Source: Escherichia coli (GTDB taxonomy: Bacteria > Pseudomonadota > Gammaproteobacteria > Enterobacterales > Enterobacteriaceae). From it: a stretch of 31,624 bases of DNA. The position numbers were made by a program, and so were the translations under genes. This document shows positions 1 through 31,624 of this stretch, in pieces (position 1 is the stretch's first letter; each line of letters opens with the position of its first letter). The notes under the pieces were generated by a model. That model saw only the letters and a list, made by a program, of their open reading frames with translations, did no database searches and had not been told where the DNA came from. The DNA lies in assembly GCF_003334765.1 (NCBI RefSeq), contig NZ_QOWT01000039.1, one strand, 5' to 3'.

Positions 1-49
1 ATGACTCATGATGAACCCTGTTCCATGGCTCCAGATGACAAACATGATC

Positions 50-1000
50 TCATATCAGGGACTTGTTCGCACCTTCCCTAAATCTATCGCCTGTATGATC
101 CCCAAGGAAGATACAAGGGGTTATCGCATCGTCCTTTAAAAAAACATGTTGATGCAACTCATTCAAGATCATGTCTCTCGTATTTAATAAATCGTAGAGC
201 ACTTTATTATTTTTATGTTTGTATGCAGATGAAGCCATCTCTTCGTGTTTTAATAATTCACATAATAAACTCCAACCCTTTTCCCTGATGCCTATATGCC
301 CTGAAACGAGCAATGCATAAAGTACAGCGCCTACTCTTCCATCTGTATCGCCAAAATAAGCCGTGTTGGCATTTTGTGGGTTAATCACACCACACTGTTT
401 ATAGAAGTCTATTTTTGAAAACACAGATTTAACATAGCTATCAAACTTTTCCTTAGTAAACGTCTCTTTAGAGACATCCCAACGCCAGTCAGGTTTGAAA
501 TTACCACTAAGAAGAGTAAAGAAATTTCTCGCTATGATAGAAAGCCCATCAACTTTATAAATTATATCTGATTTATCTCCAGAGGAATTAATAAAATAAT
601 AACCGCCCTTACACTCAACAGTAACGGTAATGGGAGACGATAATTTTAACACATGGTTATTGTCTGGTATAATTGTAAAGATAAACGTATCAGTAGTATT
701 GTCGGCGAATCTATTATATTCTTGAATATCTATAGAAGGTTCACTATTATAAAACCATACTTTCTCCATCTGGTGACTACGATCATTTACCTTCCAGTGA
801 CCATGTTGCAGGAAATAGATGATATGCAGGCCAAAATCGTTATCTATTTGCGAATCATTATCCAGTTTATCAAATTCAACTATCTTTGCACGATGTGTTT
901 TATCAACCTTGCCATGGTGTTGATGACTGTTAACTTTATCTGAATGCTTATCTTGATGGCTTGAAGAGATGTTTCTAATCTGATTGTCAATTGCTTTCAT
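50..1000 (-). CDS. yhiL: Uncharacterised AT-rich protein, YhiL/YhiJ-like (DUF4049-type), possibly a truncated or pseudogene fragment
   Basis: ORF-track frame 50..1036. Codon at 1034-1036 is TTG without an SD; the ATG at 998-1000 has AGGT 5 nt upstream, so start set to 1000. Divergent from yhiM as in the E. coli gene order. Ends at TGA 50-52 with the same frame still open to the window edge. Family assignment is from memory, not a search. Confidence 0.55.
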   Translation of the reverse strand: MKAIDNQIRNISSSHQDKHSDKVNSHQHHGKVDKTHRAKIVEFDKLDNDSQIDNDFGLHIIYFLQHGHWKVNDRSHQMEKVWFYNSEPSIDIQEYNRFADNTTDTFIFTIIPDNNHVLKLSSPITVTVECKGGYYFINSSGDKSDIIYKVDGLSIIARNFFTLLSGNFKPDWRWDVSKETFTKEKFDSYVKSVFSKIDFYKQCGVINPQNANTAYFGDTDGRVGAVLYALLVSGHIGIREKGWSLLCELLKHEEMASSAYKHKNNKVLYDLLNTRDMILNELHQHVFLKDDAITPCIFLGDHTGDRFREGANKSLI

Positions 1001-1382
1001 AAATAACCTGTGATATTTTTGAATTGTTTGTAACAAAATAAATGATACTTGTCTGAAAAACAGATTTACGACGATATAAAATAATAATACTTATATGTTC
1101 GCTGATTTTAAGCACCGAGACTATCCGGTCTTTTACCAAATAATGAAGAATAATCCCTCCCTGGAAGATAATTGTAAAAAACAACAGCATAAGAATTAAT
1201 CTTAGGATAAATTTTTATTTATCATGGCCTTTTGAACGCTGAAAAGTAGCGCTCTGCAAAGTAAACCCCGCTATAGTTATGCTATGCATTTGTCTTTAAT
1301 GATATCTCGTCATTATATTAACAGGATGAAATTATCATTAATGCATATTTCAATATTAGCAGGGATACCTGAGGAGTTTAAA

Positions 1383-2435
1383 GTGAACATATATATCGGG
1401 TGGCTTTTCAAATTAATCCCTTTGATTATGGGCTTAATTTGTATCGCGTTAGGTGGCTTTGTGCTGGAAAGTTCAGGGCAAAGCGAGTATTTCGTCGCGG
1501 GTCATGTGCTGATTTCTCTGGCGGCCATATGCCTGGCATTATTCACTACCGCATTTATTATCATTTCGCAGCTCACGCGCGGCGTTAATACGTTTTACAA
1601 TACATTGTTCCCCATTATTGGCTATGCGGGGTCAATTATCACCATGATATGGGGTTGGGCACTGTTAGCAGGCAATGATGTGATGGCAGACGAGTTTGTC
1701 GCCGGCCATGTTATTTTCGGCGTTGGTATGATTGCCGCCTGTGTATCGACGGTGGCAGCGTCATCCGGTCACTTTCTGCTCATTCCCAAAAATGCAGCGG
1801 GGAGCAAGAGCGACGGAACACCGGTACAGGCTTATTCTTCATTAATCGGTAACTGCCTCATTGCCGTTCCCGTTTTACTCACCCTGCTCGGTTTCATTTG
1901 GTCTATTACGCTGTTACGTAGTGCTGACATAACTCCGCATTATGTCGCGGGTCACGTATTGCTTGGGTTAACCGCAATCTGTGCCTGTCTAATTGGCCTT
2001 GTTGCCACAATTGTCCATCAAACACGTAATACGTTTTCAACTAAAGAACACTGGCTGTGGTGTTATTGGGTTATTTTTCTCGGCTCAATCACGGTACTGC
2101 AGGGGATATACGTCTTAGTCAGTTCCGATGCAAGCGCCCGACTGGCTCCCGGCATTATTCTTATTTGCCTCGGAATGATCTGTTACAGCATATTCTCAAA
2201 AGTCTGGCTACTGGCACTGGTATGGAGACGTACCTGTTCGTTAGCCAACAGAATACCGATGATTCCCGTCTTCACCTGCCTGTTTTGCCTTTTCCTGGCA
2301 TCGTTTCTTGCGGAAATGGCGCAGACCGACATGGGATATTTTATTCCTTCGCGAGTTCTGGTCGGTTTGGGAGCGGTATGCTTTACGTTGTTCTCAATCG
2401 TTTCAATATTAGAAGCGGGTTCTGCTAAAAAATAA
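1383..2435 (+). CDS. yhiM: Inner-membrane protein YhiM (DUF2776 family), 350 aa
   Basis: ORF-track frame 1284..2435. GTG at 1383-1385 with GAGGAG 7 nt upstream gives the known 350-aa length. Highly hydrophobic multi-helix protein with repeated VAGHV motifs. Confidence 0.85.
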   Translation: MNIYIGWLFKLIPLIMGLICIALGGFVLESSGQSEYFVAGHVLISLAAICLALFTTAFIIISQLTRGVNTFYNTLFPIIGYAGSIITMIWGWALLAGNDVMADEFVAGHVIFGVGMIAACVSTVAASSGHFLLIPKNAAGSKSDGTPVQAYSSLIGNCLIAVPVLLTLLGFIWSITLLRSADITPHYVAGHVLLGLTAICACLIGLVATIVHQTRNTFSTKEHWLWCYWVIFLGSITVLQGIYVLVSSDASARLAPGIILICLGMICYSIFSKVWLLALVWRRTCSLANRIPMIPVFTCLFCLFLASFLAEMAQTDMGYFIPSRVLVGLGAVCFTLFSIVSILEAGSAKK

Positions 2436-2451
2436 TTGCAACGTACCGGAT

Positions 2452-2490
2452 AAAACCAGCGTTGACCATTTGCGTAACGCTGGTTTTTCT
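2452..2490 (+). terminator. Intrinsic terminator downstream of yhiM
   Basis: Stem ccagcgtt (2456-2463) pairs with aacgctgg (2476-2483), followed by ttttt (2484-2488). Confidence 0.6.
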
Positions 2491-2749
2491 TAGGCATCAT
2501 GAAATAACGCAGCATTAATGCATAGTGGTTAAGTATAAAAAACAGCAAAGTTACTGTTTTTTTCAACCTGTTCATATTTCATAAAGATCTGGCCACTGGG
2601 TGAGTTTTCAATCACCTTTCCATCCACCTTATATTAAGCATGGAGGGTTTCAGTTCACGGGCTCATTAGAAAATAATCACAAGATAACCACTATCAAAAT
2701 TAGCTCATTTTTAATGCGACTCTAATAATTTTCATCTTTAGGAAATAGG

Positions 2750-3952
2750 TCAGGACGACTTTGCTGCAATCAAATCCTGCGCACAAGCCCACGCACTCGA
2801 CCACGCCCACTGGAAGTTATAGCCCCCCAGCCAGCCGGTGACGTCCATCACTTCGCCGATGAAGTACAGCCCAGGCACTTTGCGCGCTTCCATCGTCCGT
2901 GAAGAGAGTTCGTTGGTGTCCACGCCGCCGAGCGTCACTTCGGCAGTGCGATAGCCTTCAGTGCCGTTGGGTTGTACGCGCCAGTCGGTCAATGTGCTAA
3001 TCAGTGCCTGTTGGTCACGCACGTTGAGCTGTTTTAGCGAAACATCCGGGATTTGCCCGAGTTGCTGTAAGCGTTCAACCAACCGCTTCGGTAGATGAAC
3101 CGCCAGTGTGTTTTTCAGGCTTTGATTCGGATGTGCGTTACGCTGCTCATTCAGGAAGGTTTCGAGGTCCACATCCGGTAGCAGATTGATGCTGACAAAT
3201 TCCCCCGGTTGCCAGTAGCTTGAAATCTGCAACACCGCCGGTCCAGACAAGCCGCGGTGGGTGAAGAGTAAGTTCTCACGGAAAACGGTGCCGTTTTCAG
3301 CGGTAATCACGGAAGGCACCGCCACGCCCGCCAGCACCTGTAACTCTTCGAGCAACGGTTTATGCAGAGTGAATGGCACCAGACCCGCGCGGGTCGGCAG
3401 CACGTTGAGGCCAAATTGTTCGGCAATCTTATAACCAAACGGCGACGCGCCCAGCCCCGGCATTGACAGCCCACCAGTCGCGATGACCAGCTTTTCGCAA
3501 CCGACAGTCATGCCGTTCAGATCAAGCGTGAAGCCTGTTTCATCCTTCGCCACACTCAGCACTTCGCTACGCAATCTGAAGGTCACATTGCCCTTCTCGC
3601 ACTCATCCACCAGCATGTCGACAATCTGCTGCGCGGAGTCATCGCAGAAGAGTTGCCCTAACGTTTTCTCGTGCCAGGCGATGCCGTGTTTATTGACCAG
3701 ATCAATGAAATCCCACTGGGTAAAACGTGCGAGTGCAGACTTACAAAAATGCGGATTCTGGCTCAGATAAGCGCCTGGTTCGACATAAAGGTTGGTAAAG
3801 TTGCAGCGCCCACCGCCAGACATAAGGATTTTGCGCCCTGGTTTTTTACCATTATCGATCAGCAGAACCCGGCGTCCTGCCTGACCTGCCAGCGCAGAAC
3901 AGAACATACCCGCCGCACCAGCGCCTATAATAATGGCATCAAACCTTTCCAC
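2750..3952 (-). CDS. yhiN: FAD-dependent oxidoreductase, HI0933/BaiN-like flavoprotein YhiN, 400 aa
   Basis: ORF 2750..3952. N-terminal dinucleotide-binding motif DAIIIGAGAAGMF. GTG start at 3950-3952 (reverse strand) with GAGGAG SD 6 nt upstream. Confidence 0.88.
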   Translation of the reverse strand: MERFDAIIIGAGAAGMFCSALAGQAGRRVLLIDNGKKPGRKILMSGGGRCNFTNLYVEPGAYLSQNPHFCKSALARFTQWDFIDLVNKHGIAWHEKTLGQLFCDDSAQQIVDMLVDECEKGNVTFRLRSEVLSVAKDETGFTLDLNGMTVGCEKLVIATGGLSMPGLGASPFGYKIAEQFGLNVLPTRAGLVPFTLHKPLLEELQVLAGVAVPSVITAENGTVFRENLLFTHRGLSGPAVLQISSYWQPGEFVSINLLPDVDLETFLNEQRNAHPNQSLKNTLAVHLPKRLVERLQQLGQIPDVSLKQLNVRDQQALISTLTDWRVQPNGTEGYRTAEVTLGGVDTNELSSRTMEARKVPGLYFIGEVMDVTGWLGGYNFQWAWSSAWACAQDLIAAKSS

Positions 3953-4183
3953 GTTGCGCTCCTCTTAGAAAAAACGGGCGTGAATTGTAAAGATTCCTCA
4001 GTGGTCGCACCAGCATCAATATTACTAAAAGGAAGTATTTGCCTGAATTATATAAGATAATTATTTTTTGAGTGAAATCCATACAGGGGGCAAATCAAAA
4101 AAAGTCTATATTTCACTTTGCCCGCGCCGCGAAAGTCACTGATAATGCGCCGCGTTCATGTCCTCAAAATGGCGTAACGTCCT

Positions 4184-5683
4184 ATGCTACATTTGTTTGC
4201 TGGCCTGGATTTGCATACCGGGCTGTTATTATTGCTTGCACTGGCTTTTGTGCTGTTCTACGAAGCCATCAATGGTTTCCATGACACAGCCAACGCCGTG
4301 GCAACCGTTATCTATACCCGCGCGATGCGTTCTCAGCTCGCCGTGGTTATGGCGGCGGTATTCAACTTTTTGGGTGTTTTGCTGGGTGGTCTGAGTGTTG
4401 CCTATGCCATTGTGCATATGCTGCCGACGGATCTGCTGCTTAATATGGGATCGTCTCATGGCCTTGCCATGGTGTTCTCTATGTTGCTGGCGGCGATTAT
4501 CTGGAACCTGGGTACCTGGTACTTTGGTTTACCTGCATCCAGCTCTCATACGCTGATTGGCGCGATCATCGGGATTGGTTTAACCAATGCGTTGATGACC
4601 GGGACGTCAGTGGTGGATGCACTCAATATCCCGAAAGTATTAAGTATTTTCGGTTCTCTGATCGTTTCCCCTATTGTCGGCCTGGTGTTTGCTGGCGGTC
4701 TGATTTTCTTGCTGCGTCGCTACTGGAGCGGCACCAAGAAACGCGCCCGTATCCACCTGACCCCAGCGGAGCGTGAAAAGAAAGACGGCAAGAAAAAGCC
4801 GCCGTTCTGGACGCGTATTGCGCTGATCCTTTCCGCTATCGGCGTGGCGTTTTCGCACGGCGCGAACGATGGTCAGAAAGGCATTGGTCTGGTTATGTTG
4901 GTATTGATTGGCGTCGCGCCAGCAGGCTTCGTGGTGAACATGAATGCCACTGGCTACGAAATCACCCGTACCCGTGATGCCATCAACAACGTCGAAGCTT
5001 ACTTTGAGCAGCATCCTGCGCTGCTCAAACAGGCTACCGGTGCTGATCAGTTAGTACCGGCTCCGGAAGCTGGCGCAACGCAACCTGCGGAGTTCCACTG
5101 CCATCCGTCGAATACCATTAACGCGCTCAACCGCCTGAAAGGTATGTTGACCACCGATGTGGAAAGCTACGACAAGCTGTCGCTTGATCAACGTAGCCAG
5201 ATGCGCCGCATTATGCTGTGCGTTTCTGACACTATCGACAAAGTGGTGAAGATGCCTGGCGTGAGTGCTGACGATCAGCGCCTGTTGAAGAAACTGAAGT
5301 CCGACATGCTTAGCACCATCGAGTATGCACCGGTGTGGATCATCATGGCGGTCGCGCTGGCGTTAGGTATCGGTACGATGATTGGCTGGCGCCGTGTGGC
5401 AACGACTATCGGTGAGAAAATCGGTAAGAAAGGCATGACCTACGCTCAGGGGATGTCTGCCCAGATGACGGCGGCAGTGTCTATCGGCCTGGCGAGTTAT
5501 ACCGGGATGCCGGTTTCCACTACTCACGTACTCTCCTCTTCTGTCGCGGGGACGATGGTGGTAGATGGTGGCGGCTTACAGCGTAAAACCGTGACCAGCA
5601 TTCTGATGGCCTGGGTGTTTACCCTTCCGGCTGCGGTACTGCTTTCCGGCGGGCTGTACTGGCTCTCCTTGCAGTTCCTGTAA
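4184..5683 (+). CDS. pitA: Low-affinity inorganic phosphate transporter PitA (PiT family), 499 aa
   Basis: ORF 4184..5683 with ATG start. Polytopic membrane protein whose length and sequence match PitA as recalled. Confidence 0.93.
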
Positions 5684-5750
5684 TCGTACGCACCAAAACG
5701 AGCGGGTCAGCTGGCCCGCTTCAGATTGTGACATAGTGCGCTTTGTTCAT

Positions 5751-5849
5751 GCCGGATGCGGCGTGAACGCCTTATCCGGCCTACAAAAACATGCAAATTC
5801 AATAGATTGCAGAGATTATGTAGGCCTGATAAGCGTAGCGCATCAGGCA
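5751..5849. repeat. BIME / RIP-type element: two inverted REP sequences around a central spacer
   Basis: REP gccggatgcggcgtgaacgccttatccggcctaca (5751-5785) and inverted REP tgtaggcctgataagcgtagcgcatcaggca (5819-5849). Spacer contains ttcaatagattg, resembling an IHF site. Confidence 0.8.
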
Positions 5850-5870
5850 ATTTTGCGTTTGTAATCAGTC

Positions 5871-5903
5871 TCGAGCGGGTCAGTTTACTGGCCCGCTTTT
5901 TTT
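5871..5903 (+). terminator. Intrinsic terminator downstream of the pitA 3' REP region
   Basis: Hairpin gagcgggtcag...ctggcccgc followed by a T7 tract. A near-identical hairpin without a T tract lies at 5700-5721. Confidence 0.6.
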
Positions 5904-5926
5904 ATGCGTTATTATTGCTGAAGTGC

Positions 5927-6262
5927 TTAATGCCAAATCATCAATGCAATCAGGCTGACCACCACCAGACCACACAATGCGCTGGTCAGAATAAACTGCC
6001 GACGCACCCGCTCACAGCGGCGAATAAATTCATCATCGTGATGATCGCGATAACGTTGGGCATAGATATACCAAACGAGACGCACCTGTTTGTTGGGTTG
6101 GCCATGTGAGGTAAAAAAGCCCCCTCCATCAACATATTGATAGAGCAATGGATCGCAGTTACGCAGTACCACTAACAACGCGCGTAGTGATGAGAAATAG
6201 CGCGCCATGTTAACAATGCAAACGACACATAAAGCCCAAAATAATGCGACGGTGCTTATCAT
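5927..6262 (-). CDS. uspB: Universal stress protein B (UspB), 111 aa
   Basis: ORF 5927..6262. ATG at 6260-6262 (reverse strand) with GAGGAGGT SD. Small two-helix membrane protein of the known length. Confidence 0.92.
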
Positions 6263-6490
6263 ACCTCCTCCCCGGCGACCTGCCCGCGGAGTTCCACCCC
6301 GGGGCTACCGCTCCCGATACGCTGCCAATCAGTTAACACCAGGTCCTGGAGAAACCGCTTTTGTGGTGACCAACATACGAGCGGCTCTATAGATAGTGTA
6401 GGAGATCAGGTTGTTTTTTTTCCAGAAGGTTAACCACTATCAATATATTCATGTCGAAAATTTGTTTATCTAACGAGTAAGCAAGGCGGA

Positions 6491-6519
6491 TTGACGGATC
6501 ATCCGGGTCGCTATAAGGT
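6491..6519 (+). promoter_or_regulatory. Putative sigma70 promoter of uspA
   Basis: TTGACG (6491-6496) followed by a TATAAG-type -10 element (6512-6517), about 135 nt upstream of the uspA ATG. Exact hexamer register is uncertain. Confidence 0.45.
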
Positions 6520-6652
6520 AAGGATGGTCTTAACACTGAATCTTTACGGCTGGGTTAGCCCCGCGCACGTAGTTCGCAGGACGCGGGTGACGTAACGGCA
6601 CAAGAAACGCTAGCTGGCCAGTCATCGACAACTTTATGGAAGGAGTAACACT

Positions 6653-7087
6653 ATGGCTTATAAACACATTCTCATCGCGGTCGACCTCTCCCCGGAAAGC
6701 AAAGTTCTGGTAGAGAAAGCAGTCTCTATGGCTCGCCCCTACAATGCGAAAGTTTCTCTGATCCACGTAGATGTAAACTACTCTGACCTATACACCGGGC
6801 TTATTGATGTGAATCTGGGTGATATGCAGAAACGCATCTCTGAAGAGACACATCATGCACTGACCGAGCTTTCCACTAATGCAGGCTACCCAATCACTGA
6901 AACCCTGAGCGGCAGCGGCGACCTGGGCCAGGTTCTGGTCGATGCAATCAAGAAATACGATATGGATTTGGTGGTTTGTGGTCACCACCAGGACTTCTGG
7001 AGCAAACTGATGTCTTCCGCACGTCAGCTGATCAACACCGTTCACGTTGATATGCTGATTGTTCCGCTGCGCGACGAAGAAGAATAA
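6653..7087 (+). CDS. uspA: Universal stress protein A (UspA), 144 aa
   Basis: ORF 6653..7087. AGGAG SD upstream of ATG. Sequence [17 protein letters not shown]... matches UspA as recalled. Confidence 0.95.
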
Positions 7088-7111
7088 TCTTCCCTCTACG
7101 ACGTGTTCCTG

Positions 7112-7145
7112 AACGCCCGCATATGCGGGCGTTTTGCTTTTTGGC
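7112..7145 (+). terminator. Intrinsic terminator of uspA
   Basis: Hairpin gcccgcatatgcgggc (7114-7130) followed by gttttgcttttt. Confidence 0.7.
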
Positions 7146-7159
7146 GCGCCTTGTTACCT

Positions 7160-7200
7160 GATCAGCGTAAACACCTTATCTGGCCTACGGTCTGCGTACG
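7160..7200. repeat. Degenerate REP-like element
   Basis: Sequence ...cgtaaacaccttatctggcctacgg... resembles the REP consensus seen at 5751 and 17254. Confidence 0.4.
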
Positions 7201-7403
7201 CAATCAAAATCCCCAGCCAATACAACATTTAACACCATCATATTTTCCATCATTAGTGTGATCATCTGGTTATTTTCTTTTGTAATAGTGTATTAATCTA
7301 TTCACCGCATCAATATTAAGAATCTCTGACAGATGTAAACTTTTTCGCGCGTTATCCCTTACGCGTTCATACTTTTCAGGATGGTATTGGAAGGTTAATA
7401 AAT

Positions 7404-8873
7404 ATGAATACAACAACACCCATGGGGATGCTGCAGCAACCTCGCCCATTTTTCATGATCTTTTTTGTCGAGTTATGGGAGCGATTCGGCTACTACGGCG
7501 TGCAGGGCGTACTGGCGGTTTTCTTCGTTAAACAGCTTGGATTCTCGCAAGAGCAGGCTTTTGTCACTTTTGGTGCTTTTGCTGCGCTGGTCTATGGCCT
7601 CATTTCCATTGGCGGCTATGTCGGCGACCACCTGCTGGGGACCAAACGCACCATTGTTCTTGGAGCACTTGTGCTGGCGATTGGCTACTTCATGACCGGC
7701 ATGTCGCTACTTAAGCCTGACCTGATTTTCATCGCCCTGGGGACTATCGCTGTCGGTAACGGCCTGTTTAAAGCTAACCCAGCCAGCTTGCTTTCGAAGT
7801 GCTATCCGCCGAAAGATCCGCGGCTTGATGGCGCATTCACCCTGTTCTATATGTCGATCAACATCGGCTCGTTGATAGCGTTATCGCTGGCCCCTGTGAT
7901 CGCTGATAGATTCGGTTATTCAGTCACCTACAACCTGTGCGGGGCGGGGTTAATTATCGCATTACTGGTTTACATCGCCTGTCGTGGAATGGTGAAAGAC
8001 ATTGGTTCTGAACCCGACTTCCGGCCAATGAGCTTCAGCAAACTGTTGTACGTGTTACTTGGCAGCGTGGTGATGATCTTCGTATGCGCATGGCTGATGC
8101 ACAACGTAGAAGTCGCCAATCTGGTGCTGATTGTTCTCTCCATCGTCGTCACCATCATCTTCTTTCGTCAGGCATTCAAGCTGGATAAAACCGGGCGCAA
8201 TAAAATGTTTGTCGCCTTTGTCCTGATGCTCGAAGCGGTGGTGTTTTACATTCTCTACGCCCAGATGCCAACATCGCTGAACTTCTTTGCCATCAACAAC
8301 GTGCATCATGAAATTCTCGGTTTTTCCATCAACCCGGTCAGCTTCCAGGCGCTTAACCCGTTCTGGGTGGTACTCGCCAGCCCAATACTGGCAGGCATTT
8401 ACACGCATCTGGGTAACAAAGGCAAAGACCTCTCGATGCCGATGAAATTTACTCTCGGCATGTTTATGTGCTCACTGGGCTTTTTGACGGCGGCAGCTGC
8501 GGGAATGTGGTTTGCGGATGCACAAGGGCTGACATCGCCATGGTTTATCGTGCTGGTGTACTTATTCCAGAGCTTAGGTGAACTGTTTATTAGCGCCCTT
8601 GGCCTGGCGATGATTGCTGCCCTGGTGCCGCAGCATTTGATGGGCTTTATTCTCGGGATGTGGTTCCTGACGCAGGCTGCCGCGTTCTTGCTGGGCGGCT
8701 ATGTGGCAACATTTACCGCGGTGCCGGACAACATTACCGATCCGCTTGAGACGTTGCCCGTCTATACCAACGTGTTTGGTAAGATTGGTCTGGTCACGCT
8801 GGGCGTTGCAGTAGTGATGCTGTTGATGGTGCCGTGGCTGAAACGCATGATTGCGACGCCGGAAAGCCATTAA
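7404..8873 (+). CDS. dtpB: Proton-dependent di/tripeptide permease DtpB (YhiP; POT/PTR2 family), 489 aa
   Basis: ORF 7404..8873 with AAGG SD. Polytopic MFS-like protein including the ExxERFxYYG motif ([10 protein letters not shown]). Confidence 0.92.
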
Positions 8874-8887
8874 TTATTCTTGCAGAA

Positions 8888-8920
8888 AGCAGGGTAGCGT
8901 TATCGCTACCCTGTTTTAGT
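8888..8920. terminator. Bidirectional hairpin terminator between convergent dtpB and rsmJ
   Basis: Stem agcagggtagcg / cgctaccctg with loop ttat, followed by ttttagtttt on the + strand. Confidence 0.6.
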
Positions 8921-8921
8921 T

Positions 8922-9674
8922 TTACACTGGCGTACCTGCATAGATATCAAAGCGATGCCCTTTAGTGACTACCGCGTTTGGCGTGGCGACATTCGCCAGC
9001 GGTGGCGCGTAGTCCGGGCGCTTTACCACCACGCGTTTGGTCGCCAGCAAGCGTGCAGGCTCCAGTAATCCATCGGCATCAAGATCCGGTCCCACCAGCG
9101 ACTGAAAGACACGCATCTCTTTTTTCACTAGCGCGCTTTTCTGCTTATGCGGGAACATCGGGTCGAGATAAACCACCTGCGGGCGCGGGGTAATATCAGT
9201 CAGCGCCGTCAGGCTGGAGGCGTGAATTAACTGCAACCGCTCCTGCAACCAGCCGCCGATTTCCGCATCCGCATAACCACGCGCCAGGCCGTCGTCGAGT
9301 AGCGCGGCAACCACTGGATTACGCTCCAGCATCCGCACGCGGCAGCCGACTGAAGCCAGTACAAAGGCATCGCGCCCAAGTCCTGCAGTGGCATCCACCA
9401 CATCCGGCAAATAATCGCCTTTAATGCCCACCGCTTTCGCCACCGCCTCACCGCGACCACCGCCGAATTTGCGTCGGTGCGCCATCGCTCCGCCAACAAA
9501 ATCAACAAAGATGCCGCCAAGTTTTGGCTCATCACGCTTGCGCAATTCCAGATGTTCCGGCGTTAACACCAGCGCCATCAGGTTGTCTTCATCGTGCTCC
9601 AGCCCCCAGCGGGCCGCCAGAACAGATAAGGCACCGTCTCCGGTGCCTGTTTCATCAATTAAGCAGATTTTCAC
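8922..9674 (-). CDS. rsmJ: 16S rRNA (guanine1516-N2)-methyltransferase RsmJ (YhiQ), 250 aa
   Basis: ORF-track frame 8922..9779. GTG at 9672-9674 (reverse strand) gives the known 250 aa and begins 7 nt after the prlC stop. Sequence [17 protein letters not shown]... matches RsmJ as recalled. Confidence 0.88.
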
Positions 9675-9681
9675 TGAATGA

Positions 9682-11724
9682 TCAGCCCTTAATGCCGTAA
9701 TGCTCCAGCATCGCATCCAGCTGCGGTTCACGACCACGGAAGCGTTTGAACAGATCCATCGGCTCTTCTGAACCGCCACGGCTCAGAATGTTGTCGAGGA
9801 ACGACTGCCCGGTTTCACGGTTGAAAATGCCCTCTTCCTCAAAGCGCGAGAAAGCATCTGCCGCCAGTACGTCAGCCCACAGGTAGCTGTAGTAACCTGC
9901 GGCATAACCACCGGCGAAAATATGGCTGAAAGCGTGCGGGAAACGGCCCCAGGACGGAGATGGCACCACGGCAACCAGTTTCTTGATTTCTGCCAGAGTT
10001 TCGAGGATTTTTGCCCCCTGATCCGGGCGGAACTCGGCATGAAGGCGGAAATCAAACAGGCCGAACTCCAGCTGACGCAGAATAAACAGCGCCGCCTGGT
10101 AGTTCTTCGCCGCCAGCATTTTATCCAGCAACTCTTTCGGCAGCGGTTCGCCGGTTTCATAGTGACCAGAGATAAACGCCAGCGCCTCCGGCTCCCAGCA
10201 CCAGTTTTCCATAAACTGACTCGGCAGTTCGACCGCATCCCACGGCACACCGCTGATACCGGAAACACCAGCGGTTTCGATGCGGGTCAGCATATGGTGC
10301 AGGCCGTGACCGAACTCGTGGAAGAGGGTGATCACTTCGTCGTGAGTGAACAGCGCCGGTTTACCATTTACCGGGCGGTTGAAGTTACAAGTCAAATACG
10401 CGACCGGTTTTTGCAAAGAACCATCAGCTTTACGCATCTGGCCTACGCAGTCATCCATCCACGCCCCGCCGCGCTTGTTTTCACGGGCATACAGATCGAG
10501 GTAGAAGCTACCGCGCAGTTCGTTATTTTCGTCATACAGTTCGAAGAAACGTACATCCGGATGCCAGACATCAACATCTTTACGCTCTTTAGCGGTGATG
10601 CCGTAAATACGCTTAACCACTTCAAACAGGCCGTTAACCGCTTTGTTTTCCGGGAAGTACGGACGCAGCTGTTCGTCACTGATGCTGTAGAGGTGCTGTT
10701 TTTGTTTTTCGCTGTAGTAAGCGATATCCCACGGCTGCAACTCATCGACGCCAAATTCGGCTTTGGCAAAGGCACGCAATTGCGCCAGCTCTTTTTCGCC
10801 TTGTGGACGCGCGCGTTTTGCCAGATCGGTTAAGAAATCCAGCACCTGCTGCGGGTTTTCTGCCATTTTAGTGGCAAGGGATTTAAAGGCGTAGTTTTCA
10901 AAGCCCAGCAGTTGCGCCAGTTCGTGACGCAGCGCGAGGATCTCTTCCATCACCTTGCTGTTATCCCATTTACCGGCGTTTGGGCCTTGATCGGAGGCGC
11001 GGGTGCTGTAAGCGCGATACATCTCTTCACGCAGAGCCTGGTTGTCGCAGTAGGTCATTACCGGCAAGTAGCTTGGGATATCCAGCGTCAGCAAATAACC
11101 TTCCAGCTCTTTCGCTTCGGCCTGGGCTTTTGCCGCAGCCAGCGCGCTTTCTGGCATCCCCGCCAGCTCCGCTTCGTCGGTAACGAGTTTGGTCCAGCCC
11201 ATTGTCGCATCGAGGACGTTGTTGCTGTACTGGTTGCCCAGTTCAGAAAGACGGGTCGCAATTTCGCCGTAACGCTGCTGTTTCTCTTTCGGCAGACCTA
11301 TGCCAGAGAGTTCAAAGTCGCGCAGTGCGTTATCAACCGCTTTCTTCTGCGCCGTGTTCAGCGTGGCGTAATGATCGCCATCGCGCAGGTCGCGATACGC
11401 TTTATACAGCCCTTCATGTTGCCCTACCCAGGTGCTGTATTCCGACAGCAGCGGCAGGGTTTGTTCGTAGGCTTCACGCAGTTCCGGGCTATTTTTCACC
11501 GAGTTCAGGTGGCTGACCGGGGAGAAGATACGCCCCAACACATCGTCCACTTCCGCCAGCGGCTGGCAGAGATTTTCCCAGGTGTACGGTGCCCCTTGCG
11601 CTACTACGCGCTCCACGTTTTCGCGGCAGTCGTTCAATGCCTTAGTCACGGCTGGAACGACATGTTCCGGGAGAATTTTAGAAAACGGAGGCAATTCAAA
11701 GGGAGTCAGTAACGGATTCGTCAT
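9682..11724 (-). CDS. prlC: Oligopeptidase A (PrlC/OpdA; M3 zinc metallopeptidase), 680 aa
   Basis: ORF-track frame 9682..11763. ATG at 11722-11724 gives 680 aa. Zinc-binding HEFGH motif present ([13 protein letters not shown]). Confidence 0.93.
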
Positions 11725-11926
11725 TCGCGCAGTCCTGGTTAAAGAGGTTAAGGAAGCGCTCAACAGGCGCTTTACATAATGTGTGTAGCATGGGGTTAAG
11801 TGTAGTGAATTTCAATGAGAAACGTTACGCTTTCGCGGCGGCGGCCTCTTTTCGGTATACTGTCCTGATACGCTTTTGTGCGCCCCGAATACGGGCCGAT
11901 TTTTACTTACCGGAACACCTTTACCC

Positions 11927-12769
11927 ATGCTCAGTTATCGCCACAGCTTTCACGCTGGCAACCACGCCGACGTCCTTAAACATACCGTTCAGAGCCTGAT
12001 CATCGAGTCGCTGAAAGAGAAAGATAAACCGTTTCTCTATCTCGACACCCACGCAGGGGCCGGGCGTTATCAGTTAGGCAGCGAACATGCCGAGCGTACC
12101 GGCGAATATCTCGAAGGCATCGCCCGTATCTGGCAGCAGGACGATTTGCCCGCAGAACTGGAGGCGTACATCAATGTGGTAAAACACTTCAACCGTAGCG
12201 GTCAGTTGCGTTACTACCCCGGTTCGCCGTTGATTGCTCGCCTGCTACTGCGTGAACAGGACAGCCTGCAACTGACCGAACTGCACCCGAGCGATTACCC
12301 GTTGTTGCGTTCTGAATTTCAGAAAGATAGCCGTGCGCGTGTCGAAAAAGCCGACGGTTTCCAGCAGCTTAAGGCCAAACTGCCGCCGGTTTCCCGCCGT
12401 GGTTTAATCCTTATCGACCCGCCGTATGAAATGAAAACTGACTATCAAGCGGTGGTCAGCGGGATAGCAGAAGGTTACAAACGTTTCGCCACTGGTATTT
12501 ACGCACTGTGGTATCCGGTGGTGCTGCGTCAGCAAATTAAGCGCATGATCCACGATCTGGAAGCGACCGGTATTCGCAAAATTCTGCAAATTGAACTGGC
12601 GGTACTGCCAGACAGCGATCGCCGTGGCATGACCGCTTCCGGCATGATTGTGATTAACCCGCCGTGGAAACTGGAACAACAGATGAATAACGTGCTGCCG
12701 TGGCTGCACAGCAAACTGGTTCCGGCAGGCACCGGGCACGCCACCGTAAGCTGGATCGTGCCGGAGTAA
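11927..12769 (+). CDS. rlmJ: 23S rRNA (adenine2030-N6)-methyltransferase RlmJ (YhiR), 280 aa
   Basis: ORF-track frame 11876..12769. ATG at 11927 gives the known 280 aa. Sequence MLSYRHSFHAGNHADVLKH... matches RlmJ as recalled. Confidence 0.9.
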   Translation: MLSYRHSFHAGNHADVLKHTVQSLIIESLKEKDKPFLYLDTHAGAGRYQLGSEHAERTGEYLEGIARIWQQDDLPAELEAYINVVKHFNRSGQLRYYPGSPLIARLLLREQDSLQLTELHPSDYPLLRSEFQKDSRARVEKADGFQQLKAKLPPVSRRGLILIDPPYEMKTDYQAVVSGIAEGYKRFATGIYALWYPVVLRQQIKRMIHDLEATGIRKILQIELAVLPDSDRRGMTASGMIVINPPWKLEQQMNNVLPWLHSKLVPAGTGHATVSWIVPE

Positions 12770-12840
12770 TTGCAGCCATTGCTGGCACCTATTACGTCTC
12801 GCGCTACAATCGCGGTAATCAACGATAAGGACACTTTGTC

Positions 12841-14193
12841 ATGACTAAACACTATGATTACATCGCCATCGGCGGCGGCAGCGGCGGTATCGCCTCCATC
12901 AACCGCGCGGCTATGTACGGCCAGAAATGTGCGCTGATTGAAGCCAAAGAGCTGGGCGGCACCTGCGTAAATGTTGGCTGTGTGCCGAAAAAAGTGATGT
13001 GGCACGCGGCGCAAATCCGTGAAGCGATCCATATGTACGGCCCGGATTATGGTTTTGATACCACTATCAATAAATTCAACTGGGAAACGTTGATCGCCAG
13101 CCGTACCGCCTATATCGACCGTATTCATACTTCCTATGAAAACGTGCTCGGTAAAAATAACGTTGATGTAATCAAAGGCTTTGCCCGCTTCGTTGATGCC
13201 AAAACGCTGGAGGTAAACGGCGAAACCATCACGGCCGATCATATTCTGATCGCCACAGGCGGTCGTCCGAGCCACCCGGATATTCCGGGCGTGGAATACG
13301 GTATTGATTCTGATGGCTTCTTCGCCCTTCCTGCTTTGCCAGAGCGCGTGGCGGTTGTTGGCGCGGGTTACATCGCCGTTGAGCTGGCGGGCGTGATTAA
13401 CGGCCTCGGCGCGAAAACGCATCTGTTTGTGCGTAAACATGCGCCGCTGCGCAGCTTCGACCCGATGATTTCCGAAACGCTGGTCGAAGTGATGAACGCC
13501 GAAGGCCCGCAGCTGCACACCAACGCCATCCCGAAAGCGGTAGTGAAAAATGCCGATGGTAGCCTGACGCTGGAGCTGGAAGATGGTCGCAGTGAAACGG
13601 TGGATTGCCTGATTTGGGCGATTGGTCGCGAGCCTGCCAATGACAACATCAACCTGGAAGCCGCTGGCGTTAAAACTAACGAAAAAGGCTATATCGTCGT
13701 CGATAAATATCAAAACACCAATATTGAAGGTATTTACGCGGTGGGCGATAACACGGGTGCAGTGGAGCTGACACCGGTGGCAGTTGCAGCGGGTCGCCGT
13801 CTCTCTGAACGCCTGTTTAATAACAAGCCGGATGAGCATCTGGATTACAGCAACATTCCGACCGTGGTCTTCAGCCATCCGCCGATTGGTACTGTTGGTT
13901 TAACGGAACCGCAGGCGCGCGAGCAGTATGGCGACGATCAGGTGAAAGTGTATAAATCCTCTTTCACCGCGATGTATACCGCCGTCACCACTCACCGCCA
14001 GCCGTGCCGCATGAAGCTGGTGTGCGTTGGATCGGAAGAGAAGATTGTCGGTATTCACGGCATTGGCTTTGGTATGGACGAAATGTTGCAGGGCTTCGCG
14101 GTGGCGCTGAAGATGGGGGCAACCAAAAAAGACTTCGACAATACCGTCGCCATTCACCCAACGGCGGCAGAAGAGTTCGTGACAATGCGTTAA
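12841..14193 (+). CDS. gor: Glutathione reductase (Gor), 450 aa
   Basis: ORF 12841..14193. N-terminal FAD-binding GGGSGG and redox-active disulfide motif [13 protein letters not shown]. Confidence 0.96.
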
Positions 14194-14199
14194 ATGTTA

Positions 14200-14230
14200 A
14201 AGGGCTAAGAGTAGTGTGCTCTTAGCCCTT
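14200..14230. terminator. 12-bp perfect hairpin between convergent gor and dinQ (likely shared terminator)
   Basis: Stem aagggctaagag / ctcttagccctt with loop tagtgtg. Flanking T/A tracts are weak. Confidence 0.5.
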
Positions 14231-14246
14231 AATTACGTTTCCGCTA

Positions 14247-14330
14247 TCAGTTCAGAAGCTGAAGCAGAAAGCGGATCAGTTCCAGCAGCGCAATTAACGC
14301 CCCTAGAACGATGATTGCTTTATCAATCAC
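14247..14330 (-). CDS. dinQ: DinQ, 27-aa hydrophobic type I toxin peptide (SOS-inducible)
   Basis: Reverse-strand ORF GTG ATT GAT AAA ... AAC TGA encodes VIDKAIIVLGALIALLELIRFLLQLLN. Too short for the ORF track. Lies between gor and arsR as in E. coli, with a LexA box upstream. Confidence 0.8.
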   Translation of the reverse strand: MIDKAIIVLGALIALLELIRFLLQLLN

Positions 14331-14521
14331 CCGTTTTCTCCATGCGATGGAGTGAGAATGCATCCGCTTACTCATCCACTGCCTGTCACGGCGCATGTCT
14401 CATTGTTAGATAAGAACTCTCTCACTCCGGCCAGAGCATCAGTTAACGGCACCACCCGTACTTCTGACCAGGACTTTGAAAGCGTTTATGCGCATTGCCA
14501 GAGTGAAAATGCCTCAGAGCT

Positions 14522-14541
14522 AACTGGATAATCATACAGTA
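14522..14541. promoter_or_regulatory. LexA box (SOS operator) in the dinQ promoter region
   Basis: aaCTGgataatcataCAGta fits the CTG-N10-CAG LexA consensus and sits about 190 nt upstream of the dinQ ORF on its strand. Confidence 0.65.
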
Positions 14542-14603
14542 CATGCAGGTTATAAAACCAGCACGTCCTTGCAATAGTTTCAGTATGGTATTAGCATTGA
14601 TGC

Positions 14604-14687
14604 GTTAGATGATGGCTATCTCACTCCAGTCAGAGCCACCAACTCAGGGCTGGAAAGTAAAAAACCGACGCAAAGTCGGTTTTTTTA
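14604..14687 (+). ncRNA. agrA: AgrA small RNA (DinQ-associated antisense-type sRNA, paralog of AgrB)
   Basis: Putative promoter TTGCAA (14569-14574), 17 nt, TAGCAT. Ends at hairpin ccgacgcaaagtcgg plus T7 (14665-14687). Near-duplicate of the agrB module. 5' end is approximate. Confidence 0.7.
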
Positions 14688-14834
14688 CATCCGGATTCGG
14701 ACAAGGCTTAATATGACGATGACCCAGTGAAAGTATATAAATCGTCACTGCGATATATACCGAAGTGCTCCCTCCGCCAGCTGAAGAAATCGCTAATTCT
14801 TGCAATGTTAGCCACTGGCTAATAGTATTGAGCT

Positions 14835-14917
14835 GTTAGATAAGAACTCTCTCACTCCAGCCAGAGCCACCAACTCAGGGCTGGAAAGTAAAAAACCGAC
14901 GCAAAGTCGGTTTTTTT
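14835..14917 (+). ncRNA. agrB: AgrB small RNA (antitoxin sRNA complementary to the dinQ mRNA leader)
   Basis: Promoter TTGCAA (14800-14805), 17 nt, TAGTAT (14823-14828). Body tgttagataagaactctctcactccagccagagcc is near-identical to + strand 14403-14437 inside the dinQ transcript region, so it is complementary to dinQ mRNA. Ends at hairpin plus T7 (14895-14917). 5' end is approximate. Confidence 0.75.
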
Positions 14918-14999
14918 ACGTCCTGATTCAGACCTCCTTTCAAATGAATAGCCAACTCAAAATTCACACCTATTACCTTCCTCTGCACTTACACATTCG

Positions 15000-15025
15000 T
15001 TAAGTCATATATGTTTTTGACTTAT
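15000..15025. promoter_or_regulatory. Putative ArsR operator / ars promoter region
   Basis: Inverted repeat aagtca (15002-15007) ... tgactt (15018-15023) about 50 nt upstream of the arsR ATG. Confidence 0.5.
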
Positions 15026-15069
15026 CCGCTTCGAAGAGAGACACTACCTGCAACAATCAGGAGCGCAAT

Positions 15070-15423
15070 ATGTCATTTCTGTTACCCATCCAATTGTTCA
15101 AAATTCTTGCTGATGAAACCCGTCTGGGCATCGTTTTACTGCTCAGCGAACTGGGAGAGTTATGCGTCTGCGATCTCTGCACTGCTCTCGACCAGTCGCA
15201 GCCCAAGATCTCCCGCCACCTGGCATTGCTGCGTGAAAGCGGGCTATTGCTGGACCGCAAGCAAGGTAAGTGGGTTCATTACCGCTTATCACCGCATATT
15301 CCAGCATGGGCGGCGAAAATTATTGATGAGGCCTGGCGATGTGAACAGGAAAAGGTTCAGGCGATTGTCCGCAACCTGGCTCGACAAAACTGTTCCGGGG
15401 ACAGTAAGAACATTTGCAGTTAA
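15070..15423 (+). CDS. arsR: Arsenical resistance operon repressor ArsR (ArsR/SmtB family), 117 aa
   Basis: ORF 15070..15423 with CAGGAG SD. Metalloid-binding ELCVCDLC motif ahead of the HTH. Confidence 0.95.
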   Translation: MSFLLPIQLFKILADETRLGIVLLLSELGELCVCDLCTALDQSQPKISRHLALLRESGLLLDRKQGKWVHYRLSPHIPAWAAKIIDEAWRCEQEKVQAIVRNLARQNCSGDSKNICS

Positions 15424-15476
15424 AAATTTAGCTAAACACATATGAATTTTCAGATGTGTTTTATCCGGGAGGCATT

Positions 15477-16766
15477 ATGTTACTGGCAGGCGCTATCTTT
15501 GTCCTGACCATCGTATTGGTTATCTGGCAGCCGAAAGGTTTAGGCATCGGCTGGAGTGCAACGCTCGGCGCAGTACTGGCGTTAGTTACGGGCGTGGTCC
15601 ATCCGGGTGATATTCCGGTGGTGTGGAATATCGTCTGGAACGCGACGGCTGCGTTTATCGCCGTCATTATCATCAGCCTGCTGCTGGATGAGTCCGGCTT
15701 TTTTGAATGGGCGGCGCTGCACGTCTCACGCTGGGGTAATGGTCGTGGTCGCTTGTTGTTTACCTGGATTGTCCTGCTCGGTGCTGCCGTTGCCGCCCTG
15801 TTTGCCAATGATGGCGCGGCGCTTATTTTGACACCGATTGTCATCGCCATGCTGCTGGCTTTAGGGTTCAGTAAAGGCACTACGCTGGCGTTCGTGATGG
15901 CGGCCGGATTCATTGCCGATACCGCCAGCCTGCCGCTTATTGTCTCCAACCTGGTGAATATCGTTTCCGCTGATTTCTTTGGCCTCGGCTTTCGCGAATA
16001 CGCCTCGGTGATGGTGCCGGTGGATATCGCCGCGATTGTTGCCACGCTGGTGATGTTACATCTCTATTTTCGCAAAGATATTCCGCAGAACTACGATATG
16101 GCGCTGCTGAAATCTCCCGCAGAAGCGATCAAAGATCCTGCTACGTTCAAAACTGGCTGGGTTGTTTTACTGCTTCTGCTGGTGGGATTTTTCGTCCTGG
16201 AACCGCTCGGCATTCCGGTGAGCGCCATTGCAGCTGTGGGCGCGCTGATATTATTTGTCGTCGCTAAACGCGGTCATGCGATTAATACGGGTAAAGTCCT
16301 GCGCGGTGCCCCCTGGCAGATTGTCATCTTCTCGCTCGGCATGTATCTGGTGGTTTATGGCCTGCGCAATGCCGGATTAACGGAATATCTTTCTGGCGTA
16401 CTCAACGTGCTGGCGGATAACGGCCTGTGGGCCGCGACGCTCGGCACCGGATTCCTCACCGCCTTCCTCTCTTCTATTATGAACAATATGCCGACGGTAC
16501 TGGTTGGCGCGTTGTCCATTGATGGCAGCACGGCATCTGGCGTTATCAAAGAAGCGATGGTTTATGCCAATGTGATTGGCTGCGATTTGGGACCGAAAAT
16601 TACCCCAATTGGTAGCCTGGCTACGCTACTCTGGCTGCACGTACTTTCGCAGAAGAATATGACTATCAGCTGGGGATATTACTTCCGTACAGGGATTATC
16701 ATGACCCTGCCTGTGCTGTTTGTGACGCTGGCTGCGCTGGCGCTACGTCTCTCTTTCACTTTGTAA
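15477..16766 (+). CDS. arsB: Arsenite/antimonite efflux pump ArsB, 429 aa
   Basis: ORF-track frame 15456..16766. ATG at 15477 with GGGAGG SD gives the known 429 aa. Polytopic membrane protein. Confidence 0.93.
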
Positions 16767-16778
16767 TGAGATACTGAT

Positions 16779-17204
16779 ATGAGCAACATTACCATTTATC
16801 ACAACCCGGCCTGCGGCACGTCGCGTAATACGCTGGAGATGATCCGCAACAGCGGCACAGAACCGACCATTATCCATTATCTGGAAACTCCGCCAACGCG
16901 CGATGAACTGGTCAAACTCATTGCCGATATGGGGATTTCCGTACGCGCGCTGCTGCGTAAAAACGTCGAACCGTATGAGGAGCTGGGCCTTGCGGAAGAT
17001 AAATTTACTGACGATCGGTTAATCGACTTTATGCTTCAGCACCCGATTCTGATTAATCGCCCGATTGTGGTGACGCCGCTGGGAACTCGCCTGTGCCGCC
17101 CTTCAGAAGTGGTGCTGGAAATTCTGCCAGATGCGCAAAAAGGCGCATTCTCCAAGGAAGATGGCGAGAAAGTGGTTGATGAAGCGGGTAAGCGCCTGAA
17201 ATAA
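16779..17204 (+). CDS. arsC: Arsenate reductase ArsC (glutaredoxin-coupled), 141 aa
   Basis: ORF 16779..17204. Catalytic Cys in the N-terminal CGTSRNT motif. Follows arsB by 12 nt. Confidence 0.95.
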   Translation: MSNITIYHNPACGTSRNTLEMIRNSGTEPTIIHYLETPPTRDELVKLIADMGISVRALLRKNVEPYEELGLAEDKFTDDRLIDFMLQHPILINRPIVVTPLGTRLCRPSEVVLEILPDAQKGAFSKEDGEKVVDEAGKRLK

Positions 17205-17253
17205 AGCGGCGATATCCCCCCCACAGGTTGTTAGAAAAGTGCGCTTTATTTAT

Positions 17254-17354
17254 GTCGGATGCGACGCTGGCGCGTCTTATCCGACCTACAAAGTTATGAA
17301 AATTCGATGAATAGTATGTTATTTGTAGGCCTGACAGGCGTAGCGCATCAGGCG
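17254..17354. repeat. BIME / RIP-type element (two inverted REPs) downstream of arsC
   Basis: REP gtcggatgcgacgctggcgcgtcttatccgacctaca (17254-17290) and inverted REP tgtaggcctgacaggcgtagcgcatcaggcg (17324-17354). Spacer resembles that of the 5751-5849 element. Confidence 0.8.
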
Positions 17355-17832
17355 ATTTTGCTATTTACACAGTACTCCCTGCGTGAGATTCCAATTATCG
17401 CGTCCAGCATGGTGTATCAGTGAGCTGCTTAGTTATCAGCGATACAGCGCAGTAGTTTAAAGACGTACTGGATTATGATTTATCAGTGGTTTACACAACA
17501 AATTATTAAATAATTATAAGATACCTTAACCCATTTTATTATTACACATCTAAAACATCACAAAAAAAATCACTTCACACACTATCAGAGAACATAATAA
17601 CTTTTTAAAATGAGCGCATTTTGATAGTTGTTAACGATTTCCTTTACGATACTATCACTACCCTTTTTTTACACACAAATATTACCGGGTGGAGATAAAA
17701 GGGAAATCAAAGGTAATTATATCAGGAAGATATAACGCATTACATTTATTGTGTGTAGAAGAAAATCCATTCCTGTTCTAATTATCCAATTTAAACATCT
17801 TAGCATAAAACAAATGATGAATAAGGAATTTT

Positions 17833-19056
17833 ATGTCAATTGACTTTACCCCAGGTATAATAAATACATATCACGGCGATATTTATAACTGCACAACAAA
17901 TACCGATAATGCTAAAACGCCAGACACACCGAAGTGGCCTTGCGATAATTGGGAAGAACAACAACCCATTAATTCCACATTCTCTGGAGAAGGATATATC
18001 TCTGATCAATATGATTTAGCGCAACACCAACTTCAACAAATTAATGCGTGCCACACGAACACTACATATACAAATGCAGACTACTCAAAAGTTGTGGCTC
18101 AACTTGTAAGTCTTATTACTAACATTGAAACGATAAGTTCGACACAACTTACGCAACAGACACAATCAATACTTAATCAGATTAATAACATTAGATATGA
18201 AAAAAACAAAAGTGCTGAATGTCGAATCATTGTTATCGCTAATCCTAAACCCGACAAGGCAATCATAACTAAAATTAGCGTAGAAGAGGGAATACCCATA
18301 ACATTCAGTGTCCAAACCATGTTTTCAGATACTAATTTTATTGCTGAACAACGAGCTGACTTACCAACTAATATAAAAGATATTCAAAGCCTGTATCAAA
18401 AAATGACGAAGTTATATATTGAGCACAGTGAAAATAAAAACAGGATGAAAGTCTTTGCCGGAACCAACTTTATTGATTTCAATATGACAGGACAGAACCT
18501 GTCCGGGTTCGTTCTAACCTTGTCAAGGTTTTATTTCGAAGATCTACTTAATATAAATTTCACTGACGCAAATTTAGGTGACACTATTTTTTTACATAAA
18601 GAACACCCTACCCCCAAATTATATAAAGATGGACAATATCTTGACAAACAAATCGAAGGTTTATTTTCAACATTATTAACCATTAATGACAACCTTTTAC
18701 GAGCAAAAGCGGAAATTGCTTCGACAATAATTAAATTTTTAGAGGCCAGGATAACCAATCTTTCATACAATGACATATTAAAATATCAGCAAGAATTCCA
18801 AAAACAATGTTATAAGCAAGTTAAAGCCTTTACGACACTCTCCCGATACAATAAAATTCAAACATGGGCAGAAATGTCTGAATATCAATTCGAAGTATTT
18901 CAATACGAGACGCTTAACCCAAAAAAAATGTCACACACGCCTTATTTAAAGAGGCCACTGCCTAATGAAAAAGATATAAATTATGGGGTGGAAATAGAAA
19001 TACCATCTGGTAAAAGAATTCGCTTATCAAATCATTACCAGAATATAATACCATAA
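17833..19056 (+). CDS. yhiS: Uncharacterised AT-rich protein YhiS, uninterrupted 407 aa, with a pentapeptide-repeat-like central segment
   Basis: ORF 17833..19056 with AAGGAA SD. Lies between arsC and slp as yhiS does in E. coli. Markedly AT-rich, N/Q/T-rich protein. No IS sequence interrupts it here. Confidence 0.8.
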
Positions 19057-19303
19057 TATTGATTATTAGCACTTTATAATCATTGAATAAAAATAGATTT
19101 TATGTACTTTTAAAACAATGCACTATATTATGGGGTGATGGATATTCATGTCACGCCCCAAAATTAACTGAGTTCACCTAAACAGAAAGGATATAAACAT
19201 CAGACAGGTTTACGTTACTATCAGGCATATCACCTCAGAATCAGATGAAAACTATAAAGAAATATCTATTATGGTTTTAATATTTGTTGATAAGGATAGT
19301 AAC

Positions 19304-19870
19304 ATGAACATGACAAAAGGTGCACTCATCCTCAGCCTTTCATTTTTGCTTGCCGCATGTAGTTCAATTCCGCAAAATATCAAAGGCAATAACCAACCTG
19401 ATATTCAAAAAAGTTTTGTTGCTGTTCATAACCAGCCGGGGTTATATGTTGGTCAACAAGCGCGCTTTGGTGGGAAGGTTATCAACGTTATCAATGGCAA
19501 AACGGATACGTTGTTAGAAATCGCTGTATTACCGTTGGATAGCTATGCGAAGCCTGATATTGAAGCCAACTATCAGGGCCGACTGCTCGCCAGACAAAGC
19601 GGCTTCCTTGATCCAGTGAACTATCGTAATCACTTTGTTACCATCCTCGGCACCATTCAGGGTGAACAACCTGGCTTTATCAATAAAGTCCCGTATAACT
19701 TCCTGGAAGTGAATATGCAGGGCATCCAGGTGTGGCATTTGAGAGAAGTGGTTAATACCACCTATAACCTGTGGGATTACGGCTATGGTGCATTCTGGCC
19801 GGAACCGGGCTGGGGTGCGCCTTACTACACCAATGCGGTGAGTCAGGTAACACCTGAGCTGGTCAAATAA
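19304..19870 (+). CDS. slp: Outer-membrane starvation lipoprotein Slp, 188 aa
   Basis: ORF-track frame 19271..19870. ATG at 19304 with AAGGA SD gives 188 aa. Lipoprotein signal with lipobox LLAAC. Confidence 0.92.
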   Translation: MNMTKGALILSLSFLLAACSSIPQNIKGNNQPDIQKSFVAVHNQPGLYVGQQARFGGKVINVINGKTDTLLEIAVLPLDSYAKPDIEANYQGRLLARQSGFLDPVNYRNHFVTILGTIQGEQPGFINKVPYNFLEVNMQGIQVWHLREVVNTTYNLWDYGYGAFWPEPGWGAPYYTNAVSQVTPELVK

Positions 19871-20025
19871 CACCACCGAAAGATGCAGATGCTTTCTCAG
19901 CATCTGCATCATGCATTACATCAAATTAATACACAGTAAGCTAACTATTATTATTATAAGCCCTGTCCTGTTAATTACCTTTGGCAAACTGATTATAAAG
20001 TTAATGTCCGCACCAGGAGTCGGTT

Positions 20026-30328: not shown

Positions 30329-31153
30329 CTATAATCTTATTCCTTCCGCAGAACGGTCAGTGCCGTAAAAATTCCCTTGCGCAACAATACTTGCCGCCGA
30401 GTCACGGTTCGACAATCTCTGCGCCGATCGCTCCTGATACTCTGTGGGCGTCATCCCATAATAATTTCGAAAGACGTAAATGAAATACGACACGCTGTGA
30501 TATCCACAGGATACTGCAACTCGCTTAATTGAAAAACCATGTATAACAATAAGTTGCAAAGCACGTTGCATTCTACACTCAGTAAGCAACTGTGAATATG
30601 ATGTCTCTTCTTCGCGCAATTTTTTCTTTAACAGACTTGGACTCATCAACAGCTCGCTGGCGATTCGGGCTAGTGTCCACTCATGGGCGATATTATTATT
30701 GATAACCGTACAAACTCGTGTTCGCATGTTCGGTTGTAAAACGTTCAGAAGCAGCGGTATAAAGTGCTCATCCTCAAGAAAAACAGATAACAACGCAAAG
30801 ATTAATGCTCTTTTACGTAGCATTTCTGCATAGCGAAGATTCTTATTCTGCGATAGTTGCGCAACTTCCTGAAAAACAGGAATATCTCTACTACAGTGAT
30901 GAACGAGTAATGAAGAAACTTTTTTATGTGCATGAAGATTTAATGCCTCCTCCTTGAGCATCGGGAGAAATAATGAAAGCGTGTCCCTTGACACGAATAC
31001 AAAATTTTCAACACACTTATCTACTCGAATTTGGCTTGCATCCGCAAAAACCAGGTCACCGCCATTAAAATAGCGATATTCACCATTAACCATGGTGAGA
31101 ATATATTTATGTCTTGCATACGCAATTAGACAATTCCCATGTAGTGATTGCAT
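30329..31153 (-). CDS. gadX: AraC-family regulator GadX, 274 aa
   Basis: ORF 30329..31153. C-terminal AraC-type HTH. ATG at 31151-31153 (reverse strand). Confidence 0.94.
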   Translation of the reverse strand: MQSLHGNCLIAYARHKYILTMVNGEYRYFNGGDLVFADASQIRVDKCVENFVFVSRDTLSLFLPMLKEEALNLHAHKKVSSLLVHHCSRDIPVFQEVAQLSQNKNLRYAEMLRKRALIFALLSVFLEDEHFIPLLLNVLQPNMRTRVCTVINNNIAHEWTLARIASELLMSPSLLKKKLREEETSYSQLLTECRMQRALQLIVIHGFSIKRVAVSCGYHSVSYFIYVFRNYYGMTPTEYQERSAQRLSNRDSAASIVAQGNFYGTDRSAEGIRL

Positions 31154-31462
31154 AGTTGACTTAATATTACATAAACATATTACTGTTTATTAATGTAGCA
31201 CGCCGCCCTCTTAAGTCAAATTGATTGATAAATAAATTTAAACGAAGCGGGAGAACAGGATGATAATGTGTGATGTTCTACGGGCAGGATGACTGGATTT
31301 ATAATACAAAAACGTGTTTAAGAACGCAGGGAAATTAATAGTAAGCAAATAATCCCTTTTCGTGACATTAAAGGTAATCGCTACATTTAATAAACATTCA
31401 TATAACATATATCTTATCAACACGATGAATAGACAGCCAATATATTATTGCGATTAATAAGC

Positions 31463-31510
31463 AACCGAATGCCCAGCTGTTTTTTTAAAGGCTGGGCATT
31501 CGGTTTTTAC
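31463..31510. terminator. Inverted repeat downstream of gadA (putative terminator)
   Basis: Stem aaccgaatgcccagc / gctgggcattcggtt (15 bp) around a T-rich loop, immediately 3' of the gadA stop. Confidence 0.5.
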
Positions 31511-31522
31511 AACGTTATGTTA

Positions 31523-31624
31523 TCAGGTGTGTTTAAAGCTGTTCTGCTGGGCAATACCCTGCAGTTTCGGGTGATCGCTGAGATATTTCAGGGAGGCTTT
31601 GTAGTCTTCCAGCAACAGTTCAGC
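31523..31624 (-). CDS. gadA: Glutamate decarboxylase GadA, C-terminal 33 codons only (gene continues past the window end)
   Basis: Reverse-strand frame ends ...[14 protein letters not shown]-stop at 31523-31525 and is open to the window edge. Position after gadX matches E. coli order. Identity is from memory of the GadA/GadB C-terminus; gadA versus gadB is decided by context. Confidence 0.75.

Follow-up and report, generated by a model that had tools for sequence, protein, structure and literature searches.

Probable origin of a truncated yhiL reading frame in an Escherichia coli contig by IS5 insertion at a CTAA target

Introduction

The insertion sequence IS5 is 1195 bp long and carries 16-bp terminal inverted repeats (PMC11677980), and its target is the tetranucleotide Py-T-A-Pu, with CTAA and TTAG among the targets listed (PMC5493358). 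A described insertion that resembles the one analysed here is nmpC::IS5 of Escherichia coli K-12, in which the element occupies a CTAA target, its transposase gene ins5A is co-oriented with the host gene, and the nmpC transcript enters the element (PMC11677980). IS5 has also been active in the chromosomal neighbourhood considered below: in a ciprofloxacin-evolved K-12 line it mediated a 20,819-bp deletion, [yhiJ]-yhiS (PMC11633386), which shows that IS5 at yhiS has targets within its reach in yhiJ and that the entire interval covered by our window can be lost in this way.

Here we analyse a 31,624-nucleotide stretch of E. coli DNA (contig NZ_QOWT01000039.1 of RefSeq assembly GCF_003334765.1, called the window below), at whose left end the gene yhiL is truncated. 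The lesion is of an already known kind, an ordinary IS5 insertion pseudogene, and our concern is with what ends the reading frame, how firmly the alternatives can be set aside, and what the site shares with the K-12 insertions.

Results

The yhiL reading frame and its stop

A minus-strand reading frame runs from an ATG at 1000–998 to a TGA at 52–50, and the same frame is free of stops from there on to base 2; the minus-strand translation of positions 1036..1 ends ...GDHTGDRFREGANKSLI, stop, DHVCHLEPWNRVHHES. An earlier note on this DNA, which had described a reverse-strand frame stopping at this TGA and open on to the window edge, was exact in both coordinates and peptide. The list of open reading frames places the start at a TTG at 1036 (328 aa), and the start annotated in homologous genomes is the ATG at 1000–998 (MKAIDNQ...). 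The 12 N-terminal codons at 1001–1036 beyond the annotated ATG are probably untranslated; identical alleles in RefSeq begin at ATG 1000–998. The note's description of the gene as AT-rich also holds, since GC content is 35.2% at 78–1000 against 47.2% for the whole window and 54–55% for yhiN and pitA. The open stretch past the TGA at 52–50 is within chance and not significant: 39% of the stop codons in the window, any frame counted, are followed by at least 16 stop-free codons.

Native yhiL sequence, codons 1–307, occupies 80..1000 on the minus strand and is 100% identical to yhiL of strain H3 and of K-12. After residue 307 (...GDRF) the product diverges from intact YhiL into a foreign C-terminal tail, REGANKSLI (53..79, minus strand), which is closed by the TGA. 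The R codon of the tail (79–77) spans the junction described below, and the remaining eight codons (EGANKSLI) are frame 1 of IS5, followed by the TGA at 50..52 (minus strand), which is itself IS5 sequence and lies 26–28 nt into the element.

The IS5 end and its target

A megablast search of window positions 1–1300 against 5,426 complete E. coli genomes divided the query in two. Positions 78–1300 matched the yhiL-yhiM locus in 4,157 genomes, with 100% identity in K-12, B and other strains, and positions 1–77/81 matched loci annotated "IS5-like element IS5 family transposase"; the search returned thousands of matching places, the bulk of them copies of the IS5 end scattered across E. coli genomes. 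In a three-way alignment of the window with W3110 and Ec1120, homology to uninterrupted yhiL begins exactly at base 78, with the break at the CTAA at 78–81. Annotated IS5 copies, such as one in ETEC1739, match positions 1–81 at 100% identity.

By this identity positions 1..77 (minus strand) are the left (IRL) end of IS5, cut by the window edge, and comprise the terminal repeat, the 5′-UTR and the first three ins5A codons. The 16-bp terminal inverted repeat, GGAAGGTGCGAACAAG read inward, lies at 62..77 (minus strand), and the 17-mer GGAAGGTGCGAACAAGT matches exactly at 77–61 (minus strand) and is unique within the window; the same terminal repeat ends the annotated IS5 in locus L005. Codons 1–3 of ins5A (ATG AGT CAT, encoding MSH) lie at 1..9 on the minus strand, the transposase CDS start of L005 (locus position 1509) corresponding to window base 9. 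The ins5A ATG, at 9–7, is thus on the same strand as yhiL, in a different frame.

The tetranucleotide CTAA at 78..81 (TTAG on the coding strand, within yhiL codons 307/308, TTT AGT) is placed by the junction alignments directly beside the terminal repeat and is an IS5 target sequence. It is expected to be the visible copy of a 4-bp target duplication; the intact allele has a single CTAA (L003 4463–4466). The IS5 copy in L005 has TTAG on both flanks.

Whichever of the three inward frames is read, the left end of IS5 (window 10–77, minus strand) presents a TGA. These stops stand at codons 7, 9 and 24, and the one at codon 24 overlaps the ins5A ATG, so that any host reading frame entering the element here stops early. 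A fusion of YhiL(1–307) to the transposase was considered and rejected: the frames differ, and in every frame a TGA is reached no later than the ins5A ATG. As a separate observation, EGANK at the C-terminus of a truncated reading frame is a quick sign of read-in to an IS5-family terminal repeat. The E. coli protein WP_249975168.1 (152 aa) is a YhiJ fragment that ends ...GENFL-REGANKQVISSQ..., and its tail comes from reading into the right-end repeat of an IS5-family element that lies at another site, in the paralogue yhiJ.

The intact gene

Strain H3 (NZ_CP028732) is 100% identical to the window across positions 78–25000, and between yhiJ and yhiM it has an intact 1608-nt gene for a "YhiJ/YhiL family protein" of 535 aa. 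The window protein (316 aa) is H3 YhiL residues 1–307 plus the nine residues REGANKSLI, and past residue 307 H3 YhiL continues STIFGDKYILTLL... (STIFGDKY...) for 228 further residues. Intact YhiL matches the Pfam families DUF6860 at residues 40–164 (1.4e-68) and DUF4049 at 209–532 (1.6e-197); precomputed matches of the truncated product are to PF21661 and PF13258. The domains and the position between yhiJ and yhiM agree with the assignment to the YhiJ/YhiL family that the earlier note had made. The part of yhiL in the window encodes the whole of DUF6860 and the first ~100 residues of DUF4049 and ends just past a GDHTGDRF motif; DUF4049 is thus cut at about position 100 of the 333 of the model, and ~70% of it is lost. 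Full-length YhiJ/YhiL proteins are ~530–580 aa long with a complete DUF4049, an architecture that the window product lacks. Among the near-full-coverage relatives listed, all 512–583 aa long, none ends at the window position. The suspicion that the frame does not end at a natural C-terminus was therefore well placed: the otherwise identical H3 allele runs on for its 228 residues, and intact homologues are 529–583 aa long.

The family is small: of 1.84 billion representatives, 50 match at E <= 1e-3. These are for the most part fragments, and those with names are all from Escherichia or Shigella. A repeat of the protein homology search, this time with a profile, yielded the close E. coli set once more and nothing new. 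In YhiL, truncated YhiL and YhiJ no family was recognized by NCBIfam, PADLOC or PHROGs, and a literature search for DUF4049/PF13258 found no papers, mentions of yhiL and yhiJ in the literature being incidental.

Sequence beyond the window edge

At least five independent public contigs (ENA ERZ19693164, NCBI GCA_965137835.1 and two Logan runs among the sources) encode precisely this 316-aa product, and each of these ends 0–108 nt past the gene, inside IS5. The longest of them, L010, reaches 59 nt beyond the window edge; this added sequence is pure IS5, which brings the IS5 sequence visible there to 136 nt in all. In L010 the yhiL frame meets a second TGA 23 codons after the first, that is, 7 codons past the window edge, and reference IS5 gives the same closure. 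The earlier note had suggested that the open frame is the remainder of a longer ancestral gene and had named closure within a few codons of leftward sequence as the outcome that would speak against it; this is the outcome that the extension gave. The stretch in question, DHVCHLEPWNRVHHES, translates the IS5 5′-UTR, and YhiL in fact continues STIFGDKYILTLL...

Short-read assemblies break on reaching multicopy insertion sequences. At its right end (31523–31624) the window reaches ~100 nt into gadA from the 3′ side of that gene, and gadA has a near-identical second copy, gadB. With IS5 at the left edge and gadA at the right, the window looks like a repeat-bounded contig, and public contigs of the same allele are 31.8–31.9 kb long. 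It is almost certain that the window represents a short-read contig broken in multicopy IS5. Its edges are probably without biological meaning, the contig being probably a short-read assembly, and a window whose first base lies a few dozen nucleotides into an insertion sequence is to be read as a contig-break artefact of such assembly. IS5 proper at the yhiL junction is absent from the complete E. coli genomes in RefSeq, where the only element found at it is ISKpn26, at 94% identity.

The region upstream of yhiL

The AT-rich region between the divergent genes yhiL and yhiM (1001..1382), in which the yhiL promoter is presumed to lie, is 100% identical to strain H3, and GC content at 1001–1283 is 30.7%. 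In RefSeq genomes yhiM is a 1053-nt (350-aa) CDS whose start lies ~383 nt from that of yhiL. An Rfam scan of window positions 1–1400 gave no match, a promoter scan did no better than on shuffled sequences, a terminator scan found none, and the predicted folding of RNA from the junction region was not more stable than that of shuffles (z = +0.9).

Other lesions of yhiL

ISKpn26, another member of the IS5 family, occupies the same yhiL CTAA in six RefSeq genomes (S115, EC2001, JB2, F1267, OY754389 and Ec1120). The S115 copy, which lies in the opposite orientation, is a simple insertion and has a CTAA at each end. F1267 and Ec1120 have each lost ~1.85–1.9 kb, and there the element borders on yhiJ at its far side: on the paralogous CTAA (CGA TTT AGC) in F1267, and on a different yhiJ CTAA in Ec1120. 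The CTAA pairs that flank ISKpn26 were located at L006 1818–1821 and 3017–3020, L007 1855–1858 and 3055–3058, and L002 2878–2881 and 4078–4081.

In both paralogues the TTAG falls in the motif-II codons (GDRFS), which are GAT AGA TTT AGT in yhiL and GAT CGA TTT AGC in yhiJ. yhiL contains 29 YTAR sites, and the TTAG at codons 307/308 has been used by IS5 and, in both orientations, by ISKpn26. This hints that the site is a hot spot, a hint that is biased in that this one junction alone was searched.

A possible phosphatase fold in DUF4049

YhiL carries the motifs GDTDG, GDHTGDRF, GNHE, SHHG and GHHG, which recur in most of the full-length relatives aligned. PPP-type calcineurin-like metallophosphoesterases are marked by GDxHG, GDxxDR and GNH(E/D), with His motifs further on; in the GDTDG of YhiL an Asp stands where PPP phosphatases carry His. 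A distant relative (P0179) matches Pfam Metallophos at 9.8e-6 in addition to DUF4049; YhiL itself has no significant Pfam Metallophos match. An hhalign comparison of the family with lambda phosphatase gave no signal, and a PDB sequence search with YhiL alone returned noise only. A PDB search with the family profile had as its best matches, all of them weak, Mre11/SbcD proteins aligned on the DUF4049 motifs. DUF4049 as modelled from a 7-sequence alignment, with one of five models confident, had the beta-sandwich of the PPP fold; an AF2 model built for the whole of YhiL on four aligned sequences (pLDDT 38.6) was discarded. A WipA/WipB-like PPP phosphatase fold for DUF4049, as these models and motifs suggest, is reasonable but unproven. 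It would be a mildly useful by-product of this analysis, as it gives a testable function to two E. coli y-genes, yhiJ and yhiL. IS5 lies directly after motif II, and if YhiL is a metallophosphatase, the remnant would be without GNHE and the later metal-binding and catalytic residues.

Discussion

The truncated yhiL is best explained as a pseudogene made by IS5 insertion at the CTAA, and not by a nonsense mutation, a reading to which we assign a probability of about 0.96. On this explanation IS5 would have transposed into the CTAA/TTAG at codons 307/308 (TTT AGT) of an earlier 535-codon yhiL and would lie IRL-first, with its transposase gene co-oriented with yhiL. Translation would then cross the junction, add the nine junction and IS codons (REGANKSLI) and end at the IS5-borne TGA, to give a 316-aa remnant without the last 228 residues of YhiL, and the open frame beyond the TGA at 52–50 would be IS5 5′-UTR, unrelated to yhiL. 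We observe directly what positions 1–77 are, where the junction lies, which tetranucleotide was the target, what the intact ancestral-type allele looks like and that the frame closes. What lies further left is a matter of expectation. A single junction can be seen, with 77 nt of the element (136 nt in L010); the element is presumably a complete 1195-bp IS5 with a DDE transposase, the other half of yhiL should lie beyond it, and the remnant is likely to be non-functional. A simple insertion would give a left junction at which CACCAAAAATAGTACTAA is joined to GGAAGGTGCGAATAAGCGGGG, that is, the C-terminal half of yhiL and CTAA followed by the right end of IS5.

The earlier note had proposed a nonsense-interrupted pseudogene, and the pseudogene half of that proposal stands. 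A point mutation of a sense codon to TGA in a longer gene of the YhiJ/YhiL type would account for the 16 codons open past the TGA and for the much greater length of the full-length relatives, but yhiL homology stops at base 78, 26 nt ahead of the TGA, and positions 1–77 are IS5 at 100% identity. A sense codon in homologues at the position of the stop, which the note had looked to as a check, has no place to be found, for homologues cease to be colinear at base 78, before the TGA is reached. Intact YhiL reads STIFGDKY... there and not REGANKSLI.DHVCHLEP, and an open run of 16 codons counts for little where 39% of stops are followed by one and the frame closes 7 codons past the edge; we regard a point mutation as extremely improbable. 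Scarcely any credence is due either to the idea that the window encodes a natural short paralogue, a protein with the YhiJ N-terminal domain only that ends by design. The PGAP name of the Ec1120 remnant, 'YhiJ N-terminal domain-containing protein', would suit such a protein, but that entry is marked as an incomplete pseudogene, the DNA in the window agrees at every base (100% identity) with the first 921 nt of an intact 1608-nt gene, and the cut falls within DUF4049 (~100 of 333) in a family whose listed near-full-coverage members span 512–583 aa.

Misassembly, in which an IS5 end was joined to an intact yhiL when repeats collapsed, is suggested by the resemblance of the window to a short-read contig with repeats at its ends (IS5 on the left, gadA on the right). 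It is nonetheless very unlikely: the join is precise to the base, with the last base of the inverted repeat adjoining a canonical CTAA, a signature of transposition that a chimera is not expected to mimic, and the same junction and 316-aa product were assembled independently in the ENA, NCBI and Logan contigs, at least five in number. The IS5 copy might instead mark the boundary of a rearrangement (one left by an inversion, by an IS5-mediated deletion next to the element, or by recombination of one IS5 copy with another), in which case the C-terminal half of yhiL, and possibly yhiJ or more, would be absent or elsewhere. In F1267 and Ec1120 the ISKpn26 at this CTAA leads into yhiJ, ~1.85–1.9 kb having been lost, and the [yhiJ]-yhiS deletion that arose in experimental evolution of K-12 was IS5-mediated (PMC11633386). 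Nothing in the window, which ends short of the far side of the element, speaks against such a boundary, and because of the two ISKpn26 genomes a simple insertion is not to be assumed for it. On the other side, S115 shows a plain insertion with target duplication at this very site, and IS5 transposition most often ends in a simple insertion, so we consider a rearrangement unlikely, if well short of negligible. It alters only what lies leftward of the window and not the cause of the end of the reading frame at the TGA at 52–50, which remains, in our reading, IS5 insertion.

A broader idea joins three parts: that the site is a recurrent hot spot for IS5-family elements, that the genes being lost encode WipA/WipB-like PPP phosphatases, and that yhiL::IS5 is an unusually active donor. 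We put it forward tentatively, as possible but rather doubtful. If it were true, yhiL would have been lost repeatedly, by frameshift in K-12, by IS5 in the window and by ISKpn26 elsewhere; the encoded proteins, at present classed under domains of unknown function, would be WipA/WipB-like PPP phosphatases restricted to Escherichia; and the co-oriented yhiL::IS5 would be a promoter-driven IS5 donor, as nmpC::IS5 is in K-12.

The significance of the insertion taken by itself is low: that an AT-rich, non-essential accessory gene is inactivated by insertion is a textbook case, and equivalent alleles are already marked as incomplete pseudogenes by annotation pipelines. Neither the 316-aa reading frame nor the frame past it should be treated as a gene variant.

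Among the insertions that have been described, the yhiL::ISKpn26 remnants share the site, and PGAP annotates them as incomplete DUF4049/YhiJ N-terminal pseudogenes; they differ from the window allele in carrying a different IS species, whose end is ~94% identical over the junction query. K-12 yhiL (W3110, L001 3317–4923) is likewise inactivated, and its N-terminal 921 nt are identical to the window, but there the loss of 1 nt from a run of A at codon 397 (A8 to A7) has shifted the frame, downstream of the IS5 site and with no mobile element involved, and this lesion is independent of the IS5 one. Codon 534 of the W3110 gene also differs from the intact H3 allele by one substitution. The likeness to nmpC::IS5 (PMC11677980) lies in the arrangement of host gene and transposase gene: in the window the minus strand encodes both yhiL and ins5A, the TGA lying at 52–50 and the ins5A ATG at 9–7, and transcripts from the yhiL promoter could run into ins5A, as the two genes point the same way. 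The host gene and site are different, and in K-12 it is PnmpC that drives ins5A; yhiL and its upstream region, being AT-rich, may be silenced. A parallel from the same chromosomal neighbourhood is yhiS::IS5 of K-12, annotated in W3110, which is also an IS5 pseudogene in an AT-rich gene and lies ~17 kb away. In the window yhiS is uninterrupted (a 407-aa reading frame at 17833–19056) and IS5 is in yhiL instead, so that the IS5 load of this neighbourhood varies by lineage.

Follow-up and report, generated by a model that had tools for sequence, protein, structure and literature searches.

YhiM of Escherichia coli: An Inner-Membrane Protein Probably Built from Five Tandem Homologous Hairpins

The inner-membrane protein YhiM of Escherichia coli is very probably composed of five tandem homologous hairpins, which together cover the whole protein. 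The duplication appears to be ancient, because the units are just 16–29% identical to each other as proteins. A sequence-only reading of the DNA had proposed an internal duplication of a helix-hairpin unit, marked by three motif-bearing helices. These helices are present and the duplication itself is supported by the homology of the units at the profile level, but the repeat extends further than was thought, with five units instead of three helices.

The yhiM Gene and Its Flanking Elements

The analyzed window is a 31.6-kb stretch of E. coli DNA, in which the region 1479–2039, assumed earlier to hold the repeat, falls within a single gene on the + strand. This gene was identified by megablast and blastn as E. 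coli yhiM, located between yhiL and yhiN. Its coding sequence (1383..2435, + strand) begins with GTG, consists of 350 codons and a stop codon, and is backed by Pfam PF10951 and the E. coli annotation. The mechanical open reading frame is longer (1284–2435, 383 aa) and begins at an upstream ATG at 1284. The true start is the GTG at 1383, resulting in a protein of 350 aa, because the Pfam coverage, the N-termini of the homologues and the mapped transcription start all point to it. Residues 1–347 align to positions 1–347 of the 348 in the DUF2776 (PF10951) model (Pfam search, E=1.3e-158), YhiM being a full-length member of this family, and all homologues have their MN... N-terminus at the position of GTG-1383. 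Tramonti et al. (PMC6604978) placed the transcription start 22 nt upstream of this codon, which is the base A at 1361 of the window. Together with a Shine-Dalgarno sequence GAGGAG (1371–1376), identified by sequence reading, this start site occupies 1361..1376 on the + strand.

Downstream of the gene, a 10-bp inverted repeat (AACCAGCGTT / AACGCTGGTT) was read from the sequence at 2454..2485 (no strand assigned), with 12 nt in its loop and a T run behind it. Located between the convergent genes yhiM and yhiN, this element is likely a terminator; inverted repeats 3′ of yhiM are also mentioned in PMC6604978. The terminator scan overlooked it owing to the length of its loop, and the terminator and promoter scans of the window added nothing.

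The product is an inner-membrane protein with ten long helices, as indicated by hydropathy and by the AF2 model. DUF2776 is a small family: clustered at 50% identity, its members make up 258 clusters in a set of 1.84 billion proteins. NCBIfam has no model for YhiM.

Five Homologous Hairpin Units

YhiM was cut into five hairpins of 62–76 residues, all encoded on the + strand. Unit 1 (U1, residues 1–70; 1383..1592) contains the putative outer helix TM1 and inner helix TM2, which correspond to the AF2 helices 3–30 and 34–64. Unit 2 (U2, residues 71–146; 1593..1820) contains TM3 and TM4 (AF2 helices 70–95, 102–130 and 133–139) and unit 3 (U3, residues 147–222; 1821..2048) TM5 and TM6 (AF2 helices 153–178 and 184–215). 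They are followed by unit 4 (U4, residues 223–288; 2049..2246) with TM7 and TM8 and by unit 5 (U5, residues 289–350; 2247..2432) with TM9 and TM10. The A-G-H found in the first three units has degenerated in the last two, to A-P-G-I-I in unit 4 and to I-P-S-R-V in unit 5, yet both align in register with the others. A long conserved cytoplasmic loop, FLLIPKN..., is also found in unit 2, after TM4.

Self-BLASTP of YhiM against a one-sequence database returned the diagonal only. Smith–Waterman alignment of U1 with U2–U5 gave z-scores of 6–12 against shuffles, with all alignments in register. When the reversed partner was used as a null that preserves the hydrophobic blocks, the forward score was higher for 10 of the 10 unit pairs (mean 58 versus 28; Wilcoxon p=0.001). 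Profile comparison by hhalign, the E-values of which are uncalibrated for TM proteins, gave probabilities of at least 85% for nine of the ten pairs with 96 homologues. When the alignment was deepened to 227 full-length homologues, drawn from several phyla, each of the ten pairs reached 81–99% (E 1.3e-5 to 3.5e-17), in register over 43–65 columns. The best pair was U1–U3 (65 aligned columns, E=3.5e-17), and U1 matched units 2–5 with a probability of 96–99% (E 2e-9 to 3.5e-17). U2 matched U3, U4 and U5 with E-values of 1.3e-12, 1.7e-9 and 1.3e-5, respectively. For U4, the probability was 96% with U1, U2 and U3 (E about 1e-9), and U5 was matched to U1 with E=1.4e-11 and to U3 with E=4.9e-10.

Such scores could also reflect the generic composition of TM hairpins instead of common descent, as TM segments inflate scores, the unit identity of 16–29% is low and the E-values lack calibration for this type of protein. 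Comparisons of single-TM profiles across parity, an odd helix with an even one, were used as an internal null for TM-ness. Same-parity profiles scored 23.9 on average, versus 9.8 (maximum 15.4) for cross-parity profiles (Mann–Whitney p=1e-5), and TM1 and TM7 matched with a probability of 91–95%. In the deeper alignment, all ten even-even pairs (22.7–58.1) scored above all cross-parity pairs (maximum 13.3). A purely compositional origin is very unlikely: the block-keeping nulls are lower (28 for reversed partners versus 58), cross-parity pairs do not exceed 13–15 compared with 23–69 for even-even pairs, and the in-register alignments contain position-specific matches of Gly, Cys, Pro and Arg-Gln.

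Common descent of the hairpins is also the reading that withstands removal of the motif. The VAGHV peptide and everything N-terminal to it were deleted, and the even-helix remainders were realigned. These still matched position 1 to position 1, with 18–28 columns in register (m2–m6, 96.7%; m2–m10, 95%; m6–m8, m6–m10 and m8–m10, 94%). The odd helices with their turns, which never carry the motif, matched each other as well (o1–o7, 94%; o3–o7, 91%; o1–o9, 82%; o1–o5, 80%), and the 25 cross controls of this test scored at most 13.8. A lack of any repeat beyond VAGHV had been named with the earlier reading as a result that would refute it; the persistence of the profile matches without the motif shows the opposite. 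It also bears on the idea of a convergent short motif, for instance a metal- or proton-binding one, in surrounding helices that are not homologous. The presence of the His motif in only three of the ten helices and the restriction of the DNA similarity to about 14–26 nt would fit such convergence. This explanation is nevertheless highly improbable, since the motif-less U4 and U5 match U1 and U3 at E 1e-9 to 1e-11, a probability of 94–97% is kept over 18–28 columns without the motif, and odd helices that never bore it match each other.

The VAGHV Motif in DNA and Peptide

The DNA motif GTCGCSGGYCAYGT, or GTCGC(G/C)GG(T/C)CA(T/C)GT, occurs exactly three times in the window, at 1494–1507, 1698–1711 and 1944–1957 (+ strand), and in none of 100 dinucleotide-preserving shuffles. 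The three copies noticed earlier are thereby confirmed, although their positions, given as 1498, 1699 and 1946, were off by 1–4 nt. They code for V-A-G-H-V at residues 38–42, 106–110 and 188–192, where TM2, TM4 and TM6 begin on the periplasmic side. The peptides quoted earlier were correct too, but their residues had been numbered from the ATG at 1284 and not from the real start, GTG 1383.

The conservation of the motif differs between its copies. In TM2 (V38-A-G-H41-V, 1494..1508, + strand), Gly40 is kept in 221 of 227 sequences, and residue 41 is His in 101 and Pro in 110. In TM4 (V106-A-G-H109-V, 1698..1712, + strand), Gly108 and His109 are kept in 224 and 220 of 227, respectively. In TM6 (V188-A-G-H191-V, 1944..1958, + strand), Gly190 is found in 221 of 227, with His191 in 106 and Ser (88) or Cys (21) in its place. 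The degenerate equivalent in TM8 (A255-P-G257-I-I, 2145..2159, + strand) was located by the unit alignment, and its Gly257 is present in 215 of 227 sequences. The one in TM10 (I321-P-S323-R324-V, 2343..2357, + strand) was found by both the repeat search and the unit alignment, with Arg324 in 215 of 227. The repeat search lengthened the DNA copies to 26 nt, at 65–77% identity, and added a fourth, degenerate copy at 2343–2368. The DNA repeat is a conserved peptide written in similar codons and not a recent DNA duplication, the latter being excluded because the units are only 16–29% identical as proteins.

A Gly...Cys Signature Common to the Even Helices

Signature conservation was counted over the same number of DUF2776 sequences, 227. 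The periplasmic start of the even helices follows the pattern [FY]-V-[AP]-G-x-V-L-x-G-L-x-x-I-C. Its Gly (Gly40, Gly108, Gly190 and Gly257) is kept in 95–99% of the sequences, and the unit 5 counterpart, residue 323, is Ala or Ser. Each even helix has one Cys, which is 98–100% conserved. The codons, all on the + strand, are found at 1530..1532 (Cys50, TM2; Cys in 223 of 227), 1740..1742 (Cys120, TM4; 222 of 227), 1980..1982 (Cys200, TM6; 226 of 227), 2181..2183 (Cys267, TM8; 224 of 227) and 2379..2381 (Cys333, TM10; 225 of 227). The spacing to the Gly is ten residues in TM2, TM6, TM8 and TM10 (counted from Ser323 in the latter) versus 12 in TM4, a shift of two residues.

The sequence-only reading had pointed to conserved His residues. 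This holds for His109, which is conserved family-wide, but not for His41 and His191, which are clade-specific: throughout the Alistipes clade, the former is replaced by Pro and the latter by Ser or Cys. Their counterparts are Phe, Cys or Ile at residue 258 in unit 4 and the well-conserved Arg324 in unit 5. The family-wide signature is Gly...Cys. The replacement of two of the three His in a large clade also argues against a universal His-based mechanism.

Other residues are conserved at comparable places. In total, seven Cys are near-invariant (20, 50, 120, 200, 267, 302 and 333), of which C20 in TM1 and C302 in TM9 are found at equivalent positions. A Pro near the cytoplasmic start is common to odd helices (P13, P163 and P295, with P77 offset). 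At their cytoplasmic ends, TM2 and TM6 share R-Q-x-x-x-x-F, which gives a family-level basis to the TRGVNTF and TRNTF segments remarked upon earlier. The cytoplasmic loop WRR...LANRIP after TM8 is strongly conserved. The E. coli protein had hinted at a ring of conserved Asp residues in the periplasmic turns; this idea was rejected, as conservation there is limited to the column of residue 33.

On the same helix face as the His, which stands at +1 from the Gly, there are a near-invariant ring of Gly at +5 (G113, G195, G262 and G328) and a ring of small or polar residues at +12 (A52, C120, S/C202, S269 and T335). According to helical geometry, the +10 Cys is placed on the face opposite the His. 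Because of these opposite faces, the four Cys at +10 cannot line one lumen together with the His.

Topology and Predicted Fold

An N-in/C-in topology has been predicted for YhiM (PMC6604978). Of its loop Lys/Arg residues, 11 out of 14 are in predicted cytoplasmic loops, and their distribution supports an N-in orientation for each unit. As each unit has two TM helices, all of them have the same orientation in the membrane, so that any pseudo-symmetry is rotational about the membrane normal. The possible pseudo-symmetric topology noted earlier is supported, with a rotational type of symmetry, as in channels. In comparison, inverted repeats, which are typical of alternating-access carriers (LeuT-like or MFS-like transporters), consist of units in opposite orientation, each with an odd number of TM helices, whereas the YhiM units have two TM helices each, head-to-tail and in the same orientation.

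The AF2 model, calculated from a 96-sequence alignment, has ten long helices, a pLDDT of 92.6 and a pTM of 0.92. It contains repeated units, contrary to the second refuting result named earlier, a predicted structure devoid of them. Foldseek against AFDB50 retrieved DUF2776 members only, with homologues of 41–53% identity at TM-scores of 0.97–0.98, so that the fold is common to the whole family, and no obvious sister family was found there. Ten TM helices are kept in all of the members examined, as is the five-unit signature. The AlphaFold model of YhiM has been described as “based on five central helices” by Albanese et al. (Nat Chem Biol 2024, PMC11288890), who regarded it as the natural model nearest to the parallel alpha-helical barrels of their design study. 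According to the prediction, the hairpins come together as a closed two-layer alpha/alpha ring whose pseudo-five-fold axis stands normal to the membrane; the ring closure, a central pore and its lining residues are suggested by fold matches, by conservation and by this published remark.

The two layers of such a ring would differ in character. The even helices have a mean entropy of 0.39–0.80 and a variability moment of 0.03–0.21 and are rich in small residues; TM10, at 0.39, is the best-conserved helix of DUF2776. H1, H3, H5 and H7, by comparison, have an entropy of 0.89–1.70, a variability moment of 0.38–0.48 and more aromatic residues. H9 is the exception, as it does not have this outer-helix variability pattern. 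Helices that are buried all around should have a low moment, and those with a lipid-exposed face a strong one. Mean-field DCA, a weak signal at an Neff of 79, scored the sequential hairpin contacts best (mean 1.42), followed by the neighbors in an even ring (1.19) and in an odd ring (0.98), against a background of about 1.0. Same-level couplings between even helices (45–114, 114–193, 44–323 and 254–318) were found, including a ring-closing contact between TM10 and TM2. An odd-odd pair, H5–H7, also scores high and is an outlier. From conservation, variability moment and this weak coupling signal, it is reasonably likely that the five even helices form a parallel inner bundle, with the odd helices facing the lipid.

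Comparison with SLAC1/TehA and Designed Helical Barrels

The predicted five-hairpin ring would be a rare architecture, otherwise described for the SLAC1/TehA anion channels and for designed helical barrels. SLAC1 and TehA have ten TM helices arranged as five hairpins that form two layers and show quasi-five-fold symmetry, and their pore is made by the TM-odd helices (PMC11260165, PMC3172217). The ten TM helices of YhiM, arranged as five tandem hairpins with a predicted quasi-five-fold symmetry, agree with this description. In contrast to SLAC1, it is the even helices of YhiM that are conserved and seemingly buried. Furthermore, the SLAC1 pore is gated by a conserved Phe, TehA is a trimer, and the repeat of YhiM, with its Gly...Cys signature, is clear at the sequence level.

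DUF2776 has no solved structure. Neither the YhiM sequence nor the family profile gave a meaningful match when searched against the sequences of the PDB. With the predicted model, Foldseek against the PDB gave TM-scores of 0.4–0.55 for sc-CC barrels and of 0.42/0.46 for TehA. About 249–250 of the 350 YhiM residues align to TehA, and such a partial alignment of ~250 residues is consistent with swapped layers or an offset of one helix. At the sequence level, the Pfam SLAC1 family (PF03595) has no match in YhiM up to an E-value of 10. The DUF2776 profile gave an hhalign probability of 0.1% with E. coli TehA and of 0.3% with a 113-sequence TehA alignment that is shallow (81–100% identical), and single-hairpin YhiM profiles stayed below 1% with the latter. 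The alternative that YhiM is a very distant SLAC1/TehA (TDT) member, with odd helices lining an anion pore as in TehA, is very unlikely, in view of the missing PF03595 match and the hhalign values (the second one from a shallow profile), and because the helices that form the pore in SLAC1 are the odd ones, whereas the even ones seem buried in YhiM. YhiM resembles a SLAC1-type five-hairpin ring in its architecture, but its membership in the SLAC1/TehA family cannot be demonstrated.

The proteins sc-CC-5 to sc-CC-8 (8qag, 8qah, 8qai, 8qkd) are de novo designed single-chain barrels of parallel coiled-coil alpha-helices, and these and further designed repeat or toroid proteins (8u1a, DHR81 5cwq and 6xr1) can be likened to YhiM. 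The predicted YhiM corresponds to a single-chain barrel, in which inner parallel helices are joined by outer helices. The designed barrels are soluble, idealized and evolutionarily unrelated, whereas YhiM is a natural membrane protein. Its loops are also asymmetric, unlike those of the designs, with a long loop after TM4 and WRR...LANRIP after TM8.

Proposed Explanation and Possible Function

It is proposed that an ancestral hairpin, in which the odd TM helix would run outward and the even one back, gave rise to five tandem copies of the same orientation. This duplication would predate the spread of DUF2776 across Proteobacteria, Actinobacteria, Bacteroidota and Fusobacteria. The hairpins would then close into a ring, the even helices forming the inner bundle and the variable, aromatic-rich odd helices the outer layer. 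An unrelated sequence family would thus have arrived at a SLAC1/TehA-type architecture with the layers swapped. From the periplasmic side, the axis would present a ring of His41/His109/His191/Ile258/Arg324, followed by rings of Gly and of small polar residues or Cys. Overall, the five-hairpin repeat with its predicted ring is considered, with good confidence, to be the best explanation.

On the basis of the model, YhiM may tentatively be seen as a conduit that resembles a channel or facilitator, or as the carrier of a ligand or metal site on the central axis. A channel or facilitator is suggested because the repeats are parallel and not inverted, and a conserved inner bundle rich in small residues points to a conduit or a binding site on the axis as well. 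Such a function would be in line with the reported dependence of GABA export on YhiM and with the phenotypes concerning acid, osmolarity and copper. A yhiM deletion mutant exports about half as much GABA at pH 5, overexpression raises the export over the range of pH 2.5–5.5, and a YhiM homologue of C. perfringens is encoded between gadB and gadC (PMC6604978). In the UPEC strain CFT073, deletion of yhiM results in strong Cu resistance, less accumulated Cu and an active Cpx response (PMC11005409). The published YhiM phenotypes are indirect and strain-dependent.

The gene context was compared in six lineages (Bordetella, Microbacterium, Hansschlegelia, Alistipes and two metagenomic ones). There are no shared neighbor genes and no gad genes beside these homologues, the gene being stand-alone. 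Without common neighbors, the context gives no support for any substrate.

A serious rival, even if a doubtful one, is that the ring is a scaffold and that YhiM acts as a membrane-embedded sensor or regulator, or as a thiol or metal binder that damps CpxA, the effects on GABA and Cu being indirect. Cpx is activated, independently of NlpE, when YhiM is lost, and CpxAR is required for the mutant to resist Cu (PMC11005409). The seven near-invariant Cys and the conserved cytoplasmic loops (WRR...LANRIP) would suit such a role, and a five-helix core so rich in small residues may pack too tightly to leave room for a pore. On the other hand, overexpression raises GABA export at pH 2.5–5.5 (PMC6604978), the family is found in phyla without CpxAR (Actinobacteria and Bacteroidota), and no partner gene is conserved nearby in the six lineages.

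A more specific form of the conduit, and an unlikely one, would be a natural single-chain five-helix-barrel channel, its axis lined or flanked by a ladder of near-invariant thiols (Cys50/120/200/267/333, with Cys20/302 on outer helices). It would bind or conduct a thiophilic species, for instance Cu(I), or gate a pore for small solutes (GABA) through thiol or His chemistry. In enterobacteria, this reading adds a periplasmic ring of His41/His109/His191 and Arg324. If true, it would explain the lower copper content and the copper resistance of the yhiM deletion, and DUF2776 would be a new channel class, convergent on the SLAC1 architecture with swapped layers.

Significance

As the model of YhiM with five central helices is already in print (PMC11288890), the novelty of the fold is modest. 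Neither the sequence repeat nor the Gly...Cys signature is described in that paper or in the YhiM/DUF2776 literature searched, and the papers mentioning DUF2776 within it report no repeat structure or function for the family. Added here are the sequence-level proof of the repeat, the Gly...Cys signature, the clade-specific nature of His41 and His191, the likely swap of layers compared with SLAC1 and a set of concrete residues for testing.

Four phenotypes have been published for YhiM; they concern survival in acid, growth when the temperature is high and the osmolarity low, the export of GABA, and copper/Cpx signaling. The repeat reduces its 350 residues to one template of roughly 70 residues with few position-equivalent, near-invariant residues. 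The key ones are a Gly and a Cys in each inner helix, together with His109 and Arg324. It also predicts a rotational, channel-like symmetry rather than the inverted-repeat symmetry of transporters. DUF2776 would be a second natural family, unrelated in sequence, with the five-hairpin two-layer architecture exemplified by SLAC1/TehA, which is of relevance for the evolution of membrane proteins and for the design of helical barrels.

Allelic variation of yhiM

The yhiM gene is dimorphic in E. coli. It is present in 5379 of the 5426 complete genomes, of which ~4250 carry an allele resembling that of the window (at least 95% DNA identity), while in ~1129 genomes a second allele is found, with a DNA sequence only ~80% identical to that of the window. 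This split represents an unusually deep divergence for a chromosomal gene of E. coli. The protein encoded by the divergent allele is 90% identical. The yhiM region concerned is 1340-2435 in the window and 2499-3563 in L015, a locus of another E. coli strain. Upstream of yhiM, both yhiJ and yhiL are missing in the one example examined.

Genomic surroundings

In the window, a yhiL-like ORF of 328 aa with a TTG start is located at 50-1036 on the minus strand. At this position, strain 005008 encodes a YhiJ/YhiL family protein of 535 aa, and in the strain of the window the gene has probably been truncated or become a pseudogene. In several E. coli strains, an IS1 element has inserted between yhiL and yhiM, directly upstream of the yhiM promoter region; an example is locus L001 (6158-6855). 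No IS1 is present in the window between these two genes (~1100-1383).

On the other side, yhiM faces yhiN in convergent orientation, and the stretch between the two genes contains an inverted repeat (2454-2485) with perfectly matching arms of 10 bp and a loop of 12 nt, after which comes a T run. This is likely a terminator common to both genes. It was not picked up by a consensus terminator scan because of its loop length.

Additions in DUF2776 homologues

A few homologues contain long, low-complexity insertions or extensions. P0183 has an insertion of ~95 residues in the cytoplasmic TM4-TM5 loop, and P0131 and P0196 end in C-terminal tails of 130-150 residues. All these additions are on the cytoplasmic side and leave the ten-TM core unaltered.

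The N-terminus of YhiM

In-frame ATGs precede yhiM at 1284, 1326 and 1341 (extension 1284-1382), resulting in a mechanical ORF of 383 aa, and some database entries (P0001, P0003) are 361-364 aa long. These longer forms are probably mis-annotations, since all three ATGs are upstream of the transcription start, which maps to A1361 of the window according to the published account (PMC6604978).

An “MXXXM copper motif” has been described in UPEC YhiM (PMC11005409). The motif reads MEFKM in L015 (2499-2513) and MGFKM in the protein entry P0002, the matching stretch of the window being 1371-1385. Its second Met, the position of the RefSeq CDS start, aligns to the GTG start in the window and to Met1 of all homologues. 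The motif appears to be an in-frame upstream ATG, four codons ahead of the canonical start. Deletion of “XXXM” would restore the canonical YhiM N-terminus, yet change the region where translation initiates, and the partial phenotype published for this deletion could therefore be an expression effect.

Follow-up and report, generated by a model that had tools for sequence, protein, structure and literature searches.

The spacer between the convergent genes pitA and uspB of Escherichia coli contains two inverted REP sequences, bracketed by two hairpins of almost the same sequence. The question raised by this arrangement is whether the second hairpin is the footprint left by the arrival of a REP element inside a pre-existing terminator, or part of a structure which terminates transcription in two steps and stabilizes the mRNA; both readings had been put forward in the original prediction, made from the sequence of the region. 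The spacer was analyzed within a window of 31,624 nt, that is, the whole stretch of DNA under study, and all positions are those of the window. They are obtained from positions of the MG1655 genome (NC_000913.3) by subtracting 3,633,458. The spacer is 243 nt long, from one stop codon to the other, and 501 nt including it (5560-6060) are 100% identical to several K-12 genomes. No repeat features are reported for the region in the RefSeq annotation of MG1655, and no transposase is present near the element, according to the list of open reading frames (ORFs) of the window. The features identified are the following, with the evidence for each in brackets.

4184-5683, + strand: pitA coding sequence, with stop codon TAA at 5681-5683 (ORF list and RefSeq annotation of identical K-12 DNA).
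5695-5698, minus strand: AAAA on the + strand, corresponding to the U tract of the uspB terminator (Term-seq 3' end at 5696; terminator-like site on the minus strand).
5699-5721, no strand assigned: hairpin 1, CGAGCGGGTCAGCTGGCCCGCTT, left copy of the duplicated target, with the TTTA loop absent (fold, alignment, Term-seq).
5722-5749, no strand assigned: left outer arm of BIME-1, CAGATTGTGACATAGTGCGCTTTGTTCA, which forms an imperfect inverted repeat with the right arm (recurrence in genomes, conservation at 30 sites).
5750-5784, + strand: Y-type REP (palindromic unit), TGCCGGATGCGGCGTGAACGCCTTATCCGGCCTAC (sequence, repeats, fold, 30-site consensus).
5785-5819, no strand assigned: L spacer, with the IHF-like site ATTCAATAGATTG at 5797-5809 (match to the consensus, Rfam ES036).
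5820-5849, minus strand: Z1-type REP, inverted, reading GTAGGCCTGATAAGCGTAGCGCATCAGGCA on the + strand (sequence, repeats, 30-site consensus).
5850-5871, no strand assigned: right outer arm of BIME-1, ATTTTGCGTTTGTAATCAGTCT (recurrence in genomes, 30-site consensus).
5872-5898, no strand assigned: hairpin 2, CGAGCGGGTCAGTTTACTGGCCCGCTT, right copy of the duplicated target, the same as the single hairpin of empty alleles (fold, alignments).
5897-5903, + strand: T7 tract, forming with hairpin 2 the predicted intrinsic terminator of pitA (scan for terminator-like sites).
5927-6262, minus strand: uspB coding sequence, with the stop codon at 5927-5929 (ORF list and RefSeq annotation).

The stem of hairpin 1 is formed by 5700-5708 and 5713-5721, with an AGCT loop and a folding energy of -15.8 kcal/mol (z = -3.3); that of hairpin 2 is 11 bp long (5873-5883 / 5888-5898), with a UUUA loop and an energy of -19.6 kcal/mol (z = -6.1). 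Both derive from one unit, CGAGCGGGTCAG(TTTA)CTGGCCCGCTT, present as direct copies at 5699-5721 and 5872-5898, and the sole difference between the two is the 4-nt loop, absent from the left one. The alignment of the copies scores 35, against a maximum of 24 among 988 mismatched flank pairs, so that their likeness is not attributable to chance. The bracketing of the REP pair by two near-identical hairpins, as originally predicted, is therefore borne out. Hairpin 1 had also been described as a hairpin without a T tract: this is true of the + strand, where the next bases are CAGATTG, but not of the minus strand, where it is followed by CGUUUUGG and is terminator-like. Similarly, a REP element with an IHF-like spacer had been placed at 5751-5849; the REP pair and the spacer were correctly recognized, but the element is larger, as its arms reach 5722 on one side and about 5871-5874 on the other.

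The block between the hairpins (5722-5871) is a complete BIME-1/RIP of 150 nt. BIME-1 is defined by a Y-L-Z1 layout, in which the L linker is the IHF-binding part, and is found in extragenic positions, at the 3' ends of transcription units (PMC3333891). The two REPs of the pitA-uspB element, named according to Ton-Hoang et al. 2012 (PMC3333891), are a Y and a Z1 in inverted orientation, and both align to a BIME-1 consensus derived from 30 sites; they also form the inverted doublet which characterizes REPINs. The linker contains an IHF-like site, ATTCAATAGATTG, with one mismatch to the IHF consensus WATCAANNNNTTR, and a core, AAATTCAATAtATTGCA, which is kept in the 30-site consensus; Rfam family ES036 matches it at 5787-5827 with 42 bits, which is above the gathering score (37.6). 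The element is extragenic, in one copy, between the stops of pitA (5683) and uspB (5927).

A search of 5,426 complete E. coli genomes gave a median of 5 matches per genome for the left-arm sequence, with identities of 84-100%, and a median of 2 for the right-arm sequence. The other matches adjoin REP pairs within intergenic regions, such as sbp-pfkA, mgtA-ridA, rlmC-artJ, fepA-entD and barA-gudD, and at chbG. The derivation of the apparently unique flanks of the REP pair from a donor locus was considered and rejected, as these flanks proved to be part of the element, namely its conserved outer arms. We take the arms to be the motifs which were called "A" and "B" when BIMEs were first named.

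The consensus was established on copies collected by one pattern scan of metagenome contigs, which provided 109 usable copies, from about 30 genomic sites. It is a 154-nt unit, where tcAgATTGnTGACAAaGTGCGC, the Y REP, the core AAATTCAATAtATTGCA, the Z1 REP and TTTTgCgTTTGtCAtCAgtCTca follow one another, and the pitA-uspB copy aligns to it over its full length. Conservation drops sharply outside both ends, and the edges coincide with the junctions observed at pitA-uspB; on the right side, the end of the arm consensus (...CAGTCTCRA) overlaps the first 3 nt of the second hairpin copy, leaving an ambiguity of 2-3 nt at the junction. The two ends, TCAGATTGnTGACAAA and, as reverse complement, TGAGACTGATGACAAA, constitute terminal inverted repeats, matching at about 13 of 16 positions, as counted by eye.

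The full region is present in 1,940 of the 5,426 complete E. coli genomes (36%, "filled" alleles), while the remaining 64%, about 3,500 genomes, are 173 nt shorter ("empty" alleles). The empty alleles, aligned for AR_0374, O157:H7 FRIK2533 and APEC E19019, read CACCAAAACGAGCGGGTCAGTTTACTGGCCCGCTTTTTTTATG, and show a single hairpin, with an A tract on its left and a T tract on its right. The filled allele corresponds to the empty one plus 173 nt, made up of one extra copy of the hairpin and of the 150-nt BIME-1.

As outgroups, the pitA-uspB spacers of 80 species representatives were used. About 70 of those short enough to read contain a single hairpin with A and T tracts, as in AAAACGGGTCAGGAAACTGGCCCGTTTTTTT; they belong to Klebsiella, Raoultella, Citrobacter, Kluyvera, Enterobacter, Lelliottia, Kosakonia, Phytobacter, Trabulsiella and Salmonella. 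Other REP pairs lie between the pitA stop and the terminator in C. amalonaticus, C. sedlakii, S. enterica arizonae and diarizonae, where the hairpin is still one. An exact-sequence lookup of UspB returned two E. coli alleles only, and no further outgroups. This comparison among orthologous loci, proposed as a check in the original prediction, supports the insertion footprint: orthologues which are free of REPs, or carry other REPs, have one hairpin, loci with BIME-1 have two, and both hairpins without this BIME-1 were found in none of the about 3,500 empty E. coli alleles and about 70 species spacers. The single hairpin with its A and T tracts is the ancestral bidirectional intrinsic terminator of pitA and uspB. 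The possibility that it is the scar of a REPIN excision, as in Pseudomonas, was also considered, and was rejected because the hairpin and its A and T tracts are conserved in genera free of the element.

The element is found between pitA and uspB in three lineages, always with two hairpins: the filled E. coli allele, Escherichia sp. MOD1-EC7003, whose locus is 97.6% identical to the window, and E. albertii, with 92% identity for the locus of the type strain. The E. albertii and E. coli elements share 92.2% identity, a value equal to the divergence of the flanks, while paralogues reach 90.3% at best, and 83% on average. Since this identity exceeds that of every paralogue, the two elements probably descend from the same old insertion; alternatively, independent insertions could have taken place into the same hairpin in the two species.

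The left copy of the hairpin is not pristine, which is a caveat to the insertion account: its loop is TAAA in E. albertii, flipped with respect to TTTA, and is deleted in E. coli. Both states are secondary changes, of a kind common in palindromes.

Empty and filled E. coli alleles sit on flanks differing at 1 of 564 sites, so many of the empty ones could be secondary deletions. The polymorphism is due either to retention and recombinational shuffling of both alleles, or to precise loss of the element through recombination between the hairpin copies; whatever its cause, the two-hairpin state is derived from the one-hairpin state, together with the element.

The ability of each hairpin to act as an intrinsic terminator was evaluated on both strands, as a GC-rich stem followed by a U tract. 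Hairpin 2 has this combination on the + strand, and hairpin 1 has it on the minus strand. In the opposite directions, hairpin 2 is followed by CGAGACUG on the minus strand and hairpin 1 by CAGAUUG on the + strand, neither of which provides a U tract; for this reason, hairpin 1 should not stop pitA transcription. Hairpin 2 with its T7 tract is the sole terminator-like site on the + strand between 5400 and 6400, and pitA is predicted to end there.

A strong 3' end is reported at position 3639154 of the minus strand, corresponding to window position 5696, by the Term-seq analysis of MG1655 by Adams et al. 2021 (PMC7815308, supplementary file 1), supported by 130,524 reads in one of the three growth conditions and by 25,150 in another, and its flanking sequence ends with ...CCCGCTCGTTT. 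Position 5696 is the third U past hairpin 1 on the minus strand, which identifies this hairpin as the uspB terminator. The same data set (PMC7815308, supplementary file 1) lists no + strand 3' end near either hairpin, and the supplements of PMC9023263, PMC6061677, PMC12207403 and PMC6131387 (SMRT-Cappable-seq) contain no 3' ends for pitA or uspB. Since uspB transcripts end at 5696 and hairpin 2 has no U tract on the minus strand, uspB RNA crosses the complement of hairpin 2 and BIME-1. The two-step termination suggested for pitA finds no support: hairpin 1 has no U tract on the + strand, and the end mapped there is that of uspB, on the opposite strand. Taking the pitA end as predicted, the insertion has split one bidirectional terminator into two unidirectional ones, 173 nt apart. 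On the same basis, the 3' UTRs of pitA and uspB each gain 173 nt relative to the empty allele, and the overlap between the pitA and uspB transcripts is about 208 nt (5696-5903) in the filled allele versus about 40 nt in the empty one.

The flanks of BIME-1 at other sites were analyzed in 32 site clusters (about 30 distinct sites). In each, the 75 nt preceding the left end of the element were aligned to the 75 nt following its right end, with every mismatched pair of loci as the null. Ten of the 32 clusters score above the 99th percentile of the null, and 12 above the 95th (Mann-Whitney p = 8e-4). About a third of the sampled sites show flanking direct repeats of 18-29 nt, which are specific for each locus and abut both ends of the element with constant offsets. 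Most repeats with a score of 18 or more (10 out of 11) fold as GC-rich stem-loops, and the direct alignment is better than the inverted one in 9 of these 11 (p = 0.019). A stable hairpin adjoins one or both ends of the element at 22 of 30 sites. Examples of flanking repeats are those at tsx-yajD (AAATGCCGGATTTTGTATCCGGCATTT / AAATAGCGGATTTTATATCCGACATTT), ysgA-metE (ACGGGTGGCGTTGCCACCCG / ACGGGTGGTGTTACCACCCG), mgtA-ridA (TAAACTGGGCACGATAGCCCCGATT / TAATCCGGGCATGATAGCCCGGATT) and chbG (GCGGCGCAATTGCGCCGCCT / GCGGCGCAGTTACGCCGCCT). At chbG, the BIME-1 of strain S40 is interrupted by IS621.

Empty alleles were recovered at tsx-yajD, at ysgA-metE, where every E. coli genome is empty, and at mscS-fbaA, which is filled in 3,720 genomes; each has one hairpin, versus two in the filled alleles. 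At these sites, as well as at pitA-uspB, a target-site duplication is thus observed as in MITEs, with a single copy at the empty site. No empty alleles were found at mgtA-ridA and barA-gudD, where BIME-1 is nearly fixed in E. coli. The sites where a duplication is not recognisable, which are the majority of the sample, may be old and decayed, or may have been generated by a different integration.

On these grounds, it is highly probable that BIME-1 integrated at the foot of the bidirectional terminator shared by the two genes, and that the whole stem-loop, of 23-27 nt, was duplicated on both sides. In the ancestral state, pitA and uspB would have used one terminator, composed of a GC-rich stem-loop between an A tract and a T tract. 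A complete BIME-1 (RIP, RIB; about 154 nt) would have integrated at the foot of the stem-loop in an early Escherichia lineage, and the stem-loop would have been duplicated, with one copy per side, in the manner of a target-site duplication. The A tract would have been kept by the left copy and the T tract by the right one, so that each copy terminates transcription in one direction only.

The occurrence of the same footprint at many other BIME-1 sites indicates that BIME-1 integrates at stem-loops. The length of the duplication is variable and equals that of the stem-loop, and therefore the cuts seem to be placed by DNA structure, not by a fixed enzyme stagger. The most likely mechanism would be staggered nicking at the base of an extruded hairpin, followed by fill-in: the terminator would extrude as a hairpin or cruciform, each strand would be nicked at the same foot of its own hairpin, the element would be joined to the staggered ends, and fill-in would copy the hairpin on both sides. 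BIME-1 bears the formal marks of a MITE, given its terminal inverted repeats and the duplication. The duplications, 23-27 nt at this locus and 18-29 nt at 10-12 of the 32 clusters, argue against a duplication-free chemistry of the IS200/IS605 type for BIME-1; either another activity would be involved, or TnpA_REP would act differently on a cruciform, and a participation of TnpA_REP is conceivable despite the argument from the duplications. A broader proposal is put forward tentatively, and is in our opinion somewhat doubtful: BIME-1 may be, or may recently have been, a MITE-like element integrating specifically at extruded stem-loops, mostly intrinsic terminators, with both feet of the cruciform cut in a staggered fashion, duplications of 18-29 nt set by structure rather than by an enzyme, and bidirectional terminators routinely split.

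Two hairpins could also result from fold-back (snap-back) template switching, where BIME-1 comes to lie beside a single hairpin and the nascent strand then copies the hairpin across; the second copy would in fact be inverted, and only seem direct because of its palindromic nature. Hairpin 1 is able to pair with hairpin 2 as an inverted repeat, the whole of 5695-5903 is predicted to form one long imperfect palindrome (-108 kcal/mol, z = -9.8), and the left loop of E. albertii is the reverse complement of the right one (TAAA vs TTTA). A flip limited to the loop, however, is a frequent secondary change in palindromes, whereas the asymmetry of the stem, with a T in the 5' arm and a G in the 3' arm (GGGTCAG / CTGGCCC), is direct in both copies. 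The prevalence of direct over inverted alignments at 9 of 11 loci is similarly at variance with fold-back copying, as are the asymmetric loops at L105, L107, L108 and L126 of the sampled loci, which have the same orientation in both flanking copies; we regard this origin as improbable. Alternatively, the likeness of the hairpins could stem from function rather than insertion, if the second hairpin and the REPs, as a two-stage terminator or mRNA stabiliser, had been selected for better termination or for protection of the pitA/uspB mRNA. Both hairpin copies remain foldable, hairpin 1 serves as a terminator according to Term-seq, compensatory changes are found between copies elsewhere (for example, GGTGGCGTTGCCACC vs GGTGGTGTTACCACC at ysgA-metE), and both a stabilising effect on upstream mRNA and an attenuation of transcription have been reported for REPs (PMC3333891; bioRxiv 10.64898/2026.03.23.713779). 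One hairpin is, however, sufficient in 64% of E. coli genomes and in every other genus, and the hairpin closest to pitA has no U tract on its strand. Selection, moreover, leaves the sharp-ended, dispersed 150-nt repeat and the footprint at unrelated loci unexplained, and seems to us very improbable as the source of the likeness; a use acquired after insertion agrees with the main explanation, and is no substitute for it.

In a scenario of homologous recombination with foreign DNA, an unrelated tandem duplication would have produced the arrangement a single time, at some other place, and nothing on BIME-1 insertion could be concluded from it. A spread by recombination fits the distribution of the filled allele, which is found in E. 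albertii, in MOD1-EC7003 and, patchily, in a third of E. coli, with flanks near-identical to those of empty alleles. It accounts, however, for the spread of the allele and not for its origin, and the same architecture is present at independent loci with different hairpins; of the explanations discussed, this is the least probable. The integration of BIME-1 at the foot of the shared terminator is the preferred reading.

REPs and BIMEs account for about 1% of the E. coli genome, and their spread has awaited an explanation since the 1980s. Its mechanism is called unresolved in papers published from 2011 to 2026 (PMC3116915; PMC8266576; bioRxiv 10.64898/2026.03.23.713779). BIME-1/RIP and its presence or absence among isolates are already known: a passage of PMC1187871, citing Bachellier et al. 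1997, describes BIME-1 as present or absent as a whole unit. No description of sharp ends with terminal inverted repeats, of a direct duplication of the size of a stem-loop, or of terminator splitting was found in the literature searched, which did not include the older BIME-1 surveys (Bachellier et al. 1997; Clément et al. 1999), so that a prior description is possible. Taken alone, the pitA-uspB locus is a modest result, a known repeat element of K-12 with a clear history. The footprint, with its sharp ends, terminal inverted repeats, duplicated host stem-loop and single copy at empty sites, gives a testable prediction on target and chemistry. It also has a direct regulatory consequence, as a shared terminator is turned into two one-way terminators, with longer 3' UTRs and a larger overlap, at a locus which is polymorphic within E. 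coli. If true, integration specific for stem-loops would differ from the single-strand mechanism, free of duplications, by which REPs and REPINs are now assumed to spread, and would offer a concrete substrate for tests in vivo and in vitro.

When compared to known systems, the pitA-uspB element itself does not differ from the BIME-1/RIP/RIB of E. coli; the papers searched on BIME-1 do not mention the sharp ends, the imperfect terminal inverted repeats of about 16 nt and the flanking stem-loop duplication. The likeness to the REPIN/RAYT system lies in the REP doublet as a mobile unit, present or absent between strains (PMC3116915; PMC8266576). TnpA_REP/RAYT, the enzyme usually suspected, belongs to the Y1 transposases of the IS200/IS605 type, which make no target duplications (PMC3333891); the single-strand chemistry proposed for REPINs accordingly includes none, unlike the duplication of 18-29 nt seen here with BIME-1. 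In Pseudomonas, the palindrome which reportedly stays behind after excision of a REPIN consists of the sequence of the element (PMC3337134), whereas the hairpin at BIME-1 empty sites is a host terminator, conserved across genera.

MITEs such as ERIC, Correia/NEMIS and RUP are likewise small, non-coding and foldable; they have inverted repeats at their ends and direct repeats on their flanks, and Correia elements also carry an IHF site (PMC3184786). The transposase determines the length of their duplications, which is short and constant (for example, TA or 2-9 bp), while those of BIME-1 are 18-29 nt long and track the target stem-loop; REPs were considered to be without MITE signatures in a 2011 review (PMC3184786). 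The use of an intergenic stem-loop as a landing site is shared with insertion sequences which enter REPs, namely IS1397/ISKpn1 and IS621/IS110. Class C group II introns insert after intrinsic terminators. Elements homing to terminators or REPs insert beside the hairpin or inside it, and duplicate nothing or 3-4 bp; to our knowledge, none duplicates a whole hairpin. Finally, among the bidirectional intrinsic terminators located between convergent genes, the empty allele is a classic example, whose conservation extends from Escherichia to Kosakonia, and the filled allele differs from it in that the two directions are separated onto two copies, 173 nt apart.

The hairpin at the convergent ends of pitA and uspB is not symmetrical. 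Its stem (GGGTCAG / CTGGCCC) places a T opposite a G, at positions 5707 and 5714 of the left copy and again at 5880 and 5891 of the right copy, and this arrangement is kept in most Enterobacteriaceae (fetched loci L012-L085). The position gives a G-U pair in the RNA of the pitA strand versus a C-A mismatch in that of the uspB strand, and the shared hairpin is therefore stronger for pitA than for uspB, with folding energies of -19.6 and -13.9 kcal/mol, respectively.

The 4-nt loop varies between genera. It reads TTTA or TTTT in Escherichia, whereas GAAA is found in most other genera (loci L007-L085), the flip of which is TTTC. Downstream of uspB in E. albertii (L006), the left hairpin copy carries TAAA, and the right one TTTA. 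Taken together, the variation across genera and between the E. albertii copies looks like the product of repeated flipping of the loop alone.

Two minus-strand features reported for MG1655 by Adams et al. 2021 (PMC7815308) lie on either side of the uspB terminator. A region of Rho termination, antisense to pitA, is located at NC_000913.3 3638792 (window about 5334, within pitA; their supplementary file 2), that is, downstream of the uspB terminator, and some of the uspB read-through is therefore suggested to be halted by Rho. A strong Term-seq 3' end (109,975 and 42,672 reads), classified as 'orphan / upstream ORF', maps to NC_000913.3 3639733, or window 6275, a position that precedes the uspB start codon by 13 nt. 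It falls within a very GC-rich stretch (6262-6330), and could reflect premature termination or processing within the uspB leader.

The spacer between pitA and uspB measures 626-1,003 nt in Raoultella ornithinolytica and in several lineages of Enterobacter and of other groups (L016, L023, L025, L046, L059, L073, L080 and L082); the extra length presumably corresponds to an additional gene or element.

Outside the BIME-1 region, the window contains the following Rfam matches and REP-like sequences:

7173-7185: REP-like match to GCCTTATCCGGCC, 2 mismatches, just downstream of uspA
17274-17286: REP-like match to GCCTTATCCGGCC, 2 mismatches
14605-14688, 14836-14919, 24354-24425, 30204-30317: two AgrB copies, ES205 and GadY, all above the Rfam gathering score

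The AgrB, ES205 and GadY matches are unrelated to the duplicated hairpin.

Individual BIME-1 copies have changed in different ways. The K-12 copy between tsx and yajD (L216) has lost its right outer arm together with the hairpin copy on that side, about 40 nt being deleted relative to a metagenome filled allele; it illustrates the decay of the hairpin-duplication footprint. In the filled allele of E. coli 08_4358 (L005), GTAGATCCTG replaces GTAGGCCTG in the Z1 REP, by which a GATC site is gained and the REP stem is disrupted. Upstream of chbG in E. coli S40 (L089), a copy of IS621, a member of the IS110 family, lies within the left half of a BIME-1, in agreement with the known targeting of REPs by this element.

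Follow-up and report, generated by a model that had tools for sequence, protein, structure and literature searches.

The interval between gor (12841-14193, plus strand) and arsR (15070-15423, plus strand) is almost certainly, with a probability of about 0.97, the chromosomal dinQ-agrAB type I toxin-antitoxin locus of E. coli K-12. Positions are those of the window, by which we mean the whole 31,624-nucleotide stretch of Escherichia coli DNA that was analysed. Positions 14150-15070 (921 bp) are 100% identical to E. coli K-12 records, and because of this identity, the published experiments on dinQ-agrA-agrB of K-12 (Weel-Sneve et al. 2013, PMC3567139; Kristiansen et al. 2016, PMC5066626) apply directly to the window. 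The DNA, the flanking genes, the peptide, the small RNAs, the LexA box and the leader elements are all the same as in the K-12 locus, with no difference within the window. No sequence difference from K-12 was found in the leader, the ORF or agrB, and nothing in the sequence is at odds with the identification.

Identity of the locus and prior knowledge

An earlier note, made from the sequence alone, had described this interval as an SOS-controlled type I toxin gene, dinQ, with duplicated agrA and agrB genes, and the naming is correct, with NCBIfam, RefSeq, Rfam and the literature in agreement. The locus is conserved in 5423/5426 complete E. coli genomes. It is also already known: RefSeq, NCBIfam, Rfam and T1TAdb all include it and experiments have established its mechanism, so that the novelty implied by the note was overstated. 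The same holds for the statement that gene callers miss the locus entirely, which is outdated: the 84-nt dinQ CDS is annotated by RefSeq/PGAP in all of the sampled E. coli genomes that were listed, and Rfam has an AgrB family. The agr RNAs are absent from the RefSeq feature tables examined. Published northern blots, UV induction and toxicity in an agrB deletion cover the checks proposed in the note, all with favourable outcomes, and the literature describes an agrB deletion as UV-sensitive and as rescued by a stop codon in dinQ. The identification itself adds nothing to what was known, but it does show that a complete small-gene regulatory module can be read from the bare sequence with its coordinates right.

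Toxin gene, antitoxin RNAs and leader switch

The dinQ CDS occupies 14247..14330 on the minus strand, with a GTG start at 14330-14328 and a TGA stop at 14249-14247, and encodes a single-helix inner-membrane toxin of 27 aa, VIDKAIIVLGALIALLELIRFLLQLLN. This is the 27-codon GTG-initiated reverse-strand frame noted previously between gor and arsR (14330->14247), and it corresponds to RefSeq dinQ WP_001295215.1. The peptide matches NCBIfam NF041472 toxin_DinQ, 'damage-inducible type I toxin DinQ' (equivalog), at 54 bits (E = 1.4e-14, cut-off 30), and a GGAG is found 6 nt upstream of the GTG. Previous work on the identical sequence established that the toxic product is the 27-aa GTG-initiated peptide (peptide V), that DinQ is toxic, located in the inner membrane and depolarises the membrane, and that the antitoxin RNA relieves toxicity (PMC3567139). 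The primary transcript (14196..14524, minus strand) is ∼330 nt long, with the +1 at 14524 taken from published numbering and the 3' end approximate. If the +1 is 14524, then 6/6 published elements (U16-C28, G94-G106, U167-U178, A182-G187, SD G184-G187 and G88-A119) start and end with the stated bases (numbering of PMC5066626). A hairpin with a 14-bp stem at 14200..14230, detected by a terminator scan between the gor and dinQ stop codons, forms a shared bidirectional terminator for gor (plus strand) and dinQ (minus strand), and the dinQ terminator was placed a few nt past the gor stop in the published study (PMC3567139).

The LexA operator (SOS box) lies at 14522..14541, extending from -18 to +3 of the dinQ +1, and covers the likely -10 element, TATGAT (14536->14531, minus strand), which was assigned by its position; by eye, the -35 region is poor. 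On the minus strand the box reads TACTGTATGATTATCCAGTT, with CTG-N10-CAG at 14524-14539, and it adjoins the published dinQ +1 (14524). The bare CTG-N10-CAG motif was rejected as evidence for a LexA box, with 19 occurrences in the window, no better than chance, and was replaced by a score against the 20-mer consensus, TACTGTATATATATACAGTA. By this measure the operator is the single best 20-mer in the window on either strand (15/20, with the next best at 14/20), and the LexA box claimed at this position is present, though the bare motif on which the claim had been based is unspecific. LexA operators over the dinQ promoter, LexA binding and UV induction are known from the literature, with a heterology index of 4.83 for this operator and of 13.82 for a second, weak one (PMC3567139).

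The plus strand carries two tandem modules of ∼85 nt, each with a TTGCAA-N17-TAG(T/C)AT promoter and an identical terminator, all as the note had reported, and the RNA bodies are 84 nt long. The agrA promoter, TTGCAA-N17-TAGCAT (14569..14597, plus strand), has its hexamers at 14569-14574 (TTGCAA) and 14592-14597 (TAGCAT), and its start was mapped by primer extension (PMC3567139); it serves the agrA sRNA (14605..14688, plus strand), which comprises a 5' antisense region, an internal stem-loop and an intrinsic terminator, and is the non-cognate copy in the window's strain. The agrB promoter, TTGCAA-N17-TAGTAT (14800..14828, plus strand), with TTGCAA at 14800-14805 and TAGTAT at 14823-14828 (PMC3567139), serves the agrB sRNA (14836..14919, plus strand), which genetics and biochemistry identify as the working antitoxin of the window's strain (PMC3567139, PMC5066626). 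The modules are 231 nt apart and share 88% identity over 114 nt, the RNA bodies are alike at 78/84 positions, and the terminators of agrA (14659-14686) and agrB (14890-14917) are identical, AAAAAACCGACGCAAAGTCGGTTTTTTT, forming an 11-bp hairpin (RNAfold). Both modules pass the gathering score (40) of Rfam RF02891 AgrB, a covariance model that combines sequence and two stem-loops, with agrB at 108.4 bits and agrA at 106.2 bits, each across the full model (1-84 of 84). On the strand opposite to dinQ and 45-395 nt past its +1, the agr genes are divergent from it and do not overlap it. Each promoter agrees with only 8/12 consensus positions and is weak by consensus, so neither was listed by a generic promoter scan with a threshold of 9/12. 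A generic terminator scan also missed the agr terminators, presumably because A/T runs extend the stem and leave a T tail that is too short. These misses are a limit of the tools and not evidence against the features.

The AgrB target site in the dinQ leader (14404..14437, minus strand; published as nt 88-119; PMC3567139, PMC5066626) makes up the third direct copy of the 34-nt 'agrAB repeat', with leader element 2 (14419-14431) inside it. Alignment of the three cores, with 14404-14437 as the reference copy, gave 33/34 (97%) for agrB (14834-14867) and 26/34 (76%) for agrA (14603-14636), which bears out the view that the agrB body nearly matches the leader and that the agrA core is more diverged. 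With the target, agrB forms 30/31 Watson-Crick pairs, and agrA forms 24 Watson-Crick and 4 G-U pairs with 3 mismatches, of 31. The prediction of the agrB:dinQ duplex that the note had recommended returned -62.7 kcal/mol for the first 40 nt of agrB with dinQ RNA, far below the -24.0 +/- 2.9 kcal/mol of shuffles, and the value for agrA was -47.2 kcal/mol.

In the leader, element 1 (U16-C28; 14497..14509, minus strand) keeps the full-length RNA locked by pairing with element 2, and element 3 (U167-U178; 14347..14358, minus strand) pairs either with element 4, leaving the Shine-Dalgarno sequence (SD) closed, or with element 2, leaving it open (PMC5066626). The SD itself, GGAG (dinQ nt 184-187; 14338..14341, minus strand), is sequestered in hairpin 3:4 of the +1 RNA and open in the +44 RNA, as determined by a structure model and SHAPE (PMC5066626). 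The +44 processing site falls at 14481 (minus strand) when computed from +1 = 14524, and cleavage there was shown experimentally to remove element 1 and yield the only translatable dinQ mRNA (PMC3567139). Calculated duplex energies of -19.7 (1:2), -16.9 (2:3) and -6.9 kcal/mol (3:4) make mutually exclusive pairings possible, and RNAfold predicted a fully paired SD in the +1 RNA and 3/4 SD nucleotides unpaired in the +44 RNA.

LexA control, +44 processing, the leader structure switch, and AgrB-triggered SD closure with RNase III cleavage have been published for this exact sequence (PMC3567139, PMC5066626), and the present analysis itself shows that the sequence is identical, that toxin and RNAs belong to the known families, and that complementarity and predicted folds agree with the switch. 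In the published experiments, LexA occupies its operator at the dinQ promoter, and damage to the DNA de-represses the ∼330-nt minus-strand transcript. This primary transcript is translationally inert, with element 1 paired to element 2 such that the 3:4 hairpin hides the SD. Loss of the first 44 nt frees element 2 for element 3, opening the SD and allowing translation of the 27-aa DinQ from its GTG, and DinQ depolarises the membrane and lowers ATP. The constitutive 84-nt AgrB pairs via its 5' ∼34 nt with leader nt 88-119, replacing element 1, re-closing the SD hairpin and making an RNase III substrate, so that DinQ is kept off; AgrA, a tandem duplicate with 8 differences in the 34-nt core in the window's strain, does not repress.

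Two other explanations of these features were weighed. If the short hydrophobic ORF and the intergenic hairpins were products of chance without function, the 19 bare CTG-N10-CAG motifs in the window and the generic promoter and terminator scans, which did no better than on shuffles, would be as expected, but the matches to the curated families (Rfam AgrB, NCBIfam toxin_DinQ) lie far above their thresholds, the agrB:dinQ duplex energy is far outside the shuffle distribution, and 5423/5426 complete E. coli genomes conserve the locus. We assign this explanation no probability, as direct experimental evidence in published work has already refuted it. The 27-aa frame is also the 3' part of a 49-aa ATG ORF (14396-14247, minus strand), which appears in the mechanical ORF list, and longer constructs (II-IV) were likewise toxic on over-expression (PMC3567139). 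It is nevertheless highly improbable that the 49-aa ORF rather than the 27-aa peptide specifies the functional product: translation occurs from the +44 RNA only, the product has the size of peptide V, the GGAG is positioned 6 nt 5' of the GTG, the 27-aa form is the one modelled by RefSeq and NCBIfam, and a stop at Lys4 in the 27-aa frame restores UV resistance (PMC3567139).

Strain variation in the agr copies

The repeat contains a 9-nt hypervariable patch (dinQ nt 105-113; 14412..14420), with equivalents at 14611-14619 in agrA and 14842-14850 in agrB, which we compared among 17 complete genomes and 69 metagenome contigs. In every examined complete genome that keeps the dinQ promoter, the dinQ patch matches one agr copy; K-12-like strains have the second copy as the cognate one, and about the same number of other lineages have the first. 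The distance from the dinQ patch to the nearest agr patch of the same genome averaged 0.77 nt, compared with 2.68 +/- 0.46 nt for random re-pairing, and 0/10,000 permutations reached the observed value (13 distinct haplotypes from 16 genomes). From this co-variation, we infer that the patch determines which antitoxin pairs with the toxin. It would define at least four specificity classes, and it sits where internal pairing constrains the leader stem least. Identical 9-nt alleles occur at dinQ and agr positions alike, which suggests that gene conversion between the three direct repeats keeps toxin and antitoxin matched.

These comparisons raise the possibility, which we put forward tentatively and at slightly below even odds, that the two agr genes are alternative antitoxin slots and not a working gene with a decayed duplicate, a reading that includes the patch classes, gene conversion and repeat deletions. 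In K-12, both transcripts are constitutive and ∼85 nt long with mapped starts, and agrB, not agrA, is the working antitoxin (PMC3567139, PMC5066626). The published K-12 view, that agrA is a decaying, functionless duplicate of agrB, would make the strain differences neutral drift without regulatory bearing, and seems to us rather unlikely. It fits the findings in K-12 that agrA had no effect on dinQ SHAPE or in vitro translation (PMC5066626) and that its deletion had no UV phenotype (PMC3567139), and it fits the count of only 24/31 Watson-Crick pairs between agrA and the target in the window. However, neutral drift is hard to reconcile with the short patch distances (0.77 vs 2.68 +/- 0.46 nt, 0/10,000 permutations), or with the better match of the first agr copy in 7/11 two-copy complete genomes examined, where it forms 28-29 Watson-Crick pairs of 31 vs 25-26 for the second. 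Moreover, over the 34-nt core a single position separates K-12 agrA from the sole agr copy of UTI89, which pairs with UTI89 dinQ at -59 kcal/mol, and at an identity of at least 99% the first-copy-cognate haplotype was present in 1252 records vs 1598 for the K-12 type. The sequence comparisons suggest that the two copies are alternative antitoxins, the cognate role falling to the first copy in some other lineages of E. coli. One patch haplotype, carried for example by AR437 and E2865, reads AATGGCATT, AATGGCATT and AAGAACTCT, and there the first agr copy would be the expected antitoxin if the genes are alternative slots.

Recurrent deletions arise by recombination between the repeats, with the loss either of one agr copy or, in ST131 for example, of the entire dinQ promoter. 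In ∼14% of complete genomes, ST131 among them, the promoters of dinQ and of the agr genes are lost together with the LexA box, and the dinQ CDS annotated in such promoter-deleted genomes is probably silent; a major pathogenic clone, ST131, would then probably be without an expressible dinQ, though the CDS is annotated. For the fusion-junction query, only the band of at least 99% identity (760) was used, because single-copy strains contribute two-piece places that raise the count at a coverage of at least 80% (1253). A second 'place' per genome was considered as another dinQ-like locus and rejected, because single-copy strains show one place, and it is most simply the off-diagonal agrA/agrB alignment. 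Copy number at the 69 metagenome loci was not trusted, because short-read assemblers can skip the 231-nt repeat loop (shared segment ∼55 nt), and complete genomes were used instead. Seven metagenome loci combine the K-12 dinQ with a single agrA/agrB hybrid copy, which would be non-cognate.

Between agrA and agrB lies a degenerate duplicate of coding sequence from the gor 3' end (14712..14781, plus strand), equivalent to gor 13927-14002 (blastn, 76% over 55 nt, E = 9e-08). The same relic is found in O157, in E. coli contig L121 and in E. albertii, and suggests that an insertion at the 3' end of gor brought in the dinQ-agr module. A scan of contigs with the 17-base pattern GCCACCAACTCNGGGCTG was too unspecific, with nearly all of its 120 stretches being chance matches in GC-rich genomes, and was useful only for E. 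albertii (L089) and one E. coli contig (L121).

Term searches of PMC3567139 and PMC5066626 did not bring up cognate-copy variation, the deletions or the gor relic, and the co-variation of the patch with a lineage-dependent cognate copy, the deletions by repeat recombination and the relic may be undescribed. The K-12 rule that agrB is the antitoxin and agrA is inert may be strain-specific, and dinQ-agr could be a natural model for how a trans-encoded RNA antitoxin and its target stay matched, which is of modest specialist interest.

Comparison with other toxin-antitoxin loci

The dinQ-agrAB locus works like tisB/istR-1, and is not a member of the TisB/IstR-1 family. Both have a LexA-repressed toxin gene with an inert primary mRNA that is activated by 5' processing (at +42 in tisB and +44 in dinQ), a divergent, constitutive, non-overlapping antisense RNA whose duplex with the mRNA is cleaved by RNase III, and a small inner-membrane peptide that depolarises the cell (PMC5066626). 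In contrast, TisB depends on a ribosome standby site and DinQ on a four-element structure switch that opens the SD, and the dinQ locus has two antitoxin paralogues. No homology to TisB/IstR-1 was found, with NCBIfam returning only toxin_DinQ and Rfam only AgrB in the region.

The dql (dinQ-like) genes, found on Enterobacteriaceae chromosomes and plasmids, share a homologous peptide and 5' UTR architecture with dinQ (PMC5066626). The copy on an ETEC plasmid encodes MIDKAIIVLGALISLLELIRYLLQLMG, and its AgrB-like element scores 70 bits. The peptides have diverged, however, and in the ETEC plasmid locus the AgrB-like element is at the position of the leader repeat, with no separate upstream gene.

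Duplicated paralogues are also a feature of zorO-orzO and zorP-orzP of E. coli O157, a tandemly duplicated type I toxin-antitoxin system in which non-overlapping antisense RNAs lie upstream of the toxin and specificity is set by a few nucleotides of the pairing region. There, the whole toxin-antitoxin pair is duplicated, whereas the dinQ locus duplicates the antitoxin only, and it is the single toxin target that appears to switch.

Layout and identity of the locus

The interval between gor (12841-14193, plus strand) and arsR (15070-15423, plus strand), at window positions 14196-14935, carries dinQ on the minus strand and the small RNA genes agrA and agrB on the plus strand. The dinQ reading frame comprises 27 codons from a GTG start (14330-14250, stop 14249-14247), with GGAG located 6 nt 5' of the GTG, and encodes VIDKAIIVLGALIALLELIRFLLQLLN, which matches NCBIfam NF041472 'damage-inducible type I toxin DinQ' with 54 bits (curated cut-off, 30 bits). 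The two agr modules lie 231 nt apart, and each contains a promoter (TTGCAA-N17-TAGCAT at 14569-14597 for agrA; TTGCAA-N17-TAGTAT at 14800-14828 for agrB), an 84-nt body (14605-14688 and 14836-14919) and an identical hairpin-T7 terminator. The bodies are identical at 78 of 84 positions, and both modules span the entire Rfam RF02891 (AgrB) model, scoring 106 bits for agrA and 108 bits for agrB (gathering score, 40). By megablast, the sequence from 14150 to 15070 is present in 5,423 of 5,426 complete E. coli genomes, and is 100% identical to that of K-12 and laboratory strains. The window is E. coli DNA of the K-12 type, and the locus between gor and arsR is dinQ-agrA-agrB. The locus is already known, and the earlier note, which had named dinQ and duplicated agrA/agrB here, observed it correctly: all the features it listed are present with only minor coordinate refinements, and its naming is supported by the family scores and the K-12 identity. 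Its statement that gene callers miss the locus does not hold for the dinQ coding sequence, which is annotated in RefSeq in all records listed from the megablast search; for the agr RNAs, no entry was found in the RefSeq feature tables examined.

In some RefSeq genomes, a 57-aa 'hypothetical protein' (WP_001296816.1, WP_001297979.1) is annotated opposite the dinQ leader. Its counterpart in the window is a 59-aa plus-strand ORF (14352-14531; 259-432 in the homologous loci L076 and L077), and this annotation over the dinQ 5' UTR is probably a spurious call. Other plus-strand Rfam matches above the gathering score were GadY (30204-30317, 150 bits), the sRNA ES205 (24354-24425, 105 bits) and ES036/CssrF (5787-5827, 42 bits), consistent with the acid-resistance region that follows the ars operon in K-12.

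Antisense pairing and the leader switch

A 34-nt core is found as three direct repeats on the plus strand, with the reference copy located inside the dinQ leader (14404-14437), one copy in agrA (14603-14636) and one in agrB (14834-14867). As the earlier note had proposed, the agrB copy is nearly perfect relative to that of the leader (97% identity), and the agrA copy is more diverged (76%). The leader repeat may itself be a degenerate third agr copy, the remnant of a cis-encoded antisense gene. Duplex prediction also bore out the proposed antisense relationship, with the first 40 nt of agrB pairing to dinQ RNA at -62.7 kcal/mol, compared with -24.0 +/- 2.9 kcal/mol for shuffled controls; the first 40 nt of agrA gave -47.2 kcal/mol. 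Pairing between agr and dinQ reaches 14502 discontinuously, with a value of -87 kcal/mol for agrB (RNAduplex). Separately, the plus strand opposite the leader (14406-14491) gave a weak full-length AgrB match (22.7 bits, E = 0.5).

The LexA box described upstream of dinQ is present at 14522-14541, reading TACTGTATGATTATCCAGTT on the minus strand, and is the top match to the LexA 20-mer consensus in the whole window (15/20; runner-up, 14/20), where the bare CTG-N10-CAG pattern occurs 19 times. Because the sequence is identical to that of K-12, published K-12 experiments apply directly. In those studies, the ∼330-nt dinQ transcript was LexA-controlled (operator heterology index 4.83), agrA and agrB transcripts were constitutive with mapped starts, UV sensitivity resulted from deletion of agrB, not agrA, and was suppressed when a stop codon interrupted the 27-aa frame, dinQ was translated only from the +44 processed RNA, and DinQ lay in the inner membrane and reduced membrane potential and ATP (Weel-Sneve et al. 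2013, PMC3567139). A later study (Kristiansen et al. 2016, PMC5066626) described a four-element structure switch in the leader, and showed that AgrB, once bound to nt 88-119, closes the SD hairpin again and induces cleavage by RNase III. When the published numbering was mapped onto the window, dinQ +1 fell at 14524, and with this start all published elements begin and end on the stated bases of the minus strand: element 1 at 14509-14497, element 2 at 14431-14419, element 3 at 14358-14347, element 4 with the SD at 14343-14338, the AgrB site at 14437-14406 and the GTG at nt 195. RNAfold paired the whole SD in the +1 RNA but left most of it open in the +44 RNA, and the 1:2, 2:3 and 3:4 duplexes had values of -19.7, -16.9 and -6.9 kcal/mol, respectively; the predicted folding agrees with the published switch logic. 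The present analysis shows identity, family membership, complementarity and folding, and the literature provides LexA binding, the transcripts and how they are processed, the toxicity and the cleavage by RNase III.

Deletions between repeats and a gor relic

Recombination between agrA and agrB produces a 231-nt deletion that leaves one hybrid agr copy, found in MLI108K2 (L002), UTI89 (L003) and LR14 (L084). A larger, 430-nt deletion arises when the repeat in the dinQ leader recombines with the last agr copy. Equivalent to window ∼14405-14834, it eliminates both agr promoters along with the dinQ promoter, the LexA box and the leader's first ∼118 nt, and is found in ESBLEC_HM24 (L004), FORC_082 (L085) and an O25b:H4-ST131 isolate (L086). 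Among 60 rows evenly spaced among 5,535 matching records, the locus was full-length in 41, had a single agr copy in 8, was a promoterless fusion in 9 and consisted of plasmid fragments in 2; the ST131-type 430-nt fusion junction was present at at least 99% identity in 760 records of complete genomes, O25b:H4-ST131 among them. The dinQ coding sequence is still annotated by RefSeq in fusion genomes, where it is probably not expressible.

The ars operon is truncated beside the agr genes in UTI89, ESBLEC_HM24 and a draft E. coli contig (L121). The first two are without arsR and arsB, with arsC following the last agr, and in L121 a deletion extends from the agrB promoter into arsB. These truncations make the ars-side edge of the locus a deletion hotspot as well.

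The stretch between agrA and agrB contains a decayed copy of coding sequence from the 3' part of gor (14712-14781, corresponding to gor 13927-14002), with 76% identity over 55 nt (E = 9e-08) followed by colinear CCGCCAGC. The relic also follows the first agr copy in O157:H7 (L005 1163-1215, 81% over 53 nt), the draft contig L121 (1417-1468, 79% over 52 nt) and E. albertii (L089 4093-4122, where what survives is the final 30 nt of gor, stop codon included, 83%). The true 3' end of gor and an old, displaced copy of it therefore flank the dinQ-agr module, a footprint suggesting that the module arrived by insertion into the gor 3' end or by duplication of that end. No mention of the relic was found in the published accounts of the locus examined.

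A hypervariable patch and the cognate agr copy

Alignment of the locus across genomes revealed a 9-nt hypervariable patch in the middle of the 34-nt repeat, at plus-strand positions 14412-14420 in the dinQ leader (dinQ nt 105-113), 14611-14619 in agrA and 14842-14850 in agrB. Five groups of alleles were seen: AAGAACTCT / AAGAGCTCT; AATGGCATT; GATGGCTAT / GATGGCATT / GATGACTAT; GACGACTAT; and GTGGGCATT. Based on folding and the published structure (PMC5066626), the patch separates the conserved a/a' helix from the 1:2 duplex of stem S1. It is the imperfectly paired part of this stem, a position that would account for its variability.

Among 17 complete E. coli genomes, all those bearing a dinQ promoter have an agr copy with 28-30 of 31 Watson-Crick pairs to their own dinQ, and the copy that is cognate, i.e., the best match to the strain's own leader, varies between genomes. 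The patch thus co-varies between the dinQ leader and one of the agr copies. In K-12-like strains this is the second copy (agrB position), as in the window (K-12 type) and in the homologous loci L078, L081 and L083, and in many other lineages it is the first (agrA position), as in L075, L076, L077, L079, L080, L082 and O157:H7. Where the first copy is cognate among L075-L082, pairing of the second shows 5-6 mismatches, and its duplex is weaker by 10-14 kcal/mol. O157:H7 has no close match to dinQ in either copy: the first pairs at 28 Watson-Crick positions and has 2 mismatches, and the second pairs at 26, has 4 mismatches and forms a duplex weaker by ∼5.5 kcal/mol. At at least 99% identity, 1,598 records carry the K-12-type locus and 1,252 the L075-type, with the first copy cognate. 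In a pool of 16 genomes with a dinQ target (14 complete E. coli, E. albertii and L121; 13 distinct haplotypes), the dinQ patch differed from the nearest agr patch of the same genome by a mean of 0.77 nt, compared with 2.68 +/- 0.46 under random re-pairing; the observed mean was reached by 0 of 10,000 permutations in a test that ignores phylogeny.

The core of K-12 agrA differs at 1 of 34 nt from that of the one agr gene left in UTI89, which pairs with that strain's own dinQ allele at -59 kcal/mol with two G-U wobbles, and agrA therefore looks more like an antitoxin for another dinQ allele than like a decayed gene. Since the same 9-nt alleles are found at both dinQ and agr positions, we infer that the three direct repeats undergo gene conversion and that this keeps toxin and antitoxin matched. 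That the cognate copy is lineage-dependent, that the match is upheld by gene conversion, and that repeat deletions recurrently remove the toxin promoter are, taken jointly, real and undescribed with a probability that we place slightly under one half (about 0.45). Term searches of PMC3567139 and PMC5066626 gave no mention of variation in the patch or the cognate copy, and full-text literature searches for dinQ with ST131 or phylogroup returned nothing relevant. T1TAdb partly anticipates the variation, in that, where two antisense RNAs are predicted, it selects the one with the greater stability (PMC8594479).

Plasmids carried 127 places matching the 921-bp locus query. On the ETEC plasmid NZ_CP122721.1 (L087 1023-1271), a dinQ-like gene encodes MIDKAIIVLGALISLLELIRYLLQLMG, and an AgrB-like element (70 bits) adjoining the ORF occupies the position of the leader repeat. 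This plasmid arrangement, which might represent either a functional cis-antisense or another deletion product, is like the fusion architecture found on the chromosome.

Follow-up and report, generated by a model that had tools for sequence, protein, structure and literature searches.

The window, by which we mean the whole 31,624-nt stretch of Escherichia coli DNA analysed here, spans the pitA-uspBA-prlC-gor-arsRBC-yhiS-slp-hdeAB-gadE-mdtEF-gadWX region, as judged from the layout of its open reading frames, from Rfam matches (AgrB twice, ES205, GadY and ES036) and from 100% megablast matches to complete genomes. The arsC gene ends at 17204 and yhiS, the next open reading frame, starts at 17833. 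The stretch between them holds one of the window's two REP doublets; the other lies downstream of pitA, and a lone REP completes the inventory for the whole window. This lone, diverged REP (7146-7205) is found ~60 nt past the uspA stop codon and reaches 18.2 bits against the BIME-1 profile described below, through the Y-REP part of the profile only. At both the ars and the pitA element locus, the copy of the NC_000913.3 annotation consulted here is free of repeat features. A tandem pair of AgrB-type antisense RNA genes stands upstream of arsR (14605-14688 and 14836-14919; Rfam, 106 and 108 bits), which we take to be the ordinary expectation for the dinQ-agrAB locus.

The ars element is a single extragenic doublet at the 3' end of a transcription unit, without a tandem array. 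A sequence-only reading of this DNA had described two inverted REPs flanking a spacer at 17254-17354, and our analysis confirmed a Y-type and a Z1-type REP hairpin around a 35-nt linker, 34 of whose 35 bases had been quoted correctly. The Y-type REP, in inverted orientation (iREP), occupies 17254-17289 on the plus strand, with a hairpin at 17254-17285 followed by CTAC at 17286-17289. It reads TGTCGGATGCG...CTTATCCGACCTAC, has the Y-type G...C at the discriminating stem position, carries an upper stem 2 nt longer than the family consensus, and folds as RNA at -20.8 kcal/mol (z = -5.0). The Z1-type REP (17325-17354, plus strand) begins with GTAG (17325-17328) and continues with a hairpin at 17329-17353; it is of the short Z1 form GTAGGCCTGACAGGCGTAGCGCATCAGGC, and its predicted fold is -12.3 kcal/mol (z = -2.0). 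Between the two lies the L linker (17290-17324, plus strand), diverged as judged by its weight-matrix score, by the Rfam model ES036 and by its identity to the pitA linker.

The element exceeds the interval first assigned to it. Conserved terminal segments extend it from ~17224 to ~17361, placing the start of the element 20 nt past the arsC stop codon and its first REP 50 nt past. The left terminal segment, CAGGTTGTTAGAAAAGTGCGCTTTATTTAT (17224-17253, plus strand), matches the left end of the family, CAGATTGCTGACAAAGTGCGCTTTGTTCTT, as well as other E. coli copies. The right flank (ATTTTGC; 17355-17361, plus strand) is shortened, and the family continuation GTTTGTCATCAGTCTC is absent. Family members end with CAGATTG...GTGCGC on the left and TTTTGCGTTTGTCATCAGTCTC on the right; the ars copy retains the former and follows the latter only to TTTTGC. 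Beyond this hexamer runs regulator-gene coding sequence common to the element-free allele considered below, which has TTTTGC at the same point as part of the coding sequence. Outside the REPs, the ars and pitA elements share AGTGCGCTTTrTTyATG to the left and ATTTTGC to the right. The arsC stop-codon region (17199-17208, AAATAAAGCG) can also pair perfectly over 10 nt with the left terminal segment (17242-17251, CGCTTTATTT); this inverted repeat is probably fortuitous, because the predicted stem is no stabler than that of shuffled sequences (z = -0.19).

To place the element in its family we applied the definition of BIME-1 as one Y and one Z1 REP with a long, well-conserved L linker, present in single copy and ~140 bp in length (PMC3333891, PMC1187871). 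The family was sampled by its REP ends only, in one scan of 100,044 species genomes with the pattern ATCCGGCCTAC-N30-40-GTAGGCCTGA. This returned at least 128 matches; Escherichia albertii and Pseudocitrobacter supplied most of those listed and Citrobacter and Kosakonia a few, and 78 of the 128 matches listed had exactly 35 nt between the REPs. The consensus of the sampled copies is the classical BIME-1: a Y REP, the linker AAAATCGTGCAAATTCAATATATTGCAGAAACCTT, a Z1 REP and conserved outer segments. From the matches listed, 77 independent copies of other enterobacteria were used to build a profile and a linker weight matrix. The 146-position profile (nhmmer) detected 17235-17368 with 89.7 bits (E = 1.8e-27) and the pitA element, at 5730-5872, with 152.9 bits. 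The linker matrix gave 9.4 bits for ars versus 38.7 for pitA. The ars score ranks third among 63,178 window positions and was reached by none of 20,000 shuffles; within the family it falls in the low tail (median 38.2, 5th percentile -1.4). A further weak match of the linker matrix, at 23030-23064, was dismissed for lack of adjoining REPs. By architecture, linker matrix and profile, then, the ars element belongs to the same BIME subclass as the pitA element, as had been proposed, and we are confident that it is a BIME-1 (RIP/RIB), one of the E. coli REP doublets that occur in single copy, and that its decay is far advanced. It is thus a repeat of an already known kind in a much-studied genome.

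The pitA element provided a full-length comparator. It runs from CAGATTG to CAGTCT at 5722-5871 on the plus strand, with its REPs and linker at 5750-5849, the 35-nt linker at 5785-5819, and copies of a terminator hairpin on both sides (5699-5721 and 5872-5898). The two elements share the order Y REP, linker, Z1 REP, the strand, the linker length and a position 3' of a plus-strand gene. Unlike the ars copy, the pitA copy is near consensus, has an IHF core with only the mismatch typical of the family, and keeps both terminal segments and both copies of its duplicated terminator hairpin. As with the ars copy, its insertion is polymorphic among E. coli genomes: the junction from pitA through the element to uspB is covered to at least 80% in just 1942 of 5426 complete E. 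coli genomes. In megablast searches the pitA copy found at least 40 places per genome, versus 2-3 for the ars copy.

The resemblance noted earlier between the ars spacer and that of the pitA 3' element is borne out by ungapped alignment, in which 20 of 35 linker positions are identical, a value attained by 193 of 200,000 shuffles. The ars linker is, however, no closer to pitA than to the family generally (mean identity to family members 18.4 of 35, maximum 24), and we therefore read the likeness as family membership and reject a special kinship between the two, their identity not rising above the family level.

Two Rfam small-RNA families also give matches here. The consensus of ES036 (RF02751, CssrF) is the BIME-1 L linker, and naRNA4 (CssrE) has in its 3' half what corresponds to a REP hairpin of generic type; it matches 17253-17285 through the REP part of the model, at 31 bits, under its threshold. 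Both models act as repeat models in this setting, and we accordingly read their hits as BIME or REP copies. That the ars linker should instead encode a small RNA of the CssrF type seems to us very improbable. The ES036 model does align end to end with 17290-17332, and the pitA copy (match at 5787-5827) exceeds the gathering score of 37.6 bits, with 42 bits; the O157 and D6 ars alleles score 36.2 and 28.2. Set against this, the ars copy of the window scores only 20.2 bits (E = 0.17 in a 401-nt search), four of the eight stem pairs of the model are non-standard in its alignment, the model's consensus is simply that of the BIME-1 linker, and no promoter-like site was found upstream inside the element. 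A literature search for CssrF/ES036 gave unrelated papers only.

We then considered the IHF site for which the class is known. BIME-1 linkers are described as "frequently" carrying one (PMC3333891), a wording from which we take the site to be typical, not obligatory. At the family position that corresponds to the IHF consensus WATCARNNNNTTR, the BIME-1 consensus is ATTCAATATATTG, with one family-wide mismatch; exactly that single mismatch is present in 60 of the 77 copies, and the CA and TT elements are both kept in 64 of 77. These two elements are the most conserved parts of IHF sites in genome-wide IHF footprinting (PMC8407004). The pitA core, ATTCAATAGATTG, has one mismatch. The homologous ars sequence, ATTCGATGAATAG (17302-17314, plus strand), which corresponds to 3,650,760-3,650,772 of NC_000913.3, is a degenerate remnant with three mismatches, among them CA to CG and TT to TA, and just 7 of the 77 family copies are equally poor. 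A plain IHF consensus discriminates weakly, the window containing 51 sites at one mismatch or fewer versus 38.6 expected, and the core was for this reason judged by homology of family position and by shuffles. On either strand of the ars linker the best site has two mismatches and is equalled by 77% of shuffles, and a pattern search allowing at most one mismatch found the pitA core and nothing in the ars linker. The suggestion that the ars spacer holds an IHF-binding core is thus not supported: its core has lost CA and TT, and a scan of the spacer gave nothing above background.

With the core decayed and no site better than shuffles, weak or no specific IHF binding is predicted, and sequence-specific binding at the ars linker has probably been weakened or lost. 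IHF nevertheless accepts imperfect sites, with a preference for bendable, AT-rich DNA, and since the ars linker is 80% A+T, some binding there may persist.

Alignment of thirteen alleles of the locus showed how variable this core is. The class that includes K-12 (MG1655) and the window has the core ATTCGATGAATAG; the ATCC 25922 type (ATCC 25922, strain 9 and 23AR0151) has ATTCGATGAATTG; the O157 type (O157 NE92, EC20 and ECGC74) has ATTCAATAAATTG, which is canonical with one mismatch; and a regulator-bearing type (OkiPb01684 and D6) combines ATTCAATATATGG with an 8-nt deletion in the Z1 REP. OkiPb01675 and AR_0015 represent a core-deleted type, with an 11-nt deletion of the core in addition to the Z1 deletion, and CREC-544 represents a class without the element. 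The element-bearing ars region is covered to at least 80% in 3876 complete genomes and the K-12-type junction from arsC through the element to yhiS in 3168, and 214 of 5426 have the junction uninterrupted, without the element. The ars element is therefore polymorphic for presence among E. coli isolates, like the presence or absence of whole BIME-1 elements that PMC1187871 relates on the authority of Bachellier 1997.

Insertion sequences have also entered this stretch in single strains. An IS903B lies immediately right of the element in strain 23AR0151, at ~17381, with an IS end that reads GGCTTTGTTGAATAAATCAG, and an IS1A lies inside the arsC-yhiS stretch of strain 4588 (in a search with 16800-18000).

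These alleles bear on whether the element still works as a RIP, with IHF bound to the linker and bending the DNA between the REPs, for chromosome organisation or to insulate supercoils between ars and DNA of the AT-rich, H-NS-type kind. Its Y-L-Z1 architecture, 35-nt spacing and two hairpins are intact, its linker is AT-rich, the O157-type orthologue keeps a canonical core, and BIME-1 linkers are reported to bind IHF by PMC2817692 and PMC3333891, which cite Boccard and Prentki 1993. We nonetheless regard such a function as unlikely at the ars locus, given a core with three mismatches at positions that include CA and TT, a linker in which no site beats shuffles, and several E. coli lineages that have deleted the core, part of the Z1 REP or the entire element, which speaks against selective constraint. 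The linker and Z1 REP have been eroded repeatedly and independently, arguing against constraint on an IHF site here.

The right side of the element adjoins a gene remnant. On the minus strand, 17348-17417 is the 3' end of an ArsR/SmtB-family regulator gene, whose stop codon (TCA on the plus strand, 17348-17350) falls inside the Z1 REP; its translation, ending ...YTMLDAIIGISRREYCVNSKIA before the stop, matches ...QYAMLEAIIEFLREECCVNSKIA at the end of the intact 98-aa regulator gene in an E. coli sequence that retains it (L002). Next comes a 65-nt stretch (17418-17482), the start of the AT-rich DNA, which replaces a 1575-nt segment with regulator and permease genes in other E. coli. Alignment to L002 pairs 16700-17417 with 2901-3608 and 17483-18915 with 5184-6606. 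Most genomes without the K-12-type junction have, between the element and yhiS, a minus-strand gene for the 98-aa ArsR/SmtB regulator together with a divergently oriented permease gene, whose product is assigned to Pfam ArsP_1 via a close homologue; in all, about one third of E. coli genomes carry this 1.6-kb module between the element and the AT-rich DNA. The pair lies at 3539-4943 of L002 and at 1262-2824 of a second sequence (L134), and is missing beside arsRBC from K-12-type genomes. A close homologue of the pair is flanked by IS26-type and IS1 elements and neighbours a resolvase gene, so the pair is mobile.

The sequence-only reading had further proposed that the element lies at a possible junction of an acquired segment. 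The fall in GC is real, from 0.52 in arsRBC to 0.30 at 17418-17832 and 0.34 in yhiS (0.49 in the regulator gene and 0.46 in the permease gene), but it starts ~60-120 nt right of the element, past the 70-nt regulator remnant, and the break lies at 17417/17483; the element is no island boundary. Adjacency of arsC, element and yhiS does vary across genomes, as a comparison of the junction revealed, and the AT-rich block has an identical left edge with or without the 1.6-kb module. Since the module separates the element from the AT-rich DNA in other genomes, the present adjacency and the GC step are a deletion scar and not a boundary marked by the element.

Could the element nevertheless mark the edge of an AT-rich segment gained by horizontal transfer, or have given rise to that edge, perhaps by serving as a hot spot for recombination or integration? 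GC drops from ~0.5 to ~0.3 within ~100 nt of it, one deletion end point is 56 nt away, IS903B and IS1 have inserted nearby in single strains, and some IS elements are reported to target REPs (PMC1525189). We consider this improbable all the same, because homology and composition break past the regulator remnant and not at the REP, because genomes that keep the regulator and permease have the element ~1.7 kb from the AT-rich DNA and yet the same AT-rich boundary, and because insertion at the arsC terminator accounts for where the element lies.

The evidence for such an insertion comes from alleles without the element. There, arsC is followed by a terminator-like hairpin, AAGGGGGATATGCCCCCTT, and then by ATTTGTTCTT; in the element-free allele L010, AAAGGGGGATATGCCCCCTT scores as a terminator. 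Element-bearing alleles have in its place a decayed hairpin, AAAGCGGCGATATCCCCCCCA, followed directly by CAGGTTGTTAGAAAAGTGCGC, the left end of the family. In the window this decayed left copy of the arsC intrinsic-terminator hairpin lies at 17204-17223 (plus strand) and aligns with AAAGGGGGATATGCCCCCTT; it is presumably the remnant of a target duplication. No terminator-like site after arsC was found in window positions 17000-17900.

The regulator gene indicates which state is older. In the element-free allele it encodes 106 aa, ending ...CCVNSKTHGEGATKNK, and a second family of element-free alleles has a 107-aa regulator, ending ...SKTDVAEHAGKNG, in an IS-flanked context with the permease. 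The long tails of these regulators, SKTHGEGATKNK and SKTDVAEHAGKNG, are homologous; homologues in other genera are conserved only up to ECC(V/I)N. As the long tail is shared by element-free alleles, one of them IS-flanked and mobile, it would predate the element, and the SKIA ending of the regulator in element-bearing alleles would be derived. Parsimony and this comparison of tails lead us to infer that the polarity is that of insertion, and not of precise loss in the 214 element-free genomes.

A similar arrangement recurs in the family. Around many BIME-1 copies, an intrinsic-terminator hairpin peculiar to the locus is duplicated as a direct repeat, in the order hairpin, CAGATTG...CAGTCTC, hairpin and T-run. 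The pitA locus is an example with both states at hand. The empty site, in O157 NE92 (L137, 1259-1328), has a single terminator hairpin, CGAGCGGGTCAGTTTACTGGCCCGCTTTTTTT, and the filled site in the window (5699-5905) has 173 extra nt, made up of an imperfect hairpin copy at 5699-5721 and the 150-nt element at 5722-5871, after which come the full hairpin and T-tract. Among other E. coli copies, the one between yqjF and yqjG (L139) shows the same pattern, that between rlmC and artJ has a left hairpin only, and that between fepA and entD has none.

We quantified the pattern at 63 de-duplicated BIME-1 loci of relatives (within L011-L130), with 3906 mismatched pairs as the control. A flanking direct repeat scoring 10 or more was present at 25 of the 63 loci (40%), versus 0.74% of the mismatched pairs. 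The repeats at these 25 loci have a median length of 21 nt, 22 of them fold as hairpins, and in 15 a T-run follows the right copy. Each is peculiar to its locus and covers the hairpin in full, from one foot to the other. End motifs are present on both sides at 37 loci; there, a hairpin at least as stable as -8 kcal/mol abuts the element on the left in 23 cases, on the right in 21 and on either side in 28; 40 nt further out at the same loci, the counts are 2 and 3. The pattern is well supported. We found no description of it in the accessible literature, a search that stopped short of the BIME papers of the 1990s, and its novelty is uncertain. Co-location of REPs with bidirectional terminators has been reported (bioRxiv 10.64898/2026.03.23.713779). 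The left junction of the window, a decayed hairpin followed by CAGGTTG, fits the family signature of a hairpin followed by CAGATTG seen at pitA, at yqjF-yqjG and at the 25 of 63 loci of relatives.

Taken with the element-free allele, this makes it most likely that the ars element entered at the foot of the hairpin that terminated arsC. The history of the locus could then have run in four steps. First, the element would have inserted at the 3' foot of the arsC intrinsic terminator hairpin, between the convergent arsC and ArsR/SmtB-type regulator genes. A small deletion between two TTTTGC hexamers, which we propose from one shared hexamer, may then have cost the element its right end and the regulator gene its last 10 codons, together with the second hairpin copy, leaving the Z1 REP to supply the stop codon. 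Third, in the K-12-like lineage of the window, a 1.6-kb deletion would have taken the regulator and the divergent ArsP-type permease and left about 60-120 nt between the element and AT-rich DNA; the same deletion state also occurs in O157 and ATCC 25922. Finally, point mutations would have destroyed the IHF core of the linker.

Comparison with known systems helps to define what kind of element this is. In the terms used for BIME-1, RIP (repetitive IHF-binding palindromic element) and RIB (reiterative ihf BIME) in E. coli and its relatives, the ars copy has one Y and one Z1 REP, inverted, with GTAG and CTAC facing a 35-nt L linker, and the left terminal segment of the family; it is single and extragenic, at an operon 3' end and originally between convergent genes, and its presence varies among isolates. 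It differs in its strongly diverged linker (in the low tail of the matrix scores and under the ES036 threshold), its lost IHF core, its shortened right terminal segment and the two extra nucleotides of its Y REP upper stem.

REPINs, REP doublets whose mobilisation is ascribed to RAYT/TnpA-REP transposases, are alike in being inverted REP doublets with a spacer, non-coding, dispersed and polymorphic. For single-strand transposition of the IS200/IS605 type, no target duplication is expected, and large ones are described as absent (PMC2817692); BIME-1 copies differ from REPINs in that a hairpin of 16-38 nt is often duplicated around them. The likeness to MITEs (miniature inverted-repeat transposable elements) lies in a length of ~150 nt, imperfect terminal inverted segments (CAGATTGCTGACAAA... 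and ...TTTGTCATCAGTCTC) and flanking direct repeats of target origin, and the difference in a duplication that has no fixed length and spans the whole target hairpin from foot to foot. A review finds REPs to be without MITE signatures (PMC3184786).

These comparisons lead to a reading that we offer tentatively, and hold to be possible though somewhat less probable than its negation: that the ars element is a fossil of a general mode of BIME-1 insertion, in which a unit of ~150 nt (CAGATTG...CAGTCTC) enters at the 3' foot of a terminator hairpin and duplicates the whole hairpin. Under such a mode the length of the target duplication would vary, being set by DNA structure and not by a fixed stagger, and the upstream hairpin copy would be parted from its T-tract, which the downstream copy would retain. 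A conceivable route, and a speculative one, is insertion at an extruded cruciform with a resolution that leaves a full palindrome on each side. If the reading is right, BIME-1 would be a structure-targeted mobile element that rewires operon 3' ends. If the pattern is new, the flanking hairpins would give a concrete, testable signature of insertion for this family of repeats, and how the family spreads is a question that goes back to the 1980s.

As for a present role, REPs in 3' untranslated regions are described as mRNA stabilisers and as partial Rho-dependent terminators (bioRxiv 10.64898/2026.03.23.713779; PMC3333891). Both ars REP hairpins would lie in the 3' untranslated region of the arsRBC transcript, in the place of the former intrinsic terminator. 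By this analogy, the ars REPs would most likely block the progress of 3' exonucleases along that transcript and serve as leaky terminators with partial Rho dependence.

The ars element also carries a caution, in that a RIP label given from architecture alone may cover an element without a usable IHF site. Its orthologues, which range from canonical to core-deleted across lineages, form a natural allelic series for the relevance of the IHF site in BIME-1. For the locus itself, the comparison puts on record that K-12-type strains have lost a module of an ArsR-like regulator and an ArsP-type permease beside arsRBC, that the intrinsic terminator of arsRBC was in all likelihood lost to an insertion, and that the GC step after arsC is a scar of deletion. 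To the right of that scar, yhiS (17833-19056) is an intact 407-aa open reading frame in the window; it is a two-piece pseudogene in the MG1655 annotation, and the annotations of O157 and several further genomes mark a frameshift in it. The yhiS stretch is also the more diverged between lineages, at 86.8% identity versus 95-100% for arsC.

Follow-up and report, generated by a model that had tools for sequence, protein, structure and literature searches.

An intact yhiS allele of Escherichia coli with a putative short pentapeptide-repeat module, mosaic divergence and recurrent loss

The stretch of Escherichia coli DNA analysed here (31,624 nucleotides, hereafter the window) carries an uninterrupted copy of yhiS, which is probably a real, dispensable and fast-evolving accessory gene of E. 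coli and Shigella that encodes a soluble protein with a pentapeptide-repeat module, is mosaic among strains and has been lost recurrently. The gene, its disruption by IS5 in K-12 and the allele of the window are already on record. Since the K-12 disruption is catalogued and the intact allele is common, the intact copy as such adds little. What is new is modest and consists of the assignment of the module at the level of sequence profiles and of a record of hypervariability and homopolymer-driven loss. An unannotated E. coli 'y-gene' gains a domain-level hint in this way, namely a short divergent pentapeptide-repeat module, and the locus emerges as unusually polymorphic, with up to 22 % DNA divergence in an otherwise near-identical neighbourhood. 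Judged from its sequence, yhiS may offer a convenient natural case for the retention and loss of H-NS-bound, lineage-restricted genes and might be worth including in screens for interactions with hosts or phages.

The yhiS gene and its surroundings

The following features describe the gene and the DNA upstream of it.

17833..19056, plus strand: yhiS coding sequence, 407 codons plus stop, uninterrupted, with an ATG start (open reading frame list, K-12 match, UniRef name)
17823..17827, plus strand: AAGGA, Shine-Dalgarno-like, 5 nt before the yhiS ATG (read off the sequence)
17480..17832, no strand assigned: AT-rich region upstream of yhiS, GC 0.31, with promoter-like hexamer pairs
17417..17483, no strand assigned: indel point between arsC and yhiS (alignment breakpoints; annotations of loci L003, L005, L007-L009)
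18575..18578, no strand assigned: TTAG (CTAA on the other strand), the empty IS5 target (junction alignment against K-12)

The 407-codon frame is not a product of chance because, even in such AT-rich DNA, none of 5000 shuffles of the yhiS sequence left it free of stops. Its start, MSIDFTPG, recurs in the alleles examined, 2 of 16 of which carry the variant D4Y/G8C. The local gene order is arsR-arsB-arsC, yhiS, slp-dctR-yhiD-hdeB-hdeA, with yhiS thus at the left margin of the acid fitness island. No secretion or defence genes are found among the neighbours, Rfam returned no RNA family at yhiS, and a terminator scan between yhiS and slp gave no site. The encoded protein reaches a maximum Kyte-Doolittle value of 0.90 and has no hydrophobic segment. 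A check for transmembrane segments, a signal peptide and a lipobox found none of them, and YhiS is thus predicted to be soluble. I, T, N and L are prominent in its overall composition. The N-terminal ~55 residues are polar, with many T, N, P and D, and carry no Sec signal. Such an N-terminus is compatible with type III secretion and not diagnostic of it. Outside the repeat stretch described below, YhiS has no match in Pfam, NCBIfam, PADLOC, PHROGs or the PDB sequences. Searches with YhiS gave nothing significant in NCBIfam and PHROGs and no defence family in PADLOC-DB 2.0 at E <= 1, and the weak Pfam hits to AIPR_N (E 0.42) and DUF5894 (E 0.04) were discarded as noise.

A match to the 2-kb yhiS region exists in 5418 of 5426 complete E. 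coli genomes and in each case lies on the chromosome. In K-12 MG1655, the matching region contains arsR-arsB-arsC, the two halves of yhiS with IS5 between them and slp-dctR-yhiD-hdeBA, in the same order as the open reading frames of the window, and the halves are annotated as pseudogene fragments (yhiS-1, yhiS-2). According to the junction alignment, the IS5 copy of MG1655 measures 1195 bp and sits at TTAG, 4 bp that flank it in duplicate; across its two ends the sequence runs ...AAATTTAG/GGAAGGTGCG...CGCACCTTCC/TTAGGTGAC..., where slashes mark the boundaries. The window has a single TTAG at this place, at codons 248-249 and within the repeat stretch. CTAA/CTAG is the target of IS5 (PMC11677980). 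With IS5 taken out, K-12 aligns to the window over 1279 and 727 nt at 100 % and 99.86 % identity (99.9 % overall), and the sole further difference is one nucleotide at 18803, which changes K to R. The exact protein of the window is named YhiS in UniRef. Synteny (arsC-yhiS-slp), nucleotide identity and this name together establish the orthology that the sequence-only reading had assumed when it called the gene yhiS. Its statement that the gene is disrupted by IS5 in K-12 and intact here is equally borne out, and the alignment to K-12 that it had suggested shows IS5 to be absent from the window and a target-site duplication to be present in K-12. K-12 yhiS (b3504, P37635) has been described as an IS-disrupted, uncharacterised pseudogene (PMC8170033).

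Windowed GC over 17501-19500 is 0.31-0.34, compared with 0.47-0.56 in arsB/arsC. For yhiS itself, GC is 0.338 and GC3 0.299, the latter being the lowest of the 24 genes of the window, and the local codon-adaptation score (0.455, with the GC-normal genes of the window as reference) is the lowest in the window as well. Both measures, which had been suggested for this purpose, agree with the earlier observation that yhiS is AT-rich relative to its ars neighbours. The AT-rich upstream region contains 14 promoter-like hexamer pairs, which is not clearly above the 9.7 +/- 2.9 in shuffles. The spacer between arsC and yhiS is listed for K-12 as a 'promoter island' bound by H-NS (PMC3661553 table), and StpA/H-NS binding occurs at yhiS (bioRxiv 10.64898/2026.02.10.705075). 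By extension, H-NS might silence yhiS in this particular strain. The horizontal origin proposed from the AT-richness fits the composition and the H-NS/StpA binding in K-12, but neither a donor nor a relative on plasmids or phages came to light. In other strains (L003, L005, L007-L009), arsC and yhiS are separated by an additional ArsR/SmtB regulator and a permease gene.

yhiS is restricted to E. coli and Shigella. All 136 named relatives among 5.8 billion proteins belong to one or the other, and a set of 1.84 billion representatives contains one full-length YhiS cluster, fragments of the same family and a single weak match, P0161, that covers the repeats only. A tblastn search against phages found no YhiS relative. 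Three tblastn plasmid matches proved to be mislabelled chromosomes of 4.8-4.9 Mb, leaving no true plasmid relative. A peptide-pattern scan of species-representative genomes confirmed nothing and is a weak negative, as E. coli itself was missed too. A scan with the allele-invariant 18-mer TTCACTGACGCAAATTTA gave three matches in unrelated genera, taken as chance, and likewise did not recover E. coli. With E. coli missed by both, these scans say little about whether other Escherichia species lack the gene.

The pentapeptide-repeat-like core

18454..18612, plus strand: pentapeptide-repeat-like core, residues 208-260 (register test, phmmer, PDB profile, hhalign)

The sequence-only reading had described a five-residue periodicity at residues 208-253, with N or D followed by a hydrophobic residue, as typical of pentapeptide-repeat beta-helices. 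The residues read exactly as quoted there, and the periodicity is real: eight consecutive units score 17 of 24 against the a-priori consensus [small][D/N][L/F/M/I]xx. In its best register, the stretch comprises nine units (residues 211-255), with F, L or M at the centre of 9/9, D or N at position i-1 in 6/9 and a small residue at i-2 in 4/9. The pentapeptide-repeat family calls for at least ~8 tandem units of five residues on the pattern A(D/N)LXX, and YhiS has nine. A helix of that length would be very short, with ~2.25 turns if folded canonically.

Such a pattern could be a by-product of codon bias, as AT-rich codons enrich N, F, I, L and K, and no beta-helix need then exist. The richness of the protein in I, T, N and L fits this explanation, and so does the outcome of the Pfam search: no pentapeptide family matches the window protein at E <= 10 or any of the 16 YhiS alleles at E <= 0.1, so that the Pfam pentapeptide models are silent on the whole set. 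Composition as such does not reproduce the pattern. Composition-preserving shuffles score 11.0 +/- 1.0 in the register test and 0 of 2000 reach the observed 17, and the hydrophobic centre in every one of the nine units also argues against a mere bias. Profile comparisons point in the same direction. A phmmer search over the 1.84 billion representatives returned one match outside the YhiS family, the metagenomic protein P0161 (E 6.4e-4, residues 192-254), which carries the Pfam families PF00805, PF13599 and PF13576. When a profile of the 16 alleles was compared with all PDB sequences, only two chains matched at E <= 10, and both are pentapeptide-repeat proteins aligned in register at positions 202-253 (Rfr32, 2f3l, E 0.0064; TL15, 3n90, E 0.19). 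With hhalign, the allele profile matches P0161 at 92.8 % (E 3.9e-7, residues 208-260) and a 21-member pentapeptide profile at 90.5 % (E 1.4e-6, residues 216-253), whereas 30 column-shuffled control profiles reach 0.7 % at most. Codon bias is therefore an unlikely source of the resemblance.

AlphaFold2 modelled the repeat stretch as partly helical and without a beta-helix, both in full-length YhiS with the 16-allele alignment (pLDDT 36.5) and in a crop of residues 186-272 (pLDDT 50.3), from an alignment that is shallow and confined to a single genus. The helical outcome of both runs would suit the codon-bias explanation, at low confidence. Because these pLDDT values are too low to be usable, the missing beta-helix is not counted against the fold. 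The proposed pentapeptide core thus stands at the level of sequence profiles (hhalign and shuffles) and has no counterpart in Pfam; the suggested structure prediction decides nothing at this confidence.

We read the YhiS core as a genuine, short and divergent pentapeptide-repeat module of ~nine units that Pfam probably misses, a reading drawn from sequence comparison. In this protein, the ~nine-unit module (residues ~208-255) would form roughly two turns of a right-handed, four-sided beta-helix. By analogy with pentapeptide-repeat proteins, it might act as a rigid binding surface between the N-terminal part and a helical C-terminal part. We infer both the beta-helix fold and the binding role from this analogy.

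Allele divergence, selection and recurrent inactivation

The variation of yhiS among strains centres on one block and three homopolymer tracts.

18206..18955, plus strand: hypervariable mosaic block of yhiS, codons ~125-375, 72-86 % identity to strain ET846
18587..18593, plus strand: T7 homopolymer, the main frameshift hot spot, codons 252-254; loss of one T leads to a stop at codon 282
18611..18615, plus strand: C5 tract; a +1 insertion restores the frame in L014
18921..18928, plus strand: A8 homopolymer, second frameshift site, codon 363; -1 in O157:H7 NE92

Full-length YhiS alleles within E. coli fall to 64 % protein identity. Intact alleles diverge by as much as 22 % in DNA yet keep 407-410 codons, with net length differences in multiples of three. 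Strain ET846 has the same arsC, slp and dctR as the window (100 % identity), whereas its yhiS reaches only 86.7 %. Downstream of the hypervariable block, identity to ET846 rises to 96-100 % from 18956 and to 100 % from about 19006. The divergence block is a recombination mosaic inside yhiS. P0115 (locus L010), the allele that diverges most, is found in the same slot, with 77.8 % identity in yhiS, 99.3 % in slp and 95 % in arsB.

Pairwise comparison of intact alleles (Nei-Gojobori) gives dN 0.10-0.20, dS 0.20-0.61 and dN/dS 0.26-0.49, and neutrality is rejected for every pair (P 5e-4 to 1.6e-15). The flanking genes are far less divergent. Among the window, strain 41 and ET846, whose flanks are near-identical, dS in slp, dctR and arsC is 0-0.03; against N4220121, flank dS is 0.02-0.16. 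Flank dN/dS is 0-0.18 throughout. Within YhiS, residues 126-175 reach a dN/dS of ~1 (about 1.0-1.4), with ~25 non-synonymous versus 5.5-7 synonymous changes. Conservation is better in the repeat module, in residues 276-300 and in the C-terminal tail, at 90-94 % for the latter two. Positive selection was considered and dismissed, as the changes in residues 126-175, where local dN/dS is highest, match the neutral expectation and no segment of the protein has a dN/dS significantly above 1.

A dS of 0.2-0.6 between alleles with identical or near-identical flanks, together with sharply bounded recombination blocks, is what one might expect of a gene in conflict with an evolving phage, host or competitor partner. 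YhiS might then be a non-classically secreted effector, in the manner of the pentapeptide-containing type III effectors PipB2, SopA and NleL/EspX, or a stand-alone defence protein, its alleles kept by diversifying or balancing selection and lost where they are costly. More specifically, a cytoplasmic or non-classically secreted protein would engage its target through the minimal beta-helix and often be switched off by slippage at the T7 tract. The taxonomic restriction, AT-richness and H-NS binding of yhiS, the polar T/N/P-rich N-terminus of its product without a Sec signal and the recurrent loss of the gene are all in keeping with such a role. We nevertheless regard it as improbable, given that no part of the protein evolves significantly faster than neutral, that neither PADLOC nor PHROGs contains a matching family, that no effector structure in the PDB is similar at E <= 10 and that the neighbourhood holds no secretion or defence genes.

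The gene is broken in most strains. In a sample of 30 genomes, taken in even steps down the ranking of matches to the 2-kb region, yhiS is broken in ~70 %, i.e., in about 21 (15 of them verified and 6 assigned for their near-identity to verified ones), and intact in about 9 (7 verified by annotation or 100 % identity, 2 inferred). An intact yhiS is therefore the minority state and far from rare, and the exact YhiS protein of the window occurs on at least 1000 contigs. The lesions include IS5 in K-12 types, IS1 in EC102 and NH-21, IS1 with near-total deletion of yhiS in SCU-172 and a deletion in AREA_R505 that leaves only yhiS nt 1-379. Frameshifts at homopolymers are the other route to loss. 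T7A became T6A in eight sampled strains (L006, L009, L015-L019, and L014, the last with a downstream compensating +1 in the C5 tract that is followed by a further -1), and T6C became T5C on a different allele background in O157:H7 NE92. Slippage at A8 is probably also behind a class of 371-aa proteins ending in ...PKKCHARLI (clusters P0045, P0046, P0053, P0058), a class known here from its protein sequences. Of 5426 genomes, 1112 contain the exact T6 frameshift 70-mer, and 1360 match the T7 71-mer of the window at >=99 %, K-12 derivatives split by IS5 included. Phase variation at T7 was considered; for its classic form, a run of this length is short.

At least six independent kinds of lesion in about 21 of 30 genomes, with the T6 70-mer alone in 1112 of 5426, raise the question of whether yhiS is a functionless relic whose frame has stayed open in this lineage by accident. 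A dN/dS of 0.4-0.5, several-fold above that of the neighbours and ~1 in residues 126-175, would suit a decaying gene, as would the fact that no phenotype has been reported. Deletion of yhiS in K-12 and its supply on a plasmid left the chlorhexidine MIC unchanged (PMC8170033), overexpression of YdeO left yhiS expression unchanged, and no functional study of yhiS turned up in literature searches that covered the gene and the EspX/pentapeptide effectors. Yet every allele pair has a dN/dS significantly below 1, the codon number of intact alleles is maintained despite their DNA divergence, residues 276-300 and the C-terminal tail are conserved, and one identical intact protein is found on at least 1000 contigs. 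Simple decay would, moreover, leave unexplained why synonymous divergence is 10-fold or more above that of the flanks. We thus consider a relic possible and rather doubtful, a little less so than codon bias as the source of the repeats.

The best-supported reading is that yhiS has been historically constrained (dN/dS < 1) and is now dispensable in most lineages. The gene borders the acid fitness island on its left side, where H-NS/StpA bind the AT-rich DNA in K-12, and weak purifying selection has acted on it as a coding sequence. Its mosaic form probably reflects old allele lineages that recombine, and yhiS is lost again and again across the species. As to whether this strain retains a functional protein, which the sequence-only reading had held possible, purifying selection (dN/dS 0.26-0.49) speaks in favour, but intactness is nothing special given its occurrence on at least 1000 contigs, and ~70 % of the sampled genomes are inactivated. 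The intact copy may have little or no present-day function, given the ~70 % of broken copies and a dN/dS of ~1 in residues ~126-175.

Comparison with known systems

The closest system is K-12 yhiS, which occupies the same arsC-slp slot and whose reconstructed protein differs at one residue. It carries IS5 at codons 248-249, whereas the frame of the window is uninterrupted over 407 codons.

PipB2 and SopA of Salmonella and NleL/EspX of E. coli are type III effectors that are enterobacterial, AT-rich and lineage-restricted and combine a pentapeptide beta-helix with unrelated flanking domains. YhiS resembles them in being enterobacterial, AT-rich and lineage-restricted (partly after PMC3013003). 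It differs in that no homology to them is detectable and none of their PDB chains matches at E <= 10. Pfam finds no HECT-like or other effector domain in the window protein or the 16 alleles, and the exhaustive phmmer search returned only the YhiS family and one generic pentapeptide protein. DNA mimics of the Qnr/MfpA/AlbG type share the pentapeptide motif with YhiS. These proteins measure ~200 aa, consist almost entirely of repeats and form long dimeric rods, whereas the stretch in YhiS covers ~45-53 of 407 residues.

The pentapeptide-repeat proteins at large (PF00805, PF13599, PF13576; Rfr32 2f3l, thylakoid TL15 3n90, P0161) typically have 20-40 or more units that fill most of the protein, whereas the ~9 units of YhiS account for 45 of 407 residues, lie below the Pfam thresholds and are flanked by N- and C-terminal regions that match nothing; for YhiS, the fold would follow by inference. 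What YhiS shares with these proteins are tandem five-residue units with F, L or M at the centre and D or N before it, and a profile similarity that extends over residues ~202-260.

Mosaic alleles and homopolymer frameshifts in yhiS

Comparison of window 18206-18955 with loci L003, L007, L008 and L010 of other E. coli genomes reveals an intragenic mosaic structure of the yhiS alleles. Strains with 100 % identity in arsC, slp and dctR match at 72-86 % across this ~750-bp block, and synonymous divergence among E. coli yhiS alleles reaches 0.6, far higher than in the flanks. The gene also occurs in the PLSDB entries NZ_CP141089.1, NZ_CP134663.1 and NZ_OL790696.1 (matches H41-H43); at 4.8-4.9 Mb, these three "plasmids" are evidently misfiled chromosomes.

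Three homopolymers are frameshift hot spots in yhiS:

18587-18593, T7
18611-18615, C5
18921-18928, A8

The -1 frameshift in the T-run originated independently on two distinct allele backgrounds, and no fewer than 1112 complete genomes carry it. In one strain, represented by locus L014, it is accompanied by a compensating +1 within the C5 tract. These homopolymer frameshifts may reflect either phase variation or plain decay.

Structural variation on both sides of yhiS

In many strains, the arsC-yhiS interval contains two additional genes, encoding an ArsR/SmtB-family regulator and a permease; neither gene is present in the window or in K-12.

Extra arsC-yhiS gene pair, in locus coordinates, and the corresponding window point
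L003 1835-3239
L005 1424-2852
L007 1832-3236
L008 1787-3215
L009 1823-3239
Window ~17417-17483

Imperfect, GC-rich palindromes resembling REP/BIME elements occupy window 17240-17360, directly 3' of arsC and immediately 5' of the start of the AT-rich block.

Downstream, the heme uptake genes chuS-chuA directly follow dctR in several strains including O157:H7 (L002, L004, L005, L008 and L010), in place of which the window carries yhiD-hdeBA after dctR (~20557). The island thus has a second large structural polymorphism here.

Low-GC segments and RNA families in the window

An AT-rich ORF (GC 0.35) lies at 50-1036 (-), and a further trough (23001-24000, GC 0.33-0.34) covers the gadE upstream region and part of gadE itself. 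Therefore, yhiS is not the sole low-GC element in its neighborhood. Rfam families were assigned as follows:

5787-5827 (+), ES036/CssrF, 42 bits
14605-14688 and 14836-14919 (+), AgrB antisense RNA (RF02891) in two tandem copies, 106 and 108 bits
24354-24425 (+), ES205 sRNA, just 3' of gadE, 105 bits
30204-30317 (+), GadY, 150 bits

The tandem AgrB copies are situated within the gor-arsR spacer and adjoin the dinQ toxin locus.

The yhiM-yhiS deletion in a K-12 derivative

A spontaneous 16.4-kb deletion from yhiM to yhiS has been described in a K-12 derivative (preprint, bioRxiv 10.1101/2023.11.30.569415); the K-12 segment relevant to it is L001 4280-5473. Because, according to the authors, a transposable element was involved in the deletion (bioRxiv 10.1101/2023.11.30.569415), the IS5 copy in K-12 yhiS may have played a part.
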